Positions 1 through 64,000 of a stretch of DNA of 64,000 nt are shown one piece after another (the first letter of the stretch is position 1; each line of letters opens with the position of its first letter). Position numbers and translations under genes: made by a program. The notes beneath the pieces are model-generated. The model searched no databases. It had not been told where the DNA came from and worked only from the letters and a program-made list of their open reading frames with translations. The stretch lies in IMG/VR virus record IMGVR_UViG_3300006802_000073, positions 85,081 through 149,080 of that record. One strand, given 5' to 3'. The DNA comes from a virus.

Positions 1-69
1 TCTGCCTGGATTTGAACCAGGACCTCTACGTCCCAAACGTAGAACGCTACCGGATTACGCCACAGAGAG
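1..69 (-). tRNA. tRNA-Pro(UGG), 3' end cut by window edge
   Basis: Reverse complement CTCTCTGTGGCGTAATCCGGTAGCGTTCTACGTTTGGGACGTAGAGGTCCTGGTTCAAATCCAGGCAGA: anticodon arm CTACG-TT-TGG-GA-CGTAG, T-loop GGTTCAAATCC. Confidence 0.9.
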
Positions 70-89
70 TTTTCTGAGTTATCGAGTAT

Positions 90-345
90 AAGTGCTTCTT
101 TCCCGCGGCGGTAACTATAGCGCATCAGAAACCGCGTAGTCGCAATCCCATCACGCACGCCCCATCCGCTTCACGACCGGGAAAGATTTTCGCATTGCCA
201 GCGTCAGTTAGGTTGGACTGCGGTTTTCACCGGAGCAGATTCTCCATTCCCATTACTAGGAGTAGGCACTTGCTCAAACCACCCGTAGGTATCATCCTAC
301 TTCTCATCGTGCGGGTCACACTAGCTGTTGATTAGACAGCACGTT
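90..345 (-). ncRNA. Putative structured non-coding RNA (~250 nt) in the tRNA cluster, family unassigned
   Basis: GC-rich island in an AT-rich genome with no long ORF; many stems (97-105/178-186, 233-237/271-275, 281-285/312-316, 285-300, 324-340); GAAA and GUAA tetraloops on the minus strand. Confidence 0.6.
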
Positions 346-359
346 CGTCTATAACAATT

Positions 360-482
360 CTATTTCCAAAAGAATCCTATAATAAATCCTGTTATTTTTA
401 ATAACTTTCTTTTAATCTTACGTCTAAATAATGATCCTAAATCTCTACTACGTTGAAATTCTTTTCTTAATAAACTATTCAT
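360..482 (-). CDS. Small basic hypothetical protein (40 aa)
   Basis: Manually read ORF MNSLLRKEFQRSRDLGSLFRRKIKRKLLKITGFIIGFFWK*, below the ORF-track cutoff; fills the gap between RNA genes. Confidence 0.35.
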   Translation of the reverse strand: MNSLLRKEFQRSRDLGSLFRRKIKRKLLKITGFIIGFFWK

Positions 483-499
483 ATATTCAAATAAAATTT

Positions 500-535
500 T
501 GGTGGGTTCACTTGGGATTGAACCAGTGACCCAGT
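500..535 (-). pseudogene. Isolated tRNA 3' half (T-arm, acceptor strand, CCA)
   Basis: Minus strand GGTCACTGGTTCAATCCCAAGTGAACCCACCA; imperfect T-stem. Confidence 0.55.
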
Positions 536-549
536 TGAACCTTCTTTAC

Positions 550-626
550 TGGTGCCCCGTCAGAGACTTGAACTCTGCCTTATCCGTTATGAGCGGATTA
601 CTCTCGACCAGGTGAGTTACCAGGGC
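550..626 (-). tRNA. tRNA with CAU anticodon (Met or Ile2)
   Basis: GCCCTGG...ATCCG-CT-CAT-AA-CGGAT...CAGAG-TTCAAGT-CTCTG-ACGGGGC-ACCA; encoded CCA. Confidence 0.85.
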
Positions 627-641
627 ATTATTTTTAATTCT

Positions 642-675
642 TGAGTCCGCTGCTTTACCATTAAGCTATAGACCC
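642..675 (-). pseudogene. Isolated tRNA 5' half ending in the anticodon loop (Ile2/Met-like)
   Basis: GGGTCTATAGCTTAATGGTAAAGCAGCGGACTCA: acceptor strand, D-arm, anticodon 5' stem and CT-CA, then AT-rich sequence. Confidence 0.55.
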
Positions 676-684
676 GATAAATCT

Positions 685-714
685 ATTATAACAGAATTTT
701 CTTAGCTTTGTCAA
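685..714 (-). promoter_or_regulatory. sigma70-type promoter upstream of the tRNA/ncRNA block
   Basis: TTGACA-N18-TATAAT with extended TGn. Confidence 0.55.
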
Positions 715-1021
715 GTGTTATCTTTAAGTTATAATCTTTTACAAGATACTTTGCAAAAAGAGTTCTTCTATTAGCAGGGCAATGTTTTAATTGTTCTTTA
801 TATGCTTCTACTTCACAATTAAGTCTATACTTTTCACTAAAAAGATACATAATACCATGAAAAAGAGGATTTTTCCACCATTGCTTAACATGAATCTTTT
901 CATGCTCTAATAGTCCAATGTCATCTTTATATTCTGGACGAATGAAGATAAAAGGTCCTCTTGTAGTACCAGCAGAATTTTTCAAAACAAATAAATTTGT
1001 GTAAAAAACTTTATAAAACAC
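686..1021 (-). CDS. Hypothetical protein, possible HEXXH zinc metallopeptidase-like
   Basis: LLEHEKIH motif followed by downstream E-x-EAY. Confidence 0.55.
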   Translation of the reverse strand: MFYKVFYTNLFVLKNSAGTTRGPFIFIRPEYKDDIGLLEHEKIHVKQWWKNPLFHGIMYLFSEKYRLNCEVEAYKEQLKHCPANRRTLFAKYLVKDYNLKITLDKAKKILL

Positions 1022-1036
1022 AATTAATCTCCTTGT

Positions 1037-1600
1037 TTAAAATAATGTTTCTTCTCTATTAAAAAATGTTGGTGAACGTACAAATTTAAATGTTTCTACA
1101 GATTCACTAAATTCAAAAGATCTATGCCCCCTCATTGCAGTATGAAATTCTCCTGCTCTATTAGCATGGAATGTTCCAACATCATGAATTTTATTCAATC
1201 CTGGAAATCCGTCTTTTCTTGTTCCATGCAACTTTGCGTTTAAATCTGTTGATGATTTATGAAGAATGGAATCTTGATTATAATGTTTTCCATGTTTTTT
1301 CAAAAAAGACAATAACTCCCCTTTATCATCACCTTTCTTACCGATAACTAGAAAAGAATCTTCATCTACTGCTTTTGCATTTTTGGTGCCATGGTTCTCT
1401 ATGTATCGACCTTTTACTTTAATAAAACCATAACCTGCTGTTTTTATATGATTTTCCAATTCTTTGTTATTAGATTGATTTTCTTTAGAAGTATTCTCAC
1501 CTCTATGTGCAGTTATCATACCTATATTTCTGTTTTTAACATGAGAATTTACACGAGATAAACTCGATTCATGTAAAAGATCTGCTACTTTTTTAGTCAT
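1037..1600 (-). CDS. Conserved phage hypothetical protein (DUF3293-like, tentative)
   Basis: 187 aa ORF with SD; ITA...N...N..L and Y-x-QDSIL patterns. Confidence 0.5.
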   Translation of the reverse strand: MTKKVADLLHESSLSRVNSHVKNRNIGMITAHRGENTSKENQSNNKELENHIKTAGYGFIKVKGRYIENHGTKNAKAVDEDSFLVIGKKGDDKGELLSFLKKHGKHYNQDSILHKSSTDLNAKLHGTRKDGFPGLNKIHDVGTFHANRAGEFHTAMRGHRSFEFSESVETFKFVRSPTFFNREETLF

Positions 1601-1616
1601 TTAAATTCCTTTAAAA

Positions 1617-1691
1617 TGGTGCTCCCAGACCGACTTGCACGATCCTCACTGGGTTACAAATCCAGGTCAGCGCTTTCTCTGAGTTAGGAGC
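1617..1691 (-). tRNA. Atypical tRNA-Thr(UGU)
   Basis: Acceptor GCTCCTA/TGGGAGC-ACCA with G1-C72 and C2-G71; 7-nt loop TT-TGT-AA; non-canonical T-loop TGCAAGT and D-arm. Confidence 0.65.
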
Positions 1692-1698
1692 TATATAT

Positions 1699-2124
1699 CT
1701 ATATATATTCGTAATTAACTGTTGTCTCATTATCTTTTAATAAAATAGCACCATTTCTTAAATGAAATCTCTTCGCCAGCTCAGTTTTTGGACTCAAAGT
1801 TACAAATCTATTCACCGATGGAAATTGTTCATGTATAAAGTTTATAGTTTCAAATAATAATTTCCTCGCAGCTCCCGGTACATAACTCCATATAGTATAA
1901 AATACTGCTGTAGTTTCTTCTTCATCCGCCTCTAATTCTTCTACAGTCACAGGAACATGATTCAATAAACTCACACATACTATAGCAGATGGGGTTTCTT
2001 CACCCAATACACATACAAATCTATGTTTACTTACTCTAAAATCTTTTGAAATTTCTGGGCGAACAGGATCATCTTTTATATATTCCATAAAAGGGTTTTC
2101 TATATTTTTAATAATAGTAATCAT
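1699..2124 (-). CDS. Hypothetical protein, possible GNAT-like fold
   Basis: AVFYTIWSY..GAARKLL and A.RFH..NGA patterns; late-promoter box upstream. Confidence 0.5.
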   Translation of the reverse strand: MITIIKNIENPFMEYIKDDPVRPEISKDFRVSKHRFVCVLGEETPSAIVCVSLLNHVPVTVEELEADEEETTAVFYTIWSYVPGAARKLLFETINFIHEQFPSVNRFVTLSPKTELAKRFHLRNGAILLKDNETTVNYEYI

Positions 2125-2129
2125 ACTAT

Positions 2130-2137
2130 TATTTATA
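2130..2137 (-). promoter_or_regulatory. T4-type late promoter TATAAATA
   Basis: Exact consensus just upstream of the start at 2124. Confidence 0.55.
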
Positions 2138-2141
2138 TTTT

Positions 2142-2708
2142 TTACGTACTTTTTTGTTTAGATCTTGAATAATCTGGTAAAAAATCTGAAAGAAATTTCA
2201 TCTGATCATGCAATATACTTCTATTCTGTAATATTAATCCTTCAGCTCTATCAGGAGTATATGGTATATATAATAATTGCATATTGCATTCTTCTAATAA
2301 CATATCATCTTTATAAGAATTGCATCGAGTACATGCAGTAACACAATTTGTCCAAGTATTAAGTCCACCTCTTGAAACCGGAACAATATGATCTTTTGTT
2401 AATCTGTTATCAGAATACTTTTTTCCGCAATAAGCACACAGATAAAGATCTCTTCTAAAAAGATTTCTATTACTTAATGTAGGAGTTCTACCTTTATAAT
2501 AAAAATTAGTTTTAAGTGCAATGATAGATGATATCTCAATTTTTGATTGAAGACCTGTTATTCTAGAAATTCCACCTCTAAACATAAAGTCTTTATCACC
2601 ATATTCCCATGCAATCAAACCTTTACATTTTAAAATAACTGCATCTTGCCATGGTAACCATGTATGAGGATATCCTCCTTTATTCAAAGCTAAAATGAGA
2701 TTTTGCAT
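2142..2708 (-). CDS. HNH endonuclease
   Basis: RD...CAYCG...TKDHIVPVSRGG..TWTNCVTACTRCN motif. Confidence 0.9.
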   Translation of the reverse strand: MQNLILALNKGGYPHTWLPWQDAVILKCKGLIAWEYGDKDFMFRGGISRITGLQSKIEISSIIALKTNFYYKGRTPTLSNRNLFRRDLYLCAYCGKKYSDNRLTKDHIVPVSRGGLNTWTNCVTACTRCNSYKDDMLLEECNMQLLYIPYTPDRAEGLILQNRSILHDQMKFLSDFLPDYSRSKQKST

Positions 2709-2726
2709 CTTCTTTTTCTATAAAAT

Positions 2727-2821
2727 TGGTCCTCCCAGTAGGATTCGAACCTACGACCTCACGCCTATCTAGCGCTAATACTGGGTATAAACCAGCTGCT
2801 CTACCGCTGAGCTATAGGAGG
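2727..2821 (-). tRNA. 95-nt tRNA-like RNA (UAU anticodon arm plus extra arm with GAU loop); Ile-like, atypical
   Basis: CCTCCTA/TGGGAGG-ACCA acceptor; canonical D-arm (TAGCTCAGCGGTAGAGC) and T-arm (GTAGGTTCGAATCCTAC); arms CTGG-TTTATAC-CCAG and GCGC-TAGATAG-GCGT. Confidence 0.7.
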
Positions 2822-2840
2822 GATTAATTAATTCTCTATC

Positions 2841-2868
2841 ATTATATATGATCTAGCAAAAATGTCAA
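2841..2868 (-). promoter_or_regulatory. sigma70-type promoter for the tRNA-like RNA/HNH unit
   Basis: TTGACA-N16-TATAAT. Confidence 0.6.
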
Positions 2869-2885
2869 GAACAAATTTAACTTTT

Positions 2886-2910
2886 TAAAACCCCCCTTTG
2901 CAGGGGGTTC
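2886..2910 (-). terminator. Intrinsic terminator after hsp20
   Basis: AACCCCCT-GCAA-AGGGGGGTT hairpin with T run. Confidence 0.7.
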
Positions 2911-2916
2911 TAGAAA

Positions 2917-3369
2917 TTATTCAGTTAAAAATTCTTTTACATTTTCCTGTTTTCCGATTGAAACTGTTCTACGTTTCTTTGTTTCGGGGAGTTTACGAAA
3001 GAGTTTAATTTCTAAAATACCATTTACAATATCTGCAGATTCAATCTCAACATAATCTGCTAATGTAAATTCTCGAGTGAAGTTTCTATTAGCAATACCT
3101 TTATAAACAAAGTTAGCTTCTTCTTGTTTACCGGTTCCGTTGACTGTTAACTTATTTTCGATAACTGTAATCTCAAGATCTTGAGAAGAAAATCCAGCAC
3201 ATGCGATCTCGATTACAAATGTATCTTCATTAAGTTTTTTGATATTGTATGGAGGATAAGATGAATTTTTTGAAAATTCTTCAGAAATTTTTGTTGCTGT
3301 ATTCAGAATATCATCAAAACCCACAAAATGTCGTGGAAAGATTGTTTCAAATTTCATTTCTTTAAACAT
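2917..3369 (-). CDS. hsp20: Small heat-shock protein (Hsp20/IbpA family)
   Basis: YPPYNI, IEIACAGF, GIANRNFTREF, NGILEI motifs; start at 3369 follows AAGGAG SD. Confidence 0.95.
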   Translation of the reverse strand: MFKEMKFETIFPRHFVGFDDILNTATKISEEFSKNSSYPPYNIKKLNEDTFVIEIACAGFSSQDLEITVIENKLTVNGTGKQEEANFVYKGIANRNFTREFTLADYVEIESADIVNGILEIKLFRKLPETKKRRTVSIGKQENVKEFLTE

Positions 3370-3398
3370 ATATGCTCTCCTTGTTATAAGCAAGATTT

Positions 3399-3430
3399 AA
3401 AAAAGTACCTACCCCGAAGGCATAGGTACT
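3399..3430 (-). terminator. Hairpin with C-UUCG-G loop and U-tract between regA and hsp20
   Basis: AGTACCTATGCC-TTCG-GGGTAGGTACT followed by T run. Confidence 0.5.
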
Positions 3431-3451
3431 ATTATTTATGACACAGAAATG

Positions 3452-3886
3452 TTATTTTTGTTTTACTTTTTTACCAAGATTGTACTTTTGGACACAATTC
3501 CATTCATTTTTTTCTTTAAATGAAAGAATTTTGATTTGAGCCAATGGTGCCACATCATTATAATCATCGGGATTAGTAATAGATAATAAAGCCCAATCTT
3601 GTAGTAATTTTGCTATTGTATTTCTTCTTTGTAAATCATTCTCTGAGATATCAGAGAATTTTCCATCTAAAGCGAATAGTTCCTTAAAATGTACTAAAAA
3701 GTATCTGCCCTGTTTATGTAAAATATGAACTGATTGATATAATGTTTTATCTTTCTTTGATGCCACACCGATTCTAGATAAAGTCTCTTTTACTTTTAAA
3801 AAATCATCAGGCTGTGCCAGTTTAATCTCTAGAGGCTTATATCCAGGTAGTTTGACGTTAAATGAAATATTAGTTGCTTCATTCAT
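3452..3886 (-). CDS. regA: RegA translational repressor
   Basis: DDFLKVKETLSRIGVAS...LYQSVHILHKQGRYFLVHFKELF signature. Confidence 0.97.
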   Translation of the reverse strand: MNEATNISFNVKLPGYKPLEIKLAQPDDFLKVKETLSRIGVASKKDKTLYQSVHILHKQGRYFLVHFKELFALDGKFSDISENDLQRRNTIAKLLQDWALLSITNPDDYNDVAPLAQIKILSFKEKNEWNCVQKYNLGKKVKQK

Positions 3887-4289
3887 TTTTTAATCCACCT
3901 TTTCTAAGTCGTTCCTTCATTAGTTTAATACAATCTGGCGAAAGAATAGAGCAAACCTGATGAGCCTTTTCAGTACTATACCCATAGTATGCTTTTATTA
4001 CTTCAATCGCTTCTACTTTTTCACCCTTTAGCCATTTATTATAACGCTTCTTGGGCTTAATTATATTTATAAGAAAATCATATTGAAGTTTTTTTGGCAA
4101 ATGTGGTCTAGAATTCATTTCATTACAACATATAACAGTATCAGCACCAAAACTTAAAGCTTTGTTAACAATAAATGGATTGTATTGTTTCTCGGCCCAT
4201 TCATCAATCATAAGATCTTCTTTAGAATGATGAATACTATTCACAAAATCAAAAGGTGATATAGAAGGGAGTTTATATTCCTCAGTCAT
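3879..4289 (-). CDS. 62: Clamp loader small subunit (gp62)
   Basis: YNPFIVNKALS...NEMN...QYDFL...YYGYS; lies between gp44 and regA. Confidence 0.92.
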   Translation of the reverse strand: MTEEYKLPSISPFDFVNSIHHSKEDLMIDEWAEKQYNPFIVNKALSFGADTVICCNEMNSRPHLPKKLQYDFLINIIKPKKRYNKWLKGEKVEAIEVIKAYYGYSTEKAHQVCSILSPDCIKLMKERLRKGGLKNE

Positions 4290-5239
4290 ACAGAACTCTT
4301 AACAGAACAAGAAGCCATAATCTCGGTTAAACATGCAACTAAATTGATCTCTTGATCAGCACAGAAAGCAGATTTATAACTATAATCAGCAATAATAAGA
4401 ACCAGTTGTGGTACTTTATCCACTTTACTAACAAGCTCATCATAAAGTTTTCTAAAAATACCTTGAGGATCGTTATCAATATTATTGACAACCCAGCTTC
4501 GCATCTTCTTCCAATCTTTTTCTTGCAAAGAACTAATAAGCTCCTTTGTATTCTGCTCTCCTACCTTGGATAAAATACCCTCATCTATATTACCCGAGAC
4601 AGAATATCTTTGTAATTCATTAATGATTCTTCGATAATCTGGAAAATATTTCATTAAAAGAGAAGCAAGAACTTTTTGATCAAACGGAATTTGTTCATTA
4701 TCTAAAATGAACTTTAACCGTTTCATGAACTGAGCTGCAATTCTCGGCTTATCATCTTTTGTAAGTTTAAATTCAAAAACTGCTGTTCTTGAATGTAAAG
4801 GTTGAATGATACGATTTTTGAAATTACATGTAAAGATAAATCTACAATTTTGTGAAAATTCCTCCATAAAAGCTCTAAGTGCGGGTTGTGTGGAATTGGG
4901 ATTTAAATAGTCTGCTTCATCTAAAATAATGACTTTTGTCTTACCTGAAAATGAAACTGTAGAGGCAAATTGTTTAATCTTTGTTCGTAGAACATCAATA
5001 CCAGATTCTTCTGAACCATTGATAATAATATAATCTGTTTCAAGTTCCTCACAAAGTGCTCTTGCAACTGTGGTTTTACCCATACCCGCTCCACCACAGA
5101 GCAACATATTTGGAATCTCACCCTTCTCAATAAAATTGGAGAAAGTATCAACCAATGCAGTAGGAAGAATACAATCTTTTAGAATTCTTGGACGATACTT
5201 CTCCACCCACAAAAACTGCTCATCACGAATTTCATGCAT
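4286..5239 (-). CDS. 44: Clamp loader large subunit (gp44)
   Basis: LWVEKYRP, Walker A GGAGMGKT, DEAD, SR motif. Confidence 0.97.
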   Translation of the reverse strand: MHEIRDEQFLWVEKYRPRILKDCILPTALVDTFSNFIEKGEIPNMLLCGGAGMGKTTVARALCEELETDYIIINGSEESGIDVLRTKIKQFASTVSFSGKTKVIILDEADYLNPNSTQPALRAFMEEFSQNCRFIFTCNFKNRIIQPLHSRTAVFEFKLTKDDKPRIAAQFMKRLKFILDNEQIPFDQKVLASLLMKYFPDYRRIINELQRYSVSGNIDEGILSKVGEQNTKELISSLQEKDWKKMRSWVVNNIDNDPQGIFRKLYDELVSKVDKVPQLVLIIADYSYKSAFCADQEINLVACLTEIMASCSVKSSV

Positions 5240-5256
5240 AAAATAAATCCTCCAAA

Positions 5257-5910
5257 TTACATCTTTGATGTAGGTTCTAGAGCAATCAAATATACCATAC
5301 TAGTATTCTTACTTGTAAACTCACTTGCGAGTTTCTTTGAAAGTTTAACTTCATAATCGTCGGGAATTAGTTTTAAATTTTCAGTAGCAATATCTGCACT
5401 AAATTCTTGATCAAATTCACCAATAATTCTATGAAAAGAATTTGATGTATCTACCTTCTTATCACCAATCTTCATTGTAACCTTTCCATTCTTTGAAACA
5501 ATAGAAAGATTTGGTGCTGCGAGAAGTCCAGCAACTTTAGTAATCGATTGAATATCTTTTGATGTTAATGTAAAAGTAAATAAAGGTTCAAGTTTTACTT
5601 CTTTATCTGGAGGAGATGCGATTGCAATGGAACAATAAAAATATTCAAACGATCCCATATCATTACTAATTGTAAGACTTTTATCTCCAAATTCAATTTC
5701 TTGATTCTCCGAAAACGAAAGAATCTGTAAAAGAGAATTAAGTTCATAGATAGAGAATTCTTTAGGAATTGTCTCTGCGATTTTAACTTTTGCTAGAATA
5801 GACTTTGCCGCATTCATAGTAGCAAGTGTATTCCCTTCTTTAAAAACAATATTTGGATTGATTGTAGCAAAATTCTTTAAAATTTGGATAGTTTCATTAC
5901 TAAATTTCAT
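5257..5910 (-). CDS. 45: Sliding clamp (gp45)
   Basis: MKFSNETIQILKNFATIN..., IYEL, C-terminal YLIALE. Confidence 0.95.
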   Translation of the reverse strand: MKFSNETIQILKNFATINPNIVFKEGNTLATMNAAKSILAKVKIAETIPKEFSIYELNSLLQILSFSENQEIEFGDKSLTISNDMGSFEYFYCSIAIASPPDKEVKLEPLFTFTLTSKDIQSITKVAGLLAAPNLSIVSKNGKVTMKIGDKKVDTSNSFHRIIGEFDQEFSADIATENLKLIPDDYEVKLSKKLASEFTSKNTSMVYLIALEPTSKM

Positions 5911-6209
5911 TGTGTAGTACCTTTCTCTTTTTTCAGTTCAACATCATGAGCATATAACAGTATAACAGCATAGTGGATAACTTTCAATATATCTTTACGA
6001 TTTTTTCCTTCCTTCTTTCCATATCTTTGAGCATATTTAATAATATTGCCGATAGTAAAACCTACTCCATGTCCATTGTCAATAATGAATTCTGTGGTCT
6101 GGATATTACCTTGTGCATAATGCTCAGTGTAAGTTTTATCAATATAGTCTTTAATCTCTTTTAAAAGTTCTCCTTCATTATATTTGTAATCAATTTCAAG
6201 TTCAAACAT
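5907..6209 (-). CDS. DUF3310-like (gp1.7/nucleotide kinase-like) protein
   Basis: HY...GF.IGNIIKYAQRYGKK...D.LK.IHY; start placed after GGAGA SD. Confidence 0.7.
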   Translation of the reverse strand: MFELEIDYKYNEGELLKEIKDYIDKTYTEHYAQGNIQTTEFIIDNGHGVGFTIGNIIKYAQRYGKKEGKNRKDILKVIHYAVILLYAHDVELKKEKGTTQ

Positions 6210-6927
6210 ATTTTCTCCAGGGAAAAGTTTCGCCATATTTTGCTTTCATTTGTTTATTACCATCTAAAAAGAAGGCGGATTGAACTGAATCCGCTCTATT
6301 ACCTGCACGATAATTGACAGTATAAAGTCCTGTTACATTACACTCAATTTTATTATTTCTAAGCATGAATGTCAATAGGCGATCTACCTCTGGTTGCTCT
6401 TGTGGATGCCTCGCTCTTCTATACCATAAAGGTGCTAACTGAATAGCAAGTATCTTAGGTAAAAAATAACAATTAACATCTACAAAATAATCACCAATGA
6501 CTGATTCCCAGTTACCCAAACTCTCACAATCATCATTACAGATGAAATTGCCTTCCATATCCGTAATCTTTCTAAGAGAACATGACCAAGTATTAGGTTT
6601 AGTACATTCAATCAAACTTTCTACATGGTTAGGTTCTAACCAATTATCCTCATCTAAATAGATAATATAATCACCCTTTGCAAGAAAAGTCCCTGCAGCA
6701 TACATTCGATGACCATTATAATTATCTGTACCTGTTGCATAAGGTAAAATGATTACATCTTGCGTTAGATCTAGATCAAAATCTGCTTTTGTTACATGAT
6801 GTTTACCATCTATAAAGATAAGATGTTGGATATTTTTATATGTTTGATTTTGAACTGATTCTAAGTTCTGTTTAAGATACTGAGAGCAAGTTGTTGCTGT
6901 AATGATAGTTACTTGTGGATTAGTCAT
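6202..6927 (-). CDS. Glycosyltransferase family 2
   Basis: SVQNQTY.NI.HLIFIDG; GDYIIYLDEDNW (DxD). Confidence 0.85.
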   Translation of the reverse strand: MTNPQVTIITATTCSQYLKQNLESVQNQTYKNIQHLIFIDGKHHVTKADFDLDLTQDVIILPYATGTDNYNGHRMYAAGTFLAKGDYIIYLDEDNWLEPNHVESLIECTKPNTWSCSLRKITDMEGNFICNDDCESLGNWESVIGDYFVDVNCYFLPKILAIQLAPLWYRRARHPQEQPEVDRLLTFMLRNNKIECNVTGLYTVNYRAGNRADSVQSAFFLDGNKQMKAKYGETFPWRKYV

Positions 6928-7735
6928 AATAAATCATCAATAGTTTCAAATAAAGTTTTAGAGGGAACAAAACCTAAAGATTTAAGTTTTGTTGTATCCA
7001 TATACATAGATTTAACTTGTACCTTGGCATGAAATTCTTTTTGTGGAATATGTTTCACTATGGAGGTACTTTTAGTTTTATCTATCACATAATCAATTAA
7101 CTCTTTAAAGAGATATGGTTCACCTGTTCCAATATTGTAAATCTCGTTCAAATTTCCTCTTTCGATTACTATATGTATTGCTCTTGCAATATCACTAACA
7201 TCCATATAATCTCGATAAAATCTTCCATAATCATAAAGTTCTATACTTCTATTATTCTTTAATTCTTCAATAAGATATTGGAATGCGTTTTTTTGTATAG
7301 ACACTTTATTATCATTTTTACCTAAAACATTACAAAGTCTCATTATTCTATACTTAATAGAAAATGTATTACAATAAGATTGTAATAGATCTTCCGCTGC
7401 TTTTTTAGTTATTGAATAAATCCTCGAGGATGACATTCACTATTTTCAGTAGCAGGTAAATCTGTATTACCATAAACAAACCAAGAACTTATAAAGTTTA
7501 TAGTAAAATCACTACCATATTTTTTTCTTCCATTCTCTAATACATCTATTAACACATTTAAATTTGTATTTATATCTAAATGTGGATCAGTGAATACATT
7601 GTAATTATGTATTGTACTAATCATATAAAGAATATCACTAGATCTAGGTATTAGATCATCTCTATCATTGATCGATACTTGATATCTATTTGCATATTCT
7701 TTTCCGATAAAGCCATTACCAAATAAGTTTATCAT
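6924..7735 (-). pseudogene. NAD-dependent epimerase/dehydratase split by a 1-nt frameshift near 7418
   Basis: N-part GNGFIG...FISSWFVYG...PRGF; C-part YSITK (YxxxK)...RLCNVLG; adding one T to GGATTTATTCA rejoins them as PRGFYSITK. Confidence 0.8.
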
Positions 7736-7739
7736 AAGA

Positions 7740-8684
7740 TCACCAAACAAAATTGTGTTTATAAAAATCTATTAACTCTTTTAGTTTTTCGTCAAAATTT
7801 GCTTCAGGTTTCCAACCCAATTTCTTTAACTTATTATCATTAATAGAATATCGTACATCTTGACCTGGACGATTAACTGAAAAATCTAGATATTGTTTTA
7901 TATCACCTGGTAGATCCATATATTGAATTATTTTTTGAGCTACAACTAGATTCATCTCTTCATAATTGCCAGAGATGTTATAAATTTCATTAGTTTCTCC
8001 GCTTTCAATAATTGTAATTATAGCTGCTGCTGTATCACTAGCATGTAACCATGTTCTACGAGGATATCCATTATCATGTAAAGGTGCTTGTTTTCCCAAT
8101 GCTAAGCACTTGATGGTATGGGGGATGAATTTTTCAGTATATTGACCAATTCCATAATTATTAGTTGGACGTACAATTACATAAGGGATATTAAAAGTTC
8201 TGGACCAAGCACTGATTAACATATCAGCAGCTGCTTTTGTTGCTGAATATGGATTACTAGGATTTAAGGGATCAGTTTCTACATGTGAACCTTGATGTAT
8301 ATCTCCATAAACTTCATCAGTGCTGAAGTGCAAGAATATAGGAATTTTAAATTTAGGTTGTTGTGTTATCAATTTTAATAGATGATGAACACCATTAACA
8401 TTACTATTTAGAAATACATCACTATTCATGATACTATTATCTACATGTGTTTCTGCCGCAGTGTTAATCACATAATCGCATTCATAGAGATAATTTAAAT
8501 CATTAATATCCTTTTTCTCATAAACAAACTGTTTATATTTATATAAAACATCAAGAAAATTATAATTAGCCGCATAGGTACCTGAATCAATACCTCTCAC
8601 AAACCATCCTTTTTCTAGGCATGTTTTAGTAATATGATAACCTATAAAACCTAAACATCCTGTAACATAAACTATCTTTTTCAT
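7740..8684 (-). CDS. rmlB: NDP-glucose 4,6-dehydratase (RmlB-like)
   Basis: TGCLGFIG, AAETHVD, STDEVYG, YSATKAA, RPGQDVRY. Confidence 0.88.
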   Translation of the reverse strand: MKKIVYVTGCLGFIGYHITKTCLEKGWFVRGIDSGTYAANYNFLDVLYKYKQFVYEKKDINDLNYLYECDYVINTAAETHVDNSIMNSDVFLNSNVNGVHHLLKLITQQPKFKIPIFLHFSTDEVYGDIHQGSHVETDPLNPSNPYSATKAAADMLISAWSRTFNIPYVIVRPTNNYGIGQYTEKFIPHTIKCLALGKQAPLHDNGYPRRTWLHASDTAAAIITIIESGETNEIYNISGNYEEMNLVVAQKIIQYMDLPGDIKQYLDFSVNRPGQDVRYSINDNKLKKLGWKPEANFDEKLKELIDFYKHNFVW

Positions 8685-10003
8685 ATTAGTTTTCTAAAAA
8701 AACAATCAATATTTTCACCGATATAATCTATTTGTTCTTCTGTTAGAACTGGACTTGTTCCATGAAAAAATGTATCACACATAACTTTTGTTGCAACAGG
8801 GAATTCGGTTTTTGCAGTGGTTGTATCCATTAAATGACTATATGCTGGCTGCAATAATAGATTACCCGCAAAATAAGGTCTCGTTTGAATAAGATTATCT
8901 TCTAGATATTCAACAAATTTTGTTCTTGTAAATGGTGCATTGTCTCTTATTGTAAGAGGAAATGCAAACCAACTTGGATCACTGTTTTGTTGTGCTCTTG
9001 GTAAATGGAAGAATTCTTCATATTTTGAATAAATATCAAATAGAAGTTTATAATTTTTCTTTCTTAATTCAATGATCTTATCAATCTTCTTTAATTGAGC
9101 CAATCCAAATGCACTTTGTATTTCTATAGGTTTTAAATTATATCCTATTTCATCATATACGTATTTATGATCAAAAATTTGATCTGGCATAGATGGAACC
9201 CAATAAGAAAACCTTTGATTACATGTTCCACATTTTAAAGCATTCGCTTTAGCACCTACACAATAACAACCTCTTCCCCATTCACGCAATGATCTGAGTA
9301 CAACTTCAGTTTCATAATCTTTACATGCAACAAATCCACCCTCTCCCATTGTAATATGATGAGCAGGATAAAAAGAACAAGATGCCATAATACCAAAAGA
9401 CCCTAGTTTCTTTCCCTCATATGTACTACCTAAAGCATCACAGCAATCCTCAAGCAATAGAAGATTATACTTTTTAACTAGATCCATAACATCATTCATA
9501 TTAGGTGGATTGCCCAATACATGAGCAAAAGTAATAACCTTTATATCATGTTTCTTTATTAAATCTTCTGCCTTTGTTAAATCAAGATTTAATGTCTCGA
9601 TTTCTATATCAAGAAATATAGGTTCAAACCCTACCTGTAGAGTAGGGTTTAGAGTAGTAGGGAATCCTGCTACGGGCATTAATACTTTAGTACCTTTAGG
9701 TAAATTATATTTTCTTTTTGATGTTAGAGAGGACATCATTAAAAGATTAGCACTTGAACCTGAATTAGTTAGTATACCATATTTTTTATCAAAATGTTTG
9801 GGAAACAAATTCTCAAATCTAAGAGATTTATTACCCATTGCAAGCCATCCATCAAGTAAAGAATCTAGTGCTTCTTCATATTCTGTAGTATCAAAATAAG
9901 GACCAGCATAATTAACAATATCTTTACCTGCAATCCAAGTTTTGTTTGATTGTTTTTCTTTAATATAATCTGACACAATGCTTATAATATCTTGTTTTTC
10001 CAT
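8681..10003 (-). CDS. rfbH: NDP-4-keto-6-deoxyglucose 3-dehydrase (RfbH/DdhC E1 type, DegT family)
   Basis: NSGSSANL, EDCCDALG, SFYPAHHITMGEGG (His in place of the Schiff-base Lys), WGRGCYC..C..C Fe-S motif, DHKYVY..IGYNLKP. Confidence 0.88.
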   Translation of the reverse strand: MEKQDIISIVSDYIKEKQSNKTWIAGKDIVNYAGPYFDTTEYEEALDSLLDGWLAMGNKSLRFENLFPKHFDKKYGILTNSGSSANLLMMSSLTSKRKYNLPKGTKVLMPVAGFPTTLNPTLQVGFEPIFLDIEIETLNLDLTKAEDLIKKHDIKVITFAHVLGNPPNMNDVMDLVKKYNLLLLEDCCDALGSTYEGKKLGSFGIMASCSFYPAHHITMGEGGFVACKDYETEVVLRSLREWGRGCYCVGAKANALKCGTCNQRFSYWVPSMPDQIFDHKYVYDEIGYNLKPIEIQSAFGLAQLKKIDKIIELRKKNYKLLFDIYSKYEEFFHLPRAQQNSDPSWFAFPLTIRDNAPFTRTKFVEYLEDNLIQTRPYFAGNLLLQPAYSHLMDTTTAKTEFPVATKVMCDTFFHGTSPVLTEEQIDYIGENIDCFFRKLI

Positions 10004-10078
10004 ATTTCACCAATATGCAATATTTGTTTCTAAGCCTCTAAAATCTTCTTGTTTTTGTAGTTTTATAACAGATATCTA

Positions 10079-11443
10079 TCATTTGTGATTGTCTAGAAAG
10101 AATTGTAGATCTTCGGGTGTGCCCAGTCCCCACATTTTAGTTACAGGAAAAGTTTTTACACGTTTCTCATCTGCAATAGCCTCATTGAAAACGGGGCATA
10201 CATAAAACTCATTATTAACCCGAATGTTTTTGCTAATCATTTGCTCTGCATATTTTATATAATCTTTACCGTGTTTCCAATAGTAAATACCGCAAGTTGC
10301 ATCATCACTAATAACTTCTTTTTCAGCTACCCTCTCAACATATCCGTTTTTACTAAGTTTAGCATAAGACCACTTAGAATGAGAAGATTTGAAAGTCAAT
10401 ATACCTGCATCAACTTTATCTGTTACAGCCCTATACATGATATCTTTTGGAGACCATTCAACAAACTGATCACTGTTAGCAATAAGAAGAGGGTTATTAT
10501 TATCTAGGAGTCCTTTTGCAAGTAAAGTGGTGCGTGCGGCTCCGTCTGTTATCGTATCAACTAAAATAACTTGGTTATTTGGTGTCATTATGTTGAAAAG
10601 GTACTTCAAGTTAAACTTCTCATAATGCTCCCGCTGAATAATAAAAATATAGTTTGCTTTTATGTTTAGATTCTCTACAACTAGTTGAATCATAGGTTTC
10701 CCCTTTACATCAATAAGGGGTTTGGGTAAGGAGTATCCTGCAGAAACAAATCTACTACCTAGCCCTGCCATGGGAATAAGAACATTTAGAGTTTCGTCAA
10801 CCCAAGGTTCAGTATCTTGCACATTATTAATTTTATTCAGAGAATGCTGTATACGCTCTAAAGTTACATCATTAGTATCATTGACTTCACATACATGAGC
10901 TCCGCTATTCCTTGCCCCCTCTCTACCTACAGGGCTATCCTCAACTATGAGTGTATTTTTAGGGATACAGCCAGTCAAAGTCATGCATCTCCAATACATT
11001 TCAGGATGAGGTTTTGGTTTTGAAACATCTTGATTTGTGACAAACACATCTACATATTCCATGATTCCTAAGCGAAGTAATATTATCTTTGTTGTTTGAC
11101 GAATACTATTAGTCGCTACTGCAATTTTGAAGTCCTGCGCTTTCAACCATTTGCAGATTTCAATTATCTTAACATCAGATAGCAGGCTGCTAAATGACTC
11201 AGATGTTAAATGCTGCTTCAGTTCCCATATTTGAGAATGAAGAGCCTTAGGCAACTGCTTTCGCTCTGAAAGTAAATCTAATTTTGTCTGAGTAGTTAGC
11301 CCGTCATAATATTTTAGATGTTCTTCTCTCTCAATGATATAGGAGGGATTAAACTGCCCAAGCGCAGTATTTAGTGTTCTATAATGAATTTCTTTACTGT
11401 CTATCAGAACACCATCTAAATCAAAAATAACCAATTTATTCAT
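10079..11443 (-). CDS. HAD-family phosphatase fused to a sugar nucleotidyltransferase
   Basis: N-term FDLDGVLIDS, KPHP, EDS..G; C-term PMAGLGSRF...PKPLI, NNEFY, GLGTPEDL. Confidence 0.85.
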   Translation of the reverse strand: MNKLVIFDLDGVLIDSKEIHYRTLNTALGQFNPSYIIEREEHLKYYDGLTTQTKLDLLSERKQLPKALHSQIWELKQHLTSESFSSLLSDVKIIEICKWLKAQDFKIAVATNSIRQTTKIILLRLGIMEYVDVFVTNQDVSKPKPHPEMYWRCMTLTGCIPKNTLIVEDSPVGREGARNSGAHVCEVNDTNDVTLERIQHSLNKINNVQDTEPWVDETLNVLIPMAGLGSRFVSAGYSLPKPLIDVKGKPMIQLVVENLNIKANYIFIIQREHYEKFNLKYLFNIMTPNNQVILVDTITDGAARTTLLAKGLLDNNNPLLIANSDQFVEWSPKDIMYRAVTDKVDAGILTFKSSHSKWSYAKLSKNGYVERVAEKEVISDDATCGIYYWKHGKDYIKYAEQMISKNIRVNNEFYVCPVFNEAIADEKRVKTFPVTKMWGLGTPEDLQFFLDNHK

Positions 11444-11535
11444 ATACCACCTGTTTGATATGTTTTAACGTTAGTTTTTATTGTGTAACCCAATTTAGTT
11501 CAAAGTAATGGATGTTAAAATCTTAACATATCTAC

Positions 11536-12510
11536 CTATCTTTTATCTTTCCAATAAGCCTCTTCCTCATTCCAAAACCTTCTATAGATATCATCGCATT
11601 CGACTGGAATGCAGGGTTTCTTTTCAACCGGAGCATGATTTAGTATTTGTTGATAGTATGCTTCAAAACATCTTTTAGGTGTGTGATATTCATTGTATTC
11701 ATCACGAAGCATTCTTGCAACATACTCATATCTATTTTCTGCTAGATAATATGTTAGGATATCCTTAAGGTCATGCATATCTTCATTATACTTAACATAA
11801 TTTTTGAGAGGCATATGTTTATCAGACAATGATAATAGGTTGTTTGGAGGCATCAATAAACAAGTGTTTGCGCTAGCTAGTTCCCAAATTCTGATACTAT
11901 CTTGTGAATTCCCAGGGAAGTGCAAACATATTTTAGATTGATTAGTTATCCTAACAAACTCACCATGGTTTCGGCAGTTACCATTGTCAATAAACCAATT
12001 AAAATGTCTAAGGTCATTTTTTGAAAGATGCATGATATAATTAATGAAGGTTTCTCTTCTCGGATTAGTTTGTCTTCCGATGAATGATATATCGATGTCT
12101 TTTTTTTGTAATTCTACATTGTAAATTGATGGGAATGAAAAATGCATCGGCTCTAGTGCAGCATCAAAAGGAGAATTACTTTCAGTTGTTAATTCACGCT
12201 GAATAACAAGTTGTGGTCTTTTAGAATAATATACTTGAACATGCTCAAAGTCACTATCATCATGCTGTACCATAAAAGTTTTAGATAGATGAGGATGTCT
12301 CAATATTCTATTCACATGAGATACATAAGGATGTTCATGTAAATAACATATTACTACTTTATATTCATTGTTGGGGACAAATTCATGCACATATTTTTCA
12401 GTCACAAAGTCACATGAATACCCGCAATTTTCAATGCTTCTAAAAAAAAACTCTGGTCCGGGCAGATGGGAAAAGTAAATAAACAAAAAATCTTTCACTG
12501 CAGCCTCCAA
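11536..12510 (-). CDS. Putative glycosyltransferase (GT-B, CgeB-like C-terminus)
   Basis: DISFIG..R, SKICL..PG...RIWE..A pattern; island context. Confidence 0.6.
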   Translation of the reverse strand: MEAAVKDFLFIYFSHLPGPEFFFRSIENCGYSCDFVTEKYVHEFVPNNEYKVVICYLHEHPYVSHVNRILRHPHLSKTFMVQHDDSDFEHVQVYYSKRPQLVIQRELTTESNSPFDAALEPMHFSFPSIYNVELQKKDIDISFIGRQTNPRRETFINYIMHLSKNDLRHFNWFIDNGNCRNHGEFVRITNQSKICLHFPGNSQDSIRIWELASANTCLLMPPNNLLSLSDKHMPLKNYVKYNEDMHDLKDILTYYLAENRYEYVARMLRDEYNEYHTPKRCFEAYYQQILNHAPVEKKPCIPVECDDIYRRFWNEEEAYWKDKR

Positions 12511-12938
12511 TCATGTGCATAGTCTGTGCATACTGCACAACACTCAATATTTTTTTGAGGAATAATATTTGCTATTTCAGGAATAACCAATACAAAGTTT
12601 TGGGTAAATTGCTGTCCCGGATATGTCCAAATATAACCTAAGCTTGTTATAGTATAAGGATCATCAATATGATAAAAATAATTAAAGTCTGTGGCTGATA
12701 ACAAACTTAAAGCATTAAAATTTTTACAATGAATCCACAACCTATTCTTACGTTCTGTAAGCCAAGCCATATCAACTTTATAGATACCACTATCATGACC
12801 CAGAAGAAGAGTTTCTTGATCTACATGAATATCAACTTCAACATCATAACCTAAAGAGATGGCTCTGTCAATATGTTCGGGGCGGTTTTCATCTCTACTG
12901 GGACCGAATATATTTCCTCTATGTGCGATGATTTTCAT
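12495..12938 (-). CDS. Glycerophosphodiester phosphodiesterase-like protein
   Basis: IIAHRGN, EN, DVEVD, LGHD, WIHCK, VCTD. Confidence 0.75.
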   Translation of the reverse strand: MKIIAHRGNIFGPSRDENRPEHIDRAISLGYDVEVDIHVDQETLLLGHDSGIYKVDMAWLTERKNRLWIHCKNFNALSLLSATDFNYFYHIDDPYTITSLGYIWTYPGQQFTQNFVLVIPEIANIIPQKNIECCAVCTDYAHDWRLQ

Positions 12939-13558
12939 CTAATTCTCTTTTGAAAAATAGCACTTAAGATATTTCTTTGCTCACCTTTTCTGATAGTATC
13001 CTCTATATGTGAAAAAGACAAAAGATCAAACTTATGTTCCGACATAAACTTAACTAATGAATTTTCATTGAAATGAAAGAGATGTTCATTCGGACGTCTG
13101 TGTTTCCAGTTCTCAAACCAACTGTCATTATAATAGTGACACCAAGGTACGCTAATAACTAAATAGTTACACTTCAGCTCACCTACAATGCTTATATCCT
13201 CAAAGTGTTCAAGAGAATCAAAAAATGTTATAACATCAAAATGTTTTGAAGTAATTTCTGAAATGAATGAGCAAGAGGGGGGCAGATTATATCCACTTAC
13301 ATCGTTTCCGTAGCATTCTGATATTATGTTCGTGCATACCTTTAGAAAGGCGCCATTTCCATATCCCACATCAAGAATCGATTCTGGTATACGTCCCAAA
13401 GCCCCGACAATATATCCTAGTCTAAGATAACCCATATAGTTAGATAACTCTCCATATGAATCGTATCTATCTATAACATAGGTTTTGTCATATTTGGTTG
13501 GAACCTTGGTTTGTTGAAAGATAACCCCGTTGTTATCACAGTTATAGTTTGGAAGCAT
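12935..13558 (-). CDS. Class I SAM-dependent methyltransferase
   Basis: ILDVGYGNG motif I; FDVITFFDSLEH. Confidence 0.85.
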   Translation of the reverse strand: MLPNYNCDNNGVIFQQTKVPTKYDKTYVIDRYDSYGELSNYMGYLRLGYIVGALGRIPESILDVGYGNGAFLKVCTNIISECYGNDVSGYNLPPSCSFISEITSKHFDVITFFDSLEHFEDISIVGELKCNYLVISVPWCHYYNDSWFENWKHRRPNEHLFHFNENSLVKFMSEHKFDLLSFSHIEDTIRKGEQRNILSAIFQKRIR

Positions 13559-14246
13559 AAGATATTACATTCCAACAGTTATTATTAAACTCGTTATTTG
13601 GATTTAGAAGGGTACCCTTTCTAATATCATGATAAAACAACTTACCCTCGAGAGTAGACGCTATACTATCAACTAAGCAGTAAAAGCTGCTAGGAACACA
13701 GTGAATCTGAGAAGCACCCTTTATTAGATCAATCCAATTCAACATATTTTGAGAAACTCTAAGATCAACATCAATTACAGGCAAATGTGTGTCTATATTT
13801 ATATTATATTTAGATTCGCTCGATTGACGATGTGCCAGTACATATTCTTGCCCATGTGATAGCTGTTGATATAGTTTAGATGCCTTTTGATTAACTTTAG
13901 GCAATCTAAACATTGTATATCTATACTCGAAAGGCATTTCAACTGACTCATAAAAATTTCTATCAAAATGTGTATGTTCTATGTTTTGAAATCCTATTCT
14001 TATTAAGTCTTTCTGTAGAACTTTTTGAATATGAGATACCTGTTCAAATTCACCAAAGTAGCTATCGTTATATAGAGGTATTAATTTTACATTGAAATTA
14101 TCTGTATATAGATAACTAACAGTTTCATAATAATTTTCTTTGCAGACTAGATAAATTTTCACCTGTTTTGAAAGGGCATTGACTATACCATTACATATAA
14201 AATGATCACCTAGTCCCAAATGATGATGAACTATAACTTTAGTCAT
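13542..14246 (-). CDS. Putative glycosyltransferase (GT-B/GT9-like)
   Basis: N-term HHHLGLGDHFICNG; IHCVPSSF. Confidence 0.5.
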   Translation of the reverse strand: MTKVIVHHHLGLGDHFICNGIVNALSKQVKIYLVCKENYYETVSYLYTDNFNVKLIPLYNDSYFGEFEQVSHIQKVLQKDLIRIGFQNIEHTHFDRNFYESVEMPFEYRYTMFRLPKVNQKASKLYQQLSHGQEYVLAHRQSSESKYNINIDTHLPVIDVDLRVSQNMLNWIDLIKGASQIHCVPSSFYCLVDSIASTLEGKLFYHDIRKGTLLNPNNEFNNNCWNVISYASKL

Positions 14247-14937
14247 TTAGTTGCCCAAAATCAAACCTATACTGTGTTTGTACATTTTTTGGGTTAAACC
14301 CAACACATTCCTTTAGTGTTGGAGCATACAAAGGCATGTCATGCTCATCATATCCGTTTCCACAAAAAGAAAAGCGATTCTTTAACTTTGCTCTTGTTTC
14401 ACCGAACCAACCTTCATTCATACTATGAATAAGCGTATCACTTTCAACATCTTTCCAAACAAAGTCGCGCAGAAAAATTTGATCACTTAAATATTCTTTT
14501 TGTTTTAGCATAAAGTCAATCATCACCTCTCTTAGAGAGATAGGTAATCCACCCTTACATGCAAACATCCCCCCCATGATTGGAAATTGAAAATGTGCTT
14601 CGTGATCTCGAATAACATGAAATCGTTTACCACTCTCAACAAACTCTTTCATAGCTTTGCATTCTCTGAATGAAAACCTACTATCTGAGTCCCTACTCGC
14701 TATAATGTCATAAGTATCTTCAAATAAAGGAAAGAATCTCCAAAATAATCCTGGTGAACCATCTTCACATCTTACTAACTCAACATACTGATATTTCTTA
14801 AAGTTTGAATAATTATCAGTATAAATTCTAATATTCCAATCAGGAAAATACTTATTAGCAAGTTCAATTTGACGATGTGCTCCCACCACATAACGAGGAT
14901 TATTTCCCCACACAGAAAAGGATAATAGTTTTTTCAT
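14239..14937 (-). CDS. Putative glycosyltransferase-like protein (GT-A)
   Basis: SFSVWG..P.Y, FWRF, RDSDSR (DxD), HVIRDH, DQIFL. Confidence 0.55.
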   Translation of the reverse strand: MKKLLSFSVWGNNPRYVVGAHRQIELANKYFPDWNIRIYTDNYSNFKKYQYVELVRCEDGSPGLFWRFFPLFEDTYDIIASRDSDSRFSFRECKAMKEFVESGKRFHVIRDHEAHFQFPIMGGMFACKGGLPISLREVMIDFMLKQKEYLSDQIFLRDFVWKDVESDTLIHSMNEGWFGETRAKLKNRFSFCGNGYDEHDMPLYAPTLKECVGFNPKNVQTQYRFDFGQLND

Positions 14938-14939
14938 AT

Positions 14940-15656
14940 CTATTTTTTGAACATTTGTAAAATTTGTTGACGATCACCTTTAATCAAACTAAACATAACT
15001 TTTAGATCATTGGGGAGAGAATTGAAAAGCTGCTGCATCTCAACTTCAGCTTGGTTCTTATTATAGTTGGTTCCCGGAGGATGCTCTATCGTATGATTAT
15101 AGTCTCTAATGACCAATCTACTCTTCAGAAAACTTATTCCTGGAAAAATAATATCCCAACCCCACCCCATTTTATATGGACTCATATCAATCTGTCTATT
15201 ATTAAACTCTTCTATTATATCTTTATGTATAAACCAACAGGTACAATCAGGACAAGATATTAATCTCAAATTGGCATCATCTCTAAACTTTACTTGAGAA
15301 ATATCTGTTCTCGTAGAATCATACCATGTATAGTCTACATTAGGTGCATATATCCCCCATTTATACTTTTCATAATATATCTTTGCATCTTCAATCAATT
15401 TATTCCAATTATCATAAGATGCATCTGCCTGAATATGGAATAAAATATCACCATCAAATAATTTTAACGCCATTAAAAATTGAGATGTAAAATAAGAACA
15501 TTCTCCTATATTGATCCAATCAACCTCTTGTGCAGTTACTGTATCATCACTATTAATAACAGTAACTTTTAATCCAAGATCTTTTAATTGTTTTTCTTTA
15601 TATTTGGCTTTTTCATATTGACCTCGCCAATTAAAAATAAATGAGTGTATTTGCAT
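14940..15656 (-). CDS. Putative glycosyltransferase (GT-A-like)
   Basis: QAD, GWGWD, DY...EHP; island context; start refined to MQIHSF. Confidence 0.5.
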   Translation of the reverse strand: MQIHSFIFNWRGQYEKAKYKEKQLKDLGLKVTVINSDDTVTAQEVDWINIGECSYFTSQFLMALKLFDGDILFHIQADASYDNWNKLIEDAKIYYEKYKWGIYAPNVDYTWYDSTRTDISQVKFRDDANLRLISCPDCTCWFIHKDIIEEFNNRQIDMSPYKMGWGWDIIFPGISFLKSRLVIRDYNHTIEHPPGTNYNKNQAEVEMQQLFNSLPNDLKVMFSLIKGDRQQILQMFKK

Positions 15657-16527
15657 CTCTCGATTCAATCTTTCTATAAACAATAGCATCAAACCAATTT
15701 AAAAAATTATCATAAAGATAATAAGAAGGAGGAATGTTAAAAGGAAACTTTGGTTGAGTCAAAATTCTATTATACAGTTCATCATCATTATATATAGCCA
15801 TAATTGTTTCAATACAATGGTTTATATCTTTATAACTGTGAACATTGATAAAAGCATTTGGATTGAAGTCAAGTGATACTGTAGGACTACCCCAATAGAT
15901 TGGCACTGTACCAGCATAAAAAGCATGAAGAATCTTTTCTGTTACATAACCAGGATGAGATCCGCTTTCAAAGCAAATATTAAACTTATGTTTAGCTAAG
16001 TAGTTGATCTTATCTACTTCAGTATCTAATTGTACATCAACATTCTTTAAATGTCTACCTGCACTATGAACTAGTTTTCTTTCATTTAATTTTTGAAAAA
16101 AATCATTTCTCTCCTTACATCCACCATTACTTACAACAAAAGAACAGAAATCTGTCTTAGGTTGAATATGATTCTCTAGAATATAGTCCTGGGGATAAGG
16201 TGCTTTATGTATATTCTCTAAAGACCAAATATAGATCATAAACAGAGGCAACCGATAATGCCATGGATTAAAGTTATGATCAAAAGTTATTGCATAATGG
16301 CAATCATAATTTTCTGGTCTACGATTTTCACCAGTGTAAAAAATTTTAATACAATCCAGCTTTGAAAAGTTTTTGTTATTTGTACCAAAATTTTCATCAC
16401 CAAAGATGAGAAACTCTGGTTTCTCATTATCAATCTCAATATCATATCTTTTAGAGAGAATGTGATAAAAGAATGATGCTAGATGGTCATGTGTATCAGT
16501 AAATCCTAGTTTCAGTTTTTGTTTCAT
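15631..16527 (-). CDS. Alpha-1,3/4-fucosyltransferase-like protein (GT10)
   Basis: FYTGEN, FCSFVVSN, KFNICFE...GYVTEKI..AF.AG.VPIYWG. Confidence 0.88.
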   Translation of the reverse strand: MKQKLKLGFTDTHDHLASFFYHILSKRYDIEIDNEKPEFLIFGDENFGTNNKNFSKLDCIKIFYTGENRRPENYDCHYAITFDHNFNPWHYRLPLFMIYIWSLENIHKAPYPQDYILENHIQPKTDFCSFVVSNGGCKERNDFFQKLNERKLVHSAGRHLKNVDVQLDTEVDKINYLAKHKFNICFESGSHPGYVTEKILHAFYAGTVPIYWGSPTVSLDFNPNAFINVHSYKDINHCIETIMAIYNDDELYNRILTQPKFPFNIPPSYYLYDNFLNWFDAIVYRKIESRDANTLIYF

Positions 16528-17444
16528 AATTTATTCAACTCTCTTTCAATAATGTACTTTATATTGTCAGGTGAATGATCTGTAACTAAATGGTAATCAC
16601 ACTTCTTATCTATTCCGTTAGACATCGATTCTCTTTCACCACGACTAAACGAGATAATCTTTTTTGTGGAATCCATCAGATTATTATAGGTTTCACAGAA
16701 AACGAATGGACCTGAGTTCTTCCCTATAATCATATCACATTTTGTACTCAAATACGATATCTCGTTTAGATCACAATTGTTTAAACTTCTATCATTCCAT
16801 GGAGTCTTATAAGTGTATTCTTCTTTATCAGCAATAATTTCATCTGTGAAACATATATTAGGAATACTACAATTAAACTTTTTAGTACAAATGAAATCTA
16901 TATCTTTATACTTAAGGGCAAACTCTTGAATCTCAGCCTCCATTGAGGATTGAAAAGATTGACCCGACATTGGTATACCATTACAGATTAGCACCTTTTT
17001 TTGTGATGATCTTTGCTTCAAGTATACTTCAATAGATTCTAAATTGAAAAAAGAGTAATTAACTGTGGGAAGATACTTAGTAATGTCGTTGTAAGTAACC
17101 AGATTAACATTAAATAAACTATTAATGGTCTCATATATTGTTGTCCAACTTCTAGATAACGATTGTAGATTTACTCCTCCACATTCATTAAAAATCTGTG
17201 AATGCACACCAATCCAAGTATTAATCAGAAGAGTATCTTCATGTCTATAAAATAAATGATTTTTGGGTACTTTAGGAACACCAGTCAATGGAATTTGTAG
17301 ATCAAGATTAACTTTAGGATGGTTAAAATGCCAATACTCATAGTCCACATTTTTTAATGATTTTTTTATCTCACGAACGAACTCTTTATGAGTAAAAAGA
17401 TCACCACGGTGAAAGTGATTGAAGAATACTATTCTGTTAAACAC
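16524..17444 (-). CDS. Putative glycosyltransferase-like protein
   Basis: HRGD at N-terminus, DLNEISY...IGKNSGP; GTG start inferred. Confidence 0.5.
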   Translation of the reverse strand: MFNRIVFFNHFHRGDLFTHKEFVREIKKSLKNVDYEYWHFNHPKVNLDLQIPLTGVPKVPKNHLFYRHEDTLLINTWIGVHSQIFNECGGVNLQSLSRSWTTIYETINSLFNVNLVTYNDITKYLPTVNYSFFNLESIEVYLKQRSSQKKVLICNGIPMSGQSFQSSMEAEIQEFALKYKDIDFICTKKFNCSIPNICFTDEIIADKEEYTYKTPWNDRSLNNCDLNEISYLSTKCDMIIGKNSGPFVFCETYNNLMDSTKKIISFSRGERESMSNGIDKKCDYHLVTDHSPDNIKYIIERELNKL

Positions 17445-17781
17445 TATCGATACCTTTATAAAGTTTAACTGAATCTTCAACTAAACTTTTGTTTCTTACA
17501 ATACAATCATCGATCATTAGATTAATAGCTTGAACAAATTTTGGTCTTTTTACTTTAAAGCAAATATCTATTTTGCGCTTTAGCTCTGCAATCTCAGCAT
17601 CAGTCTTTGCTCCTTGAATTGCATCCTCTAACATCCAAGTACGAATGTGAAGAATTACTAACTTCTCTATAACCTCACCCAAATTGTCTGTAGCAACATA
17701 TTCAGTATCGGGTAGAGTTCTTTGTGTTAGAGTTTTCTCTACTGCTTGCTTAATTGTTTCCTCTATTGAAACACCTATCAT
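17437..17781 (-). CDS. Hypothetical protein (DUF4254-like)
   Basis: LGEVIEKL.IL.IR.W.LED...R...INL helical pattern. Confidence 0.5.
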   Translation of the reverse strand: MIGVSIEETIKQAVEKTLTQRTLPDTEYVATDNLGEVIEKLVILHIRTWMLEDAIQGAKTDAEIAELKRKIDICFKVKRPKFVQAINLMIDDCIVRNKSLVEDSVKLYKGIDSV

Positions 17782-18944
17782 AATACTTCTCCAATAATTT
17801 TGTGAAGAAACTGCATATCTTTATCTTTGACAAAGTGATTGTTACCAATATACACACCTTTTTTCTGAATAATATCAAGATTGGTAATCTTCTTTGTAGT
17901 TGTTAATGAATAAGATTTTAAGAAAGGTTGTTCCAAAAGATTGCCACTCACAATTGGTCTATACTCAATACCGTTCTTAATGAATACTTGTTTAAGTTTC
18001 TTCATTGTATCTTCTTTTCTACAAATGAAGGGAAAGCAAAAACTACTAGCATAAAAATCTCTCTGGTGTGGATAGAATAATCTATCATAATACTTAATTA
18101 TTTCACAATAATTTTTATAATTTCTTTCACGTTGTTCATTCATGCGATCTAAACGTTTAAGTTGTTCAATACCTAAAACAGCACAGATCTCATGATTTCT
18201 AAAGTTATAACCATCCGTCATAAAAAGAAACTGTTTGTCGATATGTGGATAAGCATTAGCATAAACATCGTACCAAGTTGATTCACGCGCTAATCCATGG
18301 CTACGTTTCATTCTCATGAGATCATAAAGATCTTCATTATTTGTGCATACCATTCCACCTTCAATTGTGGACATATGATGACCAAAATAAAAACTAAATG
18401 TGGCACCTAAACTTTTTGATCCAACTTTTTCTGGAAAATTACTACGTATAATACACCCATGTGATTCACATATATCTTCTAGTATAAGAGCTTTTGGAAA
18501 AATAGTTCTTAATACAGAGCAATCACTAGGAAAACCTAGTAAATGTGTGGTAAAAATTAGTTTAATATCTCGATGAACTTTTTCTATTGCACAAACTTCG
18601 TTATAATCAAAACTAAAATCTTGTAAATTGATATCACAAAAGATAGGTTGTAACCCCAATTGAATAATTGGTGCGACATTAGTCATCCAAGTACATCCGG
18701 GTAGCAAAACTTTATCACCGGGCTGTAACTTAAAATGTTCTTTTACTGCAGCAATGAGAAGAAAGTTTGCTGTACTACCACTTGAAACAAAAAGTGAATG
18801 TTTACACCCTAACCACTCACTCCATTGTTTTTCAAAATCATATACTTTTTTACCATTAGTAAATCTTTTGGTAGTAAGTACGAACTTAGCCATCTTGACT
18901 CTATCCATAAAGGTAATTGTTTCACCCATCAAAGGCCATCTCAT
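17778..18944 (-). CDS. GDP-4-keto-6-deoxymannose 3-dehydratase (ColD-like, DegT family)
   Basis: SSGSTAN, EDICESHG, SFYFGHHMSTIEGG (His for Lys), RSHG, GYNFR, RPIVSGN; follows gmd and fcl-like genes. Confidence 0.75.
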   Translation of the reverse strand: MRWPLMGETITFMDRVKMAKFVLTTKRFTNGKKVYDFEKQWSEWLGCKHSLFVSSGSTANFLLIAAVKEHFKLQPGDKVLLPGCTWMTNVAPIIQLGLQPIFCDINLQDFSFDYNEVCAIEKVHRDIKLIFTTHLLGFPSDCSVLRTIFPKALILEDICESHGCIIRSNFPEKVGSKSLGATFSFYFGHHMSTIEGGMVCTNNEDLYDLMRMKRSHGLARESTWYDVYANAYPHIDKQFLFMTDGYNFRNHEICAVLGIEQLKRLDRMNEQRERNYKNYCEIIKYYDRLFYPHQRDFYASSFCFPFICRKEDTMKKLKQVFIKNGIEYRPIVSGNLLEQPFLKSYSLTTTKKITNLDIIQKKGVYIGNNHFVKDKDMQFLHKIIGEVL

Positions 18945-19878
18945 AGAAATCTATCCTTATTAGCAATAAACCAATTTACAGATCTCTCTAATCCTTCTTC
19001 AAATGACACTTTTGGTCTCCACCCAAGAGAAAATAACTTTTCATTGTCAATTTTACGACGAGGAGTACCATTAGGTTTATTGATGTTCCAAAAGATTTCA
19101 CCTTCATAACCAATCTTCTTTTTAATGATATCAGAAAGATCTTTGATAGTAATTTCAACATCACTACCAATGTTAATATGATCGGGTGAATCATAATAAT
19201 TCATAAGAAAAATACAAGCATCTGCTAAATCATCTACATACAAAAATTCTCGCGTAGGTGTTCCATCTCCCCATGCCTCAACTTGTGGTAGATTGTTTAC
19301 TTTAGCATTGTAAAACTTGTTAATCATACCAGGAATTACGTGGCATCTATCAGGGTGAAAATTATCATTAATACATACAGATTAGCAGGCATAACACTGA
19401 TAGCATTGAAACCAAATTGTTTATGATACGCCTGACACATGCGTAGACCTGCAATCTTTGCTAGTGCGTATGGTTCATTAGTAGGTTCTAATGGTGCAGT
19501 GAGTAAATACTCTTCTTTAATAGGTTGTGGTGTGACTTTAGGATAGATACATGCACTACCTAAAAATAATAACTTTTTACAATTTACATGCCAAGCTGCA
19601 TTGATTACATTGTTCTGTATAGCAAGATTATCGAAGATAAAATCAGCTGGATGAGTGGCATTGTAGTTAATGCCACCTACTTTAGCTGCAGCTAAGAAAA
19701 CATAATCGGGTTTTTCTTTTTCAAAAAATTGATTAACTGCTGTTTGGAATCTAAGATCTACTTTTTCTTTATCCACCACTAGTATATTACTATAACCTAG
19801 TTCAGTTAGACGTCTAACTAATGAAGATCCAACTAAACCTCTATGTCCTGCAACAAAAATTTTCTCATGTTTATTCAT
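18941..19878 (-). pseudogene. fcl: GDP-L-fucose synthase/ColC-like reductase split by a 1-nt frameshift near 19374
   Basis: [34 protein letters not shown] then WGDGTPTREFLYVDD; adding one G restores NLYGINDNF..HVIPGM. Confidence 0.85.
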
Positions 19879-20887
19879 TGCACATCTCATTCACTAATTT
19901 TTCAAATGTATATTCAGGTTTCCATCCCAATACATCTCTTGCTTTTGTGGCATCACCTAATAAAGAATCTACTTCTGATGGTCGAAAATATCTCGGATCA
20001 ACTCTAATTACTGGTTGACCAGTAAAACGATCATAACCCACTTCGTTTTCACTCTCGCCCTCCCAATATATACTCATTTTGAAATGAGGAGCACACTCTT
20101 CAATAAATTCTTTAACTGAATACTGCTCCCCTGTTGCAATAACATAATCATCAGGTGTTTCTTGTTGCATCATTAACCACATTGCTCTAGCATAGTCTTT
20201 TGCATGTCCCCAATCACGCTTTGCATTTAAATTGCCCAAATATAATACATCTTGTTTACCCTTACAGATATTTCTTAATCCATCTACAATCTTCTTAGTC
20301 ACAAAATTATGTCCACGGCGAGGTGACTCATGGTTGAAAAGTATACCAGTACAAGCAAACATATTATATGCTTCTCGGTAATTTTTTACTATCCAATATC
20401 CATATAGTTTCGCCACTCCATAGGGGGAACGAGGATAGAACGGAGTAGTTTCTTTTTGAGGAGTCTCTTGCACCAATCCATATAGTTCAGATGTCGATGC
20501 TTGATAAATTTTTGTTACTTTTTCTAATTTTAGAAATCTAACTGCTTCTAATATTCTCAATGTCCCTACAGCATCAACTTGAGCTGTATATTCAGGTATC
20601 TCAAAGGAGACTTTAACATGACTCTGAGCCGCTAAATTGTATATCTCATTAGGACATACTTTTTGAATAATAGAAGTTAGAGAAAGAGAATCAGTAACAT
20701 CACCATAATGTAATTTTAGATTTGGATGCTCATATACATGATCAATTCTACTTGTATTAATAGAAGAACTACGGCGAATTATACCATGTACTTCATAATT
20801 TTTTTCAAGTAAAAGTTCTGCTAGATAAGATCCATCTTGACCTGTAATACCTGTAATTAAAGCAACTTTCTTCATTATATTTTCCAC
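19871..20887 (-). CDS. gmd: GDP-mannose 4,6-dehydratase
   Basis: [43 protein letters not shown]. Confidence 0.97.
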
Positions 20888-20903
20888 ATTGTTTTTATAT
20901 AAT

Positions 20904-20933
20904 AAAGGAAGCGGGCTTAAGCCCGCTTCCTTT
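20904..20933. terminator. Perfect 30-bp palindrome, likely terminator after the cobS-like gene
   Basis: AAAGGAAGCGGGCTTAAGCCCGCTTCCTTT. Confidence 0.7.
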
Positions 20934-20947
20934 AACTTCCTTGTTAT

Positions 20948-22114
20948 TTATACTGCAGTATTTTCAGGTGTTACTTCTTGTTGTGGTTGTTCTTGAATAG
21001 GTTGTGTTTCAGTATCAATTTTAGAATAAAGATCTAAAAAAGCACCTTTAGTTTCTTCATCGAACCTATTGATACAAAGTTGAATTGCTTTCTGTTTATC
21101 TTTAAACATGCTATAGGCTTTAACAATATGAACTAGACGACGAGTAGAAATGAGTTCATCGATAGCACCTTCTTGGAAGGTTTTGCGAATGATATCTGCC
21201 CATGTTACCAGTTTATCTGCAAAACTTTCATCTGTGCAATTATGTACATCCATATTATTAATAATAATCTTTTTTTCTACTGATGAAGAAGGATATTCTT
21301 GTTCAATTGTAATGGGAAACCGTTCTAGAAATGCTTCATCGAGAATCTGAGCAGCAATAAACTTTCCATCTTCAGTACCTCGTCCTTTAGTATTTGCTGT
21401 TGCAATTACATTAAAGCCCCTAGCTGCATGTACAACCTCACCTGTCTTTTTATTGAAATATGGTTTACCTTCTAGAATAGCTTGCAAGCACATTAGTTTA
21501 TTAGATCCACGATCAATTTCATCTAGAATGACTACAGCACCACGTTTCATTGCAGTTAGAAATGGTCCTTCACGATAAACGATATTGCCATCTACAAGAG
21601 TATTTCCACCAATTAGATCATCTTCATCTGTCTCAATTGATACATTGATACGAATACATTCCCTCTTAATACGAGCACAGATTTGCTCAACCATTGTTGT
21701 CTTACCGTTACCAGAAAGTCCAGTGATAAACACGGGATAGAATTCATATGAACGAATAATCGATTCTAGATCCTTGAAAAATCCAAAAGGAACATATGTC
21801 GAATCTTTTTCAGGAACAAGATTGTCTACTTCTGTATGCATACGTTTCTGCCGTAGAGGAACTACTGCCATTGCGGGTTCAGTTTCAATAACTTTTTCTT
21901 CACTCTTGGCCACAGGTGCATTGACGATAAAATTATACAATCCATGACCACTTTTATATGTACCAAAATTAAAGATGAAGAATGGAAAGGGATATTTGTT
22001 TTCTTCAATAAAAGAAAGAATCTGTTTCCTAGTAACAATTGGACCAAACTTCTCAACTAGTTGAGAAATAACTTTCTTTTGTTGCTCAGGAGTATAAAAA
22101 CTAGTGCGTGCCAT
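20948..22114 (-). CDS. cobS: CobS-like/MoxR-type AAA+ ATPase
   Basis: GLSGNGKT, ETDEDDLIGG, LDEID, ATANTKG, LDEAFLERF, ISTRRL. Confidence 0.9.
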   Translation of the reverse strand: MARTSFYTPEQQKKVISQLVEKFGPIVTRKQILSFIEENKYPFPFFIFNFGTYKSGHGLYNFIVNAPVAKSEEKVIETEPAMAVVPLRQKRMHTEVDNLVPEKDSTYVPFGFFKDLESIIRSYEFYPVFITGLSGNGKTTMVEQICARIKRECIRINVSIETDEDDLIGGNTLVDGNIVYREGPFLTAMKRGAVVILDEIDRGSNKLMCLQAILEGKPYFNKKTGEVVHAARGFNVIATANTKGRGTEDGKFIAAQILDEAFLERFPITIEQEYPSSSVEKKIIINNMDVHNCTDESFADKLVTWADIIRKTFQEGAIDELISTRRLVHIVKAYSMFKDKQKAIQLCINRFDEETKGAFLDLYSKIDTETQPIQEQPQQEVTPENTAV

Positions 22115-22146
22115 AATGTATATCCCTTCTTCAATGTTAAAAATAT

Positions 22147-22177
22147 ATTATAATATAACTAGAATCAGATGTCAAGC
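22147..22177 (-). promoter_or_regulatory. Early sigma70-type promoter
   Basis: GCTTGACA-N17-TATAAT. Confidence 0.7.
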
Positions 22178-22183
22178 AAAATC

Positions 22184-24247
22184 TTAGGAGATAATCTCAG
22201 CAAATCTGTTAAGAAACATACGATTAAAATTCTTTTTATTTCTGTTGAGAATAAATGCCTTTTTCAATTCATTCTTAGATGCTTTTTCAGATACCTCTAT
22301 ACCATCATCATTAATTTCTAGATCCTTTCCACCTGTAAGAATAAAGAAACTATCATAACCTCCACCATTGATCTCATAATATTTTTGTTTTCTAAATTTC
22401 TTAAAATTTTCTTCTGTAAGAAGTTTAGAACTATAAATTGAGATATATTTATGGATCTTAGATCTTGTATTACCTGCCAAGAAGAATCCAACAACATTAG
22501 AATCGGTTAACTGTTTAAATAGTTGAAGTAAAGCACACGTAAGAGGTTGCTTACTATGTGATAGCCCTTGTAGTTTAGTTTCTGGATCAGTGATTATACG
22601 AGTTGAAGAATATCTAGGCAGATATGTTGCCCCGTTATTGTTTATAACATTATATGATGTGCAACCATCAGACTCTCCATCTGAAAGAAAGATAGTATTC
22701 ACAATATCAAGTTTATTAACTTTTTTAAATTCTTTTACCAGAGGAATAGCGGCGATAATAGCTTCATCCAAAGGAGTAGAATTTAGTTTTTCTGAATAAG
22801 GCATTACAAATTTATTGTTATATGTATAGGATTCAGCAATAAGTAGAAGAACTTTCAACGCATGTTTAAATTCACGGCTAGACATTCTTGAATTAATATA
22901 CTCACGTAGTCTAAATCCTCGTTCTGGGAAGATAGGATTACCATCTTCTACATTAGGGAATAATGGAATTTTTTGTTCTTCTGCTACTGTGGGGATTTCC
23001 TTATATAGGTCTGCGGCATTAGTAAACGAGTAAACATGAAAGGGGATATTAATTTTTCTGCAGAACATTGCTAATAGAATAGTTTGTTCTATTGTTGCCT
23101 TAAAATGATCATGCATTGACATAGAAAAATCAATAAACATAATCAACCCATGATTTTTACCATTAGGGATGATAGTCATGCGTTTAAAGAGATCATCAGC
23201 AATTTTATATGAAAAAAGTTTCTTGGTATCAAGCTCACCTGTCTTTGATACTGCTGCTCTTGCAAATTGCTGAGCATTTTTCCTCAACTCAAATTCCTTG
23301 ACCATATAAGCAACATATTTCTCATTTTTCTTTTTAAACTCTGAAAATAGTTTGTTTCTTTCTACTTCGATATCGGAAAGAATTGCGAGATCATAGTTTT
23401 TGTAGACATCATAATAACTTTGAGCAATATTCTTATATACTGTTTTATAGCCAATAATTCGAGGTCTCCAATTCATCTTAGGTAAAGTAAGATAAATAGT
23501 ATCTTCAGAAGATTCTTCTCTCAGATCACTCTCACGATTTCTAAATTCTTGATCCGTGATAGATATAGGATCTATTTCTTCATCTACTTCTTCATCTACT
23601 TCTTCATAATAATCTGAATCAGCATCTTCTCCATCCTGATCCATCATCTCATCCATGATATCAAAGTGGAGAAGATTAGATTCAGTCTTTTTCGCATAAT
23701 CATATATCTCAGTAGATACTTTCTCTACATCACTCCACGTCTGACAAGTATCAACCTTATCTACATAATATTGTTCTGCTGTATTGAATTTTAGATTGAG
23801 AATAGAACCAAGTTTAAAATGAAGATTGATTCTATCAATCAAAGGCAACTTCTCTACATCTAGATTATATTTTTTCACTCCAAAGAAATCATTATCAAAT
23901 AGAATTCTATATGCGGAGTAAAAGGATTTACGAAGCCCAGGAAATTTTCCTCTAATCATCCTCTCAATTCGAGCATCCTCAACTACATTTAGATAGGTTT
24001 TAAATCCCTTTGAATTCTTCTTATCAATGGCATTATGCCACCCTTCAGCAGGAGTAAAGAGAGCATGTCCGACTTCATGCCCCATTAGAAGATCATATAC
24101 ATCTGCAGTCATGTCTTTCCATATAGGGCAGACAAGTGTTCTATTCTTCAACTCAAAGTAGGCAGTTGAGACATTCTTATGTTGCACATTAATATCTTCT
24201 TCAGCAAGAAGCTTTGCTAGAATTGACTTTGATTGGGATAAAATCAC
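22184..24247 (-). CDS. CobT-like protein: HEXXH metallopeptidase-like domain plus vWA (MIDAS) domain
   Basis: HEVGHAL, NVVEDARIE, DFSMSM, STPL, LSDGE; adjacent to cobS-like gene. Confidence 0.8.
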   Translation of the reverse strand: MILSQSKSILAKLLAEEDINVQHKNVSTAYFELKNRTLVCPIWKDMTADVYDLLMGHEVGHALFTPAEGWHNAIDKKNSKGFKTYLNVVEDARIERMIRGKFPGLRKSFYSAYRILFDNDFFGVKKYNLDVEKLPLIDRINLHFKLGSILNLKFNTAEQYYVDKVDTCQTWSDVEKVSTEIYDYAKKTESNLLHFDIMDEMMDQDGEDADSDYYEEVDEEVDEEIDPISITDQEFRNRESDLREESSEDTIYLTLPKMNWRPRIIGYKTVYKNIAQSYYDVYKNYDLAILSDIEVERNKLFSEFKKKNEKYVAYMVKEFELRKNAQQFARAAVSKTGELDTKKLFSYKIADDLFKRMTIIPNGKNHGLIMFIDFSMSMHDHFKATIEQTILLAMFCRKINIPFHVYSFTNAADLYKEIPTVAEEQKIPLFPNVEDGNPIFPERGFRLREYINSRMSSREFKHALKVLLLIAESYTYNNKFVMPYSEKLNSTPLDEAIIAAIPLVKEFKKVNKLDIVNTIFLSDGESDGCTSYNVINNNGATYLPRYSSTRIITDPETKLQGLSHSKQPLTCALLQLFKQLTDSNVVGFFLAGNTRSKIHKYISIYSSKLLTEENFKKFRKQKYYEINGGGYDSFFILTGGKDLEINDDGIEVSEKASKNELKKAFILNRNKKNFNRMFLNRFAEIIS

Positions 24248-24272
24248 TCTTAACTCCTTAACAATTTTTTAT

Positions 24273-24303
24273 ATTATAAATGCTACAAGAGAAGATGTCA
24301 AGC
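24273..24303 (-). promoter_or_regulatory. Early sigma70-type promoter
   Basis: GCTTGACA-N17-TATAAT. Confidence 0.7.
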
Positions 24304-24309
24304 AGCATT

Positions 24310-24513
24310 TTAAACTTTTCCTGTTACATGAGTTCTCTGAAAACAAGCTGGGCATTCGATATAGTATACTATATCACCGCGCAAATCGAAGTCATATTCT
24401 CTATATTCATGTACATCTTCAGATGTATATTCTAGAGTGTTATTACAACAATGGCATATAGTTTCTTTAACTAGATTTTTTTGTAACTTACGCTCAATTA
24501 CTTTTATTACCAT
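24310..24513 (-). CDS. Small zinc-ribbon hypothetical protein
   Basis: CHCC...CPAC; start refined to MVIKV after the upstream stop. Confidence 0.6.
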   Translation of the reverse strand: MVIKVIERKLQKNLVKETICHCCNNTLEYTSEDVHEYREYDFDLRGDIVYYIECPACFQRTHVTGKV

Positions 24514-24517
24514 TACA

Positions 24518-25444
24518 TTAAGCTCCTTGGGTGAGAATATATTTTGCAAGAGACTTCCAATCTCCACCCCGCGAACGAATTTTAACTGTCGCAATCAACG
24601 ACCGCAGAGACAAATTGCTAATCTCTTTGAGACACATCTTGATGAATGCGATAGATTCAATCTTTTGTTCCATCGAATATTCTGGCAGAAACTCCTTGTC
24701 CTCGATGATCTTCTCCATCCGCTCAACCTTCTGCTCTTCTGTCATCGATACATCCACGCAAAGAGCGCGGGAACGAACTGCCTGATCGATTGAGTCCAGA
24801 TCCATATTAGAGATAAAGATAACAGAGCCCGTGAACTTGAATGAACGAGGAAGATCTTCATCTCGAATGTCAGCATTCCAGCTGATATAACGCTCCGAGT
24901 AAGAATCAAGAGCACCCTTAAGCAAATTCAATGCAACAGGATCCTTAAGAACACTGTCGCAATCATCAAACACCAGCACCATACCGTTACCCTCAAACAG
25001 GGTTCGATACAAACCTTTAGCAGTCGAAAATCCCTTGATGATGCGATAGGAATTTGACGATTGAACCTTGGCACCGACCTCGAACGATGCGAGTTCAGTC
25101 ACGTTCTGCATACCAGACTCTTCGAGAGCCTTCAGCACCGAATGCGTCTTACCCAAACCACCTTGACCTGTAATTACGGCAGAGGCGATGGTCTTGCTTG
25201 ATACCATATCGACCATTTTACCAACAAAGTCGAACCGCTTATTAATGCCAAATTCATCTGCTTTCTTCTGCTGCTCTGCTATCGAAGGTGCAGATGCGAG
25301 AGTGTAACCCATCGAAGCAATACGCATGACCAGATAGTCCTGATTCCTCGACTTTGCAATGATCTTAGAACCGACAATAGCAGTATACTTGTTCAGTGAC
25401 TTGCTAAAAACGATCTTCGCTGCTTGCATATTTTCCCTCATCAA
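24518..25444 (-). CDS. P-loop AAA-type ATPase
   Basis: Walker A GQGGLGKT, Walker B LVFDDCD, LLKGALD, IFISN, AVRSR. Confidence 0.8.
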   Translation of the reverse strand: MMRENMQAAKIVFSKSLNKYTAIVGSKIIAKSRNQDYLVMRIASMGYTLASAPSIAEQQKKADEFGINKRFDFVGKMVDMVSSKTIASAVITGQGGLGKTHSVLKALEESGMQNVTELASFEVGAKVQSSNSYRIIKGFSTAKGLYRTLFEGNGMVLVFDDCDSVLKDPVALNLLKGALDSYSERYISWNADIRDEDLPRSFKFTGSVIFISNMDLDSIDQAVRSRALCVDVSMTEEQKVERMEKIIEDKEFLPEYSMEQKIESIAFIKMCLKEISNLSLRSLIATVKIRSRGGDWKSLAKYILTQGA

Positions 25445-25463
25445 TTAATCAACGTATACTGAG

Positions 25464-25493
25464 ATTATACAGAGTCTGAACTAATTGTCAAGC
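25464..25493 (-). promoter_or_regulatory. Early sigma70-type promoter
   Basis: GCTTGACA-N16-TATAAT. Confidence 0.65.
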
Positions 25494-25496
25494 AGT

Positions 25497-25757
25497 TTAA
25501 AGAAGATTTAATGCCTCTTGTAACTCATTGAAATCTTTAAAGATTTTATTACCATGAAGATTTGTTCGTAGAATCATGAAGTTACGATTGTAAATTTCTA
25601 CTGTAGCATCAAGGGTTCTTGCACGTCCGAATGTAACACTAAGATATTGTTTACCTTTTTTATTTGTATGCTTACCCATCAGAACACCATATGGGGCAGT
25701 GAAATCTTGAGTCATTGCCCAATCGTAAATAACTTGTTGAATTTCAACACTTTTCAT
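25497..25757 (-). CDS. Hypothetical protein
   Basis: Codirectional ORF filling the gap; start refined to MKSVE. Confidence 0.55.
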   Translation of the reverse strand: MKSVEIQQVIYDWAMTQDFTAPYGVLMGKHTNKKGKQYLSVTFGRARTLDATVEIYNRNFMILRTNLHGNKIFKDFNELQEALNLL

Positions 25758-25779
25758 AATATACTTTATAATCAATGAG

Positions 25780-26115
25780 TTATCGTTGATAGCAAATTCG
25801 TTCGCGGGAAACATTACCATCTTGATCGATTTTTTCTATCCAAGAATCACAAACTACTTGATTTTCCGGTACTTTTTCCACGTATATAGTGGAAGGTTGT
25901 ATATACTGTCTCTGAGTATACACTACCGCACCACCGATTATAGCACCAGCAACCATAGGACCTATCCATTTGTAATGATGACCATGATGATGACCATGAT
26001 GATGACCATGATGATGACCATGGTTATATCTATGATAATTATGTCCTCGATGTTGTGCGTTTACAACACCTGCTGCCAACATCAATGCAACAAAAAGAGT
26101 CTTTTTCATGTACAT
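25780..26115 (-). CDS. Putative exported/membrane His-Gly-rich small protein
   Basis: Signal peptide MKKTLFVALMLAAGVVNA, His-Gly repeat, glycine-zipper-like AGAIIGG, C-terminal Cys pair. Confidence 0.7.
   Translation of the reverse strand: MYMKKTLFVALMLAAGVVNAQHRGHNYHRYNHGHHHGHHHGHHHGHHYKWIGPMVAGAIIGGAVVYTQRQYIQPSTIYVEKVPENQVVCDSWIEKIDQDGNVSRERICYQR
25975..26022. repeat. 12-bp tandem repeat x4 (encodes HGHH)
   Basis: ATGATGACCATG repeated four times. Confidence 0.9.
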
Positions 26116-26135
26116 CTCCTAACGAGTGAACGAAT

Positions 26136-26165
26136 ATTATACATGTATTAAGAGGAATGTCAAGC
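26136..26165 (-). promoter_or_regulatory. Early sigma70-type promoter
   Basis: GCTTGACA-N16-TATAAT. Confidence 0.65.
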
Positions 26166-27884
26166 ACTTCTAACTACTGAGAAGTTATTGTGTTTCTCGA
26201 ATCTGATTACAGAACGAAACTTGTCGTAGAGTGCATCTGGTTTATGGCTGATTACAAAAAGATTTGTCTCTTCACCCAAAGTATTCAAAAGAGACATAAG
26301 AAAATCTGTACCATTATTGTCTAATGAACTATCGAAGATTTCATCAAGTATTAAAATATTTGTACTTACTGAATTCTTCATTTTAGCTATTGTTCTCCAT
26401 GTAAATAAAAGTGATAGATCTATACGTTGTTTTTCACCCTCACTAAATGATGCATAACTAAATTCATCTCTATGACGGGATTTTATCACTTCATTGAAGG
26501 CTTCATCTAATTCAAAATGAACAAAGAAATCCATCAATGTTAAATATTTATTTACTAATTTGTTAATGATAGGAAGATATTGTCGTATTACTTTTGTCTT
26601 AATTCCTGTATCTTTCAACAATAGAGTGCAGATATTGTAATATTCTTGTTCTTCTTTTAAAGATGTTTTTTCATTGGATAAATTGAGTACTTCTTTAGCG
26701 AGTTCCTTTAACTTCTTCTTCTCCTGATCTAAATTATTTACTATATCATCTGTTGGTTGAGTTTCTTGTTTTCGTAATTTGGTTAAGTATCGTTCACTCG
26801 CAAGAATGATACTATTGTGCTCATGGATCTTTTTGTTTAGTTCATCAATTTCATCATTAAGATGATCAATAGTATCTATACTTCTTGTTATCTTTTTCAA
26901 ATCTTTATTTAATTTTTTAATTGCTTCTTCTACTTCTTTATATTTAGTTTGTTTTTGTTGAATGATATCTTCTTTGTATTCCTGTGTAATAGATTGTTTG
27001 CATGTTGGACATTCATCATTATTTTTATAGAAAACAATTTCAGTTGATAACTTTACATTACATGTGTCTAGTTTCTGCTGCATTGTTTTTACTTTAACTA
27101 GTTTACTTTCTAATGTATCTTTTCTGTCAGTTTTCTTTCTTTTTTCAGTAACATCATTCATTAATAGATCGATGGTTTTTTGAGCAGTTTCTATTTCTGT
27201 AGTAGTTTTTTCTATCTCATTACGAACTTCTTCTGCTTTTTTATCTCTTGTATCTTCGATCTTTTTAATAAAATCTTTTTGCATCTTCGCTTTTTGTTTC
27301 TGTAATTCTATTTTACTATCAAGATCCCGAATAGTATCTTTATTAAATGATAATTTTTCTTTAAGTAAAGTATTCATTACAGAGAAGATCTGAATATCAA
27401 GAATATCTTCAATAACTTCTCTACGATGTGCTAAAGGCAACTGCATAAAAGGAGTAAAAGATGCACTACCGAGAATACCTATCTGTGTAAATGCTTTATA
27501 ATTAAATTTTAAAATTTGCTCCTCAAGTACTTTTTGATAATCTTTAGATGCAGCATCTTGATTAACTAATACCCCATTACAAAATATAGTGAAGATATTA
27601 GGTTTAATTCCTCTTGTTACAATATATTTCTTCTTATTAGTTATAAACTCTACTTCAACAATCAATTCTTTTTGATTAATAGAATTGATCAATTGTGGTT
27701 TATTGATATTGCGAAATGCTTTACCAAAAAGGGCAAAACAAATGGCATCGAGAATAGTACTTTTGCCTGCACCATTTTCGCCAAGAATTAATGTAGTTGT
27801 GCTTCTATTTAATTGAATCTCTGTAAAAGAGTTACCTGTAGATAAAAAGTTACGCCATCTAATTTTTTCAAAATTTACACTCAT
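26160..27884 (-). CDS. 46: Recombination endonuclease subunit gp46 (Rad50/SbcC-like)
   Basis: NFLSTGN, GENGAGKST, CPTC hook, FSEGEK, LDEIFD. Confidence 0.96.
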   Translation of the reverse strand: MSVNFEKIRWRNFLSTGNSFTEIQLNRSTTTLILGENGAGKSTILDAICFALFGKAFRNINKPQLINSINQKELIVEVEFITNKKKYIVTRGIKPNIFTIFCNGVLVNQDAASKDYQKVLEEQILKFNYKAFTQIGILGSASFTPFMQLPLAHRREVIEDILDIQIFSVMNTLLKEKLSFNKDTIRDLDSKIELQKQKAKMQKDFIKKIEDTRDKKAEEVRNEIEKTTTEIETAQKTIDLLMNDVTEKRKKTDRKDTLESKLVKVKTMQQKLDTCNVKLSTEIVFYKNNDECPTCKQSITQEYKEDIIQQKQTKYKEVEEAIKKLNKDLKKITRSIDTIDHLNDEIDELNKKIHEHNSIILASERYLTKLRKQETQPTDDIVNNLDQEKKKLKELAKEVLNLSNEKTSLKEEQEYYNICTLLLKDTGIKTKVIRQYLPIINKLVNKYLTLMDFFVHFELDEAFNEVIKSRHRDEFSYASFSEGEKQRIDLSLLFTWRTIAKMKNSVSTNILILDEIFDSSLDNNGTDFLMSLLNTLGEETNLFVISHKPDALYDKFRSVIRFEKHNNFSVVRSA

Positions 27885-28933
27885 TCGTTTAACACCTGTG
27901 CTTCCACATAAAGACTTTTTAAAATTGTTTTTATTTTATCTTTATTCATAGGAGTTTCCACTGCATCAACATATGAAGAAAGTAAAGACATCGTATCCTC
28001 TATACTAACAGATTCATTATCCTCTGTCGATTCAAAATCAGAAAAATCTTCAACAATCTTTAAATCTAATGGTATAGAAGAATACAAAGAATCAATAAAC
28101 TTATCAAACATATAAAAATCTGTTTTCTTTTCTACAATAAGTTTTACATTTTTATTTGAATACTTATTCACTGATACTTTGCTATAATCGGTGTTTTCAT
28201 CATTATAATAAATCTTTTCAAAAATTGTATTAGGGTTTAGTACAAATTCAAGTTGCAAAGTATCAGTATCAAGAATATTAAATCCTCTTTGATCACCATG
28301 ATCTTGCCAAGTAAATTCATATGGATTGCCTAAATAAACTATATTCTTATTAGCTGATCTATGATGATAATGTCCTGAACAAACCAATTTATAATCCGCA
28401 AGAAGAGAAGGATCCATTCCATCTTCACTTACTTGTCCTCTATACATAGGGAATCCAGAGAACTCAAAATGTCCTAGACATACCGAAGCTGCACCTTCTT
28501 TTATTATTTGTATAGATTCATCATGTGTTGCTGCACAGATCCATGGCATCATAAGAATATCGATTCCACCTATTCTAACTACTTCAGGTTTAGCATAAGT
28601 AATAATATTAGAATAACCCATTAAAAGAATATCTGGTGAATTAATCTCATTTGAATTTTTATATGTTGTATCATGGTTACCTGTAAGTACATGTGCTGTA
28701 ATACCTCTAGATTCTAGTTCATCAAAGAAGTATCGTTTACAGGATCTAAGAGTAACATAATTGATATATTTTCTTCTATCAAAAACGTCGCCTAGATGAA
28801 TGATAGTATCTATTTCTCGTTTTTCAAGTTCGGGGAAGAAAACCTCTGTATAGAATTTTTCAAAAAACTTATCGTATATTATAGAATCGGAACGTGCTCC
28901 GAAGTGCGTATCGGTAACTAATGCTATTTGCAT
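27881..28933 (-). CDS. 47: Recombination endonuclease subunit gp47 (Mre11/SbcD-like)
   Basis: TDTHFG, LGDVFD, GNHD, SGHYH. Confidence 0.96.
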   Translation of the reverse strand: MQIALVTDTHFGARSDSIIYDKFFEKFYTEVFFPELEKREIDTIIHLGDVFDRRKYINYVTLRSCKRYFFDELESRGITAHVLTGNHDTTYKNSNEINSPDILLMGYSNIITYAKPEVVRIGGIDILMMPWICAATHDESIQIIKEGAASVCLGHFEFSGFPMYRGQVSEDGMDPSLLADYKLVCSGHYHHRSANKNIVYLGNPYEFTWQDHGDQRGFNILDTDTLQLEFVLNPNTIFEKIYYNDENTDYSKVSVNKYSNKNVKLIVEKKTDFYMFDKFIDSLYSSIPLDLKIVEDFSDFESTEDNESVSIEDTMSLLSSYVDAVETPMNKDKIKTILKSLYVEAQVLNE

Positions 28934-29391
28934 TATTCATTAATCCACATTGCCGAATTTGAAGGAGTTTCCATTACTTTAACCATTCTTAATTTAACAC
29001 GACCATCATTATAACCATTTTCTTCCATCCAAATATCTTGGATATAATCTGCAAGAAACTTTGCTAATCCTTCACATCCAGTTTTTTCAACAACAACCAT
29101 TTTGCATAGTTTCTTTTCATGTAACATTTCAAAGGTTTTGAATTCGGGATCATCTTCTGCTACTAATAAAGTATGATCAAACCAATCATCTAATTTTTCT
29201 TTTAGAGATTTGAATCCTCCGAAGTCAACGCACCAATTTCTATTATCTAGTTCAGTACATTCAAATTCAAAATGAAAAGCCAAAGCATAACCATGAATTT
29301 TATTACAATGAGTATCTGCTCTCCATTGGCGATATGCTACGGCATAACCTCTTTCATGTCCATAGGTTTTTGTTGAAATATATTTACTCAT
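28933..29391 (-). CDS. queD: 6-carboxy-5,6,7,8-tetrahydropterin synthase
   Basis: HCNKIHGY (CxxxHG), DFGG..LK...FDH, ETPSN. Confidence 0.88.
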   Translation of the reverse strand: MSKYISTKTYGHERGYAVAYRQWRADTHCNKIHGYALAFHFEFECTELDNRNWCVDFGGFKSLKEKLDDWFDHTLLVAEDDPEFKTFEMLHEKKLCKMVVVEKTGCEGLAKFLADYIQDIWMEENGYNDGRVKLRMVKVMETPSNSAMWINE

Positions 29392-29392
29392 A

Positions 29393-30448
29393 TCAATCCT
29401 TTAAAAGTTTATTAATCATAATTGTAGGAGTTAAATAATTATCAATTAGATCTTTTCTTTGTTCCTCCATACTTTGATATAGATTATCATAATTGTTTAT
29501 AAGATTGTTTATAAAATTGATTAGATTCTTTTTATATTTTTTATAATTATCAAATGATGAAGTCCATTCTGATGGATATTTAAATATATCGAGGTACATT
29601 TCTTGATATGAACATCTATTAGGAACAATAGGTATAGCACCTGCTAATGTTCCCTCCATCATACTGATACCAAGATTTTCATGCAAAGAACAACTAAATA
29701 CAGCTTTAACTTCACTTAAGTTCTTATAATAAAGTTCTTTGGAGAGATGTTTTTCTTGAGTAATGAGAATATCGAAATCTGTTTTTAAATCTGTAACTAT
29801 CTCGGGTTGTTTATCTTCATTTAATCTATGTGGAAACATGATAACATTTTTTCGTTCTTTGTTATCTTTATAACAAACTAATTCTTCAATAATAGGAGTA
29901 TGTGGTTGCCCTGATCTATATGCTTTTAAAGCACCTACACATAAATTTTCACAAAACATATCTTTATGAAAATTTGTGGCAAAGTAATTATAATCACTTG
30001 CATAATACCATGCTCGCTCTTGATTAGATGCCCAACCTGTTGTCATCTTCATACCAAGAATATCTGAAGGATCATAATTGCCGGCATGCCAAATTGAATG
30101 AATTTCTACAGGTATATTTAGTAATTCACTCATATATTTGATAGAAGTTATTACAAAATTCCATGCATCAGTGACAAGAAACTTATCTCCTGGTTTAACT
30201 TGTCCAAAACTAAATAGTGAAGAAATTCTTTCTACTTGAGATGCTTTATAAAGGTTTGTAGAGCCAAAATCTAAGAAAGCACCTTTTGTAGTGCTAGAAG
30301 AAATTAAAGTGCCATCTATATTCTCAATTCTAATTTGTAATTTATTTTTTTTGATTTCTTTTTCTAAGATCTTAGGTATATTATCATACCATTGTTTAGT
30401 ATAACGTTGTTCTATAGGTTCTATAGGTACAATATAAATAGTTTTCAT
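29393..30448 (-). CDS. Glycosyltransferase (GT-B) inside the deazaguanine cluster
   Basis: FPHR...KQP, HENLGISMMEG..AGAIPIVP (E-x7-E GT-B/GT4-type motif). Confidence 0.75.
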   Translation of the reverse strand: MKTIYIVPIEPIEQRYTKQWYDNIPKILEKEIKKNKLQIRIENIDGTLISSSTTKGAFLDFGSTNLYKASQVERISSLFSFGQVKPGDKFLVTDAWNFVITSIKYMSELLNIPVEIHSIWHAGNYDPSDILGMKMTTGWASNQERAWYYASDYNYFATNFHKDMFCENLCVGALKAYRSGQPHTPIIEELVCYKDNKERKNVIMFPHRLNEDKQPEIVTDLKTDFDILITQEKHLSKELYYKNLSEVKAVFSCSLHENLGISMMEGTLAGAIPIVPNRCSYQEMYLDIFKYPSEWTSSFDNYKKYKKNLINFINNLINNYDNLYQSMEEQRKDLIDNYLTPTIMINKLLKD

Positions 30449-30825
30449 GGTTTAAACTCTAAAATGGCTCCATTTTCATCATCTTCATAAACTTTAATAA
30501 CTGTTTTTCTATTACTATAAACGGGATGAGTTTGTATTTGATTATATAAATCTTCAGCTAACATCTCACAAGATTTAAAATCTATATATTGAGTACCTAC
30601 TCTATATAAATTTTCCAACCATCTCTTAAATTGTATAAATTCAACTTCTCTATCATTATGTGTTACTTCAAGTGATACATAAAAATGAAAGATGTGTCTA
30701 TGAGCATTAGCTAAAAAAGATACATCTAAATAATCACCAGTCTTTAAATTGGAATCTATAGCAGCGGCTGGATAACTATGTACTCCCTCTTTTGTAAACT
30801 TAACTTCAATTCGTCTTTTAACCAT
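30445..30825 (-). CDS. QueD-paralog T-fold protein, DpdL-like (candidate CDG decarboxylase)
   Basis: LANAHRHIF fits the LxxxHRHxF signature I recall for DpdL; SCEMLA and VYEDDENG; adjacent to DpdA-like gene. Confidence 0.6.
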   Translation of the reverse strand: MVKRRIEVKFTKEGVHSYPAAAIDSNLKTGDYLDVSFLANAHRHIFHFYVSLEVTHNDREVEFIQFKRWLENLYRVGTQYIDFKSCEMLAEDLYNQIQTHPVYSNRKTVIKVYEDDENGAILEFKP

Positions 30826-30826
30826 C

Positions 30827-32092
30827 TTATTCTCCAAATAATGCTTCAAGTGCTGGAGTAGGATTATAAATCCCTAACGCATCACTGTCAATATATTTAC
30901 CAACAGAACTTAACCATTTATTGAAATCTTCTAAAGTTTGTACTTCTTTTAAAGATCTAAATGCACTTTGATAAATCGGAGATAAAAGTTTTAACATATC
31001 TTCTTCATTATTAACCATATGATCTACACATTTAGCAAAATTTTTAATAGCGGATGAAATATATGCAACTGCTGTTTCTATAGAAGGATCTGTTGAACCA
31101 TATTTCTTTGCTATAACAGATGGTGGATTATTTAAACATTCATGCAAGAGATGCACATCGTGGTTAAAAACATTAGGAAAATTACTATTTATATCTTTAT
31201 GAATAGTCTCATAATCTAAATTAAGATATCTAGGATAATTTAACATTTTTGTTTTATAAAAATATAATCCTCTTGTTATAGAAGCAGTATGTGTGGTTGA
31301 ATCATAACTGATAACCATATTTTTATATAGTTCATTTTGAACAAATACTAAAGTAGGAATCATTCTAGGAAATGCACCTACACCTAAAAGATGCATATGA
31401 TTATGTTCTAATTCAATGGGTAATTGAGTAAAGTAAAATGCTCGTTTAATATCTTCTAATGTTCCTTTACCTAAAGCAGCGGCTCCCATAGCAATTCCAC
31501 CAATATACTTTACATGATTAGATGGAATTTCTTTTAACATTAATTCAACCCATTTCATATAAGAATCATAACAATTACCTTGAGCAATTAGAAAAGGTTT
31601 AGTTTTAGATTTTTGATCTAAGAAATATTGTATTTGTTTTTCTAAATTTTTACCAGATTCTTTAGCACATGACTCTAATGATTCTGGATCAAATTTTCTT
31701 GTAGTAGTATCTAATCTTACAGATCGATCACCTAAAACTTTTACTGGAATCATATCAAAAGACATAGCAACATCACTATATTTTGCTTGATTAGCATAAA
31801 TATCCATCTTAAGTTGTTCAGTAATAGTTTTACCTAAAGTAATCATCTGCAATCCACCCGAATCAGCATGAATTTGATGAACTAAAGGTCTTACAGTATC
31901 TTGAAACATCTCACCATGAGCAGTTTCAACAAAGGCATTATAAAGTAATGAAACTTTATGATTGTGTTTATCGTTTATAGATGCATATGTTTTTTTGAAA
32001 AAATCTAGAATATTTGGAGTTAATCCATTCTTCTTATTGATTCTAAAATAACTAAAACCTGAGGCAACATATTCAAATTTAACATTTTGCAT
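30827..32092 (-). CDS. DpdA/TGT-like 7-deazaguanine DNA transglycosylase
   Basis: ADSGGLQ (TGT catalytic DSGG), FD.IP, QG, HLLGVG, SYDSTTH; flanked by folE/queD/queE. Confidence 0.75.
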   Translation of the reverse strand: MQNVKFEYVASGFSYFRINKKNGLTPNILDFFKKTYASINDKHNHKVSLLYNAFVETAHGEMFQDTVRPLVHQIHADSGGLQMITLGKTITEQLKMDIYANQAKYSDVAMSFDMIPVKVLGDRSVRLDTTTRKFDPESLESCAKESGKNLEKQIQYFLDQKSKTKPFLIAQGNCYDSYMKWVELMLKEIPSNHVKYIGGIAMGAAALGKGTLEDIKRAFYFTQLPIELEHNHMHLLGVGAFPRMIPTLVFVQNELYKNMVISYDSTTHTASITRGLYFYKTKMLNYPRYLNLDYETIHKDINSNFPNVFNHDVHLLHECLNNPPSVIAKKYGSTDPSIETAVAYISSAIKNFAKCVDHMVNNEEDMLKLLSPIYQSAFRSLKEVQTLEDFNKWLSSVGKYIDSDALGIYNPTPALEALFGE

Positions 32093-32094
32093 AA

Positions 32095-32763
32095 TTACTT
32101 TTGCCTCAGATTTAAAATTTGATAAAATTCTTCTTTAATGCTTTTATCTTCTAAAAAACAACCACGCATAACTGCAGTGGTCATATCTGACTCATGTTCT
32201 CTAACTCCTCTATGAGTCATACAATGATGCTCTGCTTTAATAACAACAGCAATATCAGGTGTCTCCGCGAATTTTACAAGAGCGTCAGCAATTTGAGTAG
32301 TCATCTCCTCTTGAATCTGTGGTCTTTCAGCAATATGATGTACAATTCGATTAAACTTTGACAAACCAATAACTTTTTCATTAGGTAAAACTCCTACCCA
32401 ACAACTTCCAACAATATTTTGAAAATGATGAGCACATGTACTACGAATAGAAATAGGTCCACAAGTATATAAATTTTTATAACCTATATTTGGAAAACTT
32501 GTTACATCGGGTGCAGGATCATATCTACCACCAAATACTTCATTAATCCACATCTTCGCTACTCTATGAGCAGTTTCTTTCGTATTATGATCGTTATCAA
32601 TATCGATAACAAGAGATTGTAAGATACCGCGCATCTTCTTTTCAATCTCTTCAATTAATTTTTCTTTTTCACCAGGTTTCAAATATTCTGAAATATTATC
32701 ATTAGAAACAAATGATGCACCTGCTTCATTGATACGAGCACGAATTTTATCAGAAATTGCCAT
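32095..32763 (-). CDS. folE: GTP cyclohydrolase I
   Basis: STCAHH, GLSKFNRI, RPQIQEE, HHCMTHRGV. Confidence 0.96.
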   Translation of the reverse strand: MAISDKIRARINEAGASFVSNDNISEYLKPGEKEKLIEEIEKKMRGILQSLVIDIDNDHNTKETAHRVAKMWINEVFGGRYDPAPDVTSFPNIGYKNLYTCGPISIRSTCAHHFQNIVGSCWVGVLPNEKVIGLSKFNRIVHHIAERPQIQEEMTTQIADALVKFAETPDIAVVIKAEHHCMTHRGVREHESDMTTAVMRGCFLEDKSIKEEFYQILNLRQK

Positions 32764-33275
32764 TATGACCTCATTATTTTAAGTAAATGTTTTGTTTGAT
32801 GGATTGCATCATCTAAAGCATTATGATAAACACCTTCTCTTTCATCTTCAGGAAGAACAATAATATTTTTAATTGTTCTATAACATCTATCATCCCACCA
32901 ATTCCATGGACGTATATTTCCTATAGCAAAATAAGCATTTTCCATAATTACATTATCAAATCCAGCACCATTACCCCATGTAAATAAACTTTTTTCACCA
33001 TACCATTCTTTAAACTTTGTTAAAGCATCATCTAAAGATATACAATCTATAGTCAATGCTTTAAGTGCTTCTTTATTTTGCTTCATCCACCATTCAATTG
33101 TATCTTTTGAAAAGTGCAATCCATAATTCTTACATGATTGAGCCTCTATTGTACAATAGAATGTGTCTATAATGCCACTCTCAATTGTAAATTTTACTGC
33201 ACCAATAGAACAAATTGCAGCATTAGATCTAGTTGACATAGTTTCTAAGTCAATCATCACATTCTGTTTATTCAT
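32763..33275 (-). CDS. DEDDh 3'-5' exonuclease (DexA-like)
   Basis: MIDLETM, WGNGAGFD, HNALDDA. Confidence 0.88.
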   Translation of the reverse strand: MNKQNVMIDLETMSTRSNAAICSIGAVKFTIESGIIDTFYCTIEAQSCKNYGLHFSKDTIEWWMKQNKEALKALTIDCISLDDALTKFKEWYGEKSLFTWGNGAGFDNVIMENAYFAIGNIRPWNWWDDRCYRTIKNIIVLPEDEREGVYHNALDDAIHQTKHLLKIMRS

Positions 33276-33687
33276 TTTCCCACCAAAAAGTAATCCAACT
33301 AGGATCTAATGTCTTGTCAATTGTTCTACCATAAAAATCTGGTTCACCTAATATCTGACCTCTATTATAAATCAATGAGGTATATTTGCAATTAGGAAAA
33401 AGTTTTTTAACTTTTAAAAAAGTATCACCCGTATCAACAATATCATCCACAACGAGAACTTCTAAATTGTACTTGTTTATTACTCTAAATATGGGATTGA
33501 GTTTTAAATCATCATTAAAATTTAAAGCCTCAACATTCTTAATATTAAGAGCATGTGCTAACATTGTAGCAGGGATCAATCCACCTCGTGTAATCCCTAT
33601 TACTGTAAATGGCTCAAACTTATCTTCTTTAATTTGTTTAACAATATTGTTTATATCATCACTAAACATGTCAAAGGTATAATTCAT
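33268..33687 (-). CDS. Type I phosphoribosyltransferase (purine PRTase-like)
   Basis: ITRGGLIPA, VLVVDDIVDTGDT PRPP loop, WITFWWE. Confidence 0.9.
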   Translation of the reverse strand: MNYTFDMFSDDINNIVKQIKEDKFEPFTVIGITRGGLIPATMLAHALNIKNVEALNFNDDLKLNPIFRVINKYNLEVLVVDDIVDTGDTFLKVKKLFPNCKYTSLIYNRGQILGEPDFYGRTIDKTLDPSWITFWWENE

Positions 33688-34527
33688 CTAGGTTCCCCAT
33701 TCATTTTTAAATAAAGGAACTTGCAATCTATCTGAATATCTCCATCCTCGTTTCATTGCCATCTCTGCAACTTTACGATTATTTAGCGAATATACTTCCT
33801 CTGTTCCTCCAACGGGCATCAAATACACTGGACCCCCAAATCCTGCTTTAACATATTCACTTACAGCTTGTTCTACTTCTTCAAGACTTTCTTCTCTTGA
33901 GATAACAAACTTTAAATAAGTATAACCAATACTTTGATATTCTACAACAATATCAGGAATAACTGCTTCAGACCATTTTTCACCTGATTCAGATAATTTA
34001 GGTGAGACTGAAAATGTAATATTATCTGGAGTTGCCCAATTACAAAGATAATCGTATAGATCCTCATGTAAAGACTGTGTTCCATTTGTTTCAAAAGTCA
34101 ATTCGGCAAGATCATACATCATTTCATGTGATAAAAGATCTTTATATGCTCTTTGCCATCCAAGTAATGGTTCTCCGCCTGTAATTACCAGATGTTCCTC
34201 CCTCCACATACCATGTGGTAAGAGCCCCATAATGGTGTTAACAATAGTATCGATACTAAGAACAGGGCTAAGATGCTTAAAAGCAGGATCCCAAGAAGCA
34301 TAACTATCACAGCCAGTACTAACAAGAGGAAGATCCCTATAAGTTGCGTAAGTCTTTCCATTAGCTGCGATTTTAAGTCGTTCTGCACTTAATTCTCCTT
34401 TGGGCATTCCAAATCCACCACAACTAAAATTACATCCAAAAGTACGAAGAAAGATACTTGGTACTCCCATATATCTACCTTCACCTTGTATTGAATAGAA
34501 TAATTCTGAAACTTTAATTTTACTCAT
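33688..34527 (-). CDS. queE: 7-carboxy-7-deazaguanine synthase (radical SAM)
   Basis: ELFYSIQGEG...FLRTFGCNFSC...CDS, ITGGEPL, ETNGT, SPKL. Confidence 0.92.
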   Translation of the reverse strand: MSKIKVSELFYSIQGEGRYMGVPSIFLRTFGCNFSCGGFGMPKGELSAERLKIAANGKTYATYRDLPLVSTGCDSYASWDPAFKHLSPVLSIDTIVNTIMGLLPHGMWREEHLVITGGEPLLGWQRAYKDLLSHEMMYDLAELTFETNGTQSLHEDLYDYLCNWATPDNITFSVSPKLSESGEKWSEAVIPDIVVEYQSIGYTYLKFVISREESLEEVEQAVSEYVKAGFGGPVYLMPVGGTEEVYSLNNRKVAEMAMKRGWRYSDRLQVPLFKNEWGT

Positions 34528-34538
34528 AGAAGTTCATC

Positions 34539-35081
34539 TCACAGTTCGTCAAAATTTAAAGAAGTTTTTTTCACCTCAGGTACTTTTTGTTTTCTATCTA
34601 CATTATGTTTCTTTTCTATATCTAAATATTCCATTTGCTTTCTAATATTATCTAAAATTTGACTATCAAAATCACCAAAATCTTGTTCCTGAGTAATGAT
34701 TTCTTCTAGATCAAAATTTTCCATCATCTTGTATTTAGTAACTTGTTGACGTTTTTCTTTTTGTATTCGTCTAACAAAAGCATAGAAAACTATTTGTGTA
34801 AAATATGCGAATGGGTTTTCAGATTTAGTTGGATCAAATTTTCTAACTGCAACTAAACAATTTTCTATGCCATCAGAAATCATATCATCTTTAAAAGTAT
34901 AATTAATAAAGTTCATCTTATAACTTAGATGAGTTGAGATCTTTATAAAGCATTCACCCAAATATTCTGTAACTATAGGAGTATCTTTGTTAGATTCTTC
35001 TGCTATTTTACATGTTTCTTTATAATCAATCAATGCTTGTAAAAACTTTTTATTATCTATATAATTTGCTTCTTTTTTCAT
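34539..35081 (-). CDS. 55: Late-transcription sigma factor gp55
   Basis: YIDNKKF, NFINYT, DMISDGIENC, NPFAYFTQI...RRIQKEK. Confidence 0.96.
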   Translation of the reverse strand: MKKEANYIDNKKFLQALIDYKETCKIAEESNKDTPIVTEYLGECFIKISTHLSYKMNFINYTFKDDMISDGIENCLVAVRKFDPTKSENPFAYFTQIVFYAFVRRIQKEKRQQVTKYKMMENFDLEEIITQEQDFGDFDSQILDNIRKQMEYLDIEKKHNVDRKQKVPEVKKTSLNFDEL

Positions 35082-35494
35082 CAATGTAACCATTTCTTAG
35101 TTTCTGTTATTTCTCTTTGTAACATCTCATCTATTTCATCAAAATCTTCATCATCTTCTTCAGAATTCATAAAATCTTCATTGGGTGTTGTCTTTAAATA
35201 TTCCAAATATCTTTCTTTAAACATATTTGAAAGCTCACCAATAAAAAGTATATTTTTATGTGGAATCTGTATAATATTTGCATCACAAAAAGGTATCCAT
35301 TTTTGCATAATATAACGTTCCATAATAACACCATTAATTGGCATTTTGAATGAAACTACTTCTATGGGTTCTATTGCCTCTAAGAAAGGATAATCTGTTT
35401 TAGTTATTTTTTTTGATGCACAAAGAAGATTTTCTCCATTAACAAGTTTAACAAAAAGGAATTCTATTTCTTCTGTATCTGTTTCGTTATTCAT
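35081..35494 (-). CDS. Conserved T4-like hypothetical protein
   Basis: VKL.NGE, W.PF, acidic tail; usual position between uvsW and 55. Confidence 0.65.
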   Translation of the reverse strand: MNNETDTEEIEFLFVKLVNGENLLCASKKITKTDYPFLEAIEPIEVVSFKMPINGVIMERYIMQKWIPFCDANIIQIPHKNILFIGELSNMFKERYLEYLKTTPNEDFMNSEEDDEDFDEIDEMLQREITETKKWLH

Positions 35495-36980
35495 TTAATT
35501 TTACCTCTATTAACTTGTAATTGAAAGATTCACTTGTATAGATTTTAACACGTTCAACCAAATGTTGTAATGTAAAATTTTTTCTTCTTTTCCAACTAAG
35601 ATCATCACCTATATCATATAAATTACATTCGGTTTTTGTATCTGATATACGTAATCCTCTACCAATTGATTGTAAATTTCTTATACGAGATTTAGAGGGG
35701 CTAGCAAAAATAATATTATGAAGATTTTTAATATTTACTCCTGCCGAAAATGTACCATAAGATGCTACAATAATAGAATCAAGTTCTTTTTCAGTTATAG
35801 CTCTAATAGATTCACGTTGCTCAGCTTCTGTTCCACCATGTATAAAGAAAATTTTTCTACTCTCTTCACCTTTTTCTTTAATCATTTCATAAAGAACTTT
35901 TCCATGCTTCTCTACATATTGAAATAACACTAACGTATTACCTTTACGAGAAAGAGCTAAATTCTTTATAAAGGTATTTCTTTTTGAATTAGTTACTAAA
36001 AAATCTATTTCAGTTTGATAATCCGCTTTAGATAATAGCTTTCTTGTATTATCATCATAACTTAATGTAATACAATAGATTCTTAACTCGGCTAACTGTT
36101 TATTTGTCATTAACTCTTTCGTAGTAGTAACTTTATAAACAGAACCAAAAAGACCTTCTAGTACTAATTTATGTGTTTGTGTACCATCTAATGTTCCTGT
36201 TGTTCCAATTTTATAAGGAGTTTTAATACATTTTGTAATTATACCTGATAGAGATTTTGCTTTATATTGATGGCATTCATCTCCATAAACACAATCAAAC
36301 TGTTCAAAGAAACTTTTTGGTAATCTTTGTAAAGATTGCCATGTTGATATTGTTACATCATGATCTGCAGTTTTTTCCGATCCACCATAAATTTTATAAC
36401 AGTATTCATCTGTATTCCATTTATTTTCATATGAATAATCTTTGAAATCTGTAAACATCTGTTCCACTAATGATGTAGTGGGTACTATAACAAGTTGTTT
36501 TCTATTTCTAAGATGATGCCAACGAATTAAACTATATATTATAAGAGATTTCCCTGAACCTGTAGGTGATAATAATAATTTTCGTCCTTCTTTTATACCT
36601 TGATAAATAGCATCAAGTTGATAATCTCTATAATCAATTCTTTTTTCATTAGATGTTGGTACAAGGGAATTACAAAATTCTTTTACTTCTTCATATGTTA
36701 CAATATCTGCTATAGGTATATATGCGGTTTGATCAAAACTATAGTCATTATTTTCAGCAAATTTTTGCAGATAATCTTTTAATCCGATATATAGTTCTCG
36801 TGTAAAAGGAGTAATGAGGCGAACTTTTCCATCCCACATTTTATTTCTATATAGTGGATGGAATTTTGCTCCAGGTACATCAAAAGTAAAATACTCTTGT
36901 AGTTCCTGTAAAATTGAAGGCGAAGCATCTACTTTTAGATGGACTTCATCCTTTTTATGTATCTTTATTATATCGGTCAT
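35487..36980 (-). CDS. uvsW: UvsW DNA helicase
   Basis: RDYQ, SPTGSGKS, GDECH, TGTL, QSIGRGLR. Confidence 0.95.
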   Translation of the reverse strand: MTDIIKIHKKDEVHLKVDASPSILQELQEYFTFDVPGAKFHPLYRNKMWDGKVRLITPFTRELYIGLKDYLQKFAENNDYSFDQTAYIPIADIVTYEEVKEFCNSLVPTSNEKRIDYRDYQLDAIYQGIKEGRKLLLSPTGSGKSLIIYSLIRWHHLRNRKQLVIVPTTSLVEQMFTDFKDYSYENKWNTDEYCYKIYGGSEKTADHDVTISTWQSLQRLPKSFFEQFDCVYGDECHQYKAKSLSGIITKCIKTPYKIGTTGTLDGTQTHKLVLEGLFGSVYKVTTTKELMTNKQLAELRIYCITLSYDDNTRKLLSKADYQTEIDFLVTNSKRNTFIKNLALSRKGNTLVLFQYVEKHGKVLYEMIKEKGEESRKIFFIHGGTEAEQRESIRAITEKELDSIIVASYGTFSAGVNIKNLHNIIFASPSKSRIRNLQSIGRGLRISDTKTECNLYDIGDDLSWKRRKNFTLQHLVERVKIYTSESFNYKLIEVKLNE

Positions 36981-37420
36981 TAAAATGAACCATTAGTCCA
37001 CTTAAGCCATTCTATATGGTTTTTAATATCCCATGTTCTTGAATTAAGTGATCTAATGATTTGCTCCAGATGATAGATGACAGTTTTAAAATATTCTACT
37101 TTATCTTGTAGCTCTACAAGATCTTGATCATGGGAAAGAAACTCATCCATTTCATTTTTCAATGGTTTAGTTCCTTGCCATTGTTCCCATTCTTCAGAAA
37201 GTAATTCTGCCTGTGTCATCTCACCACGATAATATCTAAATTTCTTTCTTCGCATAAAAAAGTAATTTGATTCTGCTTTTCTTAAACTAAGTTTTGCAGA
37301 AGAAAGAAAATTTAAATATTTGGCATGTAATGTGGGAATCCTTGTTGCTTCTTTACCTAAATTTGTTTCATCAATCTTTGAGTCTTTTTCCCAAAGATTT
37401 TGAAGCTCTGTTAATTTCAT
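36980..37420 (-). CDS. uvsY: UvsY recombination mediator
   Basis: DSKID..L...P.LHAKY, YYRG, RTWDIKN.IEW. Confidence 0.92.
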   Translation of the reverse strand: MKLTELQNLWEKDSKIDETNLGKEATRIPTLHAKYLNFLSSAKLSLRKAESNYFFMRRKKFRYYRGEMTQAELLSEEWEQWQGTKPLKNEMDEFLSHDQDLVELQDKVEYFKTVIYHLEQIIRSLNSRTWDIKNHIEWLKWTNGSF

Positions 37421-37422
37421 AA

Positions 37423-38241
37423 TTAAGAAATTTTTGTTTTTTCAAAAATAACAAAAGGATTACCTCTAAAGGGAATTGTACCAAAATGATTCAATGAAAC
37501 ATTTGGATCAAGCCAAATGTCACCACCAAGTTTTTGCCATCGCCGGCAGAATGTATAATCCTCTGACAAATACCGCTTCGATTCTTCTTCGATAATAGTA
37601 TCAAATAATGCATATGTATATTTATCTAATTCTTTATCAACATTGATATCATTATTATATTGAAGTTCGGGATATGCTTCAGTCATTTTTTGTATAACTT
37701 CACGCTTAATCATCATAAATCCAGTTCCCGCATCTTTTAAAGACATTAAGCCATTAGTAATGGCAACTGTTCTATCTTCTAAAGATGAGAAATTAAAATT
37801 GATAGCATATTCACTACCCGCACAAGCAAGAACATCATCAGTTACTTCTGGATCACGTAAAACACTTTCTTTTACTGCAGTCCAATTAATACCCTTTTTG
37901 GGATATGCTCCAACAGCAACATCTTTATCAGCTGCAAGTAAACGGATTACATCGTCTACCTTAAATTCAATATCAGCATCAATAAAAAATAAATGTGTAC
38001 AATCAGATTTTAAAAAGAAAGCAGTTAATGTATTTCGTGCTCTAGGAACTAGACTTTCATTTGCAATAGTTCCAAACTGCAAAGGAATATTATGTTTATC
38101 ACAAAAGAAAACTAAACGTAAAATACTTTTAAAATATGGTTCTGTTAATGCTCCACCATAACAAGGTGTGGCAATAAAAAGTTTATTTTTTTGTAATTCT
38201 GCTACAGAGATTGATTTTTGTTCAACACGAGTTTCAGACAT
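37423..38241 (-). CDS. Glycosyltransferase-like protein (GT-A)
   Basis: IATPCYGG, NESLVPRARN, FIDADI (DxD), GTGFM, LSEDY.FC. Confidence 0.7.
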   Translation of the reverse strand: MSETRVEQKSISVAELQKNKLFIATPCYGGALTEPYFKSILRLVFFCDKHNIPLQFGTIANESLVPRARNTLTAFFLKSDCTHLFFIDADIEFKVDDVIRLLAADKDVAVGAYPKKGINWTAVKESVLRDPEVTDDVLACAGSEYAINFNFSSLEDRTVAITNGLMSLKDAGTGFMMIKREVIQKMTEAYPELQYNNDINVDKELDKYTYALFDTIIEEESKRYLSEDYTFCRRWQKLGGDIWLDPNVSLNHFGTIPFRGNPFVIFEKTKIS

Positions 38242-38258
38242 AATTTACCTCAATATTA

Positions 38259-38843
38259 TTAAAGTGGTTCTACCTCAAACATTCTAAATTTAAAAGATGC
38301 TCTACAAGTAAAATATTGTATATTGGTTACTGTAGTATCGAAAGTTAAAGGACTTAAATCCACAGGAAAAGCATCCGTGAATTTTATATTTATATTTGCA
38401 TTATACGATGAATTAAGAATTACTAAAGTAGCATCACTATATTTTACATGATCATTATCTTTTTTGTCAATAGAAGAAGGCGTTATTCTATTTTTTCTGT
38501 TTTCTATAAACTCTTGTATCTTAGAGTAATCTTTAAAATCACCTAAAGCAGTCATCCAATTATATAACTCTATATAATTACTCATATCTTCTGATACAAT
38601 AAAGTTTATATCAAGATCACCAAAAGAAACTTTTTCACCTACTATCGGATAGTCTATAAAAGGGGTTGAATGTACTCCTGAACCCAATCCAATAGAAGGA
38701 AGAGTAACAGATTGGCATGTATAAGAAACTTGGGGATAATTTTCTAAGACAAATCTAAATCCATTGGGTTTTAAGAAATCATATGTAGATGGTCTATTAT
38801 CTAAATATGATGTTGAAGCAACGAAAGAGTTTCCTGTATACAT
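38259..38843 (-). CDS. 3: Tail completion/sheath stabiliser (gp3)
   Basis: CQSVTLP, F.VSEDM.NY.ELYNW, SDATL, F.DAFP..L. Confidence 0.88.
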   Translation of the reverse strand: MYTGNSFVASTSYLDNRPSTYDFLKPNGFRFVLENYPQVSYTCQSVTLPSIGLGSGVHSTPFIDYPIVGEKVSFGDLDINFIVSEDMSNYIELYNWMTALGDFKDYSKIQEFIENRKNRITPSSIDKKDNDHVKYSDATLVILNSSYNANINIKFTDAFPVDLSPLTFDTTVTNIQYFTCRASFKFRMFEVEPL

Positions 38844-38845
38844 TT

Positions 38846-40249
38846 TTAATCTCTATTTACAATAAGAAGAAATTTAGCATTTCCTGCATCATGGACTTTA
38901 TAATATTTATTCGCCTCCATAATTTGTTTCTCTGTTTTATTTATATCATAATGTGGCATGTTTGTTAGTTTATGTTTTTGAAACTTTACTCGAGAATACA
39001 TTTTACCGCTTTTACACCAATAGTAATTGGGTTCGGTAATGGAAATGAACTTAAAGCCATTTTTCATATATTGATTCTGTTCATGATCTGACCAAAATAA
39101 ATCTGCAAATGTTTCTATAGAGATTAGATTCAAAGTTTCAATTGCATATTTAAGTAATCTAGTAAATCCTCCTACCACATGAATCGAGGAGGCATATCTT
39201 TCAATTTTATTCTTTTGTATTGATATTGCAGCTACTATAGTATTATTATATCTTAAAACAAAATTATTTTTACAAGGTTTATAACCTTGAATATGATTTT
39301 CATTATAGAAAGTTCTTAAGTCTCCACTTCTTATAGACTGAATAGAACATTTTCTTGCAAAAATCTTTTCCGTTCTAGCACCCAAAATATGACAAAGTTT
39401 CTTTTTTATTAGATCCTTCTTTTCATTCCAATCTACATCCCAAAACTGTATTAACCGAATACCATCTTCTCGGCACATTATATATTTGTCGAAATGATAC
39501 GATCTAGTATATCTTGAATGCCAATATACTCCATTAAATTCTATACCAATCTTTAACTCCGGAATGAAGATATCAATTTCATATCTTTTTGTTTTATGTT
39601 TTTTTACAGTAAATCCTAATGTTTTTATATAATCTGTTACCTCTTGCTCACCTGTAGAAGTAAATGATGGGGAAACATATAAACCATAAGAATGTATCTT
39701 TTGCAAAACCAAAGATGGCGAAACATTAATTGATTGTGCTATTTTTTCTGCAGACCAACCCTCTTTTAGTTTTTTCTTTAAACTTTCTTCAGTTAGATAT
39801 AAATCATGTGTTTCTTGTGGAACTTGATCAAACTTTGTAGATATACCATATAATATACACAGGAAGTTTAAATTATTATACGATATATTTGAATTCTTAG
39901 CCAATTCTTTTAGTGGCTTATTACTATTTTTATGTTGTAGTATTTCTTCCTTAGACGGCGCTGTAGTATACTTTTGATAAAATTTGATGAGCTCTTTCTC
40001 AATAAATTTATCTCTACCTATGACTGCTTCAAATTCTCCACCCGTTATAATACTTCTAACTATAGAATAATGATTACTGTTATACTTTTTGGCAGCATGT
40101 GTTAAAGGCAATACTTCTCCATTAACTCGAACAAATTTAGTTTGTGTTTCTTCATTTCTTTTTAACAGATCAGATTTGTAACAATCAAAGTTACAATATT
40201 TGGAATTAGAACTCGGTATAGGATTACTGCAAGTAATACATGTATTCAT
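38846..40249 (-). CDS. Hef-like free-standing homing endonuclease
   Basis: EIDIFIPELKIGIEFNGVYWH, GIRLIQ.W..W, ARKC, NHIQG, DAG; N-terminal CxxC...CxxxC finger. Confidence 0.8.
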   Translation of the reverse strand: MNTCITCSNPIPSSNSKYCNFDCYKSDLLKRNEETQTKFVRVNGEVLPLTHAAKKYNSNHYSIVRSIITGGEFEAVIGRDKFIEKELIKFYQKYTTAPSKEEILQHKNSNKPLKELAKNSNISYNNLNFLCILYGISTKFDQVPQETHDLYLTEESLKKKLKEGWSAEKIAQSINVSPSLVLQKIHSYGLYVSPSFTSTGEQEVTDYIKTLGFTVKKHKTKRYEIDIFIPELKIGIEFNGVYWHSRYTRSYHFDKYIMCREDGIRLIQFWDVDWNEKKDLIKKKLCHILGARTEKIFARKCSIQSIRSGDLRTFYNENHIQGYKPCKNNFVLRYNNTIVAAISIQKNKIERYASSIHVVGGFTRLLKYAIETLNLISIETFADLFWSDHEQNQYMKNGFKFISITEPNYYWCKSGKMYSRVKFQKHKLTNMPHYDINKTEKQIMEANKYYKVHDAGNAKFLLIVNRD

Positions 40250-40278
40250 TATATTTAAATTAGATTTAAGATATATGT

Positions 40279-40307
40279 ATTATATATTACAAACAAAACT
40301 TTGTAAA
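40279..40307 (-). promoter_or_regulatory. Early-type promoter for the endonuclease gene
   Basis: TTTACA-N17-TATAAT just downstream of the gp23 terminator. Confidence 0.5.
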
Positions 40308-40315
40308 TATATACC

Positions 40316-40345
40316 AAAAAAATAGGGACCCGAAGGTCCCTATTT
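40316..40345 (-). terminator. Intrinsic terminator after gp23
   Basis: AATAGGGACC-TTCG-GGTCCCTATT plus T run (T4-style cUUCGg). Confidence 0.88.
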
Positions 40346-40367
40346 CTCTCGAACAGGATACTACAAA

Positions 40368-41669
40368 TTACATAATATTTAGAACTGCGGTTCTTCTGTA
40401 GTATTGATTGCGATTAGCTGTGAATGTTGATCCATCAGCATCACTTAAGCTAGAAGAACTTGTAACGTATGGGTTTGCAATCATCCCATAACGTGTCTTG
40501 AAACCAACCTTAGGTTGGAAAGTATTAGGATCGACAGCACGAACCATTTGTAGAGGAACATATGGGCAGTAGAAAAGACCTGCGTCATATGGGCTTGTGC
40601 CTTTGTATCCTACGACATAGAACTGATACTGAGCGCCTAGATTTGCAGAATAAGGATCGATATAAACGCGGAAGCGACCATTTAGAACGCCTGCAAAGGT
40701 ATTGCTAGTATCATCGACATTTAGGCTAGTTGATAATGCGGGGGCATAATCAAGAACACCAGCCATTGCTAGAGCTGAAGCAACGTCTGCTGAGCAAACG
40801 ATGAAGTTACCTTTTCCTCTACGTGTATCTTGTGCAATGTGATTAGCATCGCGTTCGATATTGAATAGAAGACCCTTGAAACGCTCTACTGACCAACGAC
40901 CATTGGAGTCGATATCTAGGTCAAAAGTACCGGGTGTTGCTGTTGCTTGAGAACCTGTCTTAGCAACTTTATAAATGGTACGAATAACTTCACGATTAAT
41001 TTCAAACATAATTTCTTGTGAAAGAATATTTGAAAGTTCTGACTCGGCATCAAGACCATGAACTGCCTTAAGATCTTGAGCGAGTTCGATGGTGTATTCT
41101 GCCTTTAGAGCACGTGACTTAGCGGTAACTGTTGTCTTATCGATTGCAAAAGACATTTCGCCAAAGTCATAACCGGTTGAACCTAGTTGTTCTGCCCATG
41201 CTGTAACGTTAGCTGTACCTGTGGTATAAGTACCATTTACTGGATTTGAACCAGCATGTACAGGAGAAGCTGCACCTGAGAAATCGGTATCAGCTTCATT
41301 AAATAGTGCTTCTATACGGGTTGAGGTGTTTGCACGCTCTGTACCGTAAATAGAACGCATTGCAAAGATAAGACCTGTTGGGCCTGTCATTGGTTGAACG
41401 CCACAAACATCATATGCCATTAGATTAGGCATAGCGCGACGAACGAGACCAATAAGAATTGGATCGTACTTATCGATGCCGCTTGTTGCAGCGATGTTAT
41501 TAGCTGGGGCGGTTTCAAAAAGTGCAGCTCTTTCTTCTCTTAGAGCCTTTTCTTGGTTCTCGAGTAGAACGGAGGTAACTGCACGCTTATAAGTATCCTT
41601 AATTTCAGGAAGATCGGGGTGCTCTAGAATAGCTCCCCATTTTTGTTGTAGTCCTTCTGTCATTAACAT
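40368..41669 (-). CDS. 23: Major capsid protein gp23
   Basis: LLENQE, GVQPMTGPTGLIFAMR, KSRALKAEY, ELAQDLKAVHGLDAE, FYCPYVPL, GFKTRYG. Confidence 0.99.
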   Translation of the reverse strand: MLMTEGLQQKWGAILEHPDLPEIKDTYKRAVTSVLLENQEKALREERAALFETAPANNIAATSGIDKYDPILIGLVRRAMPNLMAYDVCGVQPMTGPTGLIFAMRSIYGTERANTSTRIEALFNEADTDFSGAASPVHAGSNPVNGTYTTGTANVTAWAEQLGSTGYDFGEMSFAIDKTTVTAKSRALKAEYTIELAQDLKAVHGLDAESELSNILSQEIMFEINREVIRTIYKVAKTGSQATATPGTFDLDIDSNGRWSVERFKGLLFNIERDANHIAQDTRRGKGNFIVCSADVASALAMAGVLDYAPALSTSLNVDDTSNTFAGVLNGRFRVYIDPYSANLGAQYQFYVVGYKGTSPYDAGLFYCPYVPLQMVRAVDPNTFQPKVGFKTRYGMIANPYVTSSSSLSDADGSTFTANRNQYYRRTAVLNIM

Positions 41670-41708
41670 CTTTTTGTTACTCCTTAATGGAAAAATAAAT
41701 TGTTTAAT

Positions 41709-41716
41709 TATTTATA
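41709..41716 (-). promoter_or_regulatory. Late promoter TATAAATA (gp23)
   Basis: Exact consensus upstream of gp23. Confidence 0.8.
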
Positions 41717-41718
41717 AA

Positions 41719-42816
41719 TTATCGTGCCTTAACAGCTCTTGATAAAGCCTGAGCATAGCGTGCAATTGTATCATTTGATGTATCGAGTGGTGCTTCTTCA
41801 CTTAGAATTTGTTCTTCGGGAGAAGCTGTTTGAATCTTGGGGAAATAGTTTTCCTTAACGACTTTAACCTTCTCTCTAAACAATTCATCTGACTCATAGC
41901 TAATACCTTCAAGAAGTTTTGAAAGTTTTTCTGTTTCTGTATCAGCTAAATCGCCAGACATTTCACTAAGAATCTTATCTTTCTTAAGTTCTGATGATTC
42001 TTTTACTAGCTCAATATTTTTTTCTACTATAGTATTTAATTGTTCTTCAAGTGATGCAACTTTATCATTTAACTGCTCTAACACATTGTATTTCTCTTCT
42101 GGTACTTCGATATAATGCTCTTGGAAGAGATTCTTTAGACCGCCAATAAAATCTTCGGCGATTTCAGTTCTTAATCCATTCTCAACTGCTAGCTCATTTT
42201 CTTGCATCCATTGTTCGACGACATAGTTGAGGAATGAATCAATTTTTTCAACAAGTGCTTCTTTAAGCTCTGTTACTTCAGCTTCTTTTTGCTCTTGTAG
42301 TTGTTCACTAATTTTTTCCATTTCAGAGTTTACGCGAGCGATTACTGCTGCTTCAAAAATTGATGTTGCTTTATTACGAAAATCTTCAGATAAATCTTCA
42401 CCAAAAATTGCATTAAGTTCTGATTTAACATCTACTGATGGCTGTTCAGAAATTTGGTCTTCTTCTGTTTCTGTTTCTTCTTTAGCAACATTTCCAGAAG
42501 ATGCTTGCATATTGACTACAGATGTTGCATCTGCGACTGTTGTATAGTTAGGAGCTTGTCCAGCACCTTGAGCTTGTAAATTATTAGGTTTAATAGAAGC
42601 AGCTGCCTTGGCACCTTGGTTCTCTTCATCTTCTTCTCTTTCATCATAAGAAGCTTCTTGTGATGAACCTTGTTTAGGCATGCTTGTATCACCCGCAACA
42701 GCAGTTTTTACAGATGTATCTTTCTTTACAGAAGCTGCTCCCATTTCCTCAGCCTCATCAATTTGTTGAGCACCTGAACGTGCTAACAAATCTTTAATTT
42801 TCTGTTCAACAGACAT
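41719..42816 (-). CDS. 22: Prohead core scaffold gp22
   Basis: LSEDF..KA..IFEAAV, YVVEQW..EN.LA, LKNLF.EHYI. Confidence 0.95.
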   Translation of the reverse strand: MSVEQKIKDLLARSGAQQIDEAEEMGAASVKKDTSVKTAVAGDTSMPKQGSSQEASYDEREEDEENQGAKAAASIKPNNLQAQGAGQAPNYTTVADATSVVNMQASSGNVAKEETETEEDQISEQPSVDVKSELNAIFGEDLSEDFRNKATSIFEAAVIARVNSEMEKISEQLQEQKEAEVTELKEALVEKIDSFLNYVVEQWMQENELAVENGLRTEIAEDFIGGLKNLFQEHYIEVPEEKYNVLEQLNDKVASLEEQLNTIVEKNIELVKESSELKKDKILSEMSGDLADTETEKLSKLLEGISYESDELFREKVKVVKENYFPKIQTASPEEQILSEEAPLDTSNDTIARYAQALSRAVKAR

Positions 42817-42846
42817 AGAAATTCTCCTAATTGAATTGACAAATAT

Positions 42847-42854
42847 TATTTATA
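42847..42854 (-). promoter_or_regulatory. Late promoter TATAAATA (gp22)
   Basis: Exact consensus upstream of gp22. Confidence 0.8.
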
Positions 42855-42858
42855 AAAA

Positions 42859-43500
42859 TTAATTTTTAGAGATTAAAGTAATAAATTTACTGAATAATTG
42901 TAATTTCTTTTCTTCAGTTAATTTATGTTGTTTAATCTCATTTTTAATCTGCTCCAGTACCCAACCTTTTCCTTCTACATAAAGCCATGAAGCATCCTCC
43001 ATAATACCTTGGACAAAGGCTTGAGGGGCTGAAGGATCCGCAACTATATCTACAGTAGCAAGATGAAAATCATCTTGTACTTCATTAACACCCTCTTTAT
43101 TCATCTTTAAAGAACCTAATCCTCTTGAAGAAACTCCTAAACGAACACCCTCTTCAACAAAATTCTTTGCAATCTTTCCCATAGGAGTATCAAGGATCTT
43201 TGCTCTTCCAATAACATCGTTGCCTTCAAATCTTAAATTAGTAATTAGATGCGATACTTTATCCAAATTAATTGAAGGATTGGCTGGATGACCTAATTCA
43301 CCTAGAGCACGTTTTTCTGATATTAATTGTTGATATCTGTCAACTTCTTTTTCAAGAATATTTTTACGATATATTCTACCATTACGATTGGGTTGTTCGG
43401 CTTGCATAAAAATACCTTCAATGAAAGTACTTTTACCTCCGTTTTCTTTAGCTTCAGTAATATATTGAAGCTCTTGTGTAATTTCTGTAATTAATTTCAT
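42859..43500 (-). CDS. 21: Prohead protease gp21
   Basis: MKLITE, NRNGRIY, ALGELGHP, GVSSRGLGS, DIVADPSAP. Confidence 0.97.
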   Translation of the reverse strand: MKLITEITQELQYITEAKENGGKSTFIEGIFMQAEQPNRNGRIYRKNILEKEVDRYQQLISEKRALGELGHPANPSINLDKVSHLITNLRFEGNDVIGRAKILDTPMGKIAKNFVEEGVRLGVSSRGLGSLKMNKEGVNEVQDDFHLATVDIVADPSAPQAFVQGIMEDASWLYVEGKGWVLEQIKNEIKQHKLTEEKKLQLFSKFITLISKN

Positions 43501-43506
43501 TGTATT

Positions 43507-43905
43507 TTACCTTGGTACTGATTGTTGATCAGGTTCTTCGTACCCAGCAGTTTTAGATAAACCTAATAATACTGTACCACCAGGTGAAGGTATAGTGACT
43601 GAAATATTTGCAGTATTGTTTTGACTTAATACATAGCCAAATTGTTGTGAAAATGCCCAATTATCATTACTATAAAATAGTAAAATATTACTTCCATCTC
43701 TATTAATAGAAGATAATCCACCCGATGATTCGGGAACAGAATATACAACTGATGTTATATTTACATTACAATTAGCATATCCTCTAAATGTTTCATCTGC
43801 CATTGTTAAATCTGCATTAAGATCAATATTAGCAGTACCATCTCCAACCAATTCGATAACTGCTTGTTGACGTTGCTTCTTAAGTATAGTCTTTGTAATA
43901 GGCAT
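43507..43905 (-). CDS. Hypothetical virion-associated protein
   Basis: 132 aa ORF in the head operon upstream of gp21. Confidence 0.65.
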   Translation of the reverse strand: MPITKTILKKQRQQAVIELVGDGTANIDLNADLTMADETFRGYANCNVNITSVVYSVPESSGGLSSINRDGSNILLFYSNDNWAFSQQFGYVLSQNNTANISVTIPSPGGTVLLGLSKTAGYEEPDQQSVPR

Positions 43906-43916
43906 TTATCTCTACC

Positions 43917-44945
43917 TTATTCCGCTTTTTTAGATTCTTTTTCTTTAGTTTCAAGTTCTGCTCTACGTTCCGCATGACTTGGTATCTTTGGTGGATTTTT
44001 AACCATTGCTTTATCTTGCATCATACGTGATATACGTGATCTAGCTGATGATTCAATTACTTCTTTCGCCACACCTTTCTTTTTCTTATCATACTTAGCA
44101 AAAAGGTCTGAAAGATGCTTTGCTGGATCTTTCTTTACTGCGTCTCTATCTTTTTTAGATACTTTTGGTTCAGGGAATTGGTGTCCACCATCACGACCAG
44201 GTGGTGTTTGTGATTTGTCCATTTCATTCAAGCCTTCCGCCACACCTTGCTGACTTTGTTGTTCACGCTTTTTTAATTCTTTGCGAATCAATGCTTTGAA
44301 TCTTGCTTCATTACGATGTAAGATGCCTGGCTTCAATAAAGTTCGTAAGTGTTCTGTATCATAATCACTATAATCAGCACCTTTAGTTGGAAGTTGGTCA
44401 ACTCTGCCTTCCGCCACACCTTGTAGTTCTTTTTGTGTAGCTCCTGCTTTACGAGCAGCTTCAGCATCTTTGGCATTTTTGGTTTTATGATATTTTGCTA
44501 ATAACTCTTTTCGGGTTCCACCTTGACTTGGAGGATTATAGTTTGTAACACCTGTGGTTTCCGCCACATCTTGTAATTCTTCGTTAGCTTTAGCAATACC
44601 AGCAGTTCTTTTTGCAATTAGATTCTTTGCTAAATCATGATATTCAGATTTTTTCTGTGTAAAGGGTTTTAATTCCTTTACCTGTGCTTTTGCTTTAGCA
44701 GTATATGATGCTTTAGTTTGTTGAGAAATTTCATCAATAGATTCAACTTCTTCATTACGCTGCTTAGCATAATATGCTCCAAGAGCCATCTTTATGCGTT
44801 CTTTCTTTGTCTTACCTTTAAATTTTGGATTATCAGATTTTACAAAATCATGGATCCATTTAGACGCAGGATCGCTCTGTGATAATACTTCATCAATTTC
44901 TTCTGCATCTTCTAAGACAAAACTTTTAAACGATTTGCTAGACAT
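43917..44945 (-). CDS. Prohead core/internal head protein (gp68 position), modular
   Basis: Between gp67-like and gp21; K/E-rich; many (I/L/V)-x-E potential gp21 cleavage sites; repeated GVAE junctions. Confidence 0.65.
   Translation of the reverse strand: MSSKSFKSFVLEDAEEIDEVLSQSDPASKWIHDFVKSDNPKFKGKTKKERIKMALGAYYAKQRNEEVESIDEISQQTKASYTAKAKAQVKELKPFTQKKSEYHDLAKNLIAKRTAGIAKANEELQDVAETTGVTNYNPPSQGGTRKELLAKYHKTKNAKDAEAARKAGATQKELQGVAEGRVDQLPTKGADYSDYDTEHLRTLLKPGILHRNEARFKALIRKELKKREQQSQQGVAEGLNEMDKSQTPPGRDGGHQFPEPKVSKKDRDAVKKDPAKHLSDLFAKYDKKKKGVAKEVIESSARSRISRMMQDKAMVKNPPKIPSHAERRAELETKEKESKKAE
44064..44573 (-). repeat. Four dispersed copies of a GC-rich repeat, consensus CAAGGTGTGGCGGAAGGC
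   Basis: Exact 18-bp copies at 44232-44249 and 44406-44423; variants at 44064-44078 and 44559-44573; spacings 171, 174 and 150 bp. Confidence 0.85.
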
Positions 44946-45111
44946 CTTCGGATCCTCTATTATAGATAGTTTGAGCTAGATCTACTTTTTTAGCATCAAG
45001 CTCTGTAGATACTTTAGCAGATATTAAATCATCAAAATTATTCTGCGCCGATACATTATCACCATTTAAAATATTATCTAACATTTGTCTAATACCATCT
45101 GCATAATCCAT
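44938..45111 (-). CDS. 67: Prohead core protein gp67-like (57 aa, not in ORF track)
   Basis: MDYADGIRQMLDNILNGDNVSAQNNFDDLISAKVSTELDAKKVDLAQTIY...; directly downstream of portal. Confidence 0.7.
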   Translation of the reverse strand: MDYADGIRQMLDNILNGDNVSAQNNFDDLISAKVSTELDAKKVDLAQTIYNRGSEDV

Positions 45112-45115
45112 AATC

Positions 45116-46663
45116 TTAACCTTTTCCTTGTTGTGTATTATTTATTGCACTTTGTCCTGGAACTATAGGTGCTTCTATAGGTGGCTCTTGTGATATCTCT
45201 TTAGCTACATTTTCAATTTCATCTTCTGTCATATATAGAATATTCTTCTTAACATAATCTTGACTAAAATATACACCTACATATGGTTGAACTTGATTAA
45301 GTAAATCTATACGATTGCGTAACATCTCTGCTGTTTTTGCTTCAACAAAATATTGATCTTCAGCAAATTTAAAGCGAATAGATTCTTTAATCTCATTCCA
45401 ATCTGGTTCTACTATAACACCTTTTAAAATAAGTTGTGTCTTTAAAAGATCTCTAAATAAATCTGAAAATTTATTACGCAATCTACCAATAAATTTGGCA
45501 AATTTTAATTCATCTCTTGTAACTTCTACTTGTCTACCAAAATTTAAACCTTGTTGTGGTTGTAAACGTGTAATAGGTACATTTAATGCTTGATACATCT
45601 TCATCTTAAAATATTCTATATCATCAATTTGTCCTAAATTTTCACCACCAGGTAAAGTGGTAATTTCAGTTCCTCGTCCACCTTCTCTACGAGGTAACCA
45701 AAAATCTTCAAGCATTGATGTAAATTTTCTATCATCACGTATTTCACCTGTAGATGAATCATAAACAATTTTATTACGATATCTAGCCATGATATCTTTT
45801 AAATATTGTTCCGCTTTTAGTTTTGGTAGATTTCCCACATCAATGTAAAAAATTCTACGTTCTGGTGCTCTAGCTAAACGATAAATTACTAAAGCATCCT
45901 CCATCATTTTTAATTGATTAACTGGTTTAATAGCTTTATGTAAATAACCTACTACAATATTTTTATCCAAATCTATTAAACCAGAATGACAATACGTAAT
46001 AGTATCGGGTGTTATACGAATACCTGTTCCACTTGCAACAGTTTGACTACTAGCAAAAGATACTGAATGATTAATACCTTTTTCATTGTAGATATAGAAC
46101 TCATCAATAGTCTTAATTACTTCTACTCCACTAGGTAACTTTTCCTTCTTTATATCGCGGACTTTTTTAATTTTCCTTGGATCGATATATCTAAGTTCAG
46201 TTATTCCTCGTTTAGTATTTTTTGTATCAATAATCTTTTGATAGTAAACTCTACCATCTACATACCATCGACGAAATATATCATGCGATTTAGAATTGAA
46301 ATCTAAAAGTTTTAATATCTCTTCAAATTCATTCTCAATTGTTTTCTTTATACTTGGAGATATTTCTAATTCTTCTAAATCAAGTTGTACCGGAGGCTCT
46401 TCGTCTATATTAGCAATAGCCTCCGTTACAATATCTTCAATTGCCATATCACATTCAGGATAAATAGCCATCTGTCTGTATCTTGTAATAAGTTCAGACT
46501 CTGTTTTAGAAGTAGCATCTAAATCAACATATGTACCATAATATCCACCCGCAGAAATTGTAGTTGCACCATCATCAGGGGTTGGTGTTACAAACCCCTG
46601 ATTTTTGGCTGGCTCTTCTTTCTTGGGTTTAGTTATTCTAAAACCAAATAATGATAAGTCCAT
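45116..46663 (-). CDS. 20: Portal protein gp20
   Basis: FRRWYVDGR, YRLARAPERRIFYIDVGNLPK, EDFWLPRREGGRGTEITTLPGG. Confidence 0.98.
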   Translation of the reverse strand: MDLSLFGFRITKPKKEEPAKNQGFVTPTPDDGATTISAGGYYGTYVDLDATSKTESELITRYRQMAIYPECDMAIEDIVTEAIANIDEEPPVQLDLEELEISPSIKKTIENEFEEILKLLDFNSKSHDIFRRWYVDGRVYYQKIIDTKNTKRGITELRYIDPRKIKKVRDIKKEKLPSGVEVIKTIDEFYIYNEKGINHSVSFASSQTVASGTGIRITPDTITYCHSGLIDLDKNIVVGYLHKAIKPVNQLKMMEDALVIYRLARAPERRIFYIDVGNLPKLKAEQYLKDIMARYRNKIVYDSSTGEIRDDRKFTSMLEDFWLPRREGGRGTEITTLPGGENLGQIDDIEYFKMKMYQALNVPITRLQPQQGLNFGRQVEVTRDELKFAKFIGRLRNKFSDLFRDLLKTQLILKGVIVEPDWNEIKESIRFKFAEDQYFVEAKTAEMLRNRIDLLNQVQPYVGVYFSQDYVKKNILYMTEDEIENVAKEISQEPPIEAPIVPGQSAINNTQQGKG

Positions 46664-46675
46664 AAATTTTAATAA

Positions 46676-47251
46676 TTACCGTCTAAATAGAGATGCTGAA
46701 GAAACATTATTTTCGCTAACTAATCCCGTCCCCTCATATGGATAAAAGTGCTGATACTGCCAAGTACAGGTAAATGTACTAATATCATTATTAGCACCGA
46801 AACTTAATCCAACTTCAGAGATATCTGTAGGATAAGCATCGATAAATTGATATGTTCTTAAATCGGTACCGTTTTTATCTAATTGTGTGACATATAATGT
46901 TGCCAAATAATTTCTTGGCTCAATTCTACCTACCTTTGTACCCATATCTTCAATTGTATTCATCCATCTTTCAAGAGCAGCTCTTACAATAAAAGTACTA
47001 TCATTGATAATTGTTGTTGTCCAAGGGACAAATGTTCTATCACCTGCTAGATGAACTTCACGACCTCTATAAAGAACAGTAGCAGGAGGAATAGTTTGTC
47101 CTGGTAATGATGCAGCCGTGACTAAAAATGGTGCAACTGCGCCTGCACCATTTTCAATACCCGAAGGAAATGTAAGTGTCACTTCAAACTGATTAGGTCT
47201 TGCTCCACCTTGAAGTGTACTTCTAAATTGATCTATATTAAATGCTGGCAT
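46676..47251 (-). CDS. 19: Tail tube protein gp19
   Basis: GGARPNQFEV, AASLPG, AGDRTF..WT.TI.ND. Confidence 0.95.
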   Translation of the reverse strand: MPAFNIDQFRSTLQGGARPNQFEVTLTFPSGIENGAGAVAPFLVTAASLPGQTIPPATVLYRGREVHLAGDRTFVPWTTTIINDSTFIVRAALERWMNTIEDMGTKVGRIEPRNYLATLYVTQLDKNGTDLRTYQFIDAYPTDISEVGLSFGANNDISTFTCTWQYQHFYPYEGTGLVSENNVSSASLFRR

Positions 47252-47263
47252 TTAATTCTCCTA

Positions 47264-48955
47264 TTAGGCGCCAATTTCTGTAAATGACACTGATGTTCTT
47301 GTAGCTACGAAATTAAGTGTTATAAAGTTAATTGAACGTGCAGGCTTAACATATATATCAGCCACAAATTCATTTCTATCTATAACTTCACCTGTATTAT
47401 TTGTTTCATCACAAACAACAAGAAAATCAGTAATTCCGCGACGACCTTTTACATCTCTTAAAAATGGCTCAACCAAGTTCTTAAACTGTGATCGTGTAAA
47501 AGGATCATTAAATTCAAATAAAGAATATTTTGATGCAATTGCTATTGCTTTTTCTAAAACAATAAACAATCTACGTACATTAATACGATCAAAAGCACTT
47601 GGTTTAGATAATAATGTCTTATCACCAAAAAGAACAGTCCCTTGTCCTGCTACAGAAATTACAGGATTGATACCGTTTTTATATAAAGTATCGCGCTGTG
47701 ATTGATTTGGATTAAATGCTAGTTTAACAACATTCTTAACTTGTCCACGATTCAATCCACCAGGAGAAAACCATGGATCCGATACTAAATCTGTTCTTGC
47801 ACAAAGACCAGCAATATCACCATTTAATGGAATCCATCTATATACATCATTGTAACGATCATATTGATACTTCCAACCAGAATCCATCACCGCATAAGAT
47901 GATGAAAGATTAGAAAGATCAGTTGTTCTGTCACTTACAACAGCAGTAACTTTCGCTGAATCCGCTGTCCCTGCTTTAACTGCATCATATGTTGGTGATA
48001 AAAATACTACACAATCTTTTCTTACTTCAGCAATATTCTCAACAACTGTTTTGACATTAGTTAATGATAAATTACCCATTGGTAATAAGGAGACATCATA
48101 AAGATCAGTATTTAAAAATAGATCATATTGAGTTAAGATCTGCCCATCTGTTGGGTCTGCATCAACTCCACCAGATAATGAAAGATTTCCGGCATAAGTT
48201 AAAGAATAAGTAAGATTACCTGATGCAGCATTACCGGCATTAGAATTAGGTACCGGATGACCTCTCCAATACAAATATTGTGAGTCATTTATAACATTTT
48301 GATAATAAATTGATTCACCTTGAGCACCAACAGCATCAGGAGCAAGAGAAAGATATTGATATCTTTCTAATACTGCACCCTGTGTACCTGTAATTAATCC
48401 ATCTTCATCAACTATAGCAACGTGTACTTCATCATTGGTTGAACCAAACTTTGCTGCATATGTTGATGTACCAGGTTGAGTGTCAAATATAGCTTGGTTT
48501 GTGTTACCTATATTTGACCAATTAGCGTTTGATGCAATAAGAACCTTTAGTGAATTACCTAAGGTACCAGGATATTTTGATGTTACAAAGTTACTAGTAC
48601 TAACTGATAATGCATCATATGCATCTCTATTTTCGATAAGTTCGGCGCTAGATGCTGCCCCAACATTTGCATTTGCAACAGAGTTTTTTGCATTGCTACC
48701 AACAGCTCTAATAGTTAAAAGTTGATTAGAATATGATAAAAAGTTAGCTGCTGTAAAGAAAGATAAATAAGTGTTTGCATTTGGTTTTCCAAACACAGAT
48801 GCTAGTTCATTTTCAGAACTAATATATGTGACTACATTTGCTGGACCCCATGCAAAATTACCTACAAATCCCCCTGCGCTAGTAGAAACTGATGGCACTA
48901 CTGTAGTGAGATCAGCTTCTTTAACTAAAACTCCAGGTGAAAGTTGAAAAGCCAT
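47264..48955 (-). CDS. 18: Tail sheath protein gp18
   Basis: LSPGV...E.D, WFSPGG.NRG, FDRINVRRLF, KPARSINFI.LNF. Confidence 0.97.
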   Translation of the reverse strand: MAFQLSPGVLVKEADLTTVVPSVSTSAGGFVGNFAWGPANVVTYISSENELASVFGKPNANTYLSFFTAANFLSYSNQLLTIRAVGSNAKNSVANANVGAASSAELIENRDAYDALSVSTSNFVTSKYPGTLGNSLKVLIASNANWSNIGNTNQAIFDTQPGTSTYAAKFGSTNDEVHVAIVDEDGLITGTQGAVLERYQYLSLAPDAVGAQGESIYYQNVINDSQYLYWRGHPVPNSNAGNAASGNLTYSLTYAGNLSLSGGVDADPTDGQILTQYDLFLNTDLYDVSLLPMGNLSLTNVKTVVENIAEVRKDCVVFLSPTYDAVKAGTADSAKVTAVVSDRTTDLSNLSSSYAVMDSGWKYQYDRYNDVYRWIPLNGDIAGLCARTDLVSDPWFSPGGLNRGQVKNVVKLAFNPNQSQRDTLYKNGINPVISVAGQGTVLFGDKTLLSKPSAFDRINVRRLFIVLEKAIAIASKYSLFEFNDPFTRSQFKNLVEPFLRDVKGRRGITDFLVVCDETNNTGEVIDRNEFVADIYVKPARSINFITLNFVATRTSVSFTEIGA

Positions 48956-49016
48956 ATAATTCTCCTTAATTAGAAATATAACAAAATCTTCAAATAGTTT
49001 ATAATAATCTATAATT

Positions 49017-49024
49017 TATTTATA
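49017..49024 (-). promoter_or_regulatory. Late promoter TATAAATA (gp18)
   Basis: Exact consensus upstream of gp18. Confidence 0.75.
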
Positions 49025-49036
49025 TTTTTCTCAATT

Positions 49037-50725
49037 TCAACTTCCTATAATTTCATCGTATGTTTTTCTGAAATAATCTTGTGGATTTTCTCCTCCAGAA
49101 ACCCATAAATCTCCTGCCATTATCATTGGTTTTTCTTCATCAGAAAGTTCATCTGTTTTAAATCCAAAAGGTGTAAGCTCATCTTCAATCTGTTTCATTT
49201 GTTGCTCAAAAATTGCATGCCGAAGATCAAAGTTTGTTAATTCTTTAAAAACCGGATCTCTAACTATCCATGCAAAAAGAACAAGGGTCATGACTAAATC
49301 ATCATGATATCCTTCATCGGCAGCATATGAACCCCTCTGCTCTATAAATGTTGAGAGTTCAGATATTATATCTTTATCGAAAACTTGTAATTTTTTAGAT
49401 TCTATTAAAGTTTTTAAGTTTGAACAACCAATTCGTTTAACTTGTTTTGTTGTTCTAACACCTAATAAAGTTTTACCTTTAAATCCAATAGATATAAATT
49501 GACCCTTCTTTGCATCTGATCCAATTCTAAAAATATTTTCATACTCTAATTCGGAATGTAAGATATCGGCAATTTGTTGCCCATTATCATTCACTTCAAC
49601 TAATATATATGCATCGTTATAATCTTTAGCAATTTTATAAATTATATTAGGATAAAGTAATGGGCTAATCTTATTATTTCTATATTTACCAACTACTTTA
49701 TAAGGAATTTGAGTAACATCTATAACAGTAAATGCGGAATAATCTCCACCCACTCCTCTAGATGTATCGACAATTATAGAATATTGTTTGTTTAATAATG
49801 GTTCCTCTAAAATGTCTAATCCATCATCTGTAGAATATACATTAGGTAGAGATGACATCTGAGCTAATACATCACCTGAAATAAGAGAATAAGAGCTTCC
49901 AATAAAAGAACATAAAACTTCTTGATTAAACTTAATCTCACCTAGAAGTTTCTTTTGCTCCGCAGCCCAATATTCATTTCTATTTGGATGTTCAAAATAT
50001 TTAACCTCAAAAGGAAAAAATCCATTTAATCCCTGCAGTGCATCATTCCAAAACTTCCAAAAATGATTATAACCCAATGGAGTAGATGTTAACACAATTT
50101 TAGTTGTTTCACCAGCAGAGACAACAGGATATACCGATGTAAAGAAATCCTCTGCTATATTATTTGGAATGATTGCAGTTTCATCTACATATAATAAATT
50201 AACTGATTTACCACGAATTCCTGATGCACTAGTTGCTGCTGTAAAAACAATAGAACCGTTTTCTAATTCCACATCACCTTTATTCCATGTCTTTATACCT
50301 TGTTGTAACCATAAAGGTAAATTTTCATACATTAGTTGATAACGATATAAAATTTCTCTCGCTGCAGGTGCTTTATTTGCAAGAATAGCAACCGTTTTAT
50401 TCTTTTCAAATAATGTATACCATAGTATAAAGGCTGCCACAGTTTGACTTTTACCCATCTGTCGTGGCTGCATACTTATAATCTTACGCTTATTCAATAA
50501 AACATTTATAAACTTTTTTTGATAACCATATAATAAAAATGGTATTAAACCTTTATCGAGAGAAACAATTAAACAATACTTCTCTATAAAATAAATAGGA
50601 TCATTTTTACATCGAATAATTTCTGCAATATGATCTTCTGTATAGGGGATAATATAACCAATTTGTTTTAAATTGGAATTACCTTTATAACGATTTCTTA
50701 CAGTATTAAGAATCTGTGGAATCAA
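49037..50725 (-). CDS. 17: Terminase large subunit gp17
   Basis: PRQMGKS, YVDETA, STPLG.NHF, DYSAF, HDDLVM. Confidence 0.97.
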   Translation of the reverse strand: MIPQILNTVRNRYKGNSNLKQIGYIIPYTEDHIAEIIRCKNDPIYFIEKYCLIVSLDKGLIPFLLYGYQKKFINVLLNKRKIISMQPRQMGKSQTVAAFILWYTLFEKNKTVAILANKAPAAREILYRYQLMYENLPLWLQQGIKTWNKGDVELENGSIVFTAATSASGIRGKSVNLLYVDETAIIPNNIAEDFFTSVYPVVSAGETTKIVLTSTPLGYNHFWKFWNDALQGLNGFFPFEVKYFEHPNRNEYWAAEQKKLLGEIKFNQEVLCSFIGSSYSLISGDVLAQMSSLPNVYSTDDGLDILEEPLLNKQYSIIVDTSRGVGGDYSAFTVIDVTQIPYKVVGKYRNNKISPLLYPNIIYKIAKDYNDAYILVEVNDNGQQIADILHSELEYENIFRIGSDAKKGQFISIGFKGKTLLGVRTTKQVKRIGCSNLKTLIESKKLQVFDKDIISELSTFIEQRGSYAADEGYHDDLVMTLVLFAWIVRDPVFKELTNFDLRHAIFEQQMKQIEDELTPFGFKTDELSDEEKPMIMAGDLWVSGGENPQDYFRKTYDEIIGS

Positions 50726-51134
50726 TTAACCGCTCTGTATTTTTTTGTTCAATCATTTGTAAAAGATCTTGTGTAGAGCCAGCAAAAACAATATTATTTT
50801 GTTGCCCTATAGATTGTTGCATTACATTTGCTGTAGGTTTATCAATCTCTTGTTTTTGTTTATGCAACTGTAACAAATCTTTAGAGACCTCGGACATAGT
50901 TTTCATAAGTTGTCCGGCAACTTCAAATCCACGAGGATGTTCTGAACTTCTCGCCAATGAAATTATATCATCTAAAGCAGAAGTACCTTTAGTTATTACT
51001 TCTCTAAGTGTATTTCTTGCAAGTTCATAGTCACTTTCACTATCTATAACATCGTCTTGTTGTATTATAACAGGTAAAGAATCTTGTTTTGGAATGTCAG
51101 AACTTATATTAAAGATAGTATTTAACTTCTCCAT
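50706..51134 (-). CDS. 16: Terminase small subunit gp16
   Basis: DYELAR..L, HPRGFEV...L, NN.VF.GST.DL. Confidence 0.92.
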   Translation of the reverse strand: MEKLNTIFNISSDIPKQDSLPVIIQQDDVIDSESDYELARNTLREVITKGTSALDDIISLARSSEHPRGFEVAGQLMKTMSEVSKDLLQLHKQKQEIDKPTANVMQQSIGQQNNIVFAGSTQDLLQMIEQKNTERLIDSTDS

Positions 51135-51136
51135 AA

Positions 51137-51901
51137 TTAATCACCAAAGCCCTCAAATGTTTCTACTAATGTAATATTCGTATCACCTGGTTGTGCTGTT
51201 GAGGGACTAACTTCAACAGAATATGTTCCATGAAGATTACTAAGTTCTTTGTTATTATAAACATCAGTAATTGCTTTACGTATAAATCCTTGTTTGGACG
51301 AAGGACCATAAAAGTTTGTCTTTAATGTAAATGATAAAGTCCAGATAATTTTTCTTTGTTCTATCAGACTACCTTCATAATTATCTTCAAATGTTACATT
51401 ATCTAAAATTATAGGTAGATCGTGTTTTAGATCTAGATCTGGTACTGCTTTAACTGTAAGATTAAACTCTGGATTAAAATATGGTAATATCTGTTCAATT
51501 ATTTGATGAGCATCCTCTATATTCTTTGTATAAACATAAAGATTAACTTTTATTTCGTAAGGTGTAGGTGAATATTGAGTAGTAAGTGTAGTTGATGTTG
51601 AATTCACTACTCGGTTTTGTTGCATTAAAGATATTCTTCTTGCAGAATCATAATTAATACCAATCATCTCAAATGACATTCTTGGTAAAGAAATCTCTAC
51701 TTTTCGTTCTTCAGCTGGACCTGAAATCTGATCTATTCTAGCTAAGAATTTTTGTTTAGGCGCATAAGATAGTGGTACACGAATAGATTTTTGTGGAACA
51801 TTGTTCTCATCTAATCTATCTATAGTTATATTGTTGAACATATTTCCAAATGCAACAATACACTTTCTAATTGTCCCCCAGTAAAATTTATTATTTAACA
51901 T
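51137..51901 (-). CDS. 15: Tail sheath stabiliser/terminator gp15
   Basis: AFG.MFN.I, VPL.YAPKQKFL, LPRMSFE, QIIEQILPYF.P. Confidence 0.95.
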   Translation of the reverse strand: MLNNKFYWGTIRKCIVAFGNMFNNITIDRLDENNVPQKSIRVPLSYAPKQKFLARIDQISGPAEERKVEISLPRMSFEMIGINYDSARRISLMQQNRVVNSTSTTLTTQYSPTPYEIKVNLYVYTKNIEDAHQIIEQILPYFNPEFNLTVKAVPDLDLKHDLPIILDNVTFEDNYEGSLIEQRKIIWTLSFTLKTNFYGPSSKQGFIRKAITDVYNNKELSNLHGTYSVEVSPSTAQPGDTNITLVETFEGFGD

Positions 51902-52647
51902 TATCGGTTAAATACCTCTCCAAAAGGATTTCTTTCAGTGAAGTCCAATATATCAATAGCTTCAGCATCATATCTTACGTTATCTGCAATAGGATCAATT
52001 TCCTCTTCATCATAACTCTCTAATATAAGACTTGATGCTCTTTCTGATTCCAATAAGAATGAATCCCCTGTTTCTAAAGTAAGTTCATAAGAAAGTATAT
52101 CTATATTCAATGCATCCGATACATCATCAATTTCTTCTATTCCAGTATCAATAGTTTCATGACTAAATTGATATAGTTCGCATTGAAGTTTATAAACATA
52201 TAACTTTCCTACCTGAAAGAAAGGATCTGTGGCTTCTACATATTTTATTTCAAAAAACGATTTAGTTAGAGGAAAGAATAATATATCACCTTCAGCAGGT
52301 CTTGTTGTTAATACTGTATTGCCGCTTCTACGAATAAGTTGATCCCATCGTCTACGTGCCATAACAAATGTTGCTGTGTCTTGTAATTCTATTCCAAACT
52401 TAGATAAAAGTTCAGTTCCACCAAATCCATTTACATTTTCTAGATAAACTTCTATTGGATATGCATTCTTAAATTCGTTTAAAGAATCTTCATTAAGAAT
52501 ATAATCTCTATTTACTGCAGATCTAGGTAAATAGTATACATCAAATCCATAGATCTTTAAACATTCGATAATCAAATCTTCTTGAAGATTCGATTCCGAA
52601 CGGCGACCCATTGGAATACCTGATTGAAAATAGAAATTTGTAGACAC
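51901..52647 (-). CDS. 14: Neck protein gp14
   Basis: E.LKIYG.DVYYLPR, SKFG, RPAEGD, FFQ.GK, ERNPFG. Confidence 0.95.
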   Translation of the reverse strand: MSTNFYFQSGIPMGRRSESNLQEDLIIECLKIYGFDVYYLPRSAVNRDYILNEDSLNEFKNAYPIEVYLENVNGFGGTELLSKFGIELQDTATFVMARRRWDQLIRRSGNTVLTTRPAEGDILFFPLTKSFFEIKYVEATDPFFQVGKLYVYKLQCELYQFSHETIDTGIEEIDDVSDALNIDILSYELTLETGDSFLLESERASSLILESYDEEEIDPIADNVRYDAEAIDILDFTERNPFGEVFNR

Positions 52648-52754
52648 TATTCTTTTAAACTTTTAAAAAGTTATCTTCTCTATTGATTAATCATTGACAA
52701 CCGTATATACTTCGCTATGTGGCGAATGATGATAACAACACTAATACTGTTTCT

Positions 52755-53708
52755 TTATCCCAAAAAGAAATCTACTGGTAACTCAAATCTTGATTGTATT
52801 TCTGCTTCAATTTTTTCAATTTCAGTTACAGCTTCATCGTAAATCACCTGTCCATTAAGAATTACACCACCAGGTAATTGTACTCCTTGAAACTTCTTAA
52901 GATTATCACCCCATTGTCTTTTTATTTGAGCAGTAGCATATCTTTTCAAAAACATATCATTATAAACATCTGTGAATGTATCCGGATCAAGAATTCTATA
53001 ACATTCAACAATCAATAAATCACCGATAGAAGCATCTCTGCCCCAATCCATATCAACAAAAAGTCTATTCATATGGCGATTAAATCTAATTGGTTTTTGA
53101 CCAACTAGAAGCATATTAATCATCTGTAAATGATTCTGTATCATAGTATAATGGATCATATCAACTGACATAAGATTATATAGATCTTGCACTAACATCT
53201 GATAACGAATATCAAAGAGATTTATACCAGAAGTTTTGTTATAGAATGGTAATACACGTTCTACACCAATAACAGCATCGGAGATATCAAAATATCTCTT
53301 ATCATAAGAACCTTTAGTTATAGATGAAAAAGTAGATGTTGTGCTAGAAACTGAACCAACAACAGTTTCTCCATTTATAAAATCAGTTTCAGATGTATTA
53401 TAAGATTTAATTGCTGTTGCTGTATTTGCAGCAAACCATTGAGTAGTAGCACCCGATGTTTGTCCGGTGATTATATCTCCGCTGACAAAAGAATTAGCAA
53501 CCGATGAACCTAAAACAAAATCTGATGCTGTAACTTCAGTCTTTAAATATACTTTTTCAGTGGCATCGAAATGATATTCACGATAAAATTGTAAAGCATC
53601 ATCAATACGGTCACTAACTTGGTCATCATCTACGTTAATTTCTATAACGGGATGACCAAGTCTTCTTAAACAGTAATCGATTAAATCTTGTCTAGATGCA
53701 ATAGCCAT
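52755..53708 (-). CDS. 13: Neck protein gp13
   Basis: YCLRRLG.PVIEINVDDDQ, KRQWG.NL.KF.GVQLPGGV.LNG. Confidence 0.95.
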   Translation of the reverse strand: MAIASRQDLIDYCLRRLGHPVIEINVDDDQVSDRIDDALQFYREYHFDATEKVYLKTEVTASDFVLGSSVANSFVSGDIITGQTSGATTQWFAANTATAIKSYNTSETDFINGETVVGSVSSTTSTFSSITKGSYDKRYFDISDAVIGVERVLPFYNKTSGINLFDIRYQMLVQDLYNLMSVDMIHYTMIQNHLQMINMLLVGQKPIRFNRHMNRLFVDMDWGRDASIGDLLIVECYRILDPDTFTDVYNDMFLKRYATAQIKRQWGDNLKKFQGVQLPGGVILNGQVIYDEAVTEIEKIEAEIQSRFELPVDFFLG

Positions 53709-53713
53709 AATAG

Positions 53714-53745
53714 ATTCTCCTTATATGAATATTTATAAGGAGAAT
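53714..53745 (-). promoter_or_regulatory. Late promoter inside an SD-sequestering hairpin upstream of gp13
   Basis: 12-bp inverted repeat 53714-53725/53734-53745 containing the AAGGAG SD; TATAAATA at 53730-53737. Confidence 0.75.
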
Positions 53746-53752
53746 TTTTTTA

Positions 53753-54040
53753 TTATAGTTTTGCTTTAATTGCTTCTAGTAGATCGGCATTTGTCCACGA
53801 ATCACGAATAGCATCATATTCTTCACCTTCCCATACAGTGATACCTCTTCCGCCACTTCCTCTAATACGAGAAATAGGACCATCATCTTCAACAAAAGGA
53901 CCAAATTCAATCTCAGCACGCACTCTGCGATCTTCAATACTTTCTTGAATCTCTCTAACTTTGAATTCACTAGAAGTTCTTCTTTCAACTAAAACAACTT
54001 CTGAAAGAGAAGAAATTGTATCTGTAATTAATGCTGGCAT
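53753..54040 (-). CDS. Hypothetical protein
   Basis: 95 aa ORF with AAGGAG SD. Confidence 0.65.
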   Translation of the reverse strand: MPALITDTISSLSEVVLVERRTSSEFKVREIQESIEDRRVRAEIEFGPFVEDDGPISRIRGSGGRGITVWEGEEYDAIRDSWTNADLLEAIKAKL

Positions 54041-54050
54041 TTTTTACTCC

Positions 54051-54995
54051 TTAAATTAAATTTGTTTCCGTGGTTTCATCATCTTTGTTATTTATATCAA
54101 AGTTTTCCTCTGTTTCTTCACTAGTTTCTTTAGAAACACGCCAAAATTCTTGATTTTGACATAGAGTTCTAATCTGTTCTGATAAAAGTTCTTCAATATT
54201 TATATTTCGTTTTGCAATAGTGGATCTTACTTCATGCATATCAGAGAATCCATATACCTCTGCATCTTTTTCTTTAATATCTGTAGAGATATCTGTAAAT
54301 TTGTGTCCCTCATAATAAGGCTGTTCAATAAATTCGTAAATTTTTTCAATTGTACCTTTAGGATCAGAAATTAAGTTTTCATATTCAACGATATGTAAAT
54401 GTTCATCTTCACCACGTTCATAAGCATTCTTCAATGATGTAAACACTTGACCAAATACACCATTGTTTGCTAACAACATACATCTATTATCATTAGTAAT
54501 AGGTAAATTGTTTTTCACTAAAATATCATCAAACATATTAAGTTTGCCTTCAGTACTGATTAATTGAGTTCTATTAATCATATCCATATAAGATGCTAAA
54601 ATTTCTTCAACATTTCTAACTGGGCAAATGATCTTTGGTTTTTGATCTATATATCCATTAATATATGGAATATGATTTAACCAAAAACTATTTTTATCAA
54701 AGATAACATTCTGCTCAACATCTCTATACCAATTATTGATAATTGAACCAATGATTAATGCTGCTTGCCCTGGTTTAGGATAAGCATTGAAAAAAGCATC
54801 TTGGCTTAAACTTTGCTCCATTTGAGTCATTAGATGCAATACAGGAGAATTTGGTCCAGCATAAAACTTTGGATTTTGATTTAGAATAGCAGAAATAAGA
54901 CTGCTTCCAGATCTTGGTAACCCAGCAATAAAATAGTATTGTTTATAACTACGATACATCTCTTCTTTTACAATTTGTTTAATCATCTCTTGCAT
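54051..54995 (-). CDS. Sulfotransferase family protein
   Basis: 5'-PSB loop AGLPRSGSSL...LNQNP, DK, VR...LAS, VEYENL..P. Confidence 0.85.
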   Translation of the reverse strand: MQEMIKQIVKEEMYRSYKQYYFIAGLPRSGSSLISAILNQNPKFYAGPNSPVLHLMTQMEQSLSQDAFFNAYPKPGQAALIIGSIINNWYRDVEQNVIFDKNSFWLNHIPYINGYIDQKPKIICPVRNVEEILASYMDMINRTQLISTEGKLNMFDDILVKNNLPITNDNRCMLLANNGVFGQVFTSLKNAYERGEDEHLHIVEYENLISDPKGTIEKIYEFIEQPYYEGHKFTDISTDIKEKDAEVYGFSDMHEVRSTIAKRNINIEELLSEQIRTLCQNQEFWRVSKETSEETEENFDINNKDDETTETNLI

Positions 54996-55004
54996 GTTTA
55001 TACC

Positions 55005-55904
55005 TCATTGGTTATCTATTGATTGTATTATATCGTTAAAATTAAATAATTCTTCTTGTTCACCAAAAGGATATTCTACTTCATTTCCATTAAAATCAAA
55101 ATCGAAGAGATAACTTTTTGGTAACTTAAACTCATATGGTATCTGTGTCTCAATATTATCATGTAATTTATATCCAAATACTTTTGGACTTGTTCCGTTC
55201 CACAATACAGTGGACTTACAATCTAATGCTGCAGCAGCATGTTGCATACATGAATCTATTAATACACGTTTTTTGGTATTTATCAATAAGCTAAATAGCT
55301 CCATTATAGTTAAAGATTTTTCTGGAGTAGCAAATATATGTGTAGCACCATTTAACTTAGGAGAATTGAGTTTTGTTATTTGATAAATGTAATATTGATC
55401 TTTATAATGATCAACTATTCTTTGTGCTAAATTTTCTGGCATATCACGAGTCCATGCATAGGGTTTAGCATCTAAAGAAATCAATCCTCCATTTGTATGA
55501 ATAACCATGATAGGTTTATTACTAACCTTCCAAAATTTTCTTGATAAATCTTTTTGGATATTATTAAACCTCACAATGGGTTTTTCGTTATTATAAGTAA
55601 GACCATACATCTTACACCAATTTTGAATTAAAGGCATTTTTTGATGGATATGATCTGTAGTAAAATATGGTTCATGATGAAAGATTAAAGAATCTTTACC
55701 TTTGATATAATTTTGATAGAAGTATTGTGTATTTCCCAACTGATATACTCTATCAACAAACTTTAAATTTATAAAGATATCTGTATAGGCACATACAACA
55801 ATAAGTTTTCTATCTGGATAATTATTTTTGATTGTTTGTGCAACTGCAGTTGCAGCAACATGTTTACCAATTCCACCTTGTACATGAAAAATACTGTATT
55901 TCAT
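55005..55904 (-). CDS. GT9 (heptosyltransferase-like) glycosyltransferase
   Basis: GGIGKHV, IDSCMQHAAAAL...VLW..T. Confidence 0.7.
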   Translation of the reverse strand: MKYSIFHVQGGIGKHVAATAVAQTIKNNYPDRKLIVVCAYTDIFINLKFVDRVYQLGNTQYFYQNYIKGKDSLIFHHEPYFTTDHIHQKMPLIQNWCKMYGLTYNNEKPIVRFNNIQKDLSRKFWKVSNKPIMVIHTNGGLISLDAKPYAWTRDMPENLAQRIVDHYKDQYYIYQITKLNSPKLNGATHIFATPEKSLTIMELFSLLINTKKRVLIDSCMQHAAAALDCKSTVLWNGTSPKVFGYKLHDNIETQIPYEFKLPKSYLFDFDFNGNEVEYPFGEQEELFNFNDIIQSIDNQ

Positions 55905-55909
55905 TATAA

Positions 55910-56656
55910 TTACCTTTTCAATATAAATTTAGTTCTTGCTTTCAATGTATCAGTTACATTTTCCCAATTCTTACCATTTTTAAAATGATTAAAATTATAC
56001 ACATTTAAAGCATCCAATGCTATTCTTCTTTGCACATCTTCATCATCATGTAGACACATTAAAGTTTTAGAAACTTCACCTATTATCTTATTTGTTTTTA
56101 ACACATAAATGTTTTTACTTTTTTGTACTAGATAATCATCACCATACCAAATTTGATATAGACTAGGTATAACTTTATATGTTTTTCTTTTAGCGAACAT
56201 ACAGGTTCCAAAAGCCCATGCTTGTTCACCTATTGGACGACTCTTTAATACTTCTAATTTGGAAAGTGTATCAGAGTTATAAAATGAATCATCTATATGA
56301 AAATTATCTTCTGTGCCTTTTAAAGCTACTCCAATAAGATCAATATCTGTAATATCAGCCTCTGCTACTAATTTAAAGATATCATCATGAACTATAACAT
56401 CATCACTAAATAATCCTATTATATCAGCTTGTGATCTATAATATCCTTCATTCCATGCTGGATTACAATATATATTTCTACCATAATCTATCAGATTTAA
56501 TTTTTCATGTTTTGGTAGATTTTTTGGGCGATGGTTTCTATTATTATCAATTAAAAATATATTGTTTATATATTCTGATTGTATATAAGAATTGAGAAGA
56601 TCTGTAAAACCATCAACAAACCACATTGTTGGCATAGCAATATCAATTGTATTCAT
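55910..56656 (-). CDS. Putative GT2-like glycosyltransferase
   Basis: LIDN, NIYCNPAWNEG, SDD, IWYGDD. Confidence 0.7.
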   Translation of the reverse strand: MNTIDIAMPTMWFVDGFTDLLNSYIQSEYINNIFLIDNNRNHRPKNLPKHEKLNLIDYGRNIYCNPAWNEGYYRSQADIIGLFSDDVIVHDDIFKLVAEADITDIDLIGVALKGTEDNFHIDDSFYNSDTLSKLEVLKSRPIGEQAWAFGTCMFAKRKTYKVIPSLYQIWYGDDYLVQKSKNIYVLKTNKIIGEVSKTLMCLHDDEDVQRRIALDALNVYNFNHFKNGKNWENVTDTLKARTKFILKR

Positions 56657-57300
56657 TTTATGCTACTTTTAAAATTACCTTTATACATTTTATTACCAAT
56701 ATGTGAAACTGTATGATGTGGATTGACCCAAATAGTATAACCTAATTCAATTATCTTTCTAGATAAAGTTATATCTTCTCCAACAAAAGATCCTTTATGG
56801 AATCCATATTCACATATATTTTTTAGTACTTTATTTCTAAAAAATATCTCGGGGTTGGAGATCCATAAATCTTCTATTACTTTTTTTGAAAGTTTTAGAA
56901 ATCCAGTTCCTGCTTTGTTTGTTTTTATATATCCATCTGTAGAATCAGATTCTGGAGAAGTTGTTTCTAAAAAGATGTTATATTGAATATTTTTATCACC
57001 TTTATTTACTACAGGTAAAGATATAACATCTTTTTCTGATAGAATGATATCAATTAGATATTGTTCATTCCAATATTCATCATCATCAATAAAAACCATA
57101 CAATCATATTGTTCTATATATGCAAGATTGAACAATTCATTCCTAGCCATGGGAAGTATGCTCTCATTGGCTAGGAATACACATTTGATATCTAAATCGT
57201 GTTTTAGTCCAAGTTTTATTGACTCACATAAACTATGAACAAAATAAGCATCAACTTTTTGATCTAAACATGGTGTAGCAATTAATATTTTTTTCATCAA
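56653..57300 (-). CDS. Glycosyltransferase-like protein (GT-A), paralog of 37423-38241
   Basis: IATPC, ES.LP.ARN, FIDDDE, GTGF, GED. Confidence 0.7.
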   Translation of the reverse strand: MMKKILIATPCLDQKVDAYFVHSLCESIKLGLKHDLDIKCVFLANESILPMARNELFNLAYIEQYDCMVFIDDDEYWNEQYLIDIILSEKDVISLPVVNKGDKNIQYNIFLETTSPESDSTDGYIKTNKAGTGFLKLSKKVIEDLWISNPEIFFRNKVLKNICEYGFHKGSFVGEDITLSRKIIELGYTIWVNPHHTVSHIGNKMYKGNFKSSIK

Positions 57301-57312
57301 ATTCTCATTATT

Positions 57313-60300
57313 TTATTTAGTTTCTAATGTATTTATCCTTGTTTTTAATGAGTCAATTTCATTGTTTAATTCTTTGATTGCATTAACTAAAATCGGTATT
57401 AAGTAATCACCAGTTAAACCTAATTTTTCTTCTGATAGATCTGATACTAAGATCTTCTTATCATCTTCTAATTTACGTATTTCTTGTGCTGAAAAACCAT
57501 ATCTACGTTTGTTGTCTGTGATTTCATTAGTTGTTCTATTTTTGAATGAAAATTCAATTGGTGTAATACCTTGTAGAAAACATCTACCATGTGGTACATT
57601 GCCAAAGATATGTTTATCTCTAATATCAGAAACTGTTGTCCAACCAACTTGTATTAATGCATTTGTAATACTAGAATTACCAATTACAACGTGATTGCTT
57701 ACTCCTGCTAGATTACATAGTCCAGTTGTTCCATCACCACCTGCATAATAACCTAATGTAGAATTATTTTCTCCAGTTGTTGCGCTGAGTCCACTATAAG
57801 GTCCTATAAAAGTATTACAATTTCCTGTGGTATTACAATGTCCAGCACAAAATCCAAAAGATGCATTATAAGCCCCAATTGTGTTAAAATATCCAGCATT
57901 AGAACCGATAAAGGTATTATAACAACCTGTAGTATTACAATATCCAGCAGCATTACCATAAAAGTTATTAGCTCCACCTTCGGTATTATACTGTCCAGCA
58001 TTAGAACCAATAAAGTTATTATAACAACCTGTGGTATTAGAACATCCAGCTTGATTACCAATAAAGTTATTAAAATAACCTGTGGTATTAGCATATCCAG
58101 CTAGATAACCAATAAAATTATTATCACTACCTGTGGTATTACAATATCCAGCACTAGTACCAAAAAAGTTATTATCACTACCTGTGGTATTACTATATCC
58201 AGCAAAATAACCAATAAAGTTATTATTTGTACCTGTAGTATTAGAAAATCCAGCATTATTACCAATAAAGTTATTAAAACCACCTGTAGTATTACAATAT
58301 CCAGCACTTGGCCCAATAAAGTTATTAGAACCACCTATGGTATTATAATTTCCAGCACTATAACCAATAAAGTTATTATAATAACCTGAAGTATTACAAT
58401 AACCAGCATTAGAACCAATAAAGTTATTATTACTACCTGTGGTATTTTTATATCCAGCATAAATACCAAAAAAGTTATTACTACTACCTGTGGTATTACA
58501 AAGTCCAGCATAATAACCAAAAAAGTTATTATAACAACCTGTGGTATTATTAGCCCCAGCTTGATAACCCATAAAGTTATTATAACACCCTGAAGAATTA
58601 TCATATCCAGCACAAAAACCAAAAAAGTTATTACAACTACCTGTGGTATTATTATATCCAGTTCCTCGACCAATAAAGTTATTACTACTACCTGTAGAAT
58701 TATAAAATCCAGCCCATAAACCGATAAAGTTATTACAATTACCTGTGGTATTTTTACATCCAGCTAGAAAACCAATAAAATTATTACAAGAACCTGTGGT
58801 ATTAGAAAATCCAGCATAATAACCAAAAAAGTTATTATAACAACCTGTGGTATTACAATATCCAACGTTATAACCAATAAAGTTATTATAACTACCTATG
58901 CAATTAGAACATCCAGCATTCAGACCAAAAAAGTTATTATAACTACCTGTGGTATTACTAGATCCAGCATTATAACCAAAAAAGTTATTACAACTACCTG
59001 TGGTATTAGAAAATCCAGCACAAAACCCAAAAAAGTTATTATAACTACCTGAGGTATTACAATATCCAGCACAACTACCAATAAAGGTATTATAACTACC
59101 TGTAGTATAATATCCAGCTTGATAACCTATAAAACTATTATAGCTATCACCTGTATCAGAATATCCAGCATATGCACCCAAATAACTACCATAACCAGCA
59201 TTATTTCTACCCGCATTAAATCCTACCGCGGTAGTATAGTCACCATATGCAGAATTATAACCCGCACAAGAACCAACAAAAGTATTAAATGATCCGCAAC
59301 TATTGCGTCCAGCTTGAGTACCAAAAAAACTATTATGGCATTCTAACCCGTTTTGTGCAAAACCTGCTTCAAATCCATAAAAAGCACTACATACTGTACC
59401 TGTAGAACACGCACCAGCACAAGAACCAATAATTGTATTATAATTAGCTCCAGATCCACTGGTGCTTCCTGCATTAAAACCTATAATTACATTATCAACA
59501 TTAGTAGAGCTGTCACTAGAAGCGCAATAACCGGCAATAACATTACGACAGCCACAACCTCGTGCAAAATTACCTATAACTGTATTATAATTTCCTGTTG
59601 CGTTTATAAGAGCACATGTACCAGCGGCAAGGTTGTTACTACCCGTGGTTACATTAAGTCCAGCTCGCCAACCAAAAAAGTTATTATAACAACCGTAGGT
59701 ATTATTACGTCCAGCTTGATCACCTATAAAGGTATTATTACTACCTGTAGTATTACCTTCTCCAGCAAAAGTACCTATAAAGATATTATTACTACCTGTG
59801 GTATTAGAACATCCAGCGTTATAACCAAAAAAGTTATTATCACTACCTGTGGTATTACAAGATCCAGCATTAAGTCCAAAAAAGTTATTATAATTACCTG
59901 TGGTATTTTTATATCCAGCACAACTACCAAAAAAGTTATTATAACAACCTGTGGTATTACAAAATCCAGCATTAGAACCAATAAAGTTATTATCAGAACC
60001 GTAGGTATTATTAGATCCAGCATTAACACCAATAAAGTTATTATAAATACCTGTGGTATTATCATATCCAGAACTAGCACCAATAAATGTGTTACAGCTA
60101 CCTGTAGTATTACGATATCCAGCACGATAACCAAAAAAGTTATTATGTGCACCTGAGGTATTACAATATCCCGCTTGAGGACCAAAAAAGTTATTACAAT
60201 CACCTGTGGTATTACAATATCCAGTTTGACAACCAAAAAAGTTATTTAAATTACCTGAAGTATTAGCACATCCAGCTTGATAACCAAAAAAGTTATTAAA

Positions 60301-60933
60301 ATCACCTCCAGTATTACTAGTTCCAGCTTGATAACCAAAAAAGTTATTATTACATGCATTTGTACTACTTAATCCAGCTTGATAACCAATAAATGTGTTA
60401 TTGGTACCATATGAAATTTTGCATCCAGCTTGATAACCAATAAATGTGTTATAGCTACCTGTAGTGGTACATAATCCAGCACTAGTACCAACAAAGAAAT
60501 TGTAGCTGCCAGTAGTTGTAGAACCAGATGTACAGCTAATGATATTATCAGTAGCTGTTACTGAAAAAACTGAAGAACCTCCACCACCACCAGCAGATAT
60601 CTCTACATTAGCTGCTGATGTAATTCTACCTTGTTCATCTACTGTTATAACAGGAACAATAGTTGCATTACCATATGTGGTAGCTGTTACTCCTGTATTT
60701 TCTAAAGTAGTATCGATACTAATTATATTTGTATTAGCTTCTAATAAAACATTAGAAGAACCTGTGATATTACCTGTTAATAATATATTTGCTGCTGGTT
60801 TATTAGTTAAATCATTATAATCTGAAGAACCACCACCACCTACAGTAGAGCCATTAACAAGAAGATCAGTACCATCACTACTTAAAGTAATAGCACTTCC
60901 AGATCCTGTATTATCAATGTTTATTGAACCCAT
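57313..60933 (-). CDS. Tail fibre/adhesin with 14-aa beta-solenoid repeats and C-terminal intramolecular chaperone (peptidase S74-like)
   Basis: Dozens of AG(Y/F)xNTTGxxNNF(F/I)G repeats; SDIRDK...YGFSAQE...LVNAIKEL plus coiled coil. Confidence 0.8.
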   Translation of the reverse strand: MGSINIDNTGSGSAITLSSDGTDLLVNGSTVGGGGSSDYNDLTNKPAANILLTGNITGSSNVLLEANTNIISIDTTLENTGVTATTYGNATIVPVITVDEQGRITSAANVEISAGGGGGSSVFSVTATDNIISCTSGSTTTGSYNFFVGTSAGLCTTTGSYNTFIGYQAGCKISYGTNNTFIGYQAGLSSTNACNNNFFGYQAGTSNTGGDFNNFFGYQAGCANTSGNLNNFFGCQTGYCNTTGDCNNFFGPQAGYCNTSGAHNNFFGYRAGYRNTTGSCNTFIGASSGYDNTTGIYNNFIGVNAGSNNTYGSDNNFIGSNAGFCNTTGCYNNFFGSCAGYKNTTGNYNNFFGLNAGSCNTTGSDNNFFGYNAGCSNTTGSNNIFIGTFAGEGNTTGSNNTFIGDQAGRNNTYGCYNNFFGWRAGLNVTTGSNNLAAGTCALINATGNYNTVIGNFARGCGCRNVIAGYCASSDSSTNVDNVIIGFNAGSTSGSGANYNTIIGSCAGACSTGTVCSAFYGFEAGFAQNGLECHNSFFGTQAGRNSCGSFNTFVGSCAGYNSAYGDYTTAVGFNAGRNNAGYGSYLGAYAGYSDTGDSYNSFIGYQAGYYTTGSYNTFIGSCAGYCNTSGSYNNFFGFCAGFSNTTGSCNNFFGYNAGSSNTTGSYNNFFGLNAGCSNCIGSYNNFIGYNVGYCNTTGCYNNFFGYYAGFSNTTGSCNNFIGFLAGCKNTTGNCNNFIGLWAGFYNSTGSSNNFIGRGTGYNNTTGSCNNFFGFCAGYDNSSGCYNNFMGYQAGANNTTGCYNNFFGYYAGLCNTTGSSNNFFGIYAGYKNTTGSNNNFIGSNAGYCNTSGYYNNFIGYSAGNYNTIGGSNNFIGPSAGYCNTTGGFNNFIGNNAGFSNTTGTNNNFIGYFAGYSNTTGSDNNFFGTSAGYCNTTGSDNNFIGYLAGYANTTGYFNNFIGNQAGCSNTTGCYNNFIGSNAGQYNTEGGANNFYGNAAGYCNTTGCYNTFIGSNAGYFNTIGAYNASFGFCAGHCNTTGNCNTFIGPYSGLSATTGENNSTLGYYAGGDGTTGLCNLAGVSNHVVIGNSSITNALIQVGWTTVSDIRDKHIFGNVPHGRCFLQGITPIEFSFKNRTTNEITDNKRRYGFSAQEIRKLEDDKKILVSDLSEEKLGLTGDYLIPILVNAIKELNNEIDSLKTRINTLETK
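57760..60520 (-). repeat. ~42-bp coding tandem repeat array (fibre 1)
   Basis: Recurrent CCTGTGGTATT / CCAGC / AAAGTTATT elements at ~42-bp period; boundaries approximate. Confidence 0.85.
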
Positions 60934-60942
60934 CTAATTCCC

Positions 60943-63900
60943 CTATGCATATACAACTTCGCTAGTATTTATTGAAGCAACCCATCTAATATTAGTTGAT
61001 GCTGCACCGGTAACAGTTATAGCAAGTCCACCATTTGTAGTATCAGCGGATAATGCAATGCTCCAACTAGTAGCTCCTGCTGTTTTGCTTAATGTATTGA
61101 TATTGTAGCTTCCTAATGTAGTTGCTGCGGCATTTCCATTTCTTATGATAGCACCTTTAATTTCCCATGCAGCATAATCTGATCCGCCAGCAGCTTGTTG
61201 TCTTGCAATAATAGAACCTAAGAATGAATATGCTGAGTTGTCAGGTAAAATGATTTGATTTGTTGCATCTGCTGCACTATTATTAGTAGTTACTACTTCA
61301 GAAGTTGCGTTTATAGTATCTGATCTTAATACATAAGAACCTGTTTGTGCATCTCCATTGCTAGCAAATCTACCAGAAGCAAAACTATATTTACCTTTTG
61401 TTGGTGATGATGATTGGTAACCAATTGCTACAGAATTATCATCTGCAATATCAACTGAATTTCCTATAGCGATTGCATTAGATGCTGTTGTATTATTATA
61501 AGCAGCACAAAAACCGGCGAAGAAATTACAATTACCTGTGGTATTACTATATCCAGCACAAGAACCTATAAAATTATTGTAACAACCTGTAGTATTACTA
61601 TAACCCGTTTGTCTACCAAAAAAGTTATTACAACTACCTGTGGTATTACAAAATCCAGCATAATAACCAGAAAAGTTATTATTACTACCTGTGGTATTAT
61701 AATTTCCTGCAAAAATACCAAAAAAGTTATTATGATTACCTGTGGTATTAAAATATCCAGAATAAAAACCAATAAAGTTATTATAACAACCTGTGGTATT
61801 AGAACGTCCAGCTTGATTACCAAAAAAGTTATTATAACAGCCTGTGGTATTAGCACGTCCAGCACATGCACCAAAAAAGTTATTACAACTACCTGTGGTA
61901 TTAAAATATCCAGCTTGAGAACCTATAAAGTTATTATCACTCCCCGTGGTATTACAATATCCAGTATTCTGACCAATAAAGTTATTATTATTACCTATGG
62001 TATTACAAGATCCAGCAGAATGACCAATAAAGTTATTACAACAACCTGTGGTATTAGAATATCCAGCACATAGACCAAAAAAGTTATTAGCTCCTCCTGT
62101 AGAATTATTATATCCAGCACAATAACCAATAAAGTTATTATAGTTACCTATGGTATTACTATATCCAGCACAAAAACCGATAAAGGTATTATAACAACCT
62201 GTGGTATTACTATAACCCGTTTGTCTACCAAAAAAGTTATTATCATTCCCCGTGGTATTACAATATCCAGCTTGAGAACTAATAAAGGTATTATTTACTC
62301 CTGTGGTGTTATTATATCCAGCTTGATTACCAAAAAAGGTATTACTAGAACCTGTGGTATTTTTATATCCAGCTGCACACCCCATAAAGTTATTAGTAGA
62401 ACCTGTGGTATTACAATATCCAGCACAAGTACCTATAAAGTTATTATTACTACCTGTGGTATTAAAACATCCAGCAAATAAACCAAAGAAGTTATTATTA
62501 TTACCTGTGGTATTACAATATCCAGCTTGATAACCTATAAAGTTATTACAACTACCTGTAATATTATAAAATCCAGCAAGAAAACCAAAAAAGTTATTAT
62601 AACAACCAAATGTATTACTACTTCCAGCTTCTCGACCAATAAAGTTATTACAACTACCTGTGGTATTACAATATCCAGCCTGGAACCCAATAAAGTTATT
62701 ATGGCAACCAAATGTATTACTATCCCCAGCTTCTCGACCTATAAACGTATTATATGAACCAGTAGTGTTACCATAACCAGCACACATACCAGCAAAGAAA
62801 TTGTGAATACCTGTGGTGTTATTATATCCAGCTTGATTACCAAAAAAGTTATTATCACTACCTGTGGTATTACAATACCCAGAATTAAAACCAATAAAGT
62901 TATTATAACTACCTGTAGTAGTACTTAATCCAGCACAAGTACCGGCAAAGAAATTATAGCTACCAGTAGTTGAAGAACCAGATGTACAACTAGCTATATT
63001 ATCAGTAGCAGTAACAGCAAAAACTGAAGAACCACCACCAGCAGATATTTCAACATTAGCTGCTGATGTTATACGACCATCAGAACCTACAGTAAATACA
63101 GGAACAATAGTTGCATTACCATATGTGGTAGCAGAAACTCCTGTTGCATTTAAAGCTGTATTAATAGATAAAATTGTTGAATCTGCTGTTAAAAGAGCAT
63201 TAGCAGAACCAGTTACATCACCTGTTAATAATATATTTGCTGCTGGTTTATTAGTTAAATCATTATAATCTGTTGTACTTTCAGGGAATGAAATAGAAAC
63301 ATTCGCTGCTGTTGTAATTCTACCTTGTGCATCTACTGTTATAACTGGTACAATAGTTGCATTACCATATGTGGCAGCAGAAACCCCAGTATTAGTAAGT
63401 CCAACAGTTATTACATTTCCTTCATCTGCTGTTCCAGTAGCTGTAATACCTGTACCTTGAATAACTCGATCTGTATAAGATCCAGTAGTATCAGTACCTA
63501 AAGCTACACTATCAGCAGCTATTGTAGTTGCTATAGAAATAGTGTTTGAAGCTAAATCCTGTAATGTTGCTGATGCTGAACCAGTTACATCTCCGGTCAT
63601 TGTTACTGTGATTACTGGATCTGGTTTATTAGTTGCATTTGTAAAATCTAAATAATATGTACCCTGTTCTCCATCTAGTAAATCAGCATCTAAAGTAGAT
63701 CCCGTTCCATCAACTTGTAAAATACTACTTAACAAGTTAGTATTAGAAACAGTACCTATGAAAGTACCTACCGATGTAACATTAGCTGCTATAGTAGGAG
63801 TAGCACCTTCACCTGTTAATCCAGTCAATGTAATACCAGACCCCTGAACTAAGTTTGCAACATAAGCTCCAGTAGTATCAGTACCTAAATCAACTGAATT

Positions 63901-64000
63901 GGATGCTATTGTAGTTGCTATAGAAATAGTGTTTGAAGCTAAATCCTGTAATGTTGCTGATGCTGAACCAGTTACATCACCAGTCATTGTTACAGTTACA
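60943..64000 (-). CDS. Tail fibre-like protein with the same 14-aa repeats; 5' end outside the window
   Basis: TGDVTGS and YGNAT.VPV.TVD.QGRIT.AAN fibre motifs; NTTG repeats; frame open to the window edge. Confidence 0.8.
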   Translation of the reverse strand, partial: VTVTMTGDVTGSASATLQDLASNTISIATTIASNSVDLGTDTTGAYVANLVQGSGITLTGLTGEGATPTIAANVTSVGTFIGTVSNTNLLSSILQVDGTGSTLDADLLDGEQGTYYLDFTNATNKPDPVITVTMTGDVTGSASATLQDLASNTISIATTIAADSVALGTDTTGSYTDRVIQGTGITATGTADEGNVITVGLTNTGVSAATYGNATIVPVITVDAQGRITTAANVSISFPESTTDYNDLTNKPAANILLTGDVTGSANALLTADSTILSINTALNATGVSATTYGNATIVPVFTVGSDGRITSAANVEISAGGGSSVFAVTATDNIASCTSGSSTTGSYNFFAGTCAGLSTTTGSYNNFIGFNSGYCNTTGSDNNFFGNQAGYNNTTGIHNFFAGMCAGYGNTTGSYNTFIGREAGDSNTFGCHNNFIGFQAGYCNTTGSCNNFIGREAGSSNTFGCYNNFFGFLAGFYNITGSCNNFIGYQAGYCNTTGNNNNFFGLFAGCFNTTGSNNNFIGTCAGYCNTTGSTNNFMGCAAGYKNTTGSSNTFFGNQAGYNNTTGVNNTFISSQAGYCNTTGNDNNFFGRQTGYSNTTGCYNTFIGFCAGYSNTIGNYNNFIGYCAGYNNSTGGANNFFGLCAGYSNTTGCCNNFIGHSAGSCNTIGNNNNFIGQNTGYCNTTGSDNNFIGSQAGYFNTTGSCNNFFGACAGRANTTGCYNNFFGNQAGRSNTTGCYNNFIGFYSGYFNTTGNHNNFFGIFAGNYNTTGSNNNFSGYYAGFCNTTGSCNNFFGRQTGYSNTTGCYNNFIGSCAGYSNTTGNCNFFAGFCAAYNNTTASNAIAIGNSVDIADDNSVAIGYQSSSPTKGKYSFASGRFASNGDAQTGSYVLRSDTINATSEVVTTNNSAADATNQIILPDNSAYSFLGSIIARQQAAGGSDYAAWEIKGAIIRNGNAAATTLGSYNINTLSKTAGATSWSIALSADTTNGGLAITVTGAASTNIRWVASINTSEVVYA
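61480..62980 (-). repeat. ~42-bp coding tandem repeat array (fibre 2)
   Basis: Same repeat unit as in 57760-60520; boundaries approximate. Confidence 0.85.

Follow-up and report, generated by a model that had tools for sequence, protein, structure and literature searches.

Our analysis revealed that a gene of an uncultured T4-like aquatic myophage encodes six unrelated small basic peptides in one reading frame, and that three of these are bounded by a GVAE linker. We consider it rather probable that the product is a cargo polyprotein, that the linker, which is fixed at the DNA level, acts as a crossover point for general recombination, and that the peptides would be released in the head, as predicted, by an S77 protease.

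Genome and head-gene neighbourhood

The window (the whole stretch of 64,000 nucleotides that was analysed) is part of a 149-kb viral genome record that is 87% complete; the whole phage would measure about 170 kb. Its portal protein shows 57% identity to the portals of Pelagibacter phage Mosig and of the Methylophilales Melnitz phages, and a UvsX-like RecA is encoded in the genome. The polyprotein gene is located in a row of head and tail genes, given here in order of transcription.

47264-48955, minus strand: sheath
46676-47251, minus strand: tube
45116-46663, minus strand: portal
44938-45111, minus strand: gp67-like prohead core ORF, 57 aa (weak match to phrog_1064 'prohead', E 0.0016)
43917-44945, minus strand: polyprotein ORF, 342 aa, at the gp68 position
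43507-43905, minus strand: conserved ORF without family, 132 aa, present in all syntenic orthologues
42859-43500, minus strand: prohead serine protease (gp21, T4-type Peptidase_S77; PF03420, E 2e-36)
41719-42816, minus strand: scaffold
40368-41669, minus strand: major capsid protein

The order sheath, tube, portal, 57-aa ORF, X (the polyprotein position), 132-aa ORF, protease, scaffold and capsid is common to the orthologues L135 and L137-L141. T4 late-promoter-like TATAAATA boxes are found immediately 5' of the sheath, scaffold and capsid genes, and the polyprotein ORF appears to be a late gene of the head operon. Its location at the classical head-core locus beside the protease, whose gene lies 400 bp downstream, ties such arrays of modules to head assembly. 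The first, sequence-only reading of this DNA had assigned the ORF to the gp68 position. This holds for the genome position; the sequence could not be related to any family, and 'gp68' is a label of position only. Pelagibacter phage Mosig carries five small ORFs and no polyprotein at this locus, and similar, beta-rich small ORFs at the place of the 132-aa ORF.

Layout of the polyprotein

The polyprotein can be divided into a leader, a spacer, six modules and the joints between them, as follows.

44910-44945, minus strand: leader MSSKSFKSFVLE, capsid-targeting-like, codons 1-12
between leader and N1, minus strand: spacer DAEEIDE, from reading of the protein
44730-44888, minus strand: module N1, aa 20-72, ending in joint EEVESIDE; recurs internally or terminally in other proteins (P0019, P0110, P0114)
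44559-44729, minus strand: module N2, aa 73-129, ending in QDVAE; elsewhere in the array of L139-L141
44556-44573, minus strand: joint 1, decayed, CAAGATGTGGCGGAAACC, QDVAET, 3 mismatches; left breakpoint relative to L135
44409-44558, minus strand: module M1, aa 130-179, 50 aa, ending in QGVAE; missing from L135
44406-44423, minus strand: joint 2, exact 18-mer by sequence match, QGVAEG
44235-44408, minus strand: module M2, aa 180-237, 58 aa, ending in QGVAE; family widespread
44232-44249, minus strand: joint 3, exact 18-mer, QGVAEG; right breakpoint relative to L135
44064-44234, minus strand: module M3, aa 238-294, 57 aa, ending in GVAK; family recurs
44061-44078, minus strand: joint 4, decayed, AAAGGTGTGGCGAAAGAA, KGVAKE, Glu lost, 4 mismatches with the core GGTGTGGCG intact; followed by V-I-E↓S
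43920-44060, minus strand: C-terminal module, aa 296-342, preceded by V-I-E↓S; directly after N1 in L139-L141

Each of the six modules is basic (pI 9.0-9.9) and small (5.3-6.7 kDa). Pairwise Smith-Waterman comparison of M1, M2 and M3 gave no score that was significant against shuffles, which confirms that the modules are mutually dissimilar, as had been claimed, and rules out that they are diverged tandem duplicates. The polyprotein matched no family and no recognisable domain in Pfam and PHROG, and tblastn against 50,697 GenBank phage records gave no match; the same searches found no homology to the T4 proteins IPI, IPII, IPIII, Alt or gp68. A search of Rfam was also without a match. Look-up of M2 in the ESM Atlas returned generic helical look-alikes only (whole-protein pTM 0.20), and a single-sequence AlphaFold2 model was helical and too poor for a fold search (pTM 0.22). 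The predicted models show no compact fold, and their least confident stretches lie directly after each joint. No effector function was found for the six basic modules by domain and structure look-ups, so that the idea of injected anti-defence effectors in the sequence-only reading gained no support: the peptides are small, basic and helical, and a domain could be recognised in none of them.

The GVAE joint in this gene

The 18-mer CAAGGTGTGGCGGAAGGC occurs exactly twice in the ORF, together with two decayed copies. All four are in frame at spacings of 150, 174 and 171 bp, as noted before and confirmed by our sequence search, and these spacings yield modules of 50, 58 and 57 aa. No copy was seen in 100 shuffles, and no further one in the 149-kb genome. 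The retention of GTG-GCG against codon bias, likewise proposed before, was verified: GTG makes up 7.2% of Val, GCG 5.8% of Ala and GGC 5.0% of Gly codons in the genome, and the probability of GTG GCG given Val-Ala is 0.004 per site, which brings four such sites to near 3e-10.

The module bodies in the polyprotein have a GC3 of 0.11-0.23, matching the low GC3 of the genome. The M2 body has a GC3 of 0.21 here versus 0.31-0.42 in twelve other copies, and differs from other copies at 24-40% of silent sites, with both of its joints still exact. M2 has thus drifted to the local AT-rich codons while its joints were held constant, which recency alone does not account for. The decayed joints changed non-synonymously (Gly to Asp in joint 1, Glu to Lys in joint 4), and since this concerns two of the four, this phage does not need a cut at each of its joints.

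Conservation of the joint across phages

More than 120 IMG/VR contigs contain the exact 18-mer, frequently in multiple copies within one ORF, whereas its synonymous version in the commonest codons was found in only 12. Among the matches listed, the flanks carry about 0.1 bit per position (140 distinct contexts), the QGVAEG frame is open in 153 of 154 copies and all copies are in sense orientation. We then counted GVAE sites of carrier ORFs outside those used for ascertainment, with the expectation taken from the ORFs' own codon usage: among the matches listed, GGTGTGGCGGAA is used at 65% of 136 sites versus 0.47% expected, a count that ignores phylogeny and in which sites are not independent events, since the carrier contigs are partly related to one another. 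Nine arrays found by protein similarity gave 28 of 37 sites (76%) versus 0.66% expected. The claim that the repeat is conserved at the DNA level is therefore well founded (65-76% versus about 0.5% expected).

Conservation extends beyond the 18-mer. Irrespective of the residue, the codon preceding the joint has G as its last base (AAG 40/48, GAG 30/44, CAG 29/29), and the codon after it starts with T (TCN in 51 of 54 Ser, TTR in 19 of 21 Leu). The constraint acts on bases rather than codons, and with fixed bases on both sides the element comprises about 21 nt, AG-CAAGGTGTGGCGGAAGGC-T. To our knowledge the joint has not been described, as no description of it was found in the literature. In 596 Gb of prokaryote genomes the 18-mer gave 56 matches, nearly all single copies; these, many of them in high-GC actinobacterial genera (for instance Nonomuraea and Micromonospora), are taken as background and give no clue to the host.

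Two further candidate roles of the motif were considered. An internal Shine-Dalgarno sequence with in-frame restart was dropped for want of a conserved start codon at a workable distance, and a two-tetrad G-quadruplex is weak, being missing from many joint variants. The array of L023, a higher-GC T4-related phage, has the joints AAQGVAEG, EAVAEG, LMAEG and GMAEA, and a GIY-YIG/NUMOD-type homing endonuclease gene (7870-8592) is located there between the capsid gene and the array gene.

Exchange of modules at the joint

From the portal to the end of N2, the syntenic orthologue L135 shows 82% DNA identity to our phage. Homology stops right after GCGGAA of joint 1 and restarts at CAAGG of joint 3; between these breakpoints lie M1, a joint and M2 in our phage versus a single unrelated module in L135. 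M3 and the start of the C-terminal module are 96% DNA-identical to L135 (window 44030-44251 versus L135 2698-2922), which, set against 82% in the flank, suggests a recent separate transfer. The end of the L135 contig (2921-2948) repeats the 28 bases before it in inverted orientation; this is probably an artefact of assembly, by which the orthologue's ORF is cut off.

In L139-L141, P0004 and P0007 the modules N1, N2 and C are shared in another order (N1-C-...-N2-...) and with other inserts. Three of these array ORFs, with EEVES(I/V)DE as second joint, are located as follows.

L139, 4001-5044: array ORF
L140, 879-2162: array ORF
L141, 1501-2490: array ORF

The module boundaries in L139-L141, P0004 and P0007 are (I/V/L)-(D/E)-E in ordinary, varying codons. 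As the EEVESIDE joint shows normal synonymous variation, fixation at the DNA level is special to GVAE.

The M2 family comprises 22 copies in 19 contexts, where 18 different neighbours are seen on the left and 18 on the right, and is kept at 80-86% identity across phages that otherwise share nothing; the M1 family comprises 9 copies in 8 contexts. Altogether, 256 internal GVAE-bounded modules fell into 177 families. Protein matches to the query peak in their starts at residue 175 and in their ends at residue 238, which are joint edges. Of the ends of DNA homology in array genes, 18% fall at most 9 nt from a recognised joint versus 3% at random (6-fold enriched); since these are a minority of the ends, many breakpoints lie elsewhere. 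Judged from these comparisons M1, M2 and M3 are shuffled, recurring in other phages with different neighbours. Because the joint is conserved as DNA and homology starts and stops inside it, it works as a frame-preserving crossover point.

These data bear directly on the sequence-only reading, which had seen in the repeat a recombination site and had held that fixed module content among orthologues, or modules that are diverged duplicates, would speak against this. The L135 breakpoints inside joints 1 and 3 agree with such a site, and recurrence of modules in different order, number and context is seen both in the M1, M2 and M3 families and in the orthologue arrays; the module content of orthologues is not fixed, and the modules are not diverged duplicates. 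As a whole, that interpretation is supported in part. In the array ORF of L123 (558-2645) two joints are nearly adjacent (KVAEQGVAEG), perhaps a scar left where a module between them was deleted.

Predicted processing and packaging

The T4 protease gp21 cuts after L/I-X-E and was first seen to act at a Glu-Ala bond (PMC9026906), and related proteases of giant phages cut after S/A-X-E (PMC5694885). In our phage the sequence L-F-E↓T of the capsid protein falls, in the alignment, at the place of the T4 maturation site L-T-E↓A. V-A-E is a plausible gp21-type cleavage site, as predicted from its fit to aliphatic-X-Glu; the Val at P3 of the joint departs from the documented T4 preference (L/I). An S77 protease was detected in 7 of 18 large carrier contigs, and in 2 of the 3 with a completeness of 90% or more.

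The leader of the polyprotein resembles the T4 capsid targeting sequence (CTS) MKTYQEFIAE, which ends in I-A-E (PMC8442874), and packaging would proceed via this leader. The leader pattern F-K/Q/R-x-F-(L/I/V)-x-E heads three other ORFs of the genome, versus 0.11 matching ORFs per shuffle. These candidate packaged proteins are encoded outside the window (G000:C1; L155).

59766-60908, minus strand: leader ORF
63588-64757, minus strand: leader ORF (DUF6267)
67092-67679, minus strand: leader ORF

The leaders of the three ORFs read MKFRDFIVE, MLSFQTFLTE and MNEFKSFLEE. In the arrays L083, L125 (1869-4772) and L126 a module opens right after GVAE with DLSRRGFLKGAGAAGALAGAAGGANA↓F, whose residues (SRRGFLK...ANA) are those of a textbook twin-arginine (Tat) signal, including the AxA site for its cleavage. 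Since a Tat signal works only at a free N-terminus, this is a hint of cleavage at the joint, and it hints that an injected peptide might be exported to the host periplasm.

Proposed function and alternative explanations

In the explanation that we favour, the gene would encode a prohead-core cargo polyprotein made of a T4-like capsid-targeting leader and six basic peptides, each ending in a putative aliphatic-X-Glu site and three of them bounded by a joint common to many phages, (Q)GVAE(G), in which 18-21 nt of DNA are held constant. Modules are replaced, added or lost at this joint with the frame preserved. General homologous recombination (UvsX-like RecA) acting on the short GC-rich identity would carry out the exchange, and the joint might stay uniform because a module that departs from the standard joint could no longer be exchanged with the common pool. 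Once the head is assembled, the S77 prohead protease would cut after the Glu of each joint, and the peptides freed inside the head would accompany the DNA as DNA-associated or ejected basic peptides.

Exchange by the phage's general recombination system is probably the most economical reading. An identity of 18-21 nt is short for efficient homologous recombination of the T4 type, which leaves room for a dedicated enzyme, be it a recombinase or a homing or nicking endonuclease, that would recognise the joint of about 21 nt in a sequence-specific manner and move the cassettes. The system would then be integron- or homing-like in the true sense. In length and asymmetry the conserved tract (18 nt plus AG and T) is like the recognition site of an enzyme, it does not differ between genomes of 32-52% GC, and a GIY-YIG gene adjoins the array gene in L023. 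We nevertheless regard such an enzyme as unlikely. Tyrosine (PF00589) and serine (PF00239) recombinases are absent from the 149-kb genome (87% complete), and its single GIY-YIG ORF is about 90 kb away from the array. No enzyme family was consistently present within 4 kb of arrays (120 arrays, among the matches listed), where the neighbours were Dps-like, DNA polymerase, gp32 and UvsX. The joint has no dyad symmetry and folds no better than shuffles on either strand, and modules are flanked by two intact copies, with no split site. For lack of a recombinase, a joint hairpin and a constant neighbouring enzyme, the integron-like mechanism of the sequence-only reading was not upheld. The joint might instead be a mere linker or protease peptide, its uniform DNA having hitch-hiked on a recent spread of cassettes and the crossovers being incidental. 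Many silent sites in the bodies of the M2 family are indeed invariant too, the 96% identity of M3 to L135 points to recent transfer, and joints decay in this lineage. We find this quite improbable, as the same 12-18 nt are found beside 177 unrelated module families, joints keep codons of 5-7% usage where the bodies have diverged at silent sites and taken on local codon usage, and the neighbouring bases are fixed across different amino acids.

A constraint on the mRNA, in which the joint would pause translation, form a structure of G runs (GG-N3-GG-N1-GG-N2-GG) or be processed so as to aid the folding or separate production of each module, would agree with the sense orientation of every copy among the matches listed, the four GG runs of the core and the rarity of GTG and GCG codons in this genome. 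It would leave the breakpoints at the joint unexplained, however, and we give it hardly any credence: there was no Rfam match and no stable fold beyond shuffles, the unrelated flanks offer no conserved pairing partner, fixation is no weaker at the common codons CAA, GGT and GAA than at the rare ones, and the fourth GG is missing where Ala, Asp or Ser follows the joint. The protein might also be a structural component of the head core or scaffold, analogous to gp68, that is degraded and expelled at maturation, with modules that are fast-evolving filler without function after injection. Its position among core genes, the all-helical folds of low confidence and the failure to find a domain would suit such a role, as would the cutting of T4 gp67, gp68 and gp22 into small peptides (PMC9026906). 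Filler would not, however, keep M2 80-86% identical across otherwise unrelated phages, and related arrays hold real domains (HicA, GP88, DUF5710) and export signals, which makes this very unlikely.

Within the cargo polyprotein explanation, it is possible, though we propose it tentatively, that a large pool of uncultured T4-related phages has the GVAE joint in common as a 'standard connector', selected as recombination joint and protease site at once and forming an enzyme-free cassette system. Any phage that keeps the connector could then plug in-frame peptides of the pool into its head polyprotein and release and deliver them. If true, a packaged or injected repertoire would evolve by exchange of modules at a universal connector, with no frame errors and no dedicated recombinase, and this would be a rare clear case of silent-site selection for evolvability. 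The hundreds of small module families would be candidates for functions in host take-over or anti-defence, and the connector would offer a design rule, taken from nature, by which several cargo proteins could be loaded into T4-type capsids.

Comparison with known systems

Like the polyprotein, the T4 internal proteins IPI, IPII and IPIII and Alt begin with a short leader that ends in aliphatic-X-Glu, are late and head-associated and give small basic products. An S77 prohead protease is encoded by the phage in both cases, processing after Glu being predicted here, and the IP loci of T-even phages are variable, as is the array. Unlike in the T4 internal proteins, many cargo units are fused in one frame with putative internal sites, and the internal site is fixed as DNA and common to very different phages. 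T4 gp67 and gp68 are similar in genome position (portal, small core ORF, gene, protease) and in the small-peptide cleavage expected of both; family homology to them was not detectable, and the module content here varies between close orthologues.

Motif-mediated modular shuffling has been described for the promoter/stem-loop (PeSL) cassettes of T4-type phages (PMC2839356, PMC4122927), and conserved motifs take part in the shuffling of their tail-fibre genes 37/38 (PMC3157838). In these systems, as here, short conserved sequences flank variable segments and serve as preferred crossovers for the phage's own recombination. However, PeSLs are intergenic and regulatory, whereas the GVAE joint is located inside one ORF, in frame and without a stem-loop, and the tail-fibre motifs belong structurally to a single fold, whereas the joint separates independent modules. 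The joint further differs from both in that its silent sites are conserved and that it probably doubles as a protease site. With integron cassettes the arrays share an expandable series of unrelated units with a recurring site between them, but an integrase and a folded site of the attC type are both lacking, and the units are in-frame peptides and not promoterless genes.

The polyvalent proteins of phages and conjugative elements (PMC5512222) also combine several unrelated modules per polypeptide in a mosaic manner, and packaging and delivery with the DNA may be supposed for both. Polyvalent proteins, however, have recognisable effector domains and often a self-processing peptidase, whereas the modules here are of 50-58 aa and without known domains, and no fixed DNA joint is described for polyvalent proteins. 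Counted against a minimum of at least two recognisable effector or enzymatic domains, the polyprotein has none. Some of its mosaic relatives (P0013, P0015, P0026/P0034/P0036/P0041) contain single shared modules plus a HicA toxin domain, DUF5710 or GP88.
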